Part shown: positions 1-43,226 of the stretch, piece after piece
Layout of the letters: every line of letters begins with the position of its first letter
How positions within the stretch are numbered: position 1 is the stretch's first letter
Virus record (IMG/VR): IMGVR_UViG_3300049044_000016
Coordinates: 1-43,226 of that record
Strand: one strand, 5' to 3'
Source: a virus
Taxonomy: Duplodnaviria; Caudoviricetes
DNA length: 43,226 bases
The notes under the pieces: model-generated
Database searches by the model: none
Seen by the model: only the letters and a program-made list of their open reading frames with translations
What the model was told of the DNA's origin: nothing
Position numbers and translations under genes: made by a program

Positions 1-126
1 GGTCTGTCACCTCCACCTGTTTTGGCTTCGCCTTCATCTCCCATACGTCCTTTATACCCTTACCTGTTATGAATGCCATTGCTACTCCTGCGATCCACAT
101 AATTTCCTCCGTGTCGAGTTCAATCC
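1..126. repeat. Terminal direct repeat (assembly overlap), copy 1
   Basis: 1-126 is identical to 43100-43225; base 127 (C) differs from the final base 43226 (G). Confidence 0.95.
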
Positions 127-382
127 CGACATACTGCGTAAAGCCAATGATTATACAAGCTATAATGAGTGTGGCGAACTTTGTCTTACTCCACTTCACC
201 GTTTCACCATTCTTTTGCTTCTGAATATCAACGAGCAGTTGCGCGAAGATGAAGTTGACCGACACAGCAATCGACGCGCCGAGCTCCACTTCATCAAGGT
301 TCCATCCTAGCTTTTTGTTTACGGCTATCGCGAACATTGTGAATATTGCCGTTATAAATTTTGGGTCAAGAAATTTTCTCAT
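1..382 (-). CDS. Holin-like membrane protein, 138 aa, spanning the circular junction (382->1 then 43099->43065)
   Basis: RBS AAAGGAG; reads MRKFLDPKFITAIFTMFAIAVNKKLGW...KWSKTKFATLIIACIIIGF...DHAKYSDTSDAV*; about 4 hydrophobic segments; overlaps the endolysin start; not in the ORF track. Confidence 0.8.
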   Translation of the reverse strand, partial: MRKFLDPKFITAIFTMFAIAVNKKLGWNLDEVELGASIAVSVNFIFAQLLVDIQKQKNGETVKWSKTKFATLIIACIIIGFTQYVGIELDTEEIMWIAGVAMAFITGKGIKDVWEMKAKPKQVEVTD

Positions 383-593
383 GACTGTTCTCCTTTGGTT
401 GTCCTGGCGGGTTACCACCGGTAATGATATTTATGACTTCCTGCAGCTCGTCACTATATGTGTTCATGTCCTGCCAGCGATACAGCAGTTTGTCCGCTAT
501 CTGCGGTTGATCATAAAAAAAGCCCCGAACAGCGGTTAGAACGCTGTCCGAGACTGCTGATTGGAGCATTTCCGATTCGTCGTATTCGATCAT
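366..593 (-). CDS. Hypothetical protein (75 aa), doubtful
   Basis: ATGA overlap with the upstream gene, but contains a terminator-like hairpin (515-554). Confidence 0.4.
   Translation of the reverse strand: MIEYDESEMLQSAVSDSVLTAVRGFFYDQPQIADKLLYRWQDMNTYSDELQEVINIITGGNPPGQPKENSHEKIS
515..554 (-). terminator. Intrinsic terminator after the large ejection gene
   Basis: GTCTCGGACAGCG-loop-CGCTGTTCGGGGC followed by T7 on the minus strand. Confidence 0.7.
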
Positions 594-3500
594 TGGCTCA
601 CCTTAATTCCATATTCTTTTTTCTTTTTATTGCGATATTTCGTATTCACTTTTTCGTAAATATCCTTGATTTTCTCTGCTTTATCTGCATCTGACATCGA
701 TGCAGGCAGAGCATTGATTTGCGAAACGATTTCATTTCCAATGTCCCGCTGATATTGCTCGTATTCTTTACCTGTGAGCTCAATCGATTTGTATTCACCT
801 GATTTTGTTGTTCCTTCAATCTTCTTATTAGGCGTTTTAGGCGCTAGCTTTTCATCGTTCGTTCGGTCAATGAGATTGGCTATTGTTACGGCTGCTTCGC
901 TGTACTGCGCTTTGTTCATCTGATAAGGATTGAGATAAGAACCAACAAACCCGCCAGCATGCTGCTTTTCTTGTCCAAGTGTTGTCATAGCTGCAGGAAG
1001 CGCTTTAGACGTATACTTTTCTGGAATAAGTCCGCCAAATGAAGGTGTACGGGATTTATAGTAGTCCAATACGTCTTTAACAAATCCTTCCCCATATGCC
1101 GTTTTACGTACCGTCTTGTCTTCTCTGCGTGCTTCTTGTGCTAAGAAGCTAGGACTAAATGATTTAGCAAACATCTCCGCTACACGCTGTATGAAGCCAA
1201 CTGATTTATCGCCTGATGTCTTATCTTGATACGATTGGACGGCTTGCTGGATACCTGTAAGAGCCGACATACCGAGTAAAGATCCAGCTGCTTCTGTTCC
1301 TGCACCTTTGAGCATTGAACCTAATCCTTCGCTCCTACGCTGTTCTAAGCCAACACCTATAGCCATAGGGAAAGCAAGTGGCTGGAACTTGTTGTAGTTC
1401 ATCTGAACATCGCCTTTTTGGAATGCTGCGGCTTTATACGGGTCTTCTCCGTTAAACAATGCCCCAATATATCGCATGAGAGCAGATGTATTTAGTAGAT
1501 ATTTTCCCCGTCCGGCTTGTTCCCTGATCTTATCTACATCTTTAAAACCACTCTCGTTAGAACCCGTGAGAATCCCAGCTCTAGAAAGTTCGTACCCGAT
1601 TGCAGATAGCCCGCCACCGCCAATTAAGCTTAATCCCATGCGGCTCAATGCATTTGCTTTAACAGCTTCATCTTTGACGAACGATAGTTCGAATAATCCT
1701 CTAAGCAAACCAACAGGAGTCAAGTCAACGGCTGTACTTGCAATGTTAATAGGTGTCTTAACGAATGGCGCAACGGTTTGAATTGGAGCTTTTGCAATTG
1801 CCGGAAGCGTATGGATTGCATTCGCAAGCTTAGCACCTGTACTCTTATTCCGTTGGAATGTAACCCGTCTTGCTTGATCATCCGCATATTCCATTGCTGC
1901 TTGATCTGGATTAGCTGCAAAGTTTTCAGCGAACCTTTTCTGATTAGCCGTTCCTTGTATTCCTTGGTTCTTCGCATTAATAAATCCTCGTCTTAACAAT
2001 TCTCTATCATACACAGTCTTATAAGTGGCATAGTCTGCACCTTTTGCAACGGCACTTAGAGAACGTTCAAGGTAGTGAGGAACAATAGATGCAATGTTTT
2101 TACCTTTGAATACAAGACCGCCTACATCGCGTGGGCCCGTCAGTCCTGCTGGATTAACGCCCTGCCAGCTTGCTCGTACACCGAATCTAAGGTTTTTGAA
2201 GTATTGTCCCATCCATGTTAATGGATTAGATTGATAGGCTGTCATTCTCCTTGGCTGTTTAAGAACTCCTGCCATCATCACATCAGCCATCGTAGCCGCT
2301 AACTGTCCGATTCTATACGTAGACGCCATAAGCGGACCAGACAATGCATTGACTAATTGGGTACCAGTATTGAGCAACATTCCGATATAACGCAGCGCAT
2401 TAGCGCGATCTAGCCAATCAGACTGTTCGAACCCATTAATAATTTTTTGCAGTTCTAAATCCGCTTCTGCTTTCTCTGCACCTTTTAATCGACTAACCGA
2501 TTGCGCAAGATCACGAATCTTTTTCACTTCCGCCTGACTCAATGATGGTGTGGAACGAAGAAATTTTTGTGCCATCTTCTCAGCTGTACCAGGAACCGCT
2601 CTATCGAATATTTTATAAGCTAGTTCATCAATATGCTTGTAGTCGATAGGTTCACCCGTTTGCGGGTCTATTTTCTTCGTTTCGTCCTTAATACCCGTTA
2701 TCTTTCGAAGCAATTTCTGCATTTCTTTAACAGACTCCGGTGTTTTGGGTTTCGTTACATCTTCTGCTTGTTTCATCTTACGTGCGATTTGAGATGACAA
2801 TTGTGCCAATTGTTTCTCTTCTGTTGTCGCCTTTGGATTTTTCAATATCGCATTAAGATTGTTTGCAGCATTATGCAAAGCTTCGATATCATCATTGTCG
2901 ATTTCTCCACGCTTCATTTTTTCGATAGAACGTTGCGTATTATACACCATTTCTTCGACTGTTTGCTTTCTAGCTTCCTTACTAATTGCTGCTACACCTT
3001 CTGCTGCACGTTCAGTCGTTATCGTAATATTACGATTCATAATACGTTTACCTTGATCAAATGCACGTTTTAAATATGGTTTAACGGAATCGCCAAACTC
3101 TTGTATCATTTCAGACGAAAAATCAGCGAATTTAACTGATTTACGTAACATCTTAGAAGCTGCAATAATTCCCATATCTACATATACATCGAATGGGTTA
3201 GCCGATAATGTATTACGTCTAGCATTCATCCTTGCTTGTGCAGACTGTTCATGTTTCGTTACCCAATCGACAATAGCATCACGTTTACGGCGTCCTGCTG
3301 GCGTGCTAGTGTCGATTGGACGGGATGGCGATAAATCAGGCTGTTTATTATCAAGGAATGCCTGCAAATCATCCTGGAAGTTACGAAGAATTCCCTGTTC
3401 TTCTGCCGTTAATAGCTCTCCACGTAACGATTTTTCGCTAATAGCCAGAACCTCATTCGCGGTATCTTGGCTTAATCCAGCCGTTTTAGCAGTCTTAGCT

Positions 3501-5416
3501 ACTTCTAAAATATTTTCTTCTTGCTCAGTTGTTAGCTTAATCTGCTTATTTGTAGGAAGCTTTTTGTTAATATCCTTAACGATACGTTTGATTCGTAGCA
3601 ATTGTCCTTCTGGCGATAGACGTTGAATCATGGATAATGCTTGATTGAATTGGCCTGCTTTTGTTGCCTTCTCCGCTAACTCGTCGATCAGTCTAGCTGC
3701 TTCTTTATTTCTACCTTGCTGTTGAAGACGGTTTATAGCAACGATTGCTGTTGCAGCTTGGTCAGCATCTACGCCTTCACCTGAGCGCGTATAACTGATT
3801 GCCTCGTCTAATCCTTGTTCATCGATCATTCTATTAGCCTTGCCTAACGATTCTGGGTTGCTAATCTGACGGTATCCTCTACGCTCGGACATGCTTAATT
3901 CTCGACGAAGTTCAGGACTTAATTCCGTATTCTCATAGTTACTGTATAGCCTACGCTCACCCTCTGGTACTGCTGGACGCTCTCCACGTTGAATGATTGG
4001 CGGTTCTCCTAATACGCCTTTAGATTTGATCCTAGCGCTTACAGGGAACGGTTCTCTTGTTGGTGCAGGAGCTGGAGTTGTCGATTCGCTAAATCTACCT
4101 AACCGTTCTTCTGGTAGATACGTTTCCGGTTGGAACTCTGGTTGATTGCGTGTAATTACAGGCGTTTCGGGAATATTGGCGTCTCGCAGAACGGCATTGA
4201 TTTCATCAGGTGAAAGCTCCGATATTCGCACAATTTCATTCTCTGGTAGTTGTGTAATACGTGCGATTGCTTCTTCAGGAATATTCTTAGAACGAAGCTT
4301 TGATATGGCAGTCTTAGCAAGATTTCCGAGTGCTGGCATGACAACATCCGCAACACCGCCGAGAGCGCCGCCAATAGCTGCGCTTTTCGCTATGTCCTTA
4401 GCGCTAGGATCACCTTGCAGGAGTGGCATCAAAGCGCCTGTTCCTGCTCCAGCTAAAGCACCTGTAGCGGCACGGTTAATAACTTGTGGGGTAGCATGTA
4501 TGCCATAGTTGGCCAACATCGGATTGAGCGATTCGATTTTACCTAAAACGGATTGTGCGGCCTTTGTTCCCATCAACGCTCCAGCGGCTTTATATGGCGT
4601 TGTAATAAGGCTTTGTTCAAGCGCAGCAGGGTTAATCGAACCGGCGGCAATTGATCCGATTCCCTTTGCAATCTTACCACCAATTCCATTTGAACCAGGC
4701 GGAAGGTTGTGAGTGTCAAATCCCATCATTTCATTGGCTCCGCGCTCAAATTCAGCCACACCAGGAATAGCTAATTCTAATGCATTAATAGCTTGCGGCA
4801 GTATTTCTCCGTATTTATTTGTAACCGCGACTAGGCTGTTAGGGTCTTTCCCAATAGTGGCACGCTGTCTTTTCTTTTTCTGTTCATTAAACCATTGTTC
4901 TTTACGTGCTTGTAGCGACATTTCAGGCGTTGCACCAGCCTTGATAAATTGTTCTGCCGCTTCTTTGGTCGGGGCAACGTATCCTGTTGTTTGGTGTGTA
5001 CGTTGCGGGAACAACCTATTTTTGGTCGCATCAGCGATTTCTTGCGGTGAAGGCATAGTCTGAACAGGTTTAGTCATCGCTGGTTGTGGTTGTGCGAATG
5101 AAACCGGTTCATGAAATTCTACGTTAGGCGTGAGCCTGTTCATCAGAAATGGATTTTGACTTTGCATATACGATGGAATCTCTTGCTCAACTTTTGGCTG
5201 AGAAGAAGCAGAAAGCACGCCTTTCGATTTAATCGGCTGGCGTGCTTGTGGTTGTGTCTGAACGGGCATTAAATCCTGCTGAGTCACGACGATATTCGAT
5301 TGACGTTGCGGCGTTGGCGGCGCGTACGTTCTGTTTAGTGTCGGATCGATCTTCGTATAGGTTGGCGTGGGAGCACTCAGCACCGATTTATTCTTTAGCT
5401 TTGTTTTCGTTGCCAT
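590..5416 (-). CDS. Large internal virion / DNA-ejection protein (1608 aa)
   Basis: Last and largest late gene before lysis; RBS GGAGGTGA; P/Q-rich N-terminus, G/A-rich hydrophobic patch, helical body. Confidence 0.7.
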   Translation of the reverse strand: MATKTKLKNKSVLSAPTPTYTKIDPTLNRTYAPPTPQRQSNIVVTQQDLMPVQTQPQARQPIKSKGVLSASSQPKVEQEIPSYMQSQNPFLMNRLTPNVEFHEPVSFAQPQPAMTKPVQTMPSPQEIADATKNRLFPQRTHQTTGYVAPTKEAAEQFIKAGATPEMSLQARKEQWFNEQKKKRQRATIGKDPNSLVAVTNKYGEILPQAINALELAIPGVAEFERGANEMMGFDTHNLPPGSNGIGGKIAKGIGSIAAGSINPAALEQSLITTPYKAAGALMGTKAAQSVLGKIESLNPMLANYGIHATPQVINRAATGALAGAGTGALMPLLQGDPSAKDIAKSAAIGGALGGVADVVMPALGNLAKTAISKLRSKNIPEEAIARITQLPENEIVRISELSPDEINAVLRDANIPETPVITRNQPEFQPETYLPEERLGRFSESTTPAPAPTREPFPVSARIKSKGVLGEPPIIQRGERPAVPEGERRLYSNYENTELSPELRRELSMSERRGYRQISNPESLGKANRMIDEQGLDEAISYTRSGEGVDADQAATAIVAINRLQQQGRNKEAARLIDELAEKATKAGQFNQALSMIQRLSPEGQLLRIKRIVKDINKKLPTNKQIKLTTEQEENILEVAKTAKTAGLSQDTANEVLAISEKSLRGELLTAEEQGILRNFQDDLQAFLDNKQPDLSPSRPIDTSTPAGRRKRDAIVDWVTKHEQSAQARMNARRNTLSANPFDVYVDMGIIAASKMLRKSVKFADFSSEMIQEFGDSVKPYLKRAFDQGKRIMNRNITITTERAAEGVAAISKEARKQTVEEMVYNTQRSIEKMKRGEIDNDDIEALHNAANNLNAILKNPKATTEEKQLAQLSSQIARKMKQAEDVTKPKTPESVKEMQKLLRKITGIKDETKKIDPQTGEPIDYKHIDELAYKIFDRAVPGTAEKMAQKFLRSTPSLSQAEVKKIRDLAQSVSRLKGAEKAEADLELQKIINGFEQSDWLDRANALRYIGMLLNTGTQLVNALSGPLMASTYRIGQLAATMADVMMAGVLKQPRRMTAYQSNPLTWMGQYFKNLRFGVRASWQGVNPAGLTGPRDVGGLVFKGKNIASIVPHYLERSLSAVAKGADYATYKTVYDRELLRRGFINAKNQGIQGTANQKRFAENFAANPDQAAMEYADDQARRVTFQRNKSTGAKLANAIHTLPAIAKAPIQTVAPFVKTPINIASTAVDLTPVGLLRGLFELSFVKDEAVKANALSRMGLSLIGGGGLSAIGYELSRAGILTGSNESGFKDVDKIREQAGRGKYLLNTSALMRYIGALFNGEDPYKAAAFQKGDVQMNYNKFQPLAFPMAIGVGLEQRRSEGLGSMLKGAGTEAAGSLLGMSALTGIQQAVQSYQDKTSGDKSVGFIQRVAEMFAKSFSPSFLAQEARREDKTVRKTAYGEGFVKDVLDYYKSRTPSFGGLIPEKYTSKALPAAMTTLGQEKQHAGGFVGSYLNPYQMNKAQYSEAAVTIANLIDRTNDEKLAPKTPNKKIEGTTKSGEYKSIELTGKEYEQYQRDIGNEIVSQINALPASMSDADKAEKIKDIYEKVNTKYRNKKKKEYGIKVSQ

Positions 5417-5427
5417 GCTGTCACCTC

Positions 5428-5712
5428 CTAATAGTAGCCGTTCTTATCCCAGAATGTCAGTGCATCCGCTGGCGTTCCGTATCGATCTTTTACGTACTTG
5501 ATCCCCGCCAGTATTTGTTGATACGGATCGTTCCAGTTTACATTCTTACCGCCGTAGTTCTGGCGTGTCGAATCGAGAAACTGGAATAGCCCTTTCGCAG
5601 ACGACTTGGGATTAGCCGCATTCGCGTTGAACGACGATTCCCTAGCAATCAGTTCGAGCAATGGTTGCGACCAATCAGCAGGCAAATTAAGCGACTGCAG
5701 CGCCTTCGTCAC
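5428..5712 (-). CDS. Lytic transglycosylase (SLT) domain; probably translated as a -1 frameshift extension of 5814..7481
   Basis: Motifs IARESS, AKGLFQF, GIKYVKDRYG; no RBS before the GTG; frame open upstream past 5820. Confidence 0.85.
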   Translation of the reverse strand: MTKALQSLNLPADWSQPLLELIARESSFNANAANPKSSAKGLFQFLDSTRQNYGGKNVNWNDPYQQILAGIKYVKDRYGTPADALTFWDKNGYY

Positions 5713-5780
5713 ACCGTTTTGAGCAGTCGTATACCCGCTCGGATTACCCTTCGCATCCGATGCAGCTTTGTAATAATTGG

Positions 5781-5826
5781 AGTAGCCAGCGCCCCCATTA
5801 TTGGACGCGCTGGCTACTGAAAAACC
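5781..5826 (-). promoter_or_regulatory. Putative -1 frameshift signal: slippery G GTT TTT (5826-5820) plus downstream stem-loop (5818-5781)
   Basis: CCG GTT TTT CAG TAG followed by AGTAGCCAGCGC...GCGCTGGCTACT, a 12-bp perfect stem. Confidence 0.75.
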
Positions 5827-7481
5827 GGTGCATAGTCCGGATCGCTTTTGAGTTTGTTGATTTCTTCCATTGTGTAGCCTGCTTTCGTGAGTGCTGAAAC
5901 CATGTCTTTCCCGCTAATTCCGTAATCGTTGTACAACTGTACAAACGCATCCTCTTTAGCTTTGCTTAGCTGATCTTCAAGCGGTTTTGTATCTTGTCCC
6001 TCTTTTTGCGCTTGCTTGATCTGGTCTACAATGCTGCTTAATGAACTGGAAATCAGATTACCTGCATCAACGGGAGACATCGTCTTTGCTTGCTTGTTCT
6101 GCGCTGCCGCTTTGTCCTGCATTTGCTGATACTTAAACATGTCAGAATCCAAGTCTTGGGCGGCTTTACGATATGCCGCGTCATTTGTCAGTGTGCCCTC
6201 CGGTACGCCAAGAATCTGCGATACGGCAGGCGTTGCGTGACCCGTTGTCTGCCATTCTTGCAGTGCTGCTGAGCGCGTCGCAAGATCACGTTGCTGCTGT
6301 TCTGTTACAAGTCCGCTCGTTACCTGTTGACCTTCCATCGTCTGTCCCTCACCGCCAGCAGCAATTTGACGTGGCAATCCACTCCAATCTTCCTGCGGAT
6401 GGAGAAGTAATCCGGATTGATTCATGTACGATTCAGCAGCGTTCAAATTCGCCTGTTTGTTCGCCAAGTCCTGCGACTGACCGCCAAGCGTTCGGATGCT
6501 AGGAGCACCGCCTTGTAATGCAGTTTCCAGCGTCTTGTTAGCACCATAACCGCTCGTATCGTATCCCATGTTTTGAAGTTGTACGCGGGCCGCGTCTGCT
6601 TGTGCTCTTGCCGAATCCATCGCCGCACGATCACCGCGAGTTGCCGCGTCAGCATATGTGCGTTTCGCACCAGTGACACTGTTATAAAGTGCCATTGCCG
6701 CTGGGTCCGTGAACGAACCGAGCAATTGGCCCTTGTTGTAGTTGTTCGTCCAGTCCTGCTGAACCTGTTGGTCTGCTCTTGATTGTTGCCCAATCAATTG
6801 ATTCAGCGCCGAAATTGAGTTATTGAATTGGTTCTGCTGTTCGGCCTGTTTAGCGGCAATAATGTTAGGAACAACCTGTGTCATGAGATAATTCGTAGCG
6901 TCGTTCTGAATGCCGTTTACGCGCTCTCCAAGGCCGTATGAGCGCCCGAATCCAGCGGAGCCGTATGCTTCTTGCGCGGCTCGTATGTTCTGTCCTGCTG
7001 CTCTCTGCGCTTGTGCATTTGCGGCGGCATACTCAGCGGTAGAATACGGGTCAATCGCCTGCGGATGCTGCGCCGCATTCATGAGATACGAGATCGTATC
7101 ATTGACCTGCTGATTGTATGGGTTATTGTTGCTTGCGCTGCTTGCATATGGGTTGTATCCCGTTGTTGTCGGCTGTGCTTGTTGATTAGGCTGTTGATTA
7201 TACGATTTCCACGCCTGAGCGAAGTCGTGAGCGCTTGTATAGCCTGCACCGCCGTAGTTCTTGTTAGCCCGCATGAACGGTTTACCATTGACGCTGTAGG
7301 CGTTTGTATTAGCGTTGTAGCCGATATGTTCAGGCCTTACGCCCTTTCCCTTTAGCGCCGTGTTTACGTTCGTTGTATACGCCCCTGTAGACGATGGCGT
7401 GTTGACTGCGGACGTTGATACACCTGGCGTGGCTTGCTGTGCATATTTTTGCTGTGTTTGCGACCATAAGTTTGTAGCCAT
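5814..7481 (-). CDS. Internal virion / ejection (pilot) protein (555 aa)
   Basis: Q/A/N-rich low-complexity helical protein between the tail genes and the giant ejection gene. Confidence 0.7.
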   Translation of the reverse strand: MATNLWSQTQQKYAQQATPGVSTSAVNTPSSTGAYTTNVNTALKGKGVRPEHIGYNANTNAYSVNGKPFMRANKNYGGAGYTSAHDFAQAWKSYNQQPNQQAQPTTTGYNPYASSASNNNPYNQQVNDTISYLMNAAQHPQAIDPYSTAEYAAANAQAQRAAGQNIRAAQEAYGSAGFGRSYGLGERVNGIQNDATNYLMTQVVPNIIAAKQAEQQNQFNNSISALNQLIGQQSRADQQVQQDWTNNYNKGQLLGSFTDPAAMALYNSVTGAKRTYADAATRGDRAAMDSARAQADAARVQLQNMGYDTSGYGANKTLETALQGGAPSIRTLGGQSQDLANKQANLNAAESYMNQSGLLLHPQEDWSGLPRQIAAGGEGQTMEGQQVTSGLVTEQQQRDLATRSAALQEWQTTGHATPAVSQILGVPEGTLTNDAAYRKAAQDLDSDMFKYQQMQDKAAAQNKQAKTMSPVDAGNLISSSLSSIVDQIKQAQKEGQDTKPLEDQLSKAKEDAFVQLYNDYGISGKDMVSALTKAGYTMEEINKLKSDPDYAPVFQ

Positions 7482-7503
7482 GTTATCACCCTCTCTAGGG
7501 AAT

Positions 7504-7530
7504 AAAAAAAGCCCCCATTTCTGGTAGGCT
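7504..7530 (-). terminator. Intrinsic terminator just upstream of the ejection genes
   Basis: GCCTACCA-GAAA-TGGGGGC followed by T7. Confidence 0.6.
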
Positions 7531-7555
7531 CTGCTTTAGGATATAATTGGTATAG

Positions 7556-7744
7556 GTGATGATAATGGATCCAATGCGACTATTACAAATGTTCTTCTGT
7601 CTGAACATCGGTTTCATGTACGCAAATATCTATTTGATCGTGCTTTATTACTTCCTTGGCGATTATCATAATATGGCATTAGGCGTACGCGGTTACTTGA
7701 TTAATCTAGTAGTATACGAAGTGCACAAGCGACGCATGCCGTGA
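7556..7744 (+). CDS. Small hydrophobic membrane protein (moron)
   Basis: TATAAT at 7542, RBS AGGTGA, hydrophobic sequence, opposite strand to the late operon. Confidence 0.5.
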   Translation: MMIMDPMRLLQMFFCLNIGFMYANIYLIVLYYFLGDYHNMALGVRGYLINLVVYEVHKRRMP

Positions 7745-7807
7745 TACAATAGATTTGATAACGAGGTGGTGGTCACGGCGCAGCCTTCTGTAAAGGAGGT
7801 GATAGCC

Positions 7808-7939
7808 ATGACCACGCTTGGTGCGATCTACTTGTTCTTGAAAGTATTCGCTACGTTGTTGAGCCTTTGGTTCAGCGGACGCAAGCTGTACCGATGGATT
7901 AAGCGACGTTACAAGCGAAAACCCACCGCTAAAGGTTGA
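7808..7939 (+). CDS. Putative type I toxin peptide, 43 aa (MTTLGAIYLFLKVFATLLSLWFSGRKLYRWIKRRYKRKPTAKG)
   Basis: RBS AAAGGAGGTGA inside hairpin GCCTTCT-GTAA-AGGAGGT; one TM helix plus basic tail; extended -10 TGATACAAT at 7742-7750; hairpin terminator about 8004-8030. Confidence 0.75.
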   Translation: MTTLGAIYLFLKVFATLLSLWFSGRKLYRWIKRRYKRKPTAKG

Positions 7940-8033
7940 CCGCCTTCGGTGGGTTCGCTGATCATCTGATATGCGCGCGCCGTGGCTCATACCATCGTTA
8001 TCTGAGGGAGGCTAGCGACCTCCCTTATTTCTA
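7915..8033 (-). ncRNA. Putative antisense antitoxin sRNA (about 115 nt)
   Basis: Promoter TTGCGC-17-TATGAT (8067-8039); terminator AACCCACCG...CGGTGGGTTTT overlapping the toxin 3' end. Confidence 0.65.
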
Positions 8034-8069
8034 TTCTAATCATACACCGCGTATTTTAGACGCGCAAGG

Positions 8070-8621
8070 TTATTGTGCTTCTAACTCCGCAATTCGTGCG
8101 TTGATCGCGTCGAGTTGGGTTTGGTAGTCGGCAAGTTTTTGCTTGTTGTTCGCAAGCGATTTGTTTAGATCGTCAACTCTCTTATGAGCGTTGGCCTTTT
8201 CTGCGTCTGTTCGAACTGCTTGACTATCAATAATTTTCGCTTCTTCAACAGTTTTTGGTATCGCTTCTTCCTCTTGATATTTAATGATTCTCTGTAATTC
8301 AACAATTTTCTTTTCAATGAACGATTTTTTACTCCGAAGTGTGTACAATTCGGATTCTACTGCATCATTTGTTAACGGTATTGTCATGTTAATCACTCCC
8401 GAACTTGGCTCAACCTGTGCTCCGATTGCTTCTGCTGTATCTCTGACAGGCAAATAACTTGTACTATCTACGATAATCGCTGTTCCGACAGGCTTACCGT
8501 TCAATTTTACCTCTTTTTGTCCGTCAACTGTTTGCCCTACTAATGACGTTACAGCGCCGTATGCAGGAAATGCAGAAGCAATCAATGCACCAAATACAAC
8601 ACCAATAATAAACTTTTTCAT
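8070..8621 (-). CDS. Secreted stalk-domain (copper amine oxidase N-terminal-like) coiled-coil protein, moron
   Basis: Signal peptide MKKFIIGVVFGALIASAFPAYG; motif IIVDSTSYLPVRDTAEAIGAQV; own extended -10 TGATATACT near 8655-8663. Confidence 0.7.
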   Translation of the reverse strand: MKKFIIGVVFGALIASAFPAYGAVTSLVGQTVDGQKEVKLNGKPVGTAIIVDSTSYLPVRDTAEAIGAQVEPSSGVINMTIPLTNDAVESELYTLRSKKSFIEKKIVELQRIIKYQEEEAIPKTVEEAKIIDSQAVRTDAEKANAHKRVDDLNKSLANNKQKLADYQTQLDAINARIAELEAQ

Positions 8622-8664
8622 TGTCCACACCCCTATGTTACAGATTGTGGCAATAGTATATCAC

Positions 8665-9432
8665 TTATATTTGTGTATGGGAATGGTTCCCGACTGCAAC
8701 GAACGTAACTGTTCCGCCACCGTCAACCATTAGAACAGTTCCGTCTGGTATCCCGTGGTTATGGCCGCCGGATAAACTAGTGCTGTCGCCAGAGGCTGCT
8801 TTCGCATCTAATTCCATTTGCAAGGTTGTAGTTGAATCAAAATTAATAATGCTGCTCCAATCATCAAATGTGAAAATATTGCCCATTCTAGTCCCCATCG
8901 TTCCACCGTCAATAACCATCGGATTCGTAGAGCTATTATTAAATATTTCGAATCCAAGTAACATGTCCATACGTGCCTGTAGAGTACCTCCCGCAAAAAA
9001 GTTTAGAGAAGGAGCGCCGCCGTAATCAGCTTCAACAGCAATATAATCATTCGCCGTATTGAATGCCCCGAACAGATCATTATTCGGGTCTATGACCACC
9101 TTCGGGTATCCGGATGCTGATTGGATAGTAGCGCTGGTCATTGTGACAGCTCCGTTAATGTCGACTGTGAACGTGTCGAATGTTCCGTTGTTCACGACCA
9201 TGCCGTTACCGTCGATTTGAATGTATGCTCCTGCTGTCAGGTCGGAACGGATCGTTACAATGCCAGCGTTTAATATGCCTGTGTCGATATTGGAGGCCGT
9301 AAGCGATACGACATTAAGCGAATCGAGATTTAGCAGCGTGTTATTGTAGTCCTGTATAAGCTTGTTAAGCTTTTGTACGACCTCTGTAAAGTCCGGTTTA
9401 GGCGATAGTGTTGTTATTGTCGGTAGCGCCAT
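8665..9432 (-). CDS. Tail needle / fibre-like protein
   Basis: N-terminal coiled coil then beta-rich G/T/N repeats; located after the tail nozzle gene. Confidence 0.55.
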   Translation of the reverse strand: MALPTITTLSPKPDFTEVVQKLNKLIQDYNNTLLNLDSLNVVSLTASNIDTGILNAGIVTIRSDLTAGAYIQIDGNGMVVNNGTFDTFTVDINGAVTMTSATIQSASGYPKVVIDPNNDLFGAFNTANDYIAVEADYGGAPSLNFFAGGTLQARMDMLLGFEIFNNSSTNPMVIDGGTMGTRMGNIFTFDDWSSIINFDSTTTLQMELDAKAASGDSTSLSGGHNHGIPDGTVLMVDGGGTVTFVAVGNHSHTQI

Positions 9433-9619
9433 TCATCATCCCCCTAACCGCCTCCACGGCCTTTCTAAGCGCTTCTACACGTCCGTCCATTGCCTTGATA
9501 CCGTCTTGATCGTTAACGGATTCTAGAGCCGTTCTGTTCATCTGTAGATCAAATATACGAACCTCGTACTCTTTTATCCTGTGTTCTATCATCTTTTGTT
9601 TTTCCTCTGTCGTTAGCAT
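9398..9619 (-). CDS. Small coiled-coil hypothetical protein (73 aa, start MLTTEEK)
   Basis: RBS GGAGGT before the ATG at 9619. Confidence 0.7.
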   Translation of the reverse strand: MLTTEEKQKMIEHRIKEYEVRIFDLQMNRTALESVNDQDGIKAMDGRVEALRKAVEAVRGMMNGATDNNNTIA

Positions 9620-9629
9620 GGTTAACCTC

Positions 9630-11054
9630 CTAATACTGGACAGTCTGAAGTCTCGAATATCGCTGCACCTCTTGAATGGTTGCTGGCCCTGTACCACTCA
9701 GGCGATAAGAGTAGAAATGGCATAAAGGTATCGTATCTAGCGGGACTATCATATTCTTGTTCTGCGTTGCCGATGCTGTGCCGGTCGGATCGTAACTAAT
9801 CGAGTACCACGTCGATCCGATTTCATCGGGAGCCACTTCAACCGATAATGTCGTACCACTTGGGAAAAGTCCTTGTAGGTGCATTTCCCATAATTCTTTC
9901 TCGCTCTCTTTCATCCCCTCATCGAATGGCTTGGATTGGACAAGCCAAGGAATCGCCGTTCCTGCATCTGTCGTACCGTCATTCATCTTGTATGTCTGTC
10001 CGCTACTATCGCCGCAGTAGGCCGTATTGTTGAGCTGAGCTCCGAAACGTAAGCTTGGAAGATTAGCACTGTACGGGTACCACTTTTTGAATCGTGTGTC
10101 GTATACAAGGCATGTGTCAGGCTGAGTATTCGCGCCGGTCGGAATACATAGATAATAGCGGTCATCGTCCGTAAAGGCGAATGCATTCGAAATGGCCGAT
10201 GAATTGATGCTGTCAATGTACCGCTTTATCGGTGCTCCGATTGGTGAAGCAGCGCCGCCAGCTCCGATATATACGTCTGTCTCGCCAAGCCAGAACAGGT
10301 ATTCCGCGCACTCTAGCAATGTTTTATATGACGCACAGCCAATGTCGTTTGAACCTTCAACAAGGCGGTGTGTGATCCGACTATCGCCAGTATGGAATAT
10401 GAGGCAATAAGCGTCTTTCTTGAACGCCCATATCTGTCCAGCGTAAGCTTTTAACGCGGTAACTGGACCGCCTCGGTCGGTGTAGAATTGAACAGCACCG
10501 CTATTTTCAGGTGTAGTCCAATCCGTAGCATCCTGGAACGCACAATAGTAAATAACGTCTTCTGTACCGGATACGCCAGCAGTATACACGCGCCTGTTAT
10601 CAGATGCCACATACTTACCTTCTGGCATATCAGCTAATGCTGCCAAGGCCGATCCGTTCCAATACTGCGGCGTGTCCGTCCCATTGGTAACAATGAGCGC
10701 TTGTCCTCCAATATCGAAGTTAGTTGCATCCCAATCGGTATCGGTCCATGTTCCAGATATGTCCGTCCATGTTGTTCCTGTGCTGTTATACTGCAATTTT
10801 GTTCCAACAGCCCGCACAAGATGGACATTACCGAAGTTCGTCAGCAGCCTTGTTGTCGCCGCTCCAGATGCGCCGTACGTTGTCCTTCCACGTCTTACCT
10901 TAATCGCTGGATATTCGTCGAAATCCCACCCGTAACCGTCTACAATCGCATTATCGGCAATAAAAAAAGGACTCTTTTCTGTATCGAGTCCCTCCGTAAA
11001 GTTATTTGCAGATCGTTTGTCCATGTTACGAGGCAAGTTTTGCCAGATCGCCAT
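9630..11054 (-). CDS. Tail nozzle / tubular protein B-like (P22 gp10 / T7 gp12-type beta-propeller)
   Basis: Start MAIWQN with RBS GGAGG; W/G/D-rich propeller-like repeats; follows the adaptor gene. Confidence 0.7.
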   Translation of the reverse strand: MAIWQNLPRNMDKRSANNFTEGLDTEKSPFFIADNAIVDGYGWDFDEYPAIKVRRGRTTYGASGAATTRLLTNFGNVHLVRAVGTKLQYNSTGTTWTDISGTWTDTDWDATNFDIGGQALIVTNGTDTPQYWNGSALAALADMPEGKYVASDNRRVYTAGVSGTEDVIYYCAFQDATDWTTPENSGAVQFYTDRGGPVTALKAYAGQIWAFKKDAYCLIFHTGDSRITHRLVEGSNDIGCASYKTLLECAEYLFWLGETDVYIGAGGAASPIGAPIKRYIDSINSSAISNAFAFTDDDRYYLCIPTGANTQPDTCLVYDTRFKKWYPYSANLPSLRFGAQLNNTAYCGDSSGQTYKMNDGTTDAGTAIPWLVQSKPFDEGMKESEKELWEMHLQGLFPSGTTLSVEVAPDEIGSTWYSISYDPTGTASATQNKNMIVPLDTIPLCHFYSYRLSGTGPATIQEVQRYSRLQTVQY

Positions 11055-11055
11055 A

Positions 11056-11730
11056 TCAATTCCTCCAGATGGACGCCCAACCACCATAAGTTACATTCCA
11101 TTGTGGGCGGTAGTTACCGTCTATCGCTTGCGAGAATTCCGGTTCCTTTAGTTTTCTTGCCCACAAAACGTCAGCAATCTTCTGCTCATACTCAGCCGAA
11201 TAGTTAGAAACCATAATGCTGTCTTTTCGAGCCATTGCGATACGTTTCAATACGCCAAGCTTGAGCAATTCTTGGTACTTGGTTGGTAGATTCGGAGCAA
11301 CACTAAGATTCGCTGACGTAACTTGGTCTGGGTCGCTGTCTGTGTAGATGTAGACTGTGTGATCGTCAGGCACCGTGTCAGGAACGTACAGGTACATCGC
11401 GTCGCTGATAATGGTATACCAAGGCGCTGTAATCACGTATTGACGGTCATCGTTGCGTAAAAAAGGAACCTCCACGAATGAAGGTTCCGGATCTGTATTT
11501 TCACTGATTTGATACGTTACGGTTTTTATCTTCGTTGTATCAAACTGGTCAGGGAACGGATAAAAGTTCTCTCCTGCCACCGTCTGGAACGTGTACGGGG
11601 AGCTGTCCAGTTCGAGGACGTCGAATAACTCCTGCTGCTCCTCGTTGAACCATACAAGTTTCTCGTCGGTAGTGAAACTATTACGATAACGAAGGTTGAT
11701 GTCGTCTAGTATTTGTTGTGATGATGGCAT
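11056..11730 (-). CDS. Head-tail adaptor (tubular protein A-like)
   Basis: Typical size and motifs (WFNEEQQEL, ENFYPFPDQF, PNLPTKYQELL) and position. Confidence 0.7.
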   Translation of the reverse strand: MPSSQQILDDINLRYRNSFTTDEKLVWFNEEQQELFDVLELDSSPYTFQTVAGENFYPFPDQFDTTKIKTVTYQISENTDPEPSFVEVPFLRNDDRQYVITAPWYTIISDAMYLYVPDTVPDDHTVYIYTDSDPDQVTSANLSVAPNLPTKYQELLKLGVLKRIAMARKDSIMVSNYSAEYEQKIADVLWARKLKEPEFSQAIDGNYRPQWNVTYGGWASIWRN

Positions 11731-11753
11731 ATATTTTCCTCCCCCCTAACGAT

Positions 11754-13199
11754 CTACATAGACGCATTATCGCTTGTAGTTACCGTTGCGCCCGTTGTGT
11801 CAACGCCACCCGTTCCCAGCGAACGCCAACGAGTACCAATCAAAGTATGTCCACCACCTGCTGAAATGACAGCTGCATAACGCGCTGTACCGTATGCGAC
11901 ATTACCATTAAGCAACGAACGGTTGGAAGTTTGTACACTAATTGCATCGTACGTATTGGATGCACCATAGCTTGCATCTTGAACAATGTTTTGATCGATG
12001 CGGCATATATCAGTTGCTAGGACAACAATTCCCTCTCTAGGGCTACGATTGATTGTATTGTTATTTATTTCGCAGCATATGCCGCCTTCCAGTTTAACAC
12101 CGTACAGCCCAACACCTTCTTGATCAATTGTATTGTTGTTTAAAATAACCCTACTCATAGTTGATCCTGTGCCGGTACAAGTAGCGAGGATACCGCCCTC
12201 TGTAGCGCCATCAATCGTGTTATTTGTTACAATGATATTCTTTAGTGTCTGATTATTATGTGCTGTGGTATTGTATATCCGTATTCCCCTCGTTGGGCTT
12301 CTGAACACATTCCCATTGATGGTTATGGATTCGCTTGATTCATCCCCTATGAAGACACCATCTTTACAATTGATTGTCGAGTTCCCTTCGACAAGCATAA
12401 ATCTACCGCCTAGCATATCGATGGCGTTGTCGTTGAACCCCGATACATAGTTCCCGATAATACGCCCGCTGTTCCCGCGCTGATTGCTTATACCTTGGTT
12501 GCCAGTAAGGCCGTTCTTAGCTGTGATTTTGTTTCCTAAGCAAAGGTATCCGCTGATAGCAGTTGTACCCCTAAAATAAACGCCCCAATTGCATAGGTCC
12601 ATGATATTATTTGTTACCATGCACTCGTCAGCATCTGCAATATAGATCGTGCAATTAAACGGGCTTACGACAGCCGAGCCATTCCCGCAATTCAGCATGT
12701 AATTCTGTTCCACTCTGCTCAAACTAGCTCCGGACTGTACCTCAACTGCAGAAGCAGGAACGTCCGTAAACTTACACCGCAGAACACTAGATTTAGGTGC
12801 AGTACCCTCGATGATTACGCCTCTTCCATCTGTTCGTCCTGTACCTACAAATGATATGTTTTGAATCGAATGAGCAGCGTTTTTGAAACGTAAAAAAGGG
12901 ACGTTTGCTCCAAGTTTCAGAGTGCCGCCCCCTTCAATTCTAACTGGTATAGTTCCATCAACTATCAACGTTGATGTGATAAGAAATGTTGATCCTTGTG
13001 GAATCCATACTGTTCCACCAACTAATTCTGCTGCGTTAAACGCTTCTTGTATATCCGCCGCATCATCGGTTGTTCCGTCGCCTTTCGCACCATAAGCTTT
13101 TACATTATATATGATGCTTGACCATGTTTGTTTATTGGTCAGATAATTTCCGATCTGACTACTAACGATTTCATTAACACGACTCATCGGGGAAACCAT
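11754..13199 (-). CDS. Right-handed beta-helix (pectate lyase 3-like) spike / depolymerase
   Basis: YNVKAYGAKGDGTTDD signature and parallel beta-helix repeats. Confidence 0.85.
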   Translation of the reverse strand: MVSPMSRVNEIVSSQIGNYLTNKQTWSSIIYNVKAYGAKGDGTTDDAADIQEAFNAAELVGGTVWIPQGSTFLITSTLIVDGTIPVRIEGGGTLKLGANVPFLRFKNAAHSIQNISFVGTGRTDGRGVIIEGTAPKSSVLRCKFTDVPASAVEVQSGASLSRVEQNYMLNCGNGSAVVSPFNCTIYIADADECMVTNNIMDLCNWGVYFRGTTAISGYLCLGNKITAKNGLTGNQGISNQRGNSGRIIGNYVSGFNDNAIDMLGGRFMLVEGNSTINCKDGVFIGDESSESITINGNVFRSPTRGIRIYNTTAHNNQTLKNIIVTNNTIDGATEGGILATCTGTGSTMSRVILNNNTIDQEGVGLYGVKLEGGICCEINNNTINRSPREGIVVLATDICRIDQNIVQDASYGASNTYDAISVQTSNRSLLNGNVAYGTARYAAVISAGGGHTLIGTRWRSLGTGGVDTTGATVTTSDNASM

Positions 13200-13214
13200 T
13201 TCGATCCCCTCCTA

Positions 13215-13472
13215 TTAGTAAAGTGCCAAAATGTTTGTTGCTGTTGTTGACGTTGTGTTAACCCGTACTACCGATACTGGCAATACACCGACCGGAACCG
13301 CCTTAAATGTTACCGTGTCACCATCAGCCATGAGTGCCACTACGTCTCCTGTAACGCCGATATAAAGCCCCTTGGTAAATGCTTGACCTGTTGGGTGGGA
13401 TATTGCTACCGTATCGCTAGGCGTGACCGCTACGGCTCCCTGATAGCCTGTGTCTGTGCGAAGATTGCTCAT
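13215..13472 (-). CDS. Head spike base protein (RcGTA Rcc01079-like)
   Basis: AVTPSD...GLYIGVTGDV...VTFKAVPVG-VLPVSVVRV...TTATNILALY pattern, recognised from memory. Confidence 0.7.
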   Translation of the reverse strand: MSNLRTDTGYQGAVAVTPSDTVAISHPTGQAFTKGLYIGVTGDVVALMADGDTVTFKAVPVGVLPVSVVRVNTTSTTATNILALY

Positions 13473-13474
13473 TG

Positions 13475-13633
13475 TTAAACACTCCGTTTCTGCCGGCCTC
13501 GGCGGTTAATAGGTGTTTCGTCTTGCTCTAACGCTTGCGCATTGCGTTGGAGCAGTTGTCGAATTTGACGAAGTTCGTTTAGCAAGTCGTTGTCGTATCT
13601 CTCGCGTGCTGTATTGCCTTGGAAGTGATCCAC
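13475..13633 (-). CDS. Hypothetical protein, 52 aa (MDHFQGNTARERYDNDLLNELRQIRQLL...)
   Basis: RBS AGGAGGG, GTG start, fills the gap between genes. Confidence 0.6.
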   Translation of the reverse strand: MDHFQGNTARERYDNDLLNELRQIRQLLQRNAQALEQDETPINRRGRQKRSV

Positions 13634-13652
13634 TCTAAGCCCTCCTATACAG

Positions 13653-13675
13653 AAAAAGAGGGGCTTTCGCCCCTC
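13653..13675 (-). terminator. Intrinsic terminator after the capsid cluster
   Basis: GAGGGGC-GAAA-GCCCCTC-TTTTT. Confidence 0.8.
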
Positions 13676-13849
13676 CTACTTGGATTCCATGCGACCAGCT
13701 ACCAATAGCTCAGCACGCATGGCGTTAAATATTTTTTCCTGCTCGTCAATCGGCAGTCTAGAGAACGTTTTGTACGTTCCTGGATTGTCCAGTTTCTTAC
13801 CGACAGGAGCGCCGTCACGCGTTCCCACATCCCACTTAACAGGTTCCAT
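13676..13849 (-). CDS. Hypothetical protein, 57 aa (start MEPVKW)
   Basis: RBS GGAGG before the ATG at 13849. Confidence 0.6.
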   Translation of the reverse strand: MEPVKWDVGTRDGAPVGKKLDNPGTYKTFSRLPIDEQEKIFNAMRAELLVAGRMESK

Positions 13850-13851
13850 AC

Positions 13852-14199
13852 TTAACGCCTCCAGACTACAACGCCCCATGTGCCAGAGGCGAGGTCAACG
13901 GTTGATCCGCTGCAGCTGGTCAGCGATATTTTGATCGTATTTGCTGCACTCACAGCGCCTTGATACATAATTCCTTGCATATCATAAGGCGGGTACAGAT
14001 CGACTTTATCGCCAAGTGCTGCACCTGTAACGGTAATGCCAGACGACACAGCAAAAGCCCCTGTCGTGAGCGAGGGAGGATCGAACGTAATCGTCGTACT
14101 AACAACTGCATCTGGTGCAGTTACACCTGACACCGTGACGAATCCATCAGCCGTTACAACGCCAGTACCTTGCGCGTTAGTAAAGTTTACCCCTGGCAT
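13852..14199 (-). CDS. Putative capsid decoration / fibre protein
   Basis: T/G/V-rich beta protein directly after the capsid gene; strong RBS. Confidence 0.5.
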   Translation of the reverse strand: MPGVNFTNAQGTGVVTADGFVTVSGVTAPDAVVSTTITFDPPSLTTGAFAVSSGITVTGAALGDKVDLYPPYDMQGIMYQGAVSAANTIKISLTSCSGSTVDLASGTWGVVVWRR

Positions 14200-14212
14200 A
14201 TGCTATCCCTCC

Positions 14213-15109
14213 TTAGCCTGCGCTACCCACAAGATGGCGCCAGTTTTCCGCTTTAGGATTCAGACGCATGTAACCCAGCCATGACTGCGAACCATTTTTG
14301 TTCATGATCGGGTATTTCGAGAATTCCGGTTGATCCCACCAGATCATATTCAGCTTGTGGCGCGGCCCCATGATAAACCAGCGCGTCTCCGTGTATGCGT
14401 CCCAGAAGTCATTGACAACAAGCTCCATATTAGGCAGAACGTTCTTGTCGTTGTTGGCCGAACCGGAAACGAGCGACGATTGCAGGATCGTTGCCGCTGT
14501 AAACTGCAGCGCCTGCGGTATAACCAGTTTGTTCACGCGACTAGAAATCTTTTTGCCGCCTTCGTCGCGTTGCTTACGGAACAGGATGATTGCCGATTTA
14601 AGGTTCGCATCCGTCAGCGCACCAGAAGCAAGGTTATCCTGCGTGCCGCCGTCATCTCCGTAGTTCGGGTGATCATTGGCAAACGTCGCTTTTCCGTCAT
14701 AGCCAGAACCTAGCGTGTTCGTGTACATTTCTTCGAGGTATTGCGCAGCCAAGTCTTCTACAGCCTCACGTCCAGCGTGGCCTGCGTCCTTGGACATGTT
14801 AGCTACCTCGTCGTACAGCTCATCTTTGATCTGTTCACGCGACATGGTAACCTCAGATTTGAAAATCTGCCCTTGCGTGAACACCAACGGACCTAACAGG
14901 TAGCGCTGCTCGTTCGGGTTGCCGTTCTCCGTCGATACTTCCCACGCACCCATTCCTGCAATGATCTGCGTCGTGCGGTTATTCGTCTTCGCCGTTTCGG
15001 TGTTATAGATGCGGCTCCATTGTTCCGGTTCTTCGTCCCAACCTTCGAAGAATGCCTCGTCAATGCGACGTGTATAGAGATTCTGGAATTGTCCTGTATT
15101 CATTGCCAT
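14213..15109 (-). CDS. Major capsid protein (HK97 fold, Mu gpT-like)
   Basis: Motifs GYDGKATFANDHP, KLVIPQAL; size and position after the scaffold. Confidence 0.85.
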   Translation of the reverse strand: MAMNTGQFQNLYTRRIDEAFFEGWDEEPEQWSRIYNTETAKTNNRTTQIIAGMGAWEVSTENGNPNEQRYLLGPLVFTQGQIFKSEVTMSREQIKDELYDEVANMSKDAGHAGREAVEDLAAQYLEEMYTNTLGSGYDGKATFANDHPNYGDDGGTQDNLASGALTDANLKSAIILFRKQRDEGGKKISSRVNKLVIPQALQFTAATILQSSLVSGSANNDKNVLPNMELVVNDFWDAYTETRWFIMGPRHKLNMIWWDQPEFSKYPIMNKNGSQSWLGYMRLNPKAENWRHLVGSAG

Positions 15110-15123
15110 TGTCGTTTACCCCC

Positions 15124-15567
15124 TTAGCCGATAATTGCGATATTCGCCGCAGCGAAGATCACGTCAGCCGTGTCATTGTCGTTGTCGTATGCTACTACCG
15201 AGCACATACCGCCCGTTGTATCGTCCAAATCAATCGTCGTGCCATTGTCGATGTCAAACAGCGTTGTCACGAGGTCTGTGTCAGCCAGTGAAGTTTTAGA
15301 CGATCCAGTATAATCCATGCGAACCACGATGCCCGTTAGTGGAATAACGTCGATTGCATCGTCTGCCGTGACTGATGCTCCCGTTGTGATGGATTGGCAT
15401 GCAATACCTACAAGCGTCGTAGATGCTGCAGCAGCTGCTTCAATCCAGCGGCTAGTAGCATCGATCTGAACGATATCGCCCTCGGAAATGGTCTGGCTTA
15501 CGTCTACGCGCCAGCGTTTGGCGATTGGCTGGTTGTATCCGCTAACGTTGCGAATGTATCTTGCCAT
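15124..15567 (-). CDS. Capsid cement / auxiliary protein
   Basis: Between scaffold and capsid genes; beta-rich (ISEGDIVQID, LVGIA). Confidence 0.55.
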   Translation of the reverse strand: MARYIRNVSGYNQPIAKRWRVDVSQTISEGDIVQIDATSRWIEAAAAASTTLVGIACQSITTGASVTADDAIDVIPLTGIVVRMDYTGSSKTSLADTDLVTTLFDIDNGTTIDLDDTTGGMCSVVAYDNDNDTADVIFAAANIAIIG

Positions 15568-15570
15568 GTG

Positions 15571-16458
15571 TTACTTCCTCCCTTGTCTGGCTTTGCGCCA
15601 TTCTGATAGATTCTTTGGTTTGTCATCCGACAGCATGGATCGTACCTGTGCCTCGCTCATGCCTGTCTGTCGCATAAACTGGACAGCTTCAGGCGGTAGC
15701 GGTGCAGGTCCTTGCATGCTTTGTGGAGCGTCGGAAATGACTGTACGCTTCGTTTGTGATCGCTTCGCGATCTCCCGTTGTTCGGCTTCGCGCTTCAATT
15801 GCTGAGCTAGTGCCGATCCACCTACAGCCCAATAAGCTTGTTCCACGTTTGCACGAGGATTAGAGCGGATAAACTCTGTGATTGCGCCTTTCATGGACTT
15901 AATTCCTGGATAATCTGGCGTGTCCGCGAGTTCGTAAACTCGGAGGGCTACGCTATTATCGAGCTGCTGCTTTTCAAGTTGTTGCTGACGCATATACATC
16001 TGCGTTTCTTGTTCGCTCCAACCGTTCGTATAGGCCAGTTGTTCAGCCTCTTGGCGTATCCGGTTAGCTTCCATTTGTTGCATGGCCTGATCCGGTGTGA
16101 TACCGAGCGAATCAAAAAAAGTCTTGTACGGGTTTAGCTGACTTTCGTACTCAGCTTTCAAGCGTGCTTCGGCTTCTTGTTCAGCCTTCTTTCTCTCGCG
16201 CTGTACGCGCTTGTAGAAGGCGTTTTTCTGTTCCTGCGGTATTGGCTCGTCAGCGTCGTTATCGTCGCTTATTTCGCCATCCTCTATCGTCTCCTGCGGT
16301 TCGGAAGGTTCGTATACGTCTGCTTCTTCTTGTGCATCCGTTTCATACTCGACCTCCTGTTGCTGCGCGGCATCCGCAGCCCCTGTGCTATCGTCAGGGT
16401 TAACGCCCGTTTCTTTCTGCTGGCGATATTGCGCCAGTGTCATTGTTTCATCAGCCAT
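15571..16458 (-). CDS. Capsid scaffolding protein
   Basis: Acidic N-terminus, coiled coil, basic C-terminus; upstream of the capsid genes. Confidence 0.75.
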   Translation of the reverse strand: MADETMTLAQYRQQKETGVNPDDSTGAADAAQQQEVEYETDAQEEADVYEPSEPQETIEDGEISDDNDADEPIPQEQKNAFYKRVQRERKKAEQEAEARLKAEYESQLNPYKTFFDSLGITPDQAMQQMEANRIRQEAEQLAYTNGWSEQETQMYMRQQQLEKQQLDNSVALRVYELADTPDYPGIKSMKGAITEFIRSNPRANVEQAYWAVGGSALAQQLKREAEQREIAKRSQTKRTVISDAPQSMQGPAPLPPEAVQFMRQTGMSEAQVRSMLSDDKPKNLSEWRKARQGRK

Positions 16459-16548
16459 GCTGGTAACCTCCGTTTAAGTGGTGGCATCCCACTCTAGATT
16501 GTCACGCCCATGTCGTCTATTCCGACTGTCACGCCGAACGCGTATATG

Positions 16549-16580
16549 AAAAGGGCTATCGCTGCTCTGCGATAGCCCTT
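16549..16580 (-). terminator. Intrinsic terminator upstream of the scaffold gene
   Basis: AAGGGCTATCGC-loop-GCGATAGCCCTT-TT. Confidence 0.7.
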
Positions 16581-16584
16581 CGTT

Positions 16585-16785
16585 TTACGCTTTGCTGTTG
16601 TTTGCTCTGCCGCTCTCGCGGTAGCTGCTGCGCATTCCTTGCATACGACCGTTCTCGTACCCTTTACTCGTCGTTGTGGACGTGTTACTTCCTGCCACAC
16701 CACGCGGGCCGGTGCTGTAACATCCCGTTGCCTTCGCTGATTTCGACGTACCACCAGGACCGACTACTTTTCCTGTCGTTGCCAT
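16585..16785 (-). CDS. Small basic G/S/T-rich protein (66 aa)
   Basis: RBS AAGGGGGTGA; possible DNA-binding core protein (inference). Confidence 0.6.
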   Translation of the reverse strand: MATTGKVVGPGGTSKSAKATGCYSTGPRGVAGSNTSTTTSKGYENGRMQGMRSSYRESGRANNSKA

Positions 16786-16800
16786 GCTATCACCCCCTTT

Positions 16801-17067
16801 CTATCGAAACATTCCTGCTTTGATATGGTCACGCACTTTGTGCCGGCTCCGCGTTTCTGAACGGTACCCGCACGATGGGCACACATAGCCTTGTTGGTGA
16901 GCAAGAGCCGCCTTCTCGCAGCGTTCACACACCAATAGATTAGCCGCCTGTCGGTCGAACCGCTGACCGGACTGCACTTGATTTTGCAGATATGATGCAA
17001 TCAATGGATCGTTACCAACCGCGTGCATGAGGTATCGGGCTTCTGAGTCGGTGATATACCTAGCCAT
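16801..17067 (-). CDS. Zinc-ribbon protein (start MARYITD)
   Basis: CERC...CPSC; RBS GAGGAGG. Confidence 0.7.
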   Translation of the reverse strand: MARYITDSEARYLMHAVGNDPLIASYLQNQVQSGQRFDRQAANLLVCERCEKAALAHQQGYVCPSCGYRSETRSRHKVRDHIKAGMFR

Positions 17068-17308
17068 TGCCGTTCCTCCTCTGCTTTGGTGTGAAACATC
17101 CATTATGGCTATCCTCGTTTATGCAATCTCGCGTTATTTCTGCCATTCCTAGCGCTTCCATGTACGTGTATGCATCATATACGGTCATTGTCGTCCCATC
17201 TTTAAGCGAGAAAGTAACGACGTATTGATCAATATCATGAAAGTTCTCTTCGATATAGTTGATCAATCCTGTTTTCGACTCTGGATAGATTCGCTTAACG
17301 TCTCCCAT
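17060..17308 (-). CDS. Hypothetical protein (82 aa)
   Basis: Coupled to the portal stop codon. Confidence 0.7.
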   Translation of the reverse strand: MGDVKRIYPESKTGLINYIEENFHDIDQYVVTFSLKDGTTMTVYDAYTYMEALGMAEITRDCINEDSHNGCFTPKQRRNGNG

Positions 17309-19137
17309 TACATAACACCCCCCTGCAATGCCGCTATCAACTCAGGCGGTATCTGTGGCGCTGGCTGTGGCATTGGAGCAGAACCTGGCGGCACAGCGCC
17401 CATAGGTGGCGGCATGCCTTCTGCCATCTGCGGCGGTTGCATGCTCTGGTCGTTCTCGTCATCCAAGTCCATGCCTACTTGTTCACGCATGAACCGACGC
17501 ATTTCGTTGCGCGTGATTGCTGGTCCATCCGGAAATGTGAGCTTCGCGAAATCCGTCATCATCTGCAGCATAAACGCTCGGTCATTCGGGAATCCGTTAC
17601 CAAGGTTCAACTTGAAGTCGTAACGCGCCTCCCTTGTCATTCCCTCGCCGTTCTCGTCCTTCAGCTGCTTAATCGGTTCCTCGTCATCGAATCCTTCCTG
17701 TCCGTACATTGCATTAGGGACCATCATTGGAAGTCGTCGAAAGTCAGTAGGGTTGATGAATTTAAAGTCTGGTTTATCGCCGGCAATCCGAATCCACATT
17801 TCCGAATCCCAATTCTCCATGATCTCATCGAACAGGAGGTTCAGAACGTCTTCCCAACCGGCTTTGAACATTTCGTTTTTGTGTACGACTGTCTTTTGCC
17901 CTGCCTGTTGGAGCGCCATGATAGCCGCTGCTGCCGTGACTGCTCCAGGCTGTTCACCACGGTTGACGTCAGGCGTGCCCGCGATCAAATCAGCCTCTTG
18001 GAATGCCTTCTCGCGACGTACAGGTACATCCGGGCTAACAGGCGTGCCCTGCACAACATGGAATGAATTGTGGTCACGCATCGGAATGCGAAGCCCAGGC
18101 TTGCTTGTCCATTTGCGGAAATCGAATCCCTTGCCAGCTCCCATGCCAACAACAATCTGCGGATTACCCATTAGTCGCGCATTGATGCGAATCTGATCGT
18201 CCAATTCGTTTATAAGGTCTTGGGTAGGGATAAGTAGTTCAACGTCTCCCATGCCCCATGACGTGCCCCTGCGGAGGTAGCAATTGATCTTCACGAACGG
18301 GTAAAGGTTACGCCGCTGCAGTTTCTTCCCTTTCAGCGTCTTCCTGCTGTCTTCGAGCAATATGTCATTGGCTACGTGCAAACAGTAAAGCTCCCCGTCC
18401 TCGTCACGCATGTAGCATTCGAGAAGGAGAGCTTTTTGGGATGTATCAACATGTACTTCATCGGCTTCCGCGTCCGTGAATGTCTGATCCGGATCGTAAG
18501 GGACTGATACCTCGCGCCTGACAAACTTACCTTTAGGCCACTTTTTGCGGAAGAATGACAGCGGTTTAGGCACAGCGTGAATGATAAACTCGCTTTGCTG
18601 TAACTCATGCGCCCGTGTCACCTTCGGATCATCGAAGAAGTTTGCAGGGCTGACAATCTCGAACTTCGGCAGGCCCTTTCCATCGTCCTCGTCATGATCG
18701 AACCACACTTTGACAATCGTTGTGCCAAGTTCCAGCCGATCGTGCTCGCTGTCGTTGATTTTGGCTTTCAGCTTATTGCGGTATAGCACGTAGTCAACGA
18801 GGTTCTGCGCCTGCTCAGCGAACATATCGTCTGATGGCTCCCACCCCTCGGCGCTGCTGCTGTATGGCTTATCAATCAAGTCGGCTATCTGCGACTCAAT
18901 GATACGGTGAATGACGTTCGTGACGCTGCCAGGGTGTTCCTCTGACTGCTTCGGGTTCTGGCGATTGTGCTTGTAGTCATCGCACATACGCCATATCTGC
19001 GGCAAATTAAGCTGCTGCTTCGCATCCCACGCCTCACGGAACATCTGCTGCACCCGTAGGGCTAAGTCACGTTCCTCGCCTGTCTGGGGTGCTTCTCCTG
19101 TCTCGCGGTCTGTCTTGTCCATAATATCCGTTGGCAT
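17308..19137 (-). CDS. Portal protein (P22-like)
   Basis: 609 aa after TerL; motifs WGMGDVELLIPTQDLINE, TAAAAIMALQQAG; P/Q/M-rich tail. Confidence 0.85.
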   Translation of the reverse strand: MPTDIMDKTDRETGEAPQTGEERDLALRVQQMFREAWDAKQQLNLPQIWRMCDDYKHNRQNPKQSEEHPGSVTNVIHRIIESQIADLIDKPYSSSAEGWEPSDDMFAEQAQNLVDYVLYRNKLKAKINDSEHDRLELGTTIVKVWFDHDEDDGKGLPKFEIVSPANFFDDPKVTRAHELQQSEFIIHAVPKPLSFFRKKWPKGKFVRREVSVPYDPDQTFTDAEADEVHVDTSQKALLLECYMRDEDGELYCLHVANDILLEDSRKTLKGKKLQRRNLYPFVKINCYLRRGTSWGMGDVELLIPTQDLINELDDQIRINARLMGNPQIVVGMGAGKGFDFRKWTSKPGLRIPMRDHNSFHVVQGTPVSPDVPVRREKAFQEADLIAGTPDVNRGEQPGAVTAAAAIMALQQAGQKTVVHKNEMFKAGWEDVLNLLFDEIMENWDSEMWIRIAGDKPDFKFINPTDFRRLPMMVPNAMYGQEGFDDEEPIKQLKDENGEGMTREARYDFKLNLGNGFPNDRAFMLQMMTDFAKLTFPDGPAITRNEMRRFMREQVGMDLDDENDQSMQPPQMAEGMPPPMGAVPPGSAPMPQPAPQIPPELIAALQGGVM

Positions 19138-19141
19138 CTAC

Positions 19142-19411
19142 TCACCTCCTTGGTTCGAACGTGCCCCATCCTTTGTCATCTCCCGACGCTCTAGGCATTG
19201 GCCTGTTGCTCTCCATCTGTGCTTCTAGCATCATCACGCGGTCTTCTAGGTCGCGTATATGGCCCTCTGCACGTTTGTACTCGTCTGCCAGCGTGTCACG
19301 GTTATGCCGTAGCTGGACGAATTGTAGAGCCGCGTAGTAGGCTCCTGATCCGATGATTAGCACGATTAGGATACTTGTGAATGCTTCAATCACTGTAAGA
19401 TCCCCTCTCAA
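19142..19411 (-). CDS. Small membrane-anchored coiled-coil protein
   Basis: N-terminal TM segment followed by a coiled coil. Confidence 0.6.
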   Translation of the reverse strand: MRGDLTVIEAFTSILIVLIIGSGAYYAALQFVQLRHNRDTLADEYKRAEGHIRDLEDRVMMLEAQMESNRPMPRASGDDKGWGTFEPRR

Positions 19412-19685
19412 TGCCTTCTAAAAATTTATCGATGAAGGAACGGAATTCATTTTCTTCCATTGTCTCCATTAATGCTATCCGCTGCGGTTTATCATGAAAT
19501 GCATGATTTTTAAAAAATTGAATCCATTCGTCTCTATGGTATTTGTGATCGGGATACTTTTCGTAATATTCCGTTCTTAACTCAATATTTACAAACGGGG
19601 TCTTCTCATGCCTAACTCGATAGTGCAAAAAGTAGTCTTCAAAATCGAACGATTGTCCGCACTTCTCACATTTCATTTCTACCAC
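19386..19685 (-). CDS. AT-rich C2H2-type zinc-finger protein (moron between TerL and portal)
   Basis: CEKC...HYRVRH; visibly lower GC than the flanks. Confidence 0.6.
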   Translation of the reverse strand: MVEMKCEKCGQSFDFEDYFLHYRVRHEKTPFVNIELRTEYYEKYPDHKYHRDEWIQFFKNHAFHDKPQRIALMETMEENEFRSFIDKFLEGIERGSYSD

Positions 19686-19750
19686 CCTTTACGAGTTTAT
19701 AAATTGCATATAAAAGCACGATAAACATTACAACTATCATCCACATATGT

Positions 19751-21463
19751 TCACCACCCTGCGCTTTTGTACCAATCGCCGTCCTCATCGTCATCATGAC
19801 GCGCTAGACCTTTCGGCACGTATGCGCCATCCTGCAGCACGAACTTGCCGCTTGTCTGCGGTAGTGGGGTTTGCGTGTCAACGATCTGCATGTCAAAGCT
19901 ACCTCCATGCTGTTCGACAACCTTAGCGGCTATCGCGCAGGCCATAACCGTATCGTCGTGTGAGCCAGGCTGTGCGTTGGTAGCTCCATTTGCTTCGATA
20001 ACGTACGTGCGCATCTCGGATAGAACTTTGCTGCTCTTTAATCCGAGTTTTCTTCCACGTACCAGCGAAGCCAGATGATTGATTGCCAACTGCTTGCTCT
20101 TTTCTGACGACCACCAGCCGAGTTCTTCCTTCACCTCGTCAGTAGCCTTGTTTAGCGTTGTGCGCTTGTATAGGTTCCAGTAGGTCTCTTTCAGCTTGTT
20201 AATGACCGTCAGGCCGTGGTTGTTTTCCTCGACCGCTATCATAGCCTCGCCGTACCAGTTACCCAGTTTCTCTAACTCATATGCGAATAGGTCAGGATCG
20301 ATATGCCCATGCCACATGGCCGCTATGTTGTAGTCAGCATCCATGACCACGCCGCAGCTGTAGTCGCCCGTTTCAAGGCCCTTGGCAACGTCTGCTCCAA
20401 TGTAGTAGTCTTTGCCACGCTTAGGACGTTCCCACACCTCTAGGAATCCGTCAGGATTGACATGGAAACCGTTGTCCAACTCTCCGACCGTACCGGCAAC
20501 ACACTTGTTCTTGTACTCGCTCAGTGCCTCACGATCAAAGCGAGGACGACCGGATACAAGGAAAGCTTCCTCATCGTCAGAAGGGTACTCCTGTTTGAAT
20601 GTCTCAGGATCGCCGCCGCAGTTGTTCTTGATACACCAGCGACGCCATACAAGCTTCCTGTGCGTGATCTGCGGATACTTCTTCATTAGCTCGCGTTCTT
20701 CTTCTGTCGGCGTGAATCCGTCGGGTACGTCCATCTCGTATGCCGGTTCCTCGAACCACGCAAAAAAGAGCGCTACGAAGTCGGATTCCCCTTTCTTCGC
20801 ACGCTCCCATTCCTCGTAGAAGTATCCCCCTACGCCGTTCGCTGTTGATTCGAGTATGACCATTGTGTTCGGTGTATTCGGCACCGCTTGCATGAGACCG
20901 AGCATAATCGTTTTGCCGTCTCGCCAGAAAGCAACCTCCGACGCATGCAAATTGTGAATCGTTGCCGAACGTCCTGCACCGAGGTTGTTGGCTGTTGCTA
21001 TCTTTATGCGAGATCGTAGTCCTGGACTGTTGCGTTTCTCTTCCGGATCAAGCGTCGGGTTCTCGAATAGCACTTCCTTGGCATTGCTGGCTTTCTTCAT
21101 TGGCTTAAGCTCGGTCGGAAGCTCGTCATAGAATAGCTTCGACATGTTGAACAAGTTGGTCGATGCGTCGTCTTCATGCGCAACGATGAGACTGTTCGTC
21201 AGCTTCGTCATGCTGGTCGAGTGGAATATGCGTCCCTCTGTGTACGTTGACGCTCCACCCTGCCGATACTTTAGGATGATGATACGAACCGGCTTGCCCT
21301 CTGCCTTCAATTGCTCAATGGTTGCGTCTATCTTGTACTGCATGGTGTTCAGTGAGAAGTTGACTAGTCTTCCGTCCTTGGTCCGTATCTTCAACATTCG
21401 CGGAGCGTAGAATGTGAAGTCGTCTCGTAGCCGTTTCAGGTTCTCTAGCGCTTTGGTACTCAT
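19751..21463 (-). CDS. terL: Terminase large subunit
   Basis: LKYRQGGAST (Walker A-like), LHASEVAFW, ESTANG, YIGADVA, HDDTVMA nuclease motifs. Confidence 0.95.
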   Translation of the reverse strand: MSTKALENLKRLRDDFTFYAPRMLKIRTKDGRLVNFSLNTMQYKIDATIEQLKAEGKPVRIIILKYRQGGASTYTEGRIFHSTSMTKLTNSLIVAHEDDASTNLFNMSKLFYDELPTELKPMKKASNAKEVLFENPTLDPEEKRNSPGLRSRIKIATANNLGAGRSATIHNLHASEVAFWRDGKTIMLGLMQAVPNTPNTMVILESTANGVGGYFYEEWERAKKGESDFVALFFAWFEEPAYEMDVPDGFTPTEEERELMKKYPQITHRKLVWRRWCIKNNCGGDPETFKQEYPSDDEEAFLVSGRPRFDREALSEYKNKCVAGTVGELDNGFHVNPDGFLEVWERPKRGKDYYIGADVAKGLETGDYSCGVVMDADYNIAAMWHGHIDPDLFAYELEKLGNWYGEAMIAVEENNHGLTVINKLKETYWNLYKRTTLNKATDEVKEELGWWSSEKSKQLAINHLASLVRGRKLGLKSSKVLSEMRTYVIEANGATNAQPGSHDDTVMACAIAAKVVEQHGGSFDMQIVDTQTPLPQTSGKFVLQDGAYVPKGLARHDDDEDGDWYKSAGW

Positions 21464-21828
21464 GATAGTTTCTCCAATAGCGATTCAACTGACAATGTAC
21501 CGGACAATTCCAACTTATCCTTGAACATGCCCAGGTGCTTACCTACATCAGCAAGCGCAGCTCTAACAACGGGAGCTTCTGCTGTTTCAATCAATTCCTT
21601 GTATTTATTCAGTACCCATTCCTGCGTCATTTCTGTCTTTTCTTGAAGCAATGATTGCCTTTTTTCAATTTCTGCAGCTATGTCAGGTTTAGTCAAGTTT
21701 TCATGACCTATAGCCCTTGCCGTGCTTTCGCTGTATCCTGCCCTAATTGCCGCCTGCGTAGCATTGAGGTCAATCAGGTATTCATCGACAAATCGTTGTT
21801 GTTTGGCCGTCAATGCCATATCATCCAC
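21460..21828 (-). CDS. terS: Terminase small subunit (SPP1/SF6 type)
   Basis: LTAKQQRFVDEYLIDLNATQAAIRAGYS signature. Confidence 0.95.
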   Translation of the reverse strand: MDDMALTAKQQRFVDEYLIDLNATQAAIRAGYSESTARAIGHENLTKPDIAAEIEKRQSLLQEKTEMTQEWVLNKYKELIETAEAPVVRAALADVGKHLGMFKDKLELSGTLSVESLLEKLS

Positions 21829-21833
21829 CCCCC

Positions 21834-22001
21834 CTACGTTGGCAATATTATCTTCGGTCTGCTATCCTCTACAATCGCAACAAGTGACTGTGCCCATGCG
21901 CTGCACAACTCTGGTGTTACCTCTAGCATGCAGCCATCATCAGCATGTGCTTGCAGTACACTGGCGATCTTTATGAGGTATGCTTGATGTTCCTGTTTCA
22001 T
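21834..22001 (-). CDS. Hypothetical protein, 55 aa (start MKQEHQ)
   Basis: RBS GGAGGT before the ATG at 22001. Confidence 0.65.
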   Translation of the reverse strand: MKQEHQAYLIKIASVLQAHADDGCMLEVTPELCSAWAQSLVAIVEDSRPKIILPT

Positions 22002-22019
22002 TGTCTTACCTCCATACGC

Positions 22020-22048
22020 AAAAGAGCCGTACCCGAAGGTACGACTCT
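22020..22048 (-). terminator. Intrinsic terminator with a UUCG loop ending the late leader
   Basis: AGAGTCGTACC-TTCG-GGTACGGCTCT-TTT. Confidence 0.75.
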
Positions 22049-22503
22049 GTGCAGAACTTACTGTATTGGACAATGTACTACGTCGCCTCAATGCACACAT
22101 GGGATCGATCGTCATATGGACGCTCGTTAGCGCTCGCCGCGTGCTGAGTGATTTTATGTGAAGCGCTTATGCGCGTGTCACCTTAATTACGCGGTCACGG
22201 GCCATTCTCCCGTGAATGGATAGTCAGGGAGTTTAAACCCTCAAGTATGAACTACCGTTTCCGGCCTTTGCGCTTGCCTTTTCAGGTACTACCCAAGCTT
22301 ACGCTTACGTCTCTCTTCCGCCACCGCGATAAAATAAATATATCTGGTAATTTATACGATGCGCGTACCAGCAATGCGCTAACCTCGGAATGAGGTTTCG
22401 TCGCCCTACGCTATTGCGAGTCATCGGGCATTATCCGAATTGGTTAGAAGCCGCATAACCGGCGACTGCGCAGACAGCCATCGCTGATCTGTTGCGGCTT
22501 CCA
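22020..22503 (-). ncRNA. Putative ~480-nt structured non-coding late leader RNA including a tRNA-like domain (22190-22328)
   Basis: No RBS-supported ORF; many stems, GAAA and UUCG tetraloops; bounded by a promoter and a terminator. Confidence 0.55.
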
Positions 22504-22510
22504 TGTACTA

Positions 22511-22554
22511 ACTTTAGCATGTGTCAATCACACTTGAATCACAAATTAATCACA
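22511..22554 (-). promoter_or_regulatory. Late promoter with three TGTGATT repeats at 11-bp period
   Basis: AATCACA at 22526, 22537 and 22548; extended -10 TGCTAAAGT; at the 3' end of the activator gene. Confidence 0.7.
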
Positions 22555-23062
22555 AAATATCCACTCGCATACGGTGTTCACGATGGTGCATGTGTTCACT
22601 ACCTGGCCTTGTTGGAATGTGTTCGATCTGCGGCACTTCTAAGAATCGGAAGCATACCGCCATTTTGTTCAACGCCCGTTTGTGTGTGGACGTGATCGTG
22701 TTTACGCTGCATCCTTTCCGTTCTGCAATCTTCCGCAGCTCCACGCCTTCCATCCACTTTAGCCGCAGTACGCTTTGTTCGTCATCAGTCAGCGTGTCTA
22801 ACGCTCCGTCTACCTCGCTAATGAACGTCTTGTACGCGCTATAGTCTAACCTATCCTGAAAGCTAGTGTGCCCCATATCGCCCATACGAGCGTTAGGAGC
22901 GAAGAATAGTTCTGGCGCTCCCGATCCGCTCGGCATTGCGTCGTAATTGGCTACGCCTGCCTGTGGATGTGGTCTGTGCCGCTCGTACTGGTTAACCGCG
23001 TAACGGTAGGAACGATATTTTTTAAGTGCTTCGGTTATCTGGTCTTTGTGCATGGTTTTCAC
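22550..23062 (-). CDS. Late transcriptional activator (ArpU/RinA-like, sigma70 region 4 HTH)
   Basis: ALDTLTDDEQSVLRLKWMEG...IAERKGCSVNTI...HKRALNKM; upstream of the terminase genes. Confidence 0.8.
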   Translation of the reverse strand: MKTMHKDQITEALKKYRSYRYAVNQYERHRPHPQAGVANYDAMPSGSGAPELFFAPNARMGDMGHTSFQDRLDYSAYKTFISEVDGALDTLTDDEQSVLRLKWMEGVELRKIAERKGCSVNTITSTHKRALNKMAVCFRFLEVPQIEHIPTRPGSEHMHHREHRMRVDIL

Positions 23063-23204
23063 TCCCTGTAGATGATTCTATTTTCGGCAGATTATCCTGC
23101 ATATATTTCATCCACCATCTGTGCTCTTTTTCTAGTCTTTCCCGCATTGACTTCCCGATATCTTCATGATTAAAGAGCTTACTGTAATCTGCCAATCGTT
23201 TCAC
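23022..23204 (-). CDS. Hypothetical protein (60 aa)
   Basis: ORF track; RBS-like GAGGG. Confidence 0.45.
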   Translation of the reverse strand: MKRLADYSKLFNHEDIGKSMRERLEKEHRWWMKYMQDNLPKIESSTGSENHAQRPDNRST

Positions 23205-23244
23205 CCCTCATATGCGAAAGGAGCCTCACGGCCCCTCTCTCTAA

Positions 23245-23460
23245 TCATTCCTTCTCCAACACGAATGTGGGAGGTTTCATAGTGATTTGTTTAATTCTCA
23301 TGCACTCTTCGAATTGCTTGCGAACGTCAACTTTTGAATGTTCTGGGATGTTTCGATCTTTAAGTATAGTCAAAAGATACCTGATCATATCATCCAAGTC
23401 CTTATTCTCCGACTCCTGATGAATGATCTCTTTCACTCGATATCCCGATAAAATATCCAT
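23245..23460 (-). CDS. Hypothetical protein (71 aa)
   Basis: RBS GGGAGG. Confidence 0.7.
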   Translation of the reverse strand: MDILSGYRVKEIIHQESENKDLDDMIRYLLTILKDRNIPEHSKVDVRKQFEECMRIKQITMKPPTFVLEKE

Positions 23461-23493
23461 TCTTAAATCCTCCCATTACATTGGTTGGATATA

Positions 23494-24540
23494 TTATACC
23501 ACTACTCCAACTCCAACGATTTGATCCACTCTTGCTTCGAGCGCAAGGAGTCTGCTTGTGATTTCTTCTGGCGATAATAGTATCGTTCCAGGTACGGATT
23601 CGGTTGGTAGTTCTCCAAGTACCGCCGTGGGAAAATCAATCGTGGGCGGTTCTAGTACGCTGCTGTCGCCCAATGTGCTATCCGGTATAGCGTTTGTTTC
23701 GCTCGGCTGAACAGGTTCGTTTTCGCTTGCTGCTTGCTCGGCGCGAAATCGGCTGGCCTCTTCATCGGTGACCTCCCGATACTTGCCTTTTTCGAGATAG
23801 CCAAACTCGATTGGTTCGCCTGTCTCGACCAACTTTGCCGAGAACCTTTTACCAAGGTTGTCCAATGGTTTTACATCGTAAATCGGGATACGACTAGCTC
23901 TCAGGCGTTCTTGTGCCTCTGCAGCATCATAGTTAACGTTCGTATCTTTAGGCTTCGCAATATTTTCAAGCTGGTTTCGCAGGTTTTCGTTATCTGCTTT
24001 CAGCCGTAACTTTTCTTCTTTCTCTTCTTCCAGTAGGTTCGCAGCGGCTTCGTGCTTTGCCGTCAAATCGGCGATTGTATCCTTTGCTTGGAACAACTCA
24101 TTACGCAAGCTTTGAGCCTCTTCTCGCAAGGAAGCATTCTCTGAATCGTGTGACGCTTTCAGAGCTGAAACAATCTGCGCGTGACGTTGTGCCTGTTCAG
24201 CAAATAGCTTTTGAATCGCGATGTACGATACCTGATATGCGTCCTCGTTCATCCATGCACGCATTGGCATTGTTTCATTGTTGCCAATATCGATAGCTTC
24301 GAGCAAAGCTGATACCTCTTCCTGAGCTGCTTGACCAACGTCTTCAAGTGTCGCCAGCTCCGTACGTTTAGCCTCCAACTTGCTTTTTGCCGTGTCCAAC
24401 TCCTGCTGGATTGCGCTGTACTGCGCTGGGTTGAAGCTCTCACTTGCCGTGATTGTTGCCAATTCGTTTCCGAAGTTTGTCACCTGTTGTTCGAGTGCTG
24501 CAATCTCCTGCAACACCTGATCTTTAGCCGTTTGATCCAC
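23494..24540 (-). CDS. Long acidic coiled-coil protein (348 aa)
   Basis: Heptad E/A/L/Q-rich; RBS AGGAGG; own extended -10 TGGTATAAT at 24591-24599. Confidence 0.8.
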   Translation of the reverse strand: MDQTAKDQVLQEIAALEQQVTNFGNELATITASESFNPAQYSAIQQELDTAKSKLEAKRTELATLEDVGQAAQEEVSALLEAIDIGNNETMPMRAWMNEDAYQVSYIAIQKLFAEQAQRHAQIVSALKASHDSENASLREEAQSLRNELFQAKDTIADLTAKHEAAANLLEEEKEEKLRLKADNENLRNQLENIAKPKDTNVNYDAAEAQERLRASRIPIYDVKPLDNLGKRFSAKLVETGEPIEFGYLEKGKYREVTDEEASRFRAEQAASENEPVQPSETNAIPDSTLGDSSVLEPPTIDFPTAVLGELPTESVPGTILLSPEEITSRLLALEARVDQIVGVGVVV

Positions 24541-24640
24541 CGTTATTCCTCCTGTTTTTACGCCGATTTTATACGTTTTCCGATAGGTTTATTATACCAT
24601 AATTCGTACGTTAATTCACGTATTATTCGCAAGATTCACG

Positions 24641-24874
24641 CTATTCTGACTTATTAATTTGCTTCTCGATTTGATTCAACCTAAGATCGTGTTTAATCAA
24701 TATTTTGTTGTTTAGATCAATATCTGAAATATTCACATATATCCTAGATTGGAGTGAATTTATAATCGCTCGAAGGCCGTTTATTTCACCTTGCATGCGA
24801 AAATTTAATAACATCATGAATACGGATATTACTACCAAAATTCCAAAAATGATATTTTCCAGATGCATACTCAT
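24641..24874 (-). CDS. AT-rich membrane-anchored coiled-coil protein
   Basis: N-terminal TM segment. Confidence 0.6.
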   Translation of the reverse strand: MSMHLENIIFGILVVISVFMMLLNFRMQGEINGLRAIINSLQSRIYVNISDIDLNNKILIKHDLRLNQIEKQINKSE

Positions 24875-24875
24875 C

Positions 24876-25238
24876 CTATATCTCCCCTAGTATTTCTCTC
24901 AAACGTTGATGCAACGCTATGCTGGGCCGTGCCTTGCCATGCTCAATGGCTGACAACATGGTCGCGTACGACTTTACCTTTTCTGCGAGCTCCGCCAGTG
25001 TATATCCGTTTTCCCTGCGCTTGATGTTCAGCCGTATTCCGTATGGTCGTTTCTCCGTATGATTCGGGTACAATACGTTGTCGATCATCTGCCGAGTTTG
25101 AAATGTCGCCTCATTCCGTCCCTTTTCGATATTGCAAATGGTTGCCGTGCTCAATCTACACAGTTTTGCAAATTCGTCTTGTGTTAGTCGCATTTCTTTC
25201 CGCTTTTCTTTGACCTGTTGACCATACATGGTTATCAC
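24876..25238 (-). CDS. Tandem XRE-family HTH regulator
   Basis: Two HTH units (LTQDEFAKLCRLSTATICNIEKG; YTLAELAEKVKSYATMLSAIEHG). Confidence 0.85.
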   Translation of the reverse strand: MITMYGQQVKEKRKEMRLTQDEFAKLCRLSTATICNIEKGRNEATFQTRQMIDNVLYPNHTEKRPYGIRLNIKRRENGYTLAELAEKVKSYATMLSAIEHGKARPSIALHQRLREILGEI

Positions 25239-25393
25239 TCCAATTCTCCAAGGACTTTTTCGAGCGCGATTCTAGCTCTCCCACCCATGACGGATGCACC
25301 TTTTTCCAACTGCGAAATGTAGTTCGCGTTTAGTCCTGATTGCTTCGCCAGAGCACTCTGCGACATGCGACGAGCCAACCGTTTTAACTTCAC
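25235..25393 (-). CDS. XRE-family HTH protein, about 52 aa (MKLKRLARRMSQSALAKQSGLNANYISQLEKG...)
   Basis: Read directly; RBS AGGTGA; below the ORF-track length cut-off. Confidence 0.75.
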   Translation of the reverse strand: MKLKRLARRMSQSALAKQSGLNANYISQLEKGASVMGGRARIALEKVLGELE

Positions 25394-25648
25394 CACATCA
25401 CCTATCATTCTCTACGCCTCCTAGAATAGATTTTCAGACACTTTCACTAGTTACCCTAGCAAATATACTCCCTAGCATTTTGAATCGCTGTATGGTGTCT
25501 TTACGGCCTTCTCACGTGCCCTGTGCATGTCTATCATCTGAACCACATAGGCGGCTGTGATAGTTTTGTACTTTCCAGTTGCTCTTTCCTTTGCTATTGC
25601 GTATAGTTCGTCAAGCGGATTCGGCTCCATCGGTGATCACCTCCAGCA

Positions 25649-26422
25649 TTATTTTTTCTTTCTTCCCTTTGCAGTCTTGCATTCTTTGCATTCTCTACCA
25701 ACACCCATTCGATTAGACTTGTCTTTCCAAAACATGTCTAGCGTTAGGATACGTCCGCAGTATGAGCATATTCGTTTATCACCGTCTGACTTTTGAGATA
25801 TTCCAATGTATATTTGCGGGTCATCTTTTACAATCTGCCAATCAAGGCGCTTAACGCTGTACCAACGATCATCAACACCTAGAACTCCTTTTATTGCATC
25901 TGATACAGCATCTATTACGTTCAAAGCATCACCACGTGCGTCAGGCTTCTGCACAAAAATGTCCAACCATATTTTATCCTCGTAAAACCGCTGCTCGCCT
26001 ATTGCTTGTTTAAGTCTATATCCGATTAAATCTCTAATTGTCTTATGATCTTCTCTTAGAAAGACGTGTCCTTTTCTTGTTGTACTCCACATTGCATTTT
26101 TAGAAATGTGATAAGTGAATGGTACGGAAATTCTAACCATCCTGTCGATACCTTCGATTTCTTTGTCTGTCTCAAACGTCCACATGATTGATCTTCTTTC
26201 CGATTCGTTCAGCGCTTTACCGTTGTCCTTGTCTGCTCTGCGCTTTATGTTCCGTGCTTCTTCGGATGGTGCTTTACTTGGATCATAATTATCTCTAGCC
26301 CATTGTCTCTTTCTTTCTAAATCTCTAATCTCTGAGCACTCCGGACAATACTTCTGCGTATTAGCCCCTTTCCTTCGTGGCGTTTCTTTCCCACACTTGG
26401 TGCATATAATAGGTGCTAGCAC
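25649..26422 (-). CDS. RusA-like Holliday junction resolvase with N- and C-terminal zinc ribbons
   Basis: PDARGDALNVIDAVSDAIKGVLGVDDR; CxxC pairs at both ends. Confidence 0.65.
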   Translation of the reverse strand: MLAPIICTKCGKETPRRKGANTQKYCPECSEIRDLERKRQWARDNYDPSKAPSEEARNIKRRADKDNGKALNESERRSIMWTFETDKEIEGIDRMVRISVPFTYHISKNAMWSTTRKGHVFLREDHKTIRDLIGYRLKQAIGEQRFYEDKIWLDIFVQKPDARGDALNVIDAVSDAIKGVLGVDDRWYSVKRLDWQIVKDDPQIYIGISQKSDGDKRICSYCGRILTLDMFWKDKSNRMGVGRECKECKTAKGRKKK

Positions 26423-26575
26423 TCTCGTTCCCTCCTCTCAGCCTCTATCCGAACCTTGCTCACAACTCCCGAAAGTCTGAGCACTAACCGTTCAGCGTCT
26501 GAAAAATTACGGTGTTCCTTGTACGGCCAGCTGCCGATTTTGACTACGTACACGAGGTCATGTAGGATTCCCATG

Positions 26576-26878
26576 CTAATTCGCTCGCTTTCTCCGTCTT
26601 ATCGCCTCTAGGCTAGACGGTTCCTGTTTCTTCTTCTGCCCGCGCTTCTTCGCCTCTGTTGCCTCAGCCTGCTCCGCGCATTGCTCTACCGCGTCAGCCA
26701 TCTTGTCCATTAGGAAAGGTTGCCACATGTCCGGAGGGACGCCGTTCATTCTCATTTCCTTGATGATATGCCGCGCCATGTGGTCGAGCTGCCGCAATTT
26801 ATCGTAAAAGTGGAAGTCCCAACTATCCCATATGGCGTGCATCGTGTTTTTCTTGTTCGCCAATACGCTAGGCTTCAT
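26576..26878 (-). CDS. Hypothetical protein (100 aa)
   Basis: ORF track; operon context. Confidence 0.65.
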   Translation of the reverse strand: MKPSVLANKKNTMHAIWDSWDFHFYDKLRQLDHMARHIIKEMRMNGVPPDMWQPFLMDKMADAVEQCAEQAEATEAKKRGQKKKQEPSSLEAIRRRKRAN

Positions 26879-26971
26879 CGTCTCAGCCCCTCTATCCGAA
26901 TTTGTGCTGCTTCCAGCTGCCGCCGCATCTGTTCACGTCTTAACCGGCTTGGCTCTCGGTCTATGATCTGC

Positions 26972-27280
26972 TCAATTCGTTTGATCTTGTCGAGCATCTG
27001 ACCATCTCCAGTCTAAGCGCTCTAATTCCTCGCATAGGTTGTCGTACCGTTTGACCGCTACTGGTATCGGCCCATTCTCTTCGATGTACTGTGCGCCTTT
27101 TGTAATGCGTTCTAGCAGCGTGTTACGCATAGATTCCGTGAACTCCATAAACGCATATTCCGAATCGTCTAAGGTTTTGATGGGTATCCAGCGCAAGCGT
27201 TCATGTTCCTTCTCAGATATTTTCCCTAGTTCCTTTGCTTTCTCGATAAGTGAGATAAAATGTTCAGCAATAAACGTCAT
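26972..27280 (-). CDS. Hypothetical protein (102 aa)
   Basis: RBS AGGAG; follows the helicase. Confidence 0.7.
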   Translation of the reverse strand: MTFIAEHFISLIEKAKELGKISEKEHERLRWIPIKTLDDSEYAFMEFTESMRNTLLERITKGAQYIEENGPIPVAVKRYDNLCEELERLDWRWSDARQDQTN

Positions 27281-27283
27281 AGG

Positions 27284-28582
27284 TTAGCTCCTACAGAACG
27301 ATTCAGGTGTATTTATGCGCTGTATCTGCTTTGCGAACATTAGCTTTATATCTTTGATTCCCGTCCATCTCCCTTTTGTAACGATGAAGTCTACTGGATC
27401 AAGCCGTCCGTCACTTTTCTCCTCGTCGTTAATCAAGAAGGCAACCATATCCGCGTCTTGTTCAATCGATCCTGAATCTCGAAGGTCTGACATCGATGGA
27501 CGTTTATCGCTTCTCTTCTCAATTTCACGGTTCATCTGGGTTAGAAGCATAATCGCGCAGTCCATTTCTTTCGCTAGGTTCTTAAACGCATATGTGATTC
27601 GTCCTATCGCTGCTTGCGTATTCTCTGTTCGTCGTTCTTCTCTGTTCATAAGCAACAAGTGATCAATTACAATTAGTCCAAGTTCACCGTGCTTCCGTTT
27701 TAATCTCCGGCATTGAGATTCGATATATCCAATTGTCATAGCGGACTTATCGAATACGATTAACTTCGAGTTTTTAATATCAGTTTCTGCCTTATCGATC
27801 TTTGCATTGTCTTCTTCTGTAGTCGCATTATTGATTACCTTCCCAAATGGAACGCCGCTTAGATTCGACGCTAGTCGTTTGCTAAGTTCCATCTTAGGCA
27901 TTTCCATCGAGAAGTATGGAACGACACCAAAACCCTGTGTTGAAACTTGGTAAGCGGTTTGAAGCGCTAATGCAGTCTTACCAGCTCCTGGCCTACCCGC
28001 TATCGCGATGAATCGTTGTCTATGCAGCCCATTCATAAAATAGTCGAGAGATGGGATATTCATCTTTGGAGCTTTTACTTCCGTTTTGTTTCTAAGTTCT
28101 TTTGTCATTTCTCCCCATACTTCTTGAATCGTGTATGAATCTGATTCCGATGTATGTTCGAATCCAGTCACAATTAAGTTAGCTAAGGTCATCAGTTCTC
28201 CCAGATCCGTTATCTCCGTTCCTAACGCTTCTGCCTTTAATCGTTCAGCAACCTCGATCATTTTCCGTTTTGCCGAAAGAAACTTAACGCGAGGGATGTA
28301 TTCTCTTGCTGCATAAATGCTAATAGCTTGTGAAAAGACACGATTAAGTCCCTCTCTGCCACCAACAGCGTCTATCTCATTGTTCAACTCCATACGTGTC
28401 ATTAATGCACCTATATGCAGTTTGTTTTCGTCATGAAGCGGTTTTGCCGTTCTGTAAATTGCTCTTGCCCATTCAAAATAAAAGTCCTCTTCTTCCAGAT
28501 TCATGAATACATCATCCGAGAACCCTTCGTAACTGATCATCGTTCCGATTACGTGCGCTTCTACTTGTTCGTTAAATAACAC
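27284..28582 (-). CDS. dnaB: Replicative DNA helicase, DnaB family
   Basis: AGRPGAGKT, YFSMEM, LIVIDHL, LTQMNR, DLRDSGSIEQDAD. Confidence 0.95.
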   Translation of the reverse strand: MLFNEQVEAHVIGTMISYEGFSDDVFMNLEEEDFYFEWARAIYRTAKPLHDENKLHIGALMTRMELNNEIDAVGGREGLNRVFSQAISIYAAREYIPRVKFLSAKRKMIEVAERLKAEALGTEITDLGELMTLANLIVTGFEHTSESDSYTIQEVWGEMTKELRNKTEVKAPKMNIPSLDYFMNGLHRQRFIAIAGRPGAGKTALALQTAYQVSTQGFGVVPYFSMEMPKMELSKRLASNLSGVPFGKVINNATTEEDNAKIDKAETDIKNSKLIVFDKSAMTIGYIESQCRRLKRKHGELGLIVIDHLLLMNREERRTENTQAAIGRITYAFKNLAKEMDCAIMLLTQMNREIEKRSDKRPSMSDLRDSGSIEQDADMVAFLINDEEKSDGRLDPVDFIVTKGRWTGIKDIKLMFAKQIQRINTPESFCRS

Positions 28583-28585
28583 GTT

Positions 28586-29275
28586 CTACTCACCCCATGG
28601 CGCATATTCAATGCTGTAATCATCTGCAAGGTTCTGTCTTGCAACTTCTTGTTTCGGACCTTTCGGATATCCGCCGCGTGGATTTCTGTTTTCCCATGTA
28701 ACTAAACACGATTTCCAATTCTTAATTTGTACGTTCCCGTTTCGCTTCCATCCACTTGCTTCATAGTGAGCATGAAACAATTCAGGGTCTATCCATGTCC
28801 CTTTCTCTTTGAAATAAGATTTAACTTCATCCAACGTTGGCGGTGTAAACCGCCTATTAGTTTTATTCTTTTCATTCTTATCATTATTGATAGTTGTTAG
28901 TTGCTTGTTAGAGCTTTGTTGGTTTGCTTGTTGATTTTCTGACGGATGCTGATAAAAGTCCCATTTTACAACGGTTATAAGCCTATTTTTGTTTGTTGAT
29001 TCGTTTGTTAAAAATCGATGCTTTTCTAATTTCAACAAACAAGTGCGTATGTTTTGAATGGATACATCCTTAGCACATTTCTCTTGCAATGATTCAAGAG
29101 ATGTGACGAATTGACCAGGCTTAACTTGGTATATCTGACCTTTAAATTCCCACTCGTTATCTTGGTGACTGGCCATAAGCAATATCTGGATCATAACGTC
29201 CCGTTGCTTGCTATTTAATGACTTATACAAAGGGCTTATTTGAACTTTACGGTATAGTTTGATCCACCCTTCCAT
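28586..29275 (-). CDS. Phage replication initiator (replisome organiser)
   Basis: GWIKLYRK N-terminus, N/Q-rich linker, FTPPTLDEV...HYEASGW...NWKS C-terminal domain; upstream of the helicase. Confidence 0.85.
   Translation of the reverse strand: MEGWIKLYRKVQISPLYKSLNSKQRDVMIQILLMASHQDNEWEFKGQIYQVKPGQFVTSLESLQEKCAKDVSIQNIRTCLLKLEKHRFLTNESTNKNRLITVVKWDFYQHPSENQQANQQSSNKQLTTINNDKNEKNKTNRRFTPPTLDEVKSYFKEKGTWIDPELFHAHYEASGWKRNGNVQIKNWKSCLVTWENRNPRGGYPKGPKQEVARQNLADDYSIEYAPWGE
28860..29012. repeat. Putative replication origin iterons inside the initiator gene
   Basis: Repeated TTGTTAG/TTGTTGG/TTGTTGA next to an AT-rich tract. Confidence 0.55.
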
Positions 29276-29564
29276 AACTACACCGCCTTATTGCTATTCC
29301 TAGATGATCCATCAAATCGCATATTTCGATATACTCTTTTTCTACTTCTCGAAGATCACAACCCGACTCAAACTCTTCCATGTGGTACTTACCAATATCT
29401 GCTGCGGACATTGAATAGCTGTTTTTTTCTACAAACTCATGATAAGCAATTACTGCATATGCGTGTCTTACTTTTGCGGCTTCATACTTTCTTCCCAAGT
29501 CGAAATATTTTTGTACGATTTCATCCGCGTCTTTGCCTGTCAACTTTCCAGGTTCTAGTGCCAT
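29247..29564 (-). CDS. Hypothetical protein (105 aa)
   Basis: ORF track; operon context. Confidence 0.65.
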   Translation of the reverse strand: MALEPGKLTGKDADEIVQKYFDLGRKYEAAKVRHAYAVIAYHEFVEKNSYSMSAADIGKYHMEEFESGCDLREVEKEYIEICDLMDHLGIAIRRCSYGRVDQTIP

Positions 29565-29567
29565 TTT

Positions 29568-29672
29568 TTACGCCGCCTTCCGTTTCAAATTAATCAACAT
29601 ATCGACTACCAGCCCAAGGCCGCCGAACGTCGGGGAATTAACGTACTTGAATGTGTACATGTACTCTTTCAT
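29568..29672 (-). CDS. Small hypothetical protein, 34 aa (MKEYMYTFKYVNSPTFGGLGLVVDMLINLKRKAA)
   Basis: Tightly packed between neighbours; GGTGGTG RBS-like. Confidence 0.5.
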   Translation of the reverse strand: MKEYMYTFKYVNSPTFGGLGLVVDMLINLKRKAA

Positions 29673-29674
29673 GG

Positions 29675-29821
29675 TTACACCACCGTTTCAGAAAGTTGTT
29701 TAACAACAGCCGACATAAGCCATTCGTGCTTCGTCTTACCGGAAAGAGCCGCAGCCGATAACACCTTTCTATTAATTTCATCTGGAAGCTCTAGGCGAAA
29801 TTGTTTCTTCTTTTCGTTCAT
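29675..29821 (-). CDS. Ribbon-helix-helix (Arc/CopG-like) regulator, 48 aa
   Basis: MNEKKKQFRLELPDEINRKVLSAAALSGKTKHEWLMSAVVKQL; RBS AAGGGGTG; extended -10 TGTTACAAT. Confidence 0.7.
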   Translation of the reverse strand: MNEKKKQFRLELPDEINRKVLSAAALSGKTKHEWLMSAVVKQLSETVV

Positions 29822-29957
29822 TTGTAACACCCCTTACTTGTGTTTGTTGTGTACCCATTGTAACACACATCGGTATAAAAATATACACATCTGTACAAAA
29901 TAGCTTTAGAGTGTGTACTTGTAAACGAATCTGTATATTATAGTTTTAGGTGATAAT

Positions 29958-30179
29958 ATGAAAATTGTGTCTCATTTGCCGATGTTGATGGCAAAAAAGA
30001 AGATAAAAAACATCAATCGCTTGTCTGCCGAAACGGACGTAAGCACCCGAACACTCTACAGGTTGTACGATGGAACCAACACTCGGATTGATTACGACAC
30101 ATTGGCGAAACTCTGCAAGTTCTTCGACTGTTCAATCTGCGATCTACTAGAGTATGTCCCAGAAGAGAAGGGCGAGTAA
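29958..30179 (+). CDS. XRE/Cro-like HTH regulator (YozG-like), divergent
   Basis: LSAETDVSTRTLYRLYDG...LAKLCKFFDCSICDLLEY. Confidence 0.85.
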   Translation: MKIVSHLPMLMAKKKIKNINRLSAETDVSTRTLYRLYDGTNTRIDYDTLAKLCKFFDCSICDLLEYVPEEKGE

Positions 30180-30217
30180 TCGCCCCTCAACCCTGTACGG
30201 CTGCCGCTACGCTAAGA

Positions 30218-30595
30218 TTATTCAGTCGATTGATGGCCTGTCGGCCAATCATTCCGTTCGCACACGATTGCAAACTCTTCGGGAGTCAGTTCTACATCAA
30301 CAGCTTCATAATCAGTTTTCAGCATCTTTATCTGTTCGAGTGTTCTTAATCCACTTTCGAAGAAAAACACACGCATGTGGTTTTCAACGTCGCTCGGACT
30401 TGGTCTTTTATGGTCACTTCGGATGATAAATAGTGCATCTGTAAAAACAGTCGTATCTAGTTGCTCGTCACCCCAATCTCCGCAATCTATTCCATCACAG
30501 AGATAGCGGTTTTCTTTATTCAAAGCTTTGAAGGCTACAGCAGGAATGTTCATCGTATTTGCTCCTTTGTTTTTGAATTTGCGCGTCAGCGCCAT
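30218..30595 (-). CDS. Hypothetical protein (start likely MNIPAV)
   Basis: ORF track; RBS AAAGGAG before the internal ATG. Confidence 0.6.
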   Translation of the reverse strand: MALTRKFKNKGANTMNIPAVAFKALNKENRYLCDGIDCGDWGDEQLDTTVFTDALFIIRSDHKRPSPSDVENHMRVFFFESGLRTLEQIKMLKTDYEAVDVELTPEEFAIVCERNDWPTGHQSTE

Positions 30596-30723
30596 CGTTC
30601 CGACCGAATCCGCTCAGTGAAACGGGGGCCGCATAGTGGTTCTATCTTCCTTTTTCCATACCTTATATACCAATAATGAGCATCTATAGTGGCTATTAGT
30701 CTGCGTATCATGGGTTACCCTCC

Positions 30724-31545
30724 TTAAACGACGGCAGCTACTTCATCTTCCACGTCCCCGAAGCAACCGCAACCTCCAATGTCGTCCCAATCGAATTCGA
30801 CTTGCATTTCAACCTGTTCACGGAATTCCTTTAGGCTCAGATACTTCGTCTTACCCCGTACTGTCTGCCGTAGGAATGGCACTCGTTTACCGAGGATAGC
30901 GAATAGTTCTTCTTTCTTGAACTCGTGATAGGCGTATCGTTCTGGCATAGTCTTGAGCAAGTTGTAGAAGTGACCGACACCGGCCTTCACGCAGAATCCG
31001 CCACAGTTGTTATGTGCGAAGCCTAGATCATAGAGACGCGGGCGCTTTACACCGAACGACTCCACCCATTTGCACATCTGTTCCTTGTCCAGGTATGGCG
31101 CGTCCATCATTGGAAATTCGACGTTATACGGCGCCCAGAACGCTTTGTTCTTAACAGCCCTGTGCGCCTCGGTCCAATCGATTCCGATATACAACGTGAC
31201 ATCTTCTGGATTAAACCGTTCCTCGATCCATTTTCGCGCCATCTCGCGCTTTAGCTCTCTGCTACACGGATCGATGCGGCTATTGCCCATATAACGGTTG
31301 TCTTCGAATGTACGCCATATATCCTTGCCTGCTGATACCCATTCGAACGTACCGCCTATCAGTGTAGAACTTTCCCGCAAGAAGCGATATGCGTCTTCGT
31401 CTTCGCCTCTGTGCGGGTGCTGGTCGTTTAGCTTCTTCGTATCCGTGAAAAGCTGGATCAGGTTCTCGGTGCCGTATTTTTCAGCTACTCTCATACCTGT
31501 CGCCCAGCTGCCTATACCTGCGGAGTTGAACACTACATGTTTCAT
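30724..31545 (-). CDS. PAPS-reductase-like / PP-loop adenine nucleotide alpha hydrolase with Cys cluster
   Basis: VVFNSAGIGS, DPCSRELK, YIGIDWTE, HNNCGGFCVKAG, C-terminal GGCGCF. Confidence 0.75.
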   Translation of the reverse strand: MKHVVFNSAGIGSWATGMRVAEKYGTENLIQLFTDTKKLNDQHPHRGEDEDAYRFLRESSTLIGGTFEWVSAGKDIWRTFEDNRYMGNSRIDPCSRELKREMARKWIEERFNPEDVTLYIGIDWTEAHRAVKNKAFWAPYNVEFPMMDAPYLDKEQMCKWVESFGVKRPRLYDLGFAHNNCGGFCVKAGVGHFYNLLKTMPERYAYHEFKKEELFAILGKRVPFLRQTVRGKTKYLSLKEFREQVEMQVEFDWDDIGGCGCFGDVEDEVAAVV

Positions 31546-31564
31546 CCTGTACCCCTCCTATGGT

Positions 31565-31852
31565 CTATTCGCCTCTATCCTCGGACTCCAACCTGGCAAG
31601 TTCGCTTTCTGCATCTTTGAACTTCCATTCGCGCTCGTATTCGTATCTCGCGTTATACGCCGCCTGTAACCGCATCTGACGCTGCTTGTACTCGGTGATG
31701 AGACGGACTACGGTTTCGGGTGATTCGGTGACATAGATATAATCCTCTGCGTCAAATCGAACGGCTGTGTACACATCAACGGTCAACAGCCTTCTTATGC
31801 TTGTTGGGTCGACAAATATAGGATCGTTATTGGGCATTGTCATCTTGATCAT
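31565..31852 (-). CDS. FlbD/SwrD-like protein
   Basis: MIKMT..N.DPIFVDPTSI...YVTESPETVVRLITEYKQR pattern. Confidence 0.55.
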   Translation of the reverse strand: MIKMTMPNNDPIFVDPTSIRRLLTVDVYTAVRFDAEDYIYVTESPETVVRLITEYKQRQMRLQAAYNARYEYEREWKFKDAESELARLESEDRGE

Positions 31853-32259
31853 GACTCTGTCTCTCCTTTAAGGGCTTTGACCACTTCGTCTGCTTGTTCT
31901 CCCCACTCATCATGATCTTTGTAAGACCATAATTCATTCGGGATGTTATCTCTCATGTATTCGATTTGATCGATTGCATCGTCTATCTTTTGCTCCAACT
32001 CCGCTACCCTCTGTTCAGCGGATACGGCTCTCTCTAACCAATGGGGAAGGGCTTGTCGTGCTTCTGCTATGAATGTTGCATTTGCTTCTTCTCGTTCATC
32101 GTTCTCCACGCCGCCAGATGCGATATAAGCAATGTGACGGTTAAAGTAGGTATCATCGTAAATTGTGCGTTTACCTTCATTCTCAAAAAAGTCCCACGGC
32201 CCTTCTGTTGCTGCCGCTATAATCTCTCTGTCCTCATCTGCGTTTCTCTGCTCACTCAT
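31849..32259 (-). CDS. Ead/Ea22-like early protein (start MSEQRN)
   Basis: AATEGPW...ANATFIAEARQALPHWL motif. Confidence 0.65.
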   Translation of the reverse strand: MSEQRNADEDREIIAAATEGPWDFFENEGKRTIYDDTYFNRHIAYIASGGVENDEREEANATFIAEARQALPHWLERAVSAEQRVAELEQKIDDAIDQIEYMRDNIPNELWSYKDHDEWGEQADEVVKALKGETES

Positions 32260-32440
32260 GGGTATCTGCCTCCAATGATGGGTTTGTCGGAACTTCGAAT
32301 GTCGTCCAATGCGTGTGATAGTCGGGCCAATCTCCATCTAGCGGCGTTCCGCAATATGGAGGTTCCTCGACAGGGAATGTCCACCACAGCACTGCACCAT
32401 GATCCTCGTGCCATTCTTCGATCGTTCGTAGCTCTATCAT
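32252..32440 (-). CDS. DUF551-like small protein
   Basis: W-rich with a THW motif. Confidence 0.55.
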   Translation of the reverse strand: MIELRTIEEWHEDHGAVLWWTFPVEEPPYCGTPLDGDWPDYHTHWTTFEVPTNPSLEADTHE

Positions 32441-32799
32441 GGCGTTTCTCCTTTCATCTTTGAGAGGATGTCCCTTGCCTTTTGTCCGTCCTCAGCCCAA
32501 AACTTGCCGAGATGATTCTTTTTCCCGTACCACTCCAACACCTCTATCAAAGCTGCTTTGTCGCGTTGGAGGGATTCGACTTCCCGCGCGTGGCTATCGG
32601 CGTTTCTCTCCCATTCCAATGCGCTTTGACGGTGTTCGTCCCGTTCTCGCTGTACGGATTCGAGGTTCAGCCTGATTTCCAGCACTTTTTCGTACAATTC
32701 ACGAACCATGTCATTGCTAACGATTATTTCCTCTGATCCAGCTTCAACGGCTTCTATTGATTTCTGAGCAAGATTCAGCATTAACTCTCTAATTTCCAT
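32437..32799 (-). CDS. Hypothetical coiled-coil protein
   Basis: LIEVLEWYG...GQKARDIL pattern; overlapping starts and stops. Confidence 0.7.
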   Translation of the reverse strand: MEIRELMLNLAQKSIEAVEAGSEEIIVSNDMVRELYEKVLEIRLNLESVQRERDEHRQSALEWERNADSHAREVESLQRDKAALIEVLEWYGKKNHLGKFWAEDGQKARDILSKMKGETP

Positions 32800-33148
32800 T
32801 GTCTCTCTCCTCCATTGCGCTGATATAGGCTTTTGCTAGGGCTAGTGGGGCTGACTCTTCCTTTACTGGTGCGCAGAAATTTACATACGCTATTTTCCCG
32901 CCATCTTGAGGTAAATTTTTAATTGAATATGACATTCCTTCTGTGTCCAGCCACTCCATCACCAGTCCAGCACCTTCCCATGTTGTGGAGTAATAGGGGA
33001 TGACCTGTAGTTCGAATCCTATCTGATTCCCTGAAAGATCGTAGAGACGCAGAATGATGGAGTTGCTATCTTCGTCCAACCATTCCCATCCACTCCCCGT
33101 CAGATCGTTACCCATATACTCGTGTATGCGCCAGTCTAGTTCACGCAT
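32789..33148 (-). CDS. Phage ABA-sandwich-like protein
   Basis: RELDWRIHE...PYYSTTWEGAGLVMEWL...ESAPLALAKA. Confidence 0.6.
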   Translation of the reverse strand: MRELDWRIHEYMGNDLTGSGWEWLDEDSNSIILRLYDLSGNQIGFELQVIPYYSTTWEGAGLVMEWLDTEGMSYSIKNLPQDGGKIAYVNFCAPVKEESAPLALAKAYISAMEERDNGN

Positions 33149-33396
33149 GGCAATACCTCCAATACTTCTGGGAAGTCATCGCCAAAAATTGTAGCTTCGA
33201 TCTCGTTGCCATCTATTGAAAATTCAACATCATACATCTTCTTATAGTTGTACATTGACGAGAACCCGTAGGAGGTTATAAACCCTTCTGTGCTCTCTGG
33301 AATAGTGATCACGGATTCGTTGTCGTAAAAGTCCACCGATAAGATTTTCAATTCTTTCTTTGCCCGCACTTTAGTTCCAATTTCGTACTCTCTCAC
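33136..33396 (-). CDS. Hypothetical protein (86 aa)
   Basis: ORF track; coupled overlaps. Confidence 0.65.
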   Translation of the reverse strand: MREYEIGTKVRAKKELKILSVDFYDNESVITIPESTEGFITSYGFSSMYNYKKMYDVEFSIDGNEIEATIFGDDFPEVLEVLPCVN

Positions 33397-33740
33397 CCCT
33401 GCTCACCGTCCTTACCTTCTTTTACTCCCAATCCGTGCTTCGGACAATCTAGACTATCCCAGTTACTTTTAGCACATGTGCATGACTTCTGTTCGTCTTT
33501 ATCGTCTTTAATGCGCTGTGCCCAAGCCGCTACAGATAAGCACGATGGATAATCGAATCCCATTTCCTTTAGCTTCGTCTGTTGCACCTCATACGCCCTG
33601 TTGAGACGTTCTATCTCGGCTTGCTGCTGGTCGATACGGTATAACAATGCGCGATCTCTCCAACCCGAAACACCATCCTCGATTTCTTTGCGAACTTCCT
33701 CGACAATTGCGTTGAATGCTGCCAATCTATTAGCGTCCAT
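33393..33740 (-). CDS. Hypothetical protein with C-terminal CTC...CPKHG
   Basis: RBS AGGAGG. Confidence 0.7.
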   Translation of the reverse strand: MDANRLAAFNAIVEEVRKEIEDGVSGWRDRALLYRIDQQQAEIERLNRAYEVQQTKLKEMGFDYPSCLSVAAWAQRIKDDKDEQKSCTCAKSNWDSLDCPKHGLGVKEGKDGEQG

Positions 33741-33792
33741 CCTATCCTCCTACGGGGTAACGGTGTTGTTACCCCTTGATGTAATGTTTTAT

Positions 33793-33900
33793 TTAGTCCT
33801 GTTCGTCATCGTAAACCTGTTCTTCGCGGCAGCCTTCGCATTCTTCGTGACCGTAACTATCTTCAAACTCATCACCGCAAGAAGGACAAAGTTTCTTCAT
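33793..33900 (-). CDS. Small acidic zinc-binding protein, 35 aa (MKKLCPSCGDEFEDSYGHEECEGCREEQVYDDEQD)
   Basis: RBS GGGAGG; two CxxC motifs. Confidence 0.6.
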   Translation of the reverse strand: MKKLCPSCGDEFEDSYGHEECEGCREEQVYDDEQD

Positions 33901-33930
33901 GTGCGAGAATCCTCCCGTGTATTTCCGTAT

Positions 33931-34152
33931 TCAATATGTTGTATCGTCCTCGGCGTCATCATCATCATCATCGTCGCCTTTGATTAACCCGAGATTTTCC
34001 AAATCATAGTCATCGACGTATTTCCGCAATTCTTCTTCTGTTATCCCTGACTCTTTAAGAATTTGCTCCGAGTCACTGCCGAATCGTCTACAAAGACCCG
34101 CGGCATATGCAACACCTTGGATAAAACCAATTTTTCTATCGTCCATTCTCAT
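33931..34152 (-). CDS. Hypothetical protein with an acidic tail
   Basis: RBS AGGGAG; poly-Asp C-terminus. Confidence 0.65.
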   Translation of the reverse strand: MRMDDRKIGFIQGVAYAAGLCRRFGSDSEQILKESGITEEELRKYVDDYDLENLGLIKGDDDDDDDAEDDTTY

Positions 34153-34317
34153 GCACGCTCCCTATCACTGAATGACTTTCCCAGCCTCGTACAACGCCGC
34201 AAACAACCCGTCAAACACGTCTATCGTCTCTCTATCCCATCCTTGGGGGATTATCGGCCTCCGCTGGCGCTGAGCTTATTCGGTCGTTATCGGAGGCCGT
34301 TCGGCCAATGATTACTG

Positions 34318-34695
34318 TTAGATCACTCGATTAACTTCGCGCTCGCCTTCACCCCACACGTATGTGTATCTCCACTTACTGTTGTTGAGGCGCCTCTTTT
34401 TTAACTCGTCCTTGCACTTGACCAGGTATTTATCAAAGTTATTCATGATAATGAGCAGCGCTTTTGAGATTACAAGATCGGGGTCGTACTCGGTTGCAAT
34501 TCCTGCACCAATTAGCGCATCAGACACGCGCCAACGATCTCCGAACTGGTGAATCATGAATCGGAATCCTCGATACTCGAATGCAAATTCTGCTTCTAGC
34601 AAGTCGTAATATCCGGCTGTCTTACCGCCGTTGATAGTCTTACGAAAAATAAGTATCTGTTCCATCGTCGCAACTCCTTTGAATTTGGTTTGCAT
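34318..34695 (-). CDS. Hypothetical protein
   Basis: ORF track; RBS AAAGGAG before MEQIL. Confidence 0.65.
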   Translation of the reverse strand: MQTKFKGVATMEQILIFRKTINGGKTAGYYDLLEAEFAFEYRGFRFMIHQFGDRWRVSDALIGAGIATEYDPDLVISKALLIIMNNFDKYLVKCKDELKKRRLNNSKWRYTYVWGEGEREVNRVI

Positions 34696-34708
34696 CGTTT
34701 CGACCGAA

Positions 34709-35098
34709 TCAGCTCAGCGTAGCGGCGGACGTAGAGGGTTGTAATAGTCTTAAATACTCTCTTCCCTCAGATGTGTGGTCAGCCCACGCATGACACGTCT
34801 TACTGTTCGTACTAGGTCCACATAACAGCAGCAGGTCATCTGCAGTCGTTTCGCTCAGTTTCCATCTACGCGTTATATGAGCCCGTTCTAACCGCATCTT
34901 ATGTCCAGTAGGGTCATAGTTACCTGGTTGCCATCCGCAACGTTCACAGCGGCCTCCTGCACGTTCATCTACCTCTCTAGCTACCTTAGGGGAGATCGCT
35001 CCCCTTTGGCGCTGAGTTTTCTTGTTGCGTGGGAAGTTGGGTTTCGGCACTCCATAGGCTGGTTGATTGGATAGGTCGGTGATTTGCATGAACATCAC
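34709..35098 (-). CDS. HNH-type nuclease
   Basis: RCERCG...LERAHI...LLCG...CHAWADH. Confidence 0.7.
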   Translation of the reverse strand: MMFMQITDLSNQPAYGVPKPNFPRNKKTQRQRGAISPKVAREVDERAGGRCERCGWQPGNYDPTGHKMRLERAHITRRWKLSETTADDLLLLCGPSTNSKTCHAWADHTSEGREYLRLLQPSTSAATLS

Positions 35099-35100
35099 TC

Positions 35101-35952
35101 CTATGCTTGCATTTCGTGATAACTTACAAGACCATACGGGTCTGTAGTAGGCTTTTGAGGCATTTCACCGTGGTCTTTGTAATGTTTAAGAGCGTCGTAC
35201 AGACTCTTCCAGTCTTCTGTTGTCTTGATTTGGTTTTTCAGGTTGCGGATTTCTTTTCCAAACCAATCAGATGCGAATTTTGCGAGGTCATCAAACGACC
35301 AACTCATACTATTCATAACCCCGTATACTTGCTTAGAAGTGATTGGAGTAGCCGTCTGTTGTTGCTTAGTGTTGTTCCCCATAGGTGGCTTTTGCGGCAC
35401 TGGTTCAGGATCAGAATGCGTCTGCTGAGGCTGTGACGAATTATGTGTGTATCCCTCTGGTAAGGCCCATGCAGGAAGGATAGGTGTGTTCCAATATCCT
35501 GTAATGTACTCGTCTTGCCCTTTCTGTTTTACCTTCACGCTTGTCCAGTTTTGACCGGACTGCATAAGTGGAAGCCGTGATTGATCGAGGTTGTAAAGGT
35601 ACCGTCCAATTCCCCATTGCACCGCCGTGCGCTTCATAGCTCCCGATAGACCGCCTTTAATCGCGTCCATGTTGCTGTCATCCGATCCGTCCCATTTGGT
35701 GATCCACTCACCGTCTACCTTGACCGATATTCCGCATATTTGGCTGTTTCCACGCCATTCACGGTATTCGTTTTTCCATCCAAACGGACCGAACACTTCG
35801 TCTAGGCGGTTCATTATGGCGCGATTCGTTACATAAGCTAGCACGAATACGAAGTTACCTTGTGCTGTTTTCTGGCCCCGATCTACACGCCATTCAATCT
35901 CTTCTGGTAGAAATGGAGCCTGCAGACGTTTCATTGCTTCAACTGCATCCAT
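35101..35952 (-). CDS. Rad52/Rad22-family single-strand annealing protein (Sak-like)
   Basis: LQAPF..EEIEWR, YVTNRAIMNRLDEVFG, KGGLSGAMKRTAVQWGIGRYLY. Confidence 0.9.
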   Translation of the reverse strand: MDAVEAMKRLQAPFLPEEIEWRVDRGQKTAQGNFVFVLAYVTNRAIMNRLDEVFGPFGWKNEYREWRGNSQICGISVKVDGEWITKWDGSDDSNMDAIKGGLSGAMKRTAVQWGIGRYLYNLDQSRLPLMQSGQNWTSVKVKQKGQDEYITGYWNTPILPAWALPEGYTHNSSQPQQTHSDPEPVPQKPPMGNNTKQQQTATPITSKQVYGVMNSMSWSFDDLAKFASDWFGKEIRNLKNQIKTTEDWKSLYDALKHYKDHGEMPQKPTTDPYGLVSYHEMQA

Positions 35953-35965
35953 CTCAGTACACCTC

Positions 35966-36451
35966 CTATCTCACTTTCAGGACTGTATCCCGCACTAATT
36001 CGCAGCCTGGTACTTCCTCGCCAGCTTGTAACGCATCTTTGATAGCATTCTTATCTGGAGCGATAGTAAGCGTTGTGCGGACGAATTTATCTGGCACTAA
36101 TGCTTGATCGGTGATCGATACTTTTGCAGGATTCTTGCCAAGCTTAATGGTGAATAGCGATGATTTAACCTCATTAATTCCAGCAAGCATCATGTTCCGT
36201 TCAACATATCCATGAAGCCAATCAGCGTCTTTTCTCAGCTTCTGCATTCTGCCTTGTAGCCGTTTGATTTCTTGATCGATTGCGTCGGCTTCTGCAACCT
36301 TGCTGCGGTATAATTTAATGATGCTCTCTGCTTTATCCGAGAATGATCCTTCCAGACCTTCCAACATGGCCTCTAGACCTTCTGTGCCGTCCTCCATCAT
36401 GTCTGCAACGAACTTGACGGCATCTGTCAGCTCATATAGTTTGAAACTCAT
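35966..36451 (-). CDS. Siphovirus Gp157-family (Gam-like) protein
   Basis: KLYELT..., EIKRLQGR, PDKNAIKDALQAGEEVPGCEL. Confidence 0.9.
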   Translation of the reverse strand: MSFKLYELTDAVKFVADMMEDGTEGLEAMLEGLEGSFSDKAESIIKLYRSKVAEADAIDQEIKRLQGRMQKLRKDADWLHGYVERNMMLAGINEVKSSLFTIKLGKNPAKVSITDQALVPDKFVRTTLTIAPDKNAIKDALQAGEEVPGCELVRDTVLKVR

Positions 36452-36483
36452 ATATTTGAACCTCCCGTTGTGTTAAAATAGAG

Positions 36484-36540
36484 GTAGACCTGTTTAGCCG
36501 CAGGTTCCACCGTAGGGCGGTTAGCCTCCGCCCTTTCTGT
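36484..36540 (+). ncRNA. Putative short antisense RNA in the recombination-operon leader
   Basis: Extended -10 TGTTAAAAT (36471-36479), hairpin ACCTG...CAGGT, terminator AGGGCGG-loop-CCGCCCT-TTCT. Confidence 0.45.
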
Positions 36541-36668
36541 GCTGATTCTTCAATAGGATGATGGCGATTTGCCTTCCATTTGCTAGTCGCCTCATCCGCT
36601 GTGCTAACTCTAAGTAAGTCACCGCTACCACTCCTCGTCATCGTCTACCAATAAATCAAACCAGGCAT

Positions 36669-36845
36669 TCATTCGATCACTTCCAGTTCATCTGGTCTGT
36701 ACCACTGCATTATGTTCATTACTCTGCCCGTCATTGCGCTGCGTATCTGATGATTGATTCCGAAGTTTTCGCCGTCCTCTTTCGCAATCAGGTAGATATG
36801 ACTTCCAATTTCATTACGGTATCGAACACGATCTCCAATTTTCAC
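36669..36845 (-). CDS. Hypothetical protein, 58 aa (MKIGDRVRYRNEIG...YRPDELEVIE)
   Basis: GTGA overlap; KOW/SH3-like pattern. Confidence 0.6.
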   Translation of the reverse strand: MKIGDRVRYRNEIGSHIYLIAKEDGENFGINHQIRSAMTGRVMNIMQWYRPDELEVIE

Positions 36846-37105
36846 GCTCGTTCCACCTTTCTAAATCCACGTTTGGTCATGATATTCACGTACTGCTCTG
36901 CCGATCTGAACCCCAGTTCATCCAACCGATGATTCCATGATTTTGGTATCTTCTTGCTTGTCCCGTAGAAGCTGACTGAGCGAACCGTTACACCATCAAT
37001 AGAGTTGATAATGTGTCTGTCTCGCTCAGCCTCGTATTTTGTTAGCACGATCATATGACCTTCACCGGAACCATTTCTGTGCAGTCGATAGCCGATCTGA
37101 AACAA
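36842..37105 (-). CDS. Hypothetical protein (start likely MIVLTK)
   Basis: ORF track. Confidence 0.55.
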   Translation of the reverse strand: MFQIGYRLHRNGSGEGHMIVLTKYEAERDRHIINSIDGVTVRSVSFYGTSKKIPKSWNHRLDELGFRSAEQYVNIMTKRGFRKVERA

Positions 37106-37242
37106 TCTTCACAGTGTGGCTGGCGATTCTCGTACACGTAGTACCGAGCTGGGCGCCCGCAGCCGCATTCGTGCCGTACAGGATTGCGATAATGGACATT
37201 TGGCTCATAGTCCCAACCTTTAGTCGAAAGGCGTGTATTCAT
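37051..37242 (-). CDS. Small zinc-binding protein
   Basis: CGCG...HCEDC; RBS GAGGAGG. Confidence 0.65.
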   Translation of the reverse strand: MNTRLSTKGWDYEPNVHYRNPVRHECGCGRPARYYVYENRQPHCEDCFRSAIDCTEMVPVKVI

Positions 37243-37430
37243 TGCGTTTTTTCCTCCTCAATGAGAATTTTGATAATGTGCGGGAGCTCCCGCGTTACGA
37301 ATAAATGAGTGCGTTTCATTCGCTTATAAAGTGGCAATCGGTCGTAATCTGATCTGAATTGTTGTAGTGCGAATATGGCGAATTTCATCTGTGTTATGCC
37401 TAGCTGCGCCATGATATGGCGTACATTCAC
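37239..37430 (-). CDS. Hypothetical protein (63 aa)
   Basis: RBS AGGGGAG; ATGA overlap. Confidence 0.55.
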   Translation of the reverse strand: MNVRHIMAQLGITQMKFAIFALQQFRSDYDRLPLYKRMKRTHLFVTRELPHIIKILIEEEKTQ

Positions 37431-37633
37431 TAGGCCGACGCTCCCCTCTTACTCTTCTTGGAGCTGATCTCTCGGTGCATTTTTTCAAGCAGTTCCCTTG
37501 GCAATTTAGCAATATCGAACTGTGCTGGTTTCATGCGGTTACGCCCTCCTCTTCTGCTTCTGCAATGCTGGAACCAGATGCTTGTTAATGGCTTCTGCGA
37601 TACGTTTTGCGCTGGGTTGCGGTAGGTTCATGG

Positions 37634-37966
37634 TTATATCAGACCTTTCTCTCGCAATTTGTTAAGAATGCGCATTTCATATATAAAGTAGTCCCACTCA
37701 AGACCTCGACTCTGCAAGAATCCATCCAATATTCTATTTTCTCGTTTCTTTTGCTTTTGTATTTCTATGACCATCTCTCCGTATTTGCGGGCATCTGATC
37801 CAAAATCTAATGCTTCCATTTGAGTGGACACTAATCCAACTTGAAGTGTGTCTATCAACTCTGCATCAGGGATTTTTTTACCGTTCTTTGATGCTTCTTT
37901 CCACTCTTTCAATCTGTAATGAAATATTGTATCCAATACATCTTTGTGCATTAATGGAACCTCCAT
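37634..37966 (-). CDS. Hypothetical protein
   Basis: ORF track; follows the antirepressor. Confidence 0.65.
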   Translation of the reverse strand: MEVPLMHKDVLDTIFHYRLKEWKEASKNGKKIPDAELIDTLQVGLVSTQMEALDFGSDARKYGEMVIEIQKQKKRENRILDGFLQSRGLEWDYFIYEMRILNKLREKGLI

Positions 37967-38715
37967 TACGATATTTTCCCGTTATCAACGAGCATCTTGT
38001 GGATATATGACATTCCTTTTGGCGTTACAAGCGTTTGTGTTTTGTTTTCTATTCCACTTGTTAAATGAGTGATACTGTACTGACGAACATCGAAATATCC
38101 TCGCTTGCGATATTCTTCATATGGGAGATTATTGTCTCGTAGAATTTTCTTTTCGCGTAAGAACTCGAATAGTTTGTTGCGACCGTATCCAATCGTTTTC
38201 GCTACACGTTCCATCGTGAAGTTGTTCTTTGCACTCATTGCCGTGTCATACAATGCTACTTTCGGTGCTTGTAATGCTATCACTTCATCTTTTTCCTTCA
38301 ATTCTTCTTTAGCCGCAATGAGTTCTTGTTTTTCTACAATCCACCGCTGCGCCCGTTTAACTGGATCATCGATCATGTAGCTATCCGGCTCTGCTTGGAT
38401 TTGTTTCAGCCGTTTCTCACATTCAATGAAGTATCGACGAGCCATTCTTCCTTTTTCGTTGTTCTCGACCATGCATAGCTCTTTCGCCATATCGATTGAT
38501 AGATCATAATCAATTCGCGGTCGACCTCCGTCCGAGGTTTTCCCCGTTTTCGGGGAAAAGTCTTCACCCTCGATAAATCCGAACTTTTCAACCTTATCTT
38601 TGAACCATGTCGGAAAGTCCCGACCGATTTCCAGAAACTCATGCAGTTCGCGACCGTTTACAGTCATTCCATTTTCTGAATGGTTTACTTTGATAAGTTG
38701 CATTTCCATTGCCAC
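37966..38715 (-). CDS. Antirepressor (AntA/AntB plus KilA-C domains)
   Basis: VNGRELHEFL, LSIDMAKELCMVENNEKG, GRNKLFEFLREKKIL, TLVTPKG. Confidence 0.9.
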   Translation of the reverse strand: MAMEMQLIKVNHSENGMTVNGRELHEFLEIGRDFPTWFKDKVEKFGFIEGEDFSPKTGKTSDGGRPRIDYDLSIDMAKELCMVENNEKGRMARRYFIECEKRLKQIQAEPDSYMIDDPVKRAQRWIVEKQELIAAKEELKEKDEVIALQAPKVALYDTAMSAKNNFTMERVAKTIGYGRNKLFEFLREKKILRDNNLPYEEYRKRGYFDVRQYSITHLTSGIENKTQTLVTPKGMSYIHKMLVDNGKIS

Positions 38716-38742
38716 CTTTCTAATGTTTGGTTAGAATTAACC

Positions 38743-38979
38743 TTATGCACCTTTAACGCTCATTTTTCGAGCGTTGCGACCAAAAAAAATTTCTTCCATG
38801 CTCTTATTCGCAGTCTTAGCAATTCGGTATGCAACAGGCAGTGAAGGAGAAACCGCTCCTCTTTCTACATTGGAGTACATTGGACGCGATAGCTTTGCTC
38901 GTTTTGCAAACTCTTCCTGAGTAAGACCGAGGTCTTTTCTGGCTTTAATCAAGGCTTTAAGCGGCTTCAACTCGTTCAT
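38743..38979 (-). CDS. Cro-like HTH regulator (start MNELKP)
   Basis: LTQEEFAKRAKLSRPMYSNVERG; RBS GGGAGGTG; divergent from the repressor. Confidence 0.85.
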   Translation of the reverse strand: MNELKPLKALIKARKDLGLTQEEFAKRAKLSRPMYSNVERGAVSPSLPVAYRIAKTANKSMEEIFFGRNARKMSVKGA

Positions 38980-38996
38980 GTTTAGCACCTCCCTTA

Positions 38997-39091
38997 CGCT
39001 CATTTCGTGAACGTTGTAGCCTTAGTATACGCTCGTAAAATAAGCATGTCAACACTTTTTGCTCGATTTATGAACGTTTATTTTATGAACA
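38997..39091. promoter_or_regulatory. Lysis/lysogeny switch: minus-strand promoter TTGACA-17-TATACT (39052-39024) and four 17-bp operators
   Basis: CGCTCATTTCGTGAACG, CGCTCGTAAAATAAGCA, TGCTCGATTTATGAACG, CGTTTATTTTATGAACA; fifth copy at 38757-38773. Confidence 0.8.
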
Positions 39092-39125
39092 TTATATATT
39101 AGAATCTAAAGGAGGAAATTAAGGG

Positions 39126-39464
39126 GTGGTGAATATGGCATTTAAGGATCGTCTCAAACAATTAAGACACGAACGAGGAATTACCCAAGACATGCTTGCT
39201 GATGCAATAGATGTACCTCCATCAACCATCAGAAGGTATGAATCTTCATTAGGTATGCCCAAGCATGAACGACTCCAGGCGATTGCTAATTACTTCGGTT
39301 GTACAGTGGATTATTTATTGGAAAGGGAAGATCACGTTAAAGAAACGGGAGGAGTGTATGATTTGACGTCCAGAGATATAAGATTAATTGAGGAATTTAA
39401 GAAGCTGTCAGAAGCAGAACAAGAAAATGTCCTTTGGTTTTTAGAGAAAATAAAAAAAGAGTAG
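39126..39464 (+). CDS. CI-like immunity repressor (XRE HTH plus short C-terminal helical domain, no S24 peptidase)
   Basis: RLKQLRHERGITQDMLADAIDV...IANYFGCTVDYLL. Confidence 0.9.
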   Translation: MVNMAFKDRLKQLRHERGITQDMLADAIDVPPSTIRRYESSLGMPKHERLQAIANYFGCTVDYLLEREDHVKETGGVYDLTSRDIRLIEEFKKLSEAEQENVLWFLEKIKKE

Positions 39465-39578
39465 CTACTTCCTACTCGTTTTCTTATCAATGCTGGCTAT
39501 GTATATTTCCAGTTTATCCTTTTGAGCATCCGTTAAAGCTTTAATAGCTTCACTAAACTTGCTTACGTTCTCAGTCAC
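39465..39578 (-). CDS. 37-aa peptide resembling the repressor C-terminus; putative SOS-induced antirepressor
   Basis: RBS GAGGAGTGA, GTG start; MTENVSKFSEAIKALTDAQKDKLEIYIASIDKKTSRK; stop codon abuts the repressor stop. Confidence 0.7.
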   Translation of the reverse strand: MTENVSKFSEAIKALTDAQKDKLEIYIASIDKKTSRK

Positions 39579-39641
39579 CAGCGGATCACTCCTCAGAGGT
39601 AGTAACAGCAGCCGCGTTGTTCGTATAATCTATGATATATG

Positions 39642-39655
39642 AGAACACATGTTCG
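39642..39655. promoter_or_regulatory. LexA (SOS/Cheo) box AGAACACATGTTCG
   Basis: Matches the Bacillus GAAC-N4-GTTC consensus; lies between TTGCAT and TATCAT on the minus strand and downstream of a plus-strand TATAAT (39624). Confidence 0.85.
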
Positions 39656-39688
39656 ATGCAAGGTAAAAATTAGCAAGGTGGACAGGCA

Positions 39689-39907
39689 ATGGACATAAAA
39701 CCCGTCCGCTGCCGTATCCCAGAGATACTACACAATCAACGTAAGACACAGGTCTGGCTTGCCGATCAATTGGACATCTCACCTCAGCATCTAAACGACA
39801 TCATCCGCATGCGCTCTGTCACAGGAATTGGCATGGCAGCGAGAATAGCGCACGTCCTAAAGGTCAAGATAGACGACTTGTTTGACTGGGAATGGCACGG
39901 AGAGTAA
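39689..39907 (+). CDS. XRE-family HTH regulator
   Basis: TQVWLADQLDISPQHLNDII...ARIAHVLKVKIDDLFDW. Confidence 0.85.
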   Translation: MDIKPVRCRIPEILHNQRKTQVWLADQLDISPQHLNDIIRMRSVTGIGMAARIAHVLKVKIDDLFDWEWHGE

Positions 39908-40091
39908 GCGTCATAACGCTGCTCTACGGGTGAATACGTAGATTCACGTACATATTAGACAAAAAGAGCGAAAACCTTTCGGAGTTCGCCACCAAAATAC
40001 ATTTGCCACCATTGTAATCGTTGCCAATATAAAGATCAAGAGGAAGATTCCGATAATATCAAAGAAAGATACAAAATAGGTATAATGGAGG

Positions 40092-40841
40092 ATGAATGTA
40101 ATGAAGAAGAAAGTATTATTGGCGACAGTAGCTTTATTTGTTTTAATCGCAGGAGTCGTAAGCGCAGCTAGTATCTGGGGAACGTACAAGGGAAATGATA
40201 TTATTCGCTTGACGGTACATGGCGATCCAGTCAAGGTATCTGACGTACCAGTTATAAGCTATAATAACCGAACAATGATTCCTATCTACCTTCTGAAGCA
40301 GGCAGGCATAAATTATACTTGGGATCAGAAGAATAAAACAGTCGATATCACCAATAGCGATTTTGGTTACTCAGTATGGGCGTATTGCGCCGCATATTTT
40401 CAATATATATCGAATGCAATAGTTGATTTTACTTTTGCAACTGATCAAGCAAATACTGCAGCACTAGCCATAAATGATGGCATTGCTTCGAATGACCAGC
40501 AAGTTAAGTTTGTCGGAATAGTCCTCAACAAAATTTCAATTGCAGACCACAGTTATGATATTATTTTCGACACGTATTCAAAACAAATCCATGACTATTA
40601 TCTACAAATGAAAATGGACACTAGCGATCTATTTTCAATTGAGATTGGATATAACACTGCATTAAAATATCTAACATCAGCTTACAGTAATTTGGATAGC
40701 TACCAAAAGACTAAACAACAAAGATACTTTGATAATTTTTATTCAGACCTCAATAATGCTAATGATACGATTGTAAAAGTCAGACAAACTACCAACGACG
40801 AATTTGATCTATTTCAAAATGCTATAATTAATTCCCAATAG
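40092..40841 (+). CDS. Secreted stalk-domain (copper amine oxidase N-terminal-like) protein, AT-rich
   Basis: Signal peptide; DVPVISYNNRTMIPI...WDQKNKTVDI motif. Confidence 0.75.
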   Translation: MNVMKKKVLLATVALFVLIAGVVSAASIWGTYKGNDIIRLTVHGDPVKVSDVPVISYNNRTMIPIYLLKQAGINYTWDQKNKTVDITNSDFGYSVWAYCAAYFQYISNAIVDFTFATDQANTAALAINDGIASNDQQVKFVGIVLNKISIADHSYDIIFDTYSKQIHDYYLQMKMDTSDLFSIEIGYNTALKYLTSAYSNLDSYQKTKQQRYFDNFYSDLNNANDTIVKVRQTTNDEFDLFQNAIINSQ

Positions 40842-40862
40842 GCCCCCACACGGGGCTTTTTT
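40841..40862 (+). terminator. Intrinsic terminator between the secreted-protein gene and the integrase
   Basis: GGCCCC-CACAC-GGGGCT-TTTTT. Confidence 0.65.
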
Positions 40863-40877
40863 AACAGGAGGGATAAC

Positions 40878-42296
40878 ATGAAAGCGGCTCTATACATCCG
40901 TGTATCTACAGATAAACAGGCTGAGGAAGGTTTCTCTATGGAAGCCCAGCACGACATATTGATGCAGCTTGTCGAGCGTAAAGGGTTGCAATTATATAAG
41001 GTTTATTCCGATCCTGGCGTGTCTGGTGGATCGTTCAAGCGTCCAGGTATACAACTATTATTAAAGGATATGAAGGATAAGAAATTCGATACGGTAATTG
41101 TCCACAAGTTAGATAGGTTATCCAGAAACCAAGGCGACTTATACGGATTTATCAACCTTATCAACAAGCTTGACGTGAGGTTTATTATCGCCGCACAAGG
41201 CGACCAAGAGATCGACACAAAGGGCCCGATGGGTAAAGCATTCCTCCTTTTCTCCGGTATTTGGGCTGAGGTATATTTGGACAACCTTCGAGAAGAGACG
41301 CTAAAGGGACTAACGAAGAAGATAGAAAAAGGCGGTCGACATATGTCTCGCCCTCCGCTCGGATATACATATGACAGCAACCATGAGCTTGTCATACTAG
41401 AGAGCGAGGCTAAACTTGTACGTGAAGTATTTCAGATGTATCTGAGCGGTGTCGGTCGAAACAAAATAGCTGCACATATGAACACGTTCAGCCGCATGAA
41501 GGAAGGTGGTAAATGGGATGCTAAGGGAATTAAAACGATTGTCAGCAATCCAACCTATGCCGGTTACAACCACTTTAAGCCTAGCCATTGGGCAGACGAT
41601 AAGCGAATAATCAAGAATGGCGACCACGAAGCAATCATAAGCGAAGAAGATTTCAGAGCTGCTAGAAAGATACGTGAACGCCGTAATCGTGGGGAGATGA
41701 GCAATAATAGCTATGAATACGCTTATGGCGGGATACTGAAATGCGGACGTTGCGGAGCTAATTTTAACGGTAACAGCCGGAAGCATAAATTGGTTGGCGA
41801 AGAAAAAGTATATAAGGGATACCGATGCCACAACCAATATATATTCAAAACATGTAATCAACCGTCAATCGCAGAAAGTATTGTTAACCAATTAGTATTC
41901 GATCATGTCATCATTACAGGAACGACTGTTGCCGAGAAGAAGCAGAAGAAAAAAGATGTCATCGACGCACAGAAGGAAATTGAGGTATCGAACCGGCGTA
42001 AAAAGAATTGGATGATTGCACTCGGTGACGGAAACCTATCCTCTTCCGATTATGCCGACCTGATCGATGAAGAAGAAAAACGGATAAACGATATTCTAGC
42101 CAAGGTGAAGCACGAAGAAACATATGAACCAGAAATTCCACCTGAGGAACTTATCCACATGATTATCAACTTAAAAGAACATTGGGGTTTGTTGGAGGAA
42201 GACACTCAGAAGCAATTGATTCAATCGATGTTTAGAAAAATTGTTATCGATAAAAAAGAAAACGGCTGGCAGCTCATAGAGCTACTAACCGTCTAG
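40878..42296 (+). CDS. int: Large serine recombinase (integrase)
   Basis: YIRVST, DPGVSG, KLDRLSR; recombinase domain (PLGY, NPTYAG, HEAIIS); zinc ribbon CGRCG...YRC; coiled coil. Confidence 0.95.
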   Translation: MKAALYIRVSTDKQAEEGFSMEAQHDILMQLVERKGLQLYKVYSDPGVSGGSFKRPGIQLLLKDMKDKKFDTVIVHKLDRLSRNQGDLYGFINLINKLDVRFIIAAQGDQEIDTKGPMGKAFLLFSGIWAEVYLDNLREETLKGLTKKIEKGGRHMSRPPLGYTYDSNHELVILESEAKLVREVFQMYLSGVGRNKIAAHMNTFSRMKEGGKWDAKGIKTIVSNPTYAGYNHFKPSHWADDKRIIKNGDHEAIISEEDFRAARKIRERRNRGEMSNNSYEYAYGGILKCGRCGANFNGNSRKHKLVGEEKVYKGYRCHNQYIFKTCNQPSIAESIVNQLVFDHVIITGTTVAEKKQKKKDVIDAQKEIEVSNRRKKNWMIALGDGNLSSSDYADLIDEEEKRINDILAKVKHEETYEPEIPPEELIHMIINLKEHWGLLEEDTQKQLIQSMFRKIVIDKKENGWQLIELLTV

Positions 42297-42380
42297 ACGA
42301 GGTTCCCTCGACCTTCAAGGCATAACAAGCTCCCTCTATACAGAACTTGTGTATTTCCTTGGAGGCGAGGGGGCTCGTCT
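42295..42380 (+). other. Long imperfect inverted repeat after the integrase; attP candidate and/or RNA hairpin
   Basis: AGACGAG..CCCTCG..CCTTCAAGG pairs with CCTTGGAGG..CGAGGG..CTCGTCT; only intergenic space between int and endolysin. Confidence 0.6.
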
Positions 42381-42400
42381 CCTTCTATATACTGAAATTA

Positions 42401-43099
42401 TTACTTCAAGAACCCCAACCGCCGCATTTCTGGTTCCAAGGTTAGCAATCGATTCTGTGCCCACACCTTCTGCTGCTCGTTGACTTCCTTCCCGAACGAA
42501 TCTTTACCCTTCGACAAGTTGTAAAGGTACAGCAATTCGTTGGCGATCCGGTACGCTAGTTCCTCACGCTTCTGTGGCGATTGTGCATGCGCTGCTTCCT
42601 GTTCAATCTTATGTACGAATTCAAGGATGGCAGGCACGCTTGTACAAGGGCATGCCGTAGCTACAAGGGCATTGTGCGGTTTGACTGACTTAATTGTAGG
42701 AACAAGACTCTTGACCGTTATAATCGATACTGCAAGTAGTTCACGTTCACGATCCGTAATCGAACGTTGCGACAAGTCGGCATTAACGCAAATACCTATG
42801 GTATGGTCGTTGTGGCCTTTCGTATGGTACGATTCCGCACGTAAATCATTCGTTTGATATATGCGATCGTTGTCGACCATTAAATGATAGCCGATTCCAG
42901 CCCAATCATGAGTATCCACATGATATCTAGCTTGATTAACAAGCGGTGCCGTGCTTTTAGTGTGATGGATAACGATTGTATCCTTTTTCTCAATTTCGAG
43001 CAATTTATATACTTTCGTCGGATGATGCGGCAGGCTGTCTGTAATGTCCTCAATCTGATTATAATTAGACAGCATCGCTGGTATCTGAATATTTCGCAT
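42401..43099 (-). CDS. Endolysin, N-acetylmuramoyl-L-alanine amidase (Amidase_2/PGRP-like)
   Basis: IVIHHT, WAGIGYH, HTKGHN, KPH, ACP motifs; RBS GGAGGTGA. Confidence 0.9.
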   Translation of the reverse strand: MRNIQIPAMLSNYNQIEDITDSLPHHPTKVYKLLEIEKKDTIVIHHTKSTAPLVNQARYHVDTHDWAGIGYHLMVDNDRIYQTNDLRAESYHTKGHNDHTIGICVNADLSQRSITDRERELLAVSIITVKSLVPTIKSVKPHNALVATACPCTSVPAILEFVHKIEQEAAHAQSPQKREELAYRIANELLYLYNLSKGKDSFGKEVNEQQKVWAQNRLLTLEPEMRRLGFLK

Positions 43100-43226
43100 G
43101 GTCTGTCACCTCCACCTGTTTTGGCTTCGCCTTCATCTCCCATACGTCCTTTATACCCTTACCTGTTATGAATGCCATTGCTACTCCTGCGATCCACATA
43201 ATTTCCTCCGTGTCGAGTTCAATCCG
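43100..43226. repeat. Terminal direct repeat (assembly overlap), copy 2
   Basis: Matches 1-126; last base mismatched. Confidence 0.95.

Follow-up and report, generated by a model that had tools for sequence, protein, structure and literature searches.

A predicted -1 ribosomal frameshift appending a putative lytic transglycosylase domain to a likely ejection protein in a soil phage and its prophage relatives

The closest described counterpart of the locus reported here is found in Alteromonas phage vB_AspP-H4/4 (MF278336), for which a -1 frameshift between gp39 and gp40 was proposed in one sentence, with neither a comparative nor a bench test (PMC5658483). The lysozyme-like gene of H4/4 ends on A_AAA_AAG directly before the stop codon and is annotated as joined to the large internal virion protein. 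As in our locus, the proposed -1 shift would join a peptidoglycan hydrolase to an internal virion protein of a podovirus; however, the domain order in H4/4 is reversed, with the lysozyme first and the free enzyme as the short product, and H4/4 is a T7-like phage of a Gram-negative host, with the junction in a T7 gp16-like position. Late -1 shifts that add a C-terminal domain to a share of the virion subunits are also known from T7/T3 gene 10A/10B and from the capsids of Kuraviruses, with G_GU as the X_XX of the T7 gene 10 site, as in our locus, and G_GGA_AAG in Kuraviruses (PMC5009743, PMC9965538). In contrast to our case, these are capsid proteins with non-enzymatic extensions (PMC5009743, PMC9965538), and T7 employs a distant stimulator instead of a near hairpin (PMC5009743). 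The lambda G/GT pair shares with our locus the heptamer at the gene end, the fixed short:long ratio and sites of the G_GGA_AAG type, but it belongs to long-tailed phages, its products are not in the virion and it involves no enzyme (PMC5009743). dnaX (tau/gamma) resembles our family in combining a heptamer with a 3' stem-loop and in occurring in both polarities among species (PMC5009743), but is a cellular replication gene. Finally, T7 gp16 and other muralytic ejection proteins are similar in that the ejection cluster includes a wall-opening transglycosylase, and T7-type ejection sets likewise place a larger gene after a mid-sized one, whereas every gp16 has its enzyme permanently built in at the N-terminus (PMC8954989). 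That ejection-protein review deals with Gram-negative hosts and mycobacteria, describes phi29-like phages of Gram-positive hosts as lacking such genes, and does not contain the word "frameshift". A preliminary description of our locus, made from one sequence, knew of no account of such an arrangement for an ejection protein. This stands for the family itself, for whose signal we found no description in the literature covered (few subscription papers and no supplements, where genome-wide frameshift tables could list the loci), but not in kind, given the one unverified precedent of H4/4 (PMC5658483). The mechanism as such is known, the gene class has a single, untested precedent, and the most interesting addition is the apparently reversible polarity described below.

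The window, i.e. the whole 43,226-base stretch analysed here, encodes a terminase, an SU10/P22-type portal, a capsid protein, a tail spike, an SU10-type adaptor, a serine integrase, an amidase and a holin-like gene, and a scan of 28 of its proteins against Pfam and PHROGs revealed no tail tube, sheath or tape measure; on this gene set, the phage is most likely temperate and short-tailed. The genes are ordered portal-capsid-adaptor-nozzle-...-body-large gene, where "body" denotes the 555-aa protein that ends at the junction (Table 1). In the Atlas, the 485-aa nozzle candidate was matched to a PF11134 cluster (feature score 0.98, 222/256 shared, rank 21). The 1608-aa protein is likely the large ejection protein and had no family match in Pfam or PHROGs, and Rfam gave no match across positions 5300-8100.

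Table 1. Features of the window around the junction and in the virion and lysis modules (window coordinates)
Feature	Position	Strand	Remarks
Whole virus record	full record		IMGVR_UViG_3300049044_000016; 43,226 bases; soil phage
Portal, SU10/P22 type	17308..19137	minus	PF23899 E 5.9e-18; PF16510 E 1.2e-12
Head-tail adaptor, SU10 type	11056..11730	minus	PF24175 E 2.6e-15
Likely tail nozzle (tubeB), 485 aa	9630..11087	minus	PHROG 3287 E 7.8e-21
Body protein, 555 aa, zero frame	5814..7481	minus	ORF 7481-5814; ends CCG GTT TTT CAG TAG
Slippery heptamer G_GUU_UUU (Val-Phe)	5820..5826	minus	G GTT TTT, 5826-5820; one codon before stop
Zero-frame TAG stop	5814..5816	minus	within 5' arm of stem
Hairpin, 12-bp lower stem and 4-bp upper stem	5781..5818	minus	lower arms 5818-5807/5792-5781
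8-bp G+C part of stem, likely stimulator	5814-5807/5792-5785	minus	starts 5 nt after heptamer
-1 frame extension, 130 codons and stop	5428..5820	minus	short Gly/Ser linker, conserved block, SLT domain
24 codons upstream of GTG	5713..5784	minus	conserved as protein in -1 frame
GTG called as start by ORF finders	5710..5712	minus	no RBS
SLT (lytic transglycosylase) Pfam match	5470..5673	minus	residues 50-117 of 130; PF01464 E 1.7e-10, 40.9 bits vs cut-off 21.3
1608-aa protein	590..5416	minus	directly downstream of SLT frame; strong RBS
Separate amidase endolysin	42401..43099	minus	PF01510 E 1.9e-10
Holin-like ORF	2-418		phrog_9987 holin E 7.5e-6

The letters of the window confirm the gene end given in the preliminary description and the continuation of the -1 frame through 36 codons into the SLT domain: this frame is open from 5820 to a TAG at 5430-5428, and 36 of its 130 codons precede the GTG at 5712. 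The predicted fusion has 554+130 = 684 aa, as had been estimated, and a mass of 73.6 kDa, vs 59.7 kDa for the 555-aa form. The heptamer is relaxed and does not follow the strict X_XXY_YYZ pattern (XXX = GGU); T7 gene 10 and cardioviruses are known to use G_GU (PMC5009743), and G_GUU_UUU itself occurs as a frameshift heptamer (PMC4524249). The proposal that a -1 frameshift fuses the 555-aa protein to SLT is supported by the anatomy of the site, the offset, the slip site, the hairpin and their conservation, and in our judgement the end of the 555-aa gene is very probably a programmed -1 ribosomal frameshift site.

Relatives of the locus are found in prophages of Paenibacillus, Cohnella and Gorillibacterium and, more distantly, of Bacillaceae, with family loci in 22 of the 401 Paenibacillus and 6 of the 269 Bacillus genomes searched. 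Four collection scans and two genome searches supplied 156 loci for the final count, and 68 distinct loci were parsed, comprising 61 of the -1 type (including the window's own copy), 5 in-frame fusions and 2 free SLT genes. Six loci remained unparsed: two further in-frame fusions (L142, L144), two loci cut by a contig end (L054, L092), a tape measure gene (L106) and an unrelated locus (L138); the last four and H4/4 (L093) were left out. The tally over 70 distinct loci is accordingly 61 with the same -1 offset, 7 in frame and 2 with a free SLT. The alignment of homologous loci called for in the preliminary description thus shows that the -1 offset, the slip site and the stem are kept in relatives that have no SLT start of their own.

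A strict X_XXY_YYZ heptamer is present in 52 of the 61 -1 loci and missing from the other 9. The sites are G_GGA_AAC (34 loci), G_GGA_AAG (13), G_GGG_GAG (3), G_GUU_UUU, A_AAU_UUU, G_GAU_UUU and G_GGU_UUU (2 each), G_UUU_UUU and G_GGU_UUA (1 each), with none clear in one locus (L047); at least nine heptamer sequences are thus interchanged across loci, with place and frame constant. The loci are related, and their counts are therefore not independent events; the swapping of heptamers at one place can nevertheless not stem from shared descent alone. Within the last three codons, a strict heptamer occurs in 43/52 junction genes vs 6/344 other ORF ends from the same loci (the 52 junction genes come from the first set of 58 distinct loci, obtained from 82 fetched after removal of duplicates and one cut locus), and the stop follows directly after the slip site in 43/52 loci. 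An independent profile search with the body over 1.84 billion representatives returned 337 clusters at E 1e-30. Of the best 150 body homologues among these, 45 have GN or GK as their very last residues, which is what the two main heptamers encode (background 0.7% per position), and four share the FQ terminus of the window's protein.

These comparisons refute a sequencing error or a decayed prophage gene, in which one lost base would have split a whole gene. In-frame fusions do occur in relatives; however, the same letters are found in contigs of three DNA runs, and the same offset recurs in 60 other distinct loci of differing sequence, with the zero-frame stop and the stem flanking the site, so that we regard the chance of such an artefact as negligible. 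The DNA-run contigs (X1, X14 and X9, from runs that may be the window's source) cross the junction without any difference. Contigs from three of the five RNA runs (X19, X20, X23) bridge it without gaps, one (X22) stops 19 bases past it and one (X21) has no coverage; this comparison concerns contigs only and shows neither transcription nor its level. An extra base yielding a plain in-frame fusion, which had been named as the finding that would overturn the frameshift, is absent from every contig compared (three DNA and three RNA runs), with the limit, for error and slippage alike, that contigs lose rare variants.

The 12-bp lower stem consists entirely of Watson-Crick pairs, and the hairpin (-30.9 kcal/mol, z -6.62; 0/200 shuffles equally stable) surpasses in stability every other hairpin that follows a slippery-type heptamer across the window's 139 frames of at least 80 codons, a survey in which the same stem was also scored once for a heptamer lying in the -1 frame. 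The preliminary description had the stem begin right after the heptamer; this holds for the 12 pairs, which follow after a gap of 1 nt, but the working G+C part begins only after the 5-nt spacer, and it is this distance that is kept in relatives. A ribosome positioned on the slip site would open the first four of the 12 pairs. In the Paenibacillaceae-type clade, 43 of 46 loci have a helix of at least 6 bp, the spacer measures 6 nt in 39 loci, 5 nt in 5 (including the window) and 7 nt in 2, and the loops range from 3 to 22 nt; the spacers fit the stimulator spacing of 5-9 nt given in the Atkins review (PMC5009743). Two-sided pair changes were found at stem positions 1-8 among 15 distinct helices, as expected of a covarying hairpin; they were counted from the stem base, because MAFFT misaligned the variable loops, and kinship was ignored. 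In 40/52 loci the junction segment outdid all 50 flanking segments in folding. No hairpin of -10 kcal/mol or better was found in 15 of the 61 -1 loci, chiefly from the Bacillus-type branch, where heptamers are kept and, in the absence of a strong hairpin, there is only a G-rich tract that doubles as Gly-linker code. The dnaX frameshift uses an upstream SD, whereas such a stimulator is not conserved in our family (6/54 loci). A search for a conserved pseudoknot in 42 loci was negative (mean longest loop-downstream match 3.57 vs 3.57 in control windows); 17 of these loci have loops of 5 nt or less, and a possible 6-bp match was seen in the window alone.

The placing of the hairpin also bears on slippage of RNA polymerase on the T (or A) run, which would add a base and create a mixed mRNA pool. 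The window does contain a T5 run, and polymerase slippage takes the place of frameshifting in Thermus dnaX (PMC5009743). However, most relatives have only A3, in G_GGA_AAC, the 5-7 nt between site and hairpin are typical of the ribosome entry channel (5-9 nt, PMC5009743), and the RNA-run contigs are gap-free over the site, the last point being weak, as contigs lose minor forms. We consider slippage of the polymerase very improbable.

The extension is predicted to be a peptidoglycan-cutting domain on the strength of its SLT match. The Glu at 5640-5638, which we take to be catalytic from SLT motif I, is invariant in 7/7 aligned sequences. As the preliminary description had noticed, the GTG lacks an RBS: its Shine-Dalgarno pairing amounts to +1.4 kcal/mol, vs -9.1 and -14.5 for two neighbouring starts. 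In a wider control, 51/52 upstream starts have an SD, a result that is partly circular since those starts were picked by an SD-like motif; the window's three values are unaffected. In the 24 codons before the GTG, the entropy by codon position is 0.58/0.66/1.49 (44 loci), and stops are found in 0/44 loci in the -1 frame, as compared to 13 and 38 in the other two frames. An SLT-frame start with even a weak SD was seen in 3/52 loci, in all of them 55-82 codons inside.

SLT could in principle be a separate gene that starts from the GTG or from a nearby TTG or ATG, perhaps by re-initiation after the upstream stop. The GTG at 5712 does exist, and some start codon precedes the catalytic motif in 29/52 loci; however, the GTG is present in only 4/44 relatives, the 24 codons ahead of it are conserved as protein, in 23/52 loci the SLT frame contains no start codon of any kind ahead of the catalytic motif, and the heptamer and hairpin would be left unexplained. 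An independent RBS and start for SLT in homologues had been named beforehand as evidence that would tell against the fusion; only two distant relatives (L048, L101) have a start of their own, while the -1 relatives lack one. As these two express SLT from their own start, tethering of the enzyme is not universal. For the window, a separate SLT gene is, in our view, hardly credible.

The body protein contains much Ala, Gln and Asn but neither Cys nor any transmembrane stretch; its predicted fold is mostly helical, with long helices after a small alpha/beta part at the N-terminus (pLDDT 83.8, pTM 0.41). Searches with 69 body members against Pfam and PHROGs gave scattered or unnamed matches only, PDB sequences yielded no match under E 0.3 and Foldseek none at E 0.001 in the PDB and viral libraries, and the Atlas reported unnamed matches, with a T7 gp14-labelled cluster under the bar (TM 0.24). 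VIA-align of the body model had a top Z of 8.7 with generic helices, among which the T7 entry 8e4g (rank 36) was inconspicuous, and a kinship search of the body against T7 gp14-16 and P22 gp7/20/16 found no significant sequence or fold match. Among 50,697 records of isolated phages, neither the 555-aa nor the 1608-aa protein had a match, and SLT was matched by tape measure and transglycosylase genes at <60% identity; hence no characterised phage of the window's family was found.

The label "ejection protein" used in the preliminary description consequently has no profile, structure or Atlas match behind it, but does have gene order. Ejectosomal podoviruses can be spotted by their gene order (PMC10386132), and the window's sequence of adaptor, nozzle, body and large gene, in the absence of tube and tape measure, fits this criterion. 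A nozzle homologue was found in 51/82 loci within the available flanks and a long ORF after the SLT stop in 46/52 loci, and the body keeps its position, with the nozzle upstream and a 1200-1600-aa gene directly downstream. The presence of a separate amidase and a holin-like ORF suggests that SLT is not needed for lysis. Provided that the frameshift is real, the gene order and make-up, the criterion of PMC10386132, the T7 transglycosylase pattern (PMC8954989) and the separate lysis module make it probable that the body is an ejection (internal virion) protein.

It would be compatible with the same frameshift that the body is an outer tail component, an assembly chaperone like lambda G/GT or a lysis helper. 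The body could not be named from any family, solved structure or fold, its best fold matches being generic coiled coils, and lambda G/GT, with the same kind of signal, is absent from the virion (PMC5009743). Against these roles, the place between the nozzle module and the 1200-1600-aa gene is kept, a chaperone would have neither tape measure nor tube as its substrate, a separate holin and amidase are present and the body has no membrane anchor, and the appended enzymes (SLT, M23, NlpC/P60) are of the kinds carried by tape measure proteins; we therefore find a non-ejected body unlikely. The more specific identification with the G/GT tail assembly chaperone was ruled against, as no tube or tape measure gene occurs among the 28 proteins. 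Preferring ejection, we consider it likely, on the comparative evidence, that the frameshift makes both a 555-aa ejection protein and a 684-aa form with a predicted peptidoglycan-cutting domain.

Beyond the signal anatomy, the conserved -1 offset, the coding-type conservation ahead of any start and the SLT match, which were observed, we infer the following mechanism. The G+C stem, 5 nt downstream, would make ribosomes pause while the Val and Phe tRNAs occupy GUU UUU; the tRNAs would re-pair on GGU UUU, and slipped ribosomes would read the linker, the conserved block and SLT, whereas those that do not slip would stop one codon later and release the 555-aa form. As the gene order suggests, both forms would be packaged into the head and leave it by way of the short tail; the body might build part of the channel, with few or several armed copies opening the Gram-positive wall ahead of it, and the slip rate would set the armed:unarmed ratio.

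At the junction, each of the seven in-frame loci (L021, L034, L044, L076, L080, L142, L144) retains a site capable of slipping, and 0-2 codons further on the -1 frame runs into a stop. The heptamers are G_GGA_AAC in L021 and L034, G_GGU_UUU in L044, L076 and L080, and A_AAU_UUU in L142, i.e. strict in 6/7 loci, the seventh (L144) having a G run. L021 and L034 also retain stems of 10 and 8 bp, and the five Bacillus-type loci have no strong hairpin. In a quick tree of 36 SLT domains (L036 left out), the in-frame loci do not form one clade (p-AU 0.0008), and the starred branches force at least three polarity changes; a clade of L021 and L034 is not rejected (p-AU 0.48). The bodies of L076 (in frame) and L079 (-1 type) are 59% identical over the aligned part and have the same heptamer. 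Judging from these sequences, we lean towards a working reversed polarity, in which slipping in the in-frame relatives would yield the short form.

A different reading, which concerns the in-frame relatives only and is a separate question from those raised by the window's -1 junction, is that they are plain fusions whose heptamers and -1 stops are non-working relics. The -1 stops could be by-products, with TAG contained in conserved AGT AGC codons and TAA produced where Asn comes after Phe-TTT, a single base added in the spacer could account for the difference between L021 and the -1 type, and the five Bacillus-type cases have no strong hairpin. However, a strict heptamer or a G run is combined with a -1 stop within two codons in every locus, given the codon use of the gene concerned, those codons would arise by chance with a probability of 0.009-0.063 per locus, and synonymous codons are only about half shared among L044, L076 and L080 (33/66, 38/67 and 36/70). 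Furthermore, L142 has a different strict heptamer, and the stems of L021 and L034 are kept. Relics are thus a quite possible explanation, though one that we doubt. Repeated reversal of polarity in relatives hints that the armed:unarmed ratio may not be small, and in dnaX one base change can reverse the roles when the efficiency is near 50% (PMC5009743); the long form may therefore not be the "minority" product that the preliminary description took it to be.

To our knowledge, little is known about how the DNA of short-tailed phages passes the thick Gram-positive wall. We speculate, with slightly more doubt than belief, that the signal works as a reversible switch setting the ratio of forms in the injection machine of widespread short-tailed temperate Bacillales phages that need both armed and unarmed ejection copies, the two-form output having been kept through at least nine heptamers, interchangeable enzymes (SLT, M23+SLT, NlpC/P60+SLT, VgrG3-like) and at least two polarity changes. 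Slipping would then add the enzyme in most lineages and remove it in others, and a 40-nt signal, lockable in either frame, would tune how many wall-cutting domains each ejection complex receives. If reversal did occur repeatedly, slipping would have to be much more frequent than in lambda G/GT, where it amounts to a few percent, and the ejection oligomer would be mixed. For comparison, there are natural versions in which the frame is locked, the polarity is reversed or SLT is a separate gene, the hosts being culturable Paenibacillus and Bacillus lysogens, and the 61 signals could serve directly as a panel of bacterial -1 sites together with their matched hairpins. Since gene callers annotate the locus as a hypothetical protein plus a truncated SLT, the long protein is missing from databases.

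The appended part itself varies. Distant loci have M23+SLT or NlpC/P60+SLT in the -1 frame, and the M23+SLT cassette is also present inside the tape measure protein of L106. Among the best 150 of the 337 body clusters, five have a natural in-frame C-terminal enzyme-like domain (three Pfam SLT, one SLT-like by sequence only and one VgrG3-like). One locus, L089, has a stop inside the SLT frame.

G-run heptamers (G_GGG_GAG, G_GGG_GGU) replace the usual slip sites in L028, L031, L160 and L144 (the last a locus of the in-frame fusion type), and beside the G-run heptamer of the first three of these relatives the usual hairpin region is present. A C-terminal GE is found in 10 of the best 150 (of 337 clusters) homologues of the body protein, i.e. 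the 555-aa likely ejection protein. The Bacillus-type junctions with a -1 site (L046, L047, L078, L079, L090, L141 and L143) are devoid of a strong hairpin and exhibit a G-rich, SD-like tract ~10-20 nt downstream, in most cases with no in-frame start codon after it; the tract may represent mere Gly codons or an unknown stimulator.

In L089 the heptamer and the hairpin are intact and a TAG occurs within the SLT frame, immediately ahead of the catalytic motif, which indicates either a broken gene or a sequencing error. The M23+SLT cassette of the tape measure protein of L106 is nearly identical to that encoded in the -1 frame of L046, which suggests that long- and short-tailed phages have exchanged this enzyme module.

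The late operon of the window appears to carry, inserted on the opposite strand (see the table), a gene resembling the toxin genes of type I toxin-antitoxin systems; the toxin label is no more than this resemblance. In the 43-aa product a hydrophobic part is followed by a basic one, and Pfam returned no match for it; the SD is sequestered in a hairpin (fold z -5.7). Short contigs assembled from RNA runs cover 7808-7933 at a depth of 65-330 vs mostly 3-53 nearby, contig depth being a poor measure, and include a second variant that differs by 10 letters. A copy, 78% identical, is found in L053.

Features of the window outside the junction
Feature	Position	Strand	Remarks
Candidate type I toxin-antitoxin toxin gene	7722-7940	+	promoter-like site, SD hairpin, 43-aa ORF
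Promoter-like site	7722-7750	+	ahead of 43-aa ORF
43-aa ORF	7808-7939	+	
186-aa gene	8070-8630	-	hydrophobic N-terminus, coiled coil, phrog_23118
Hairpin-like stretch, then T run	7531-7503	-	directly 5' of body gene RBS
Relaxed heptamer	38574	-	in short frame; fold -13.9 kcal/mol

The 186-aa gene is placed after the tail genes and before the body gene, a position occupied by similar moron-like genes in many relatives; as a guess, its product could possibly be a superinfection exclusion protein. The hairpin-like stretch with its T run was spotted by eye and is not among the sites listed by the terminator scan of the window; if it were a real terminator, the ejection genes would require read-through or their own promoter. 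Another heptamer, at 38574, is followed by a -1 frame open for 202 codons; this frame is that of the antirepressor gene, and therefore the heptamer is probably a chance occurrence.

What the first reader, a model, noticed from the sequence alone, without database searches (positions are those of the whole stretch)
39126..39662. LexA-controlled 37-aa mimic of the repressor C-terminus: a cleavage-free SOS induction switch
Seen: the repressor is only 112 aa with no autocleavage peptidase domain, and no ImmA-type HExxH protease is recognisable nearby. Tail-to-tail with it is an unannotated ORF (39578-39465, strong RBS) whose core FSEAIKALTDAQKDKLEIYIASIDKK matches the hydrophobic register of the repressor tail LIEEFKKLSEAEQENVLWFLEKIKKE. 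A LexA box sits in the spacer of its putative promoter. Known: B. subtilis SinI inactivates SinR by mimicking its oligomerisation helices, and LexA-repressed antirepressors induce some prophages (coliphage 186 Tum). Inference: DNA damage releases LexA, the peptide heterodimerises with the repressor and induces the prophage; convergent transcription may add antisense silencing.
Basis: partly seen in the sequence, partly recalled or inferred. Interest (0 to 1): 0.8.

Follow-up and report, generated by a model that had tools for sequence, protein, structure and literature searches.

The report
SOS-triggered mini-antirepressor of soil prophages
A soil phage carries a 37-codon gene that ends head-on against its non-self-cleaving repressor gene and sits behind a sequence matching the host DNA-damage (LexA) box; the layout recurs in 41 of 42 related phage loci, so the peptide likely wakes the dormant phage by binding the repressor's tail, as recently shown for Bacillus arbitrium phages but here without their signalling genes.

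Summary
The record has a short HTH-only repressor, a tail-to-tail 37-aa ORF with a good RBS, and a perfect LexA-type box inside that ORF's predicted promoter. No ImmA or S24 peptidase match was found.

Relatives found through the divergent 72-aa HTH gene repeat the layout: 41 of 42 distinct close loci have repressor, small ORF and box. Only 2 of 67 more distant repressors have a perfect box downstream. Peptide type follows repressor-tail type, while the DNA-binding domain is swapped more freely. Sequence mimicry is modest (7 of 33 identical, shuffle p=0.01) and absent in the commonest class.

The mechanism is likely that of AimX–AimC in Bacillus arbitrium phages (Kabel et al., bioRxiv 2025). 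There a LexA-gated 29-aa protein binds the repressor, its C-terminal site is modelled, the SinI analogy is drawn, and antisense proved unimportant. This locus lacks aimR/aimP and has a divergent HTH gene instead, so it is an arbitrium-free variant, not a new mechanism. Binding and induction are inferred. This scan already reported the same layout on other DNA (eight earlier findings).

The parts
38743..39003 (-). cro-like (AimL-like) HTH gene, first gene of the early lytic operon
   Evidence: ORF list; HTH_3 E 2e-14; followed by an AntA/KilAC gene and by recombination and replication genes
38756..38774 (.). candidate repressor operator ACGCTC-N7-GAGCGT, perfect copy near the end of the cro gene
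   Evidence: 0 mismatches; pattern derived by eye from the window
38996..39077 (.). three further candidate operators (38996-39014, 39029-39047, 39059-39077); one overlaps the leftward promoter
   Evidence: 1, 2, 3 mismatches. The window-wide count at up to 3 mismatches is at chance (18 vs 15); the clustering is the signal. Three sites lie at equivalent places in L089, whose HTH is 71% identical
39024..39052 (-). leftward (lytic) sigma-A-type promoter TTGACA-17-TATACT
   Evidence: 11 of 12 matches
39126..39464 (+). short XRE repressor (109-112 aa): HTH domain, flexible linker, two C-terminal helices; no peptidase domain
   Evidence: AlphaFold2 model with helices 79-89 and 93-108 after a low-confidence linker 66-75; 33% identical over 115 columns to the WBeta repressor wp29
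39459..39477 (.). terminator-like hairpin across the two abutting stop codons, with a T-run on the minus strand
   Evidence: count not above chance (3 vs 2.3)
39465..39578 (-). 37-aa small ORF, predicted two-helix peptide; candidate antirepressor
   Evidence: homologs P0035 (89%) and P0036 (76%); model with helices 2-13 and 17-34, mean pLDDT 88; equivalent ORF in 41 of 42 close relatives
39587..39594 (-). ribosome-binding site GAGGAGTG of the small ORF
   Evidence: sequence
39602..39629 (+). rightward promoter-like site GTAACA-16-TATAAT facing the 72-aa HTH gene; the LexA box would lie just downstream of its start site
   Evidence: 10 of 12; the -10 is poorly kept in L101, L102 and L135
39632..39661 (-). 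predicted promoter of the small ORF, TTGCAT-18-TATCAT
   Evidence: sequence; same geometry in L082, L101, L102, L135; a -10-like hexamer lies on this side of the box in 41 of 42 loci, against 14 of 42 on the other side
39642..39655 (.). LexA-type (SOS) box AGAACACATGTTCG
   Evidence: box at the same place in 42 of 43 distinct close loci including this one, 37 of them perfect
39689..39907 (+). divergent 72-aa XRE HTH gene of unknown role; constant companion of the module
   Evidence: HTH_3 E 4.7e-6; used as the search handle
39935..39950 (.). inverted repeat TACGT-N6-ACGTA behind the 72-aa gene; candidate operator
   Evidence: sequence; a similar GTAC/GTAAC-spacer-GTAC/GTTAC element is visible by eye behind most of 42 relatives; not counted or tested

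Best explanation
The 37-codon ORF is likely a LexA-repressed antirepressor gene: after DNA damage the host LexA would leave the box in its promoter, and the two-helix peptide would bind the repressor's two-helix C-terminal pairing domain, likely breaking up repressor dimers and freeing the lytic promoter. Shown: the anatomy, its conservation, the co-segregation of peptide type with tail type, and the absence of peptidase-family matches in the record. Predicted by modelling: both parts form a helix-turn-helix hairpin of similar length. Inferred from AimX-AimC and SinI-SinR: LexA binding, translation, heterodimer formation and induction. Repressor tail plus peptide appear to move between phages as one cassette, independently of the DNA-binding domain on one side and the promoter and 72-aa HTH gene on the other.
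For: (1) Conservation. 61 loci were analysed; 49 scored over 80 bits with the 72-aa HTH profile, and 43 were distinct, this window included. 42 of 43 have a LexA-type box 40-62 nt upstream of that gene (37 perfect; about 0.00025 expected per locus). The same 42 have a 102-145 aa repressor and an opposing small ORF of 33-58 aa (37 found by script, 5 by inspection). 27 of these loci were found only after the profile was built, and all 27 fit. (2) Control: 2 of 67 distinct, more distant XRE repressors from viral contigs have a perfect box within 450 nt downstream; both also have a small ORF, and one is the same contig as L095. (3) Promoter polarity: a -10-like hexamer lies on the small-ORF side in 41 of 42 loci (33 extended), against 14 of 42 on the other side. 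(4) Coding signal: two homologous called proteins at 89% and 76% identity; pooled pN/pS 0.37 over 6 pairs of relatives. (5) Co-segregation: peptide similarity tracks tail similarity (Mantel rho 0.49) more than the repressor's HTH (0.26) or the 72-aa gene (0.25), n=37. A peptide's nearest neighbour shares its tail class in 31 of 37 cases, against 12 by chance. One well-supported HTH clade (100/98) holds three tail classes. DNA conservation drops sharply at the small ORF's start. (6) Likeness to the tail: p=0.01 here. In profile comparisons the best of 16 class pairings were C-C (E 2e-5) and A-A (E 7e-4, 30 columns). (7) Precedent: Kabel et al. (10.1101/2025.11.23.689978) and Aframian et al. (10.1101/2021.09.20.460909).
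Against: No experiment exists for this locus; every step beyond the DNA anatomy rests on analogy. Tail and peptide are neighbours, so recombination would move them together without any interaction, and class B, D, E and F genes overlap the tail. Loci are related, so the counts and Mantel p-values are not independent tests. Mimicry is significant in only 4 of 8 non-overlapping pairs and in none of the other 29 at p<0.05. The hhalign probability for class A is only 26%. Within classes A and C a peptide's own tail scored best in 4 of 8 rows; the window's margin is 34 vs 32. Shuffles destroy helical periodicity, so they are a lenient control. The pN/pS pairs were picked for at least 50% identity, one is probably spurious, and none is a class A pair. 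The box could equally serve the divergent HTH gene. Of 12 more distant HTH homologs left out of the count, 3 have repressor and small ORF but no box, and 7 have a box but no repressor.
Confidence: 0.8

Rival explanations
1. The peptide is an SOS-induced antirepressor but does not act as a decoy of the pairing helices; it binds another surface, such as the HTH domain or an assembled oligomer, as other small antirepressors do.
For: No sequence likeness to the tail in classes B and D. Class A tails are acidic or neutral and their peptides basic or neutral, which fits complementarity as well as mimicry.
Against: Peptide class follows the tail, not the HTH domain. Predicted helix lengths match those of the tail.
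Confidence: 0.08
2. The LexA box mainly controls the divergent 72-aa HTH gene, which is the SOS-responsive lytic regulator; the small ORF is under that regulator's control or is secondary.
For: The box is at a tight distance (40-62 nt) from this gene in 42 of 43 loci. A rightward promoter-like site exists in the window. Distant homologs keep a box without any repressor. Transcription factor plus small-antirepressor modules exist in Vibrio and Aeromonas phages (PMC11323111, passages).
Against: The conserved -10 faces the small ORF (41 vs 14 of 42). The rightward -10 is poorly kept among the nearest relatives. This reading does not explain tail-peptide co-segregation.
Confidence: 0.06
3. The LexA-controlled transcript acts as RNA (antisense pairing or polymerase collision with the repressor gene), and the ORF is incidental.
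For: Convergent layout; the ORF overlaps the repressor's 3' end by 77-101 nt in the 20 class B loci.
Against: No overlap here and a terminator-like hairpin at the junction. An ORF with RBS is kept in all classes. In phi106 and phiW23, recoded and start-to-stop alleles showed the protein is what matters.
Confidence: 0.04
4. The small ORF is a chance open frame or a relic, and induction uses an unseen protease or the AntA/KilAC gene.
For: The record is rated 62% complete. An AntA/KilAC 'antirepressor' gene lies at 37966-38715. The peptide matches no Pfam, PHROG or NCBIfam family.
Against: Conservation in 41 of 42 relatives, with no HExxH-type ORF found near the 43 close loci by a four-motif scan. 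The AntA gene lies inside the repressed lytic operon and has no LexA box.
Confidence: 0.02

Closest known systems
AimX-AimC-AimL 'extended arbitrium' module, phi106/phiW23 family (Kabel et al., bioRxiv 10.1101/2025.11.23.689978: read abstract, introduction, results, discussion and two methods sections; Aframian et al., bioRxiv 10.1101/2021.09.20.460909: read passages)
   Same: Short (80-140 aa) HTH repressor without autocleavage; divergent cro-like gene; opposing 29-80 aa helical ORF at the repressor's 3' end; LexA site directly upstream of it; modelled binding to the C-terminal oligomerisation helices; explicit SinI analogy. The WBeta repressor is a full-length homolog (33%) with a 40-aa opposing ORF.
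   Different: No aimR match in the record, and no aimR/aimP at the place where they lie in those phages. A divergent 72-aa HTH gene sits there instead, so the only apparent input is LexA. Named relatives are Paenibacillaceae. The preprint reports very few close aimC/aimL homologs outside arbitrium systems, but it searched only Bacillus group 1 genomes.
SinI-SinR of Bacillus subtilis (as described in the discussion of Kabel et al.; otherwise recalled)
   Same: A small helical protein resembling the repressor's C-terminal oligomerisation helices; XRE repressor of similar size (SinR entry 1b0n is Foldseek rank 7, a match probably driven by the HTH domain).
   Different: No Pfam SinI match for peptide or tail. 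SinI is a host biofilm regulator, upstream of and co-oriented with sinR, and not under LexA (recalled).
LexA-controlled antirepressors of enterobacterial phages: Gifsy phages (PMC3121763, search listing only), 186 Tum, N15 AntC, SPC32H Ant (recalled; the SPC32H paper seen only as a reference)
   Same: SOS sensed through host LexA; repressor inactivated by binding, not cleavage.
   Different: Those proteins are larger, often encoded away from the repressor gene, and not described as copies of the repressor's tail (recalled).
Transcription factor plus small antirepressor modules of Vibrio/Aeromonas phages (Qtip; PMC11323111 and PMC10194989, passages)
   Same: A small, non-homologous antirepressor gene paired with a regulator gene.
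   Different: Those are activated by quorum-sensing or other factors and their repressors are also cleavable; here a LexA box sits in the promoter and the neighbour is a bare 72-aa HTH.

Membership tests
Extended arbitrium (AimRP-X-C-L) module | aimR receptor and aimP peptide genes upstream of the small ORF | tested here: not met
   PF22871 AimR: 0 matches in the record; the position is taken by the divergent HTH gene and a 249-aa ORF
Extended arbitrium (AimRP-X-C-L) module | 80-140 aa single-HTH repressor without autocleavage domain | tested here: met
Extended arbitrium (AimRP-X-C-L) module | divergent cro-like HTH gene leading early lytic genes | tested here: met
   38743-39003
Extended arbitrium (AimRP-X-C-L) module | 29-80 aa helical ORF opposing the repressor's 3' end | tested here: met
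   37 aa, two predicted helices
Extended arbitrium (AimRP-X-C-L) module | LexA site upstream of the small ORF (phi106 family) | tested here: met
   sequence match and conservation only; LexA binding itself needs an EMSA
Extended arbitrium (AimRP-X-C-L) module | small protein forms a heterodimer with the repressor and blocks operator binding | not testable with these tools
   needs two-hybrid, SEC-MALS and EMSA as in Kabel et al.
SinI antirepressor family (Pfam SinI, name recalled) | sequence match to the SinI/SinR dimerisation profile | tested here: not met
   no Pfam family for the peptide at E up to 0.05; no such family among the repressor's 10 hits
SinI antirepressor family (Pfam SinI, name recalled) | two-helix hook resembling the cognate repressor's tail | tested here: inconclusive
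   helices predicted in both and modest likeness; fold search of the peptide gave only generic hairpins, best Z 4.7
ImmR/ImmA-type induction | adjacent HExxH metalloprotease | tested here: not met
   record may be incomplete
Lambda cI-type induction | S24 autocleavage domain in the repressor | tested here: not met

The most novel reading that the evidence does not exclude
Paenibacillaceae prophages use an arbitrium-free, LexA-only switch in which repressor tail plus decoy peptide form an exchangeable lock-and-key cassette (at least five types here) that recombines independently of operator specificity. Co-resident prophages sharing a tail type could therefore cross-induce each other while differing in immunity. 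The always-present divergent 72-aa HTH gene, with its downstream palindrome, would be an undescribed third element that tunes or resets the switch. This LexA-only form could be the general design onto which arbitrium signalling was added.
Probability: 0.35. Interest if true: 0.68.

Novelty: new variant of a known kind. Interest (0 to 1): 0.42.

Why it matters
Many prophages of Bacillales have a short repressor with no self-cleavage domain and no ImmA protease, so their induction by DNA damage looks unexplained in annotation. This locus and its relatives give a concrete, cheaply testable answer in a family of plant-associated soil bacteria. They also suggest that the AimX-AimC design does not depend on arbitrium signalling. 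The swapping of tail-peptide cassettes across DNA-binding lineages offers natural orthogonal repressor-antirepressor pairs, and a testable prediction of cross-induction between prophages. The core mechanism is already described experimentally in a 2025 preprint, which limits the surprise.

Tried and rejected
Complex prediction of repressor residues 68-112 with the peptide, both without alignments: verdict 'no answer' (scores 0.30 and 0.31, mark 0.34, controls not folded). It is used neither for nor against binding.

Fold search of the peptide model: no chain at Z of 5 or more among 48,161; generic helical hairpins only. ESM Atlas: no usable hit. No Pfam, PHROG or NCBIfam family for the peptide. 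Rfam on 38900-40200: 0 matches at E up to 1.

A structured 5' leader over the RBS: the window's leader folds at -12.1 kcal/mol, but mean z over 36 leaders is 0.03 and only 1 is below -1.5, so it is not supported.

Expression: six RNA-library runs hold the region, and five were laid. Contigs span the small ORF in X19 and X21 and reach its full length in X22, but contigs give no strand or level and DNA may be present, so this is not counted.

Direct search with the repressor alone in viral contigs found nothing. A GenBank phage search with the 72-aa protein gave 3 distant hits. Two lie in another context, beside a large regulator gene annotated AimR in phi18-2. PVJ1 has repressor, a 24-aa opposing ORF and the HTH gene, with no box seen by eye between them.

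Literature: six full-text searches listed no paper on an arbitrium-free, LexA-gated tail-mimic antirepressor in Paenibacillus phages. The library lacks most subscription journals, and bioRxiv supplements (such as the AimX lists and the LexA-site figures of Kabel et al.) could not be seen and may hold such cases.

Full report
Context. The window is a whole 43,226-nt virus record rated 62% complete. It encodes terminase, portal, capsid, DnaB, a Rad52-like protein, a serine recombinase and an amidase, so it is a temperate phage. Public runs that hold the region are soil and rhizosphere metagenomes; 16 of 24 may be the source. One run has it on a 43,129-nt contig, and contigs encoding the 72-aa protein reach 45,076 nt, so little may be missing. 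The host is inferred to be a Paenibacillaceae member from the named genomes with the closest modules.

Observation. The repressor (39126-39464, probably starting at 39135) has only an HTH domain. Its model shows five HTH helices, a low-confidence linker and two C-terminal helices, 79-89 and 93-108. Searches of the record for ImmA, S24 peptidase and AimR profiles each gave 0 matches. The 37-aa ORF (39578-39465) has a GAGGAGTG RBS, and its stop abuts the repressor's stop. It is modelled as helices 2-13 and 17-34. The LexA-type box at 39642-39655 is one of 3 perfect sites in the window, against 0.66 expected, and lies in the spacer of TTGCAT-18-TATCAT. Four candidate operators, ACGCTC-N7-GAGCGT with 0-3 mismatches, cluster at 38756-39077 around a strong leftward promoter, which supports the repressor assignment.

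Conservation. I used the 72-aa gene as a handle, which does not select for anything upstream of it. Of 61 loci analysed, 49 scored above 80 bits and 43 were distinct, the window included. 42 of 43 have a box with at most one mismatch 40-62 nt upstream, 37 of them perfect. The same 42 have a 102-145 aa repressor and an opposing 33-58 aa ORF: 37 by script and 5 by inspection. The exception, L087 (Metabacillus), has another context. All 27 distinct loci found after the profile was built fit the pattern. The 12 low-scoring loci left out differ: 3 have repressor and small ORF without a box, 7 have a box without a repressor, and 2 have neither. As a control, only 2 of 67 distinct, more distant XRE repressors have a perfect box within 450 nt downstream. 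A -10-like hexamer lies on the small-ORF side of the box in 41 of 42 loci, against 14 of 42 on the other side. The module was found in 21 of 401 sampled genomes of the family at E up to 1e-20 for the 72-aa gene. These loci are related, so the counts overstate independence.

Is the ORF a gene? A search of 1.8 billion representatives returned two homologs, 89% and 76% identical, with mostly conservative changes. Pooled pN/pS over six disjoint pairs of relatives, in the parts that do not overlap the repressor, is 0.37. The pairs were selected for at least 50% identity, one is probably spurious and none is of this class, so the figure is only indicative.

Does it belong with the tail? Tails fall into classes, assigned by eye and by one motif: A (6 loci, including the window), B (20), C (2), D (3), E (3) and a mixed remainder F (3). 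A peptide's nearest neighbour shares its tail class in 31 of 37 cases; the repressor's HTH does so in 25 of 37; chance is 12. Peptide similarity correlates with tail similarity (rho 0.49) more than with the HTH (0.26) or the 72-aa gene (0.25). In an HTH-domain tree the window groups (100/98) with L135 (A), L089 (B) and three D loci, and class B needs at least 5 changes on supported branches; the tree rests on 66 columns and has long branches. On the other flank, the window's 72-aa gene is closest to L101, a class B locus. DNA conservation ends abruptly at the small ORF's start, and one RNA-library contig follows the window up to codon 4 and then diverges. So tail plus peptide behave as an exchangeable cassette. 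Adjacency alone could produce this, so it supports a functional pair without proving one.

Mimicry. Peptide and tail align without gaps over 33 residues, with 7 identities and 10 shared hydrophobic positions. The score exceeds shuffles at p=0.01, and 1 of 36 other tails matches as well. Across loci the signal is significant in 4 of 8 non-overlapping pairs and in none of the other 29. Profile comparison ranks C-C and A-A first of 16 pairings, and finds nothing for B-B or D-D. Within classes A and C the own tail is best in 4 of 8 rows. Mimicry is therefore credible for this class, weak in size and not universal.

Mechanism. Most likely, LexA holds the small-ORF promoter off in the lysogen. After DNA damage the peptide is made, pairs with the repressor's C-terminal helices, prevents dimer formation and frees the cro promoter. 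The anatomy and conservation are shown; the helical folds are predicted; LexA binding, heterodimer formation and induction are inferred. Antisense action is unlikely here: there is no overlap, a terminator-like hairpin sits at the junction (not above chance), and it was excluded in the tested Bacillus cases. The role of the 72-aa gene is open; the box may control it too.

What is known. Kabel et al. (bioRxiv 10.1101/2025.11.23.689978; read: abstract, introduction, results, discussion, two methods sections) show that AimX, 29 aa in phi106 and just downstream of a LexA site, relieves repression by the short repressor AimC. They show a heterodimer by two-hybrid and SEC-MALS, model binding at the C-terminal domain, and compare it with SinI-SinR. 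Aframian et al. (10.1101/2021.09.20.460909; passages) validated that LexA site by mutation. The WBeta repressor, one of the tested AimC proteins, is a full-length homolog of this repressor. The locus therefore works like AimX-AimC, but it is not a member of the extended arbitrium family, because aimR and aimP are missing. Six paper searches listed no description of the arbitrium-free form in Paenibacillus phages; preprint supplements could not be seen. This scan has eight earlier, unchecked reports of the same layout in other genomes, and none for look-alikes of this DNA.

Verdict. A real, conserved, unannotated regulatory gene; likely an SOS-gated antirepressor (0.8); a new variant of a known kind. 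Interest 0.42. The open, more novel parts are the swappable tail-peptide cassettes and the constant divergent HTH gene.

Noticed in passing
window 39935-39950 and behind the 72-aa gene in L082-L142: A CTACTCT-like word followed by a GTAC/GTAAC-spacer-GTAC/GTTAC inverted repeat follows the 72-aa HTH gene in most of 42 loci by eye; candidate operator of that protein or an RNA element.
   Followed up: partly
window 39608-39614 (small-ORF leader): GGCTG is present within 75 nt downstream of the LexA box in 21 of 42 loci (0.025 expected per locus). It can pair with the RBS region in several predicted folds, but leader energies are not beyond shuffles.
   Followed up: partly
L088, L100, L104, L106, L108, L109, L110: Distant homologs of the 72-aa HTH have a LexA-type box about 140-170 nt upstream and a divergent 47-94 aa, mostly acidic gene, with no repressor nearby; possibly a chromosomal SOS module.
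   Followed up: no
L098, L099, L103: Repressor, opposing 25-54 aa ORF and HTH gene without a LexA-type box; candidates for an SOS-independent version. PVJ1 (L145 1025-1716) looks similar, with an unannotated HTH gene and a 24-aa ORF.
   Followed up: no
L144 1-1716, L143 1-1719, L087 855-2695: More distant homologs of the 72-aa HTH lie behind a second small HTH gene, divergent from a large regulator gene that is annotated AimR in phi18-2; a possible link between this HTH family and arbitrium loci.
   Followed up: no
window 1678-1691 and 36907-36920: Two more perfect GAAC-N4-GTTC sites; the first (CGAACGATAGTTCG) lies inside the 1608-aa ORF.
   Followed up: no
window 37966-38715: AntA/AntB plus KilAC-domain 'antirepressor' gene directly behind the cro-like gene.
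   Followed up: no
window 39599-39727 and 39845-40055: A second phage matching L082 shares the promoter region and both ends of the 72-aa gene, and occurs in the same runs, so two class A modules co-occur in one habitat.
   Followed up: partly
window 40092-40841: 249-aa gene with a hydrophobic N-terminus and a copper-amine-oxidase N-terminal-like domain between the module and the serine recombinase; covered by RNA-library contigs. Possible lysogenic cargo; L082 has an unrelated gene at this place.
   Followed up: no
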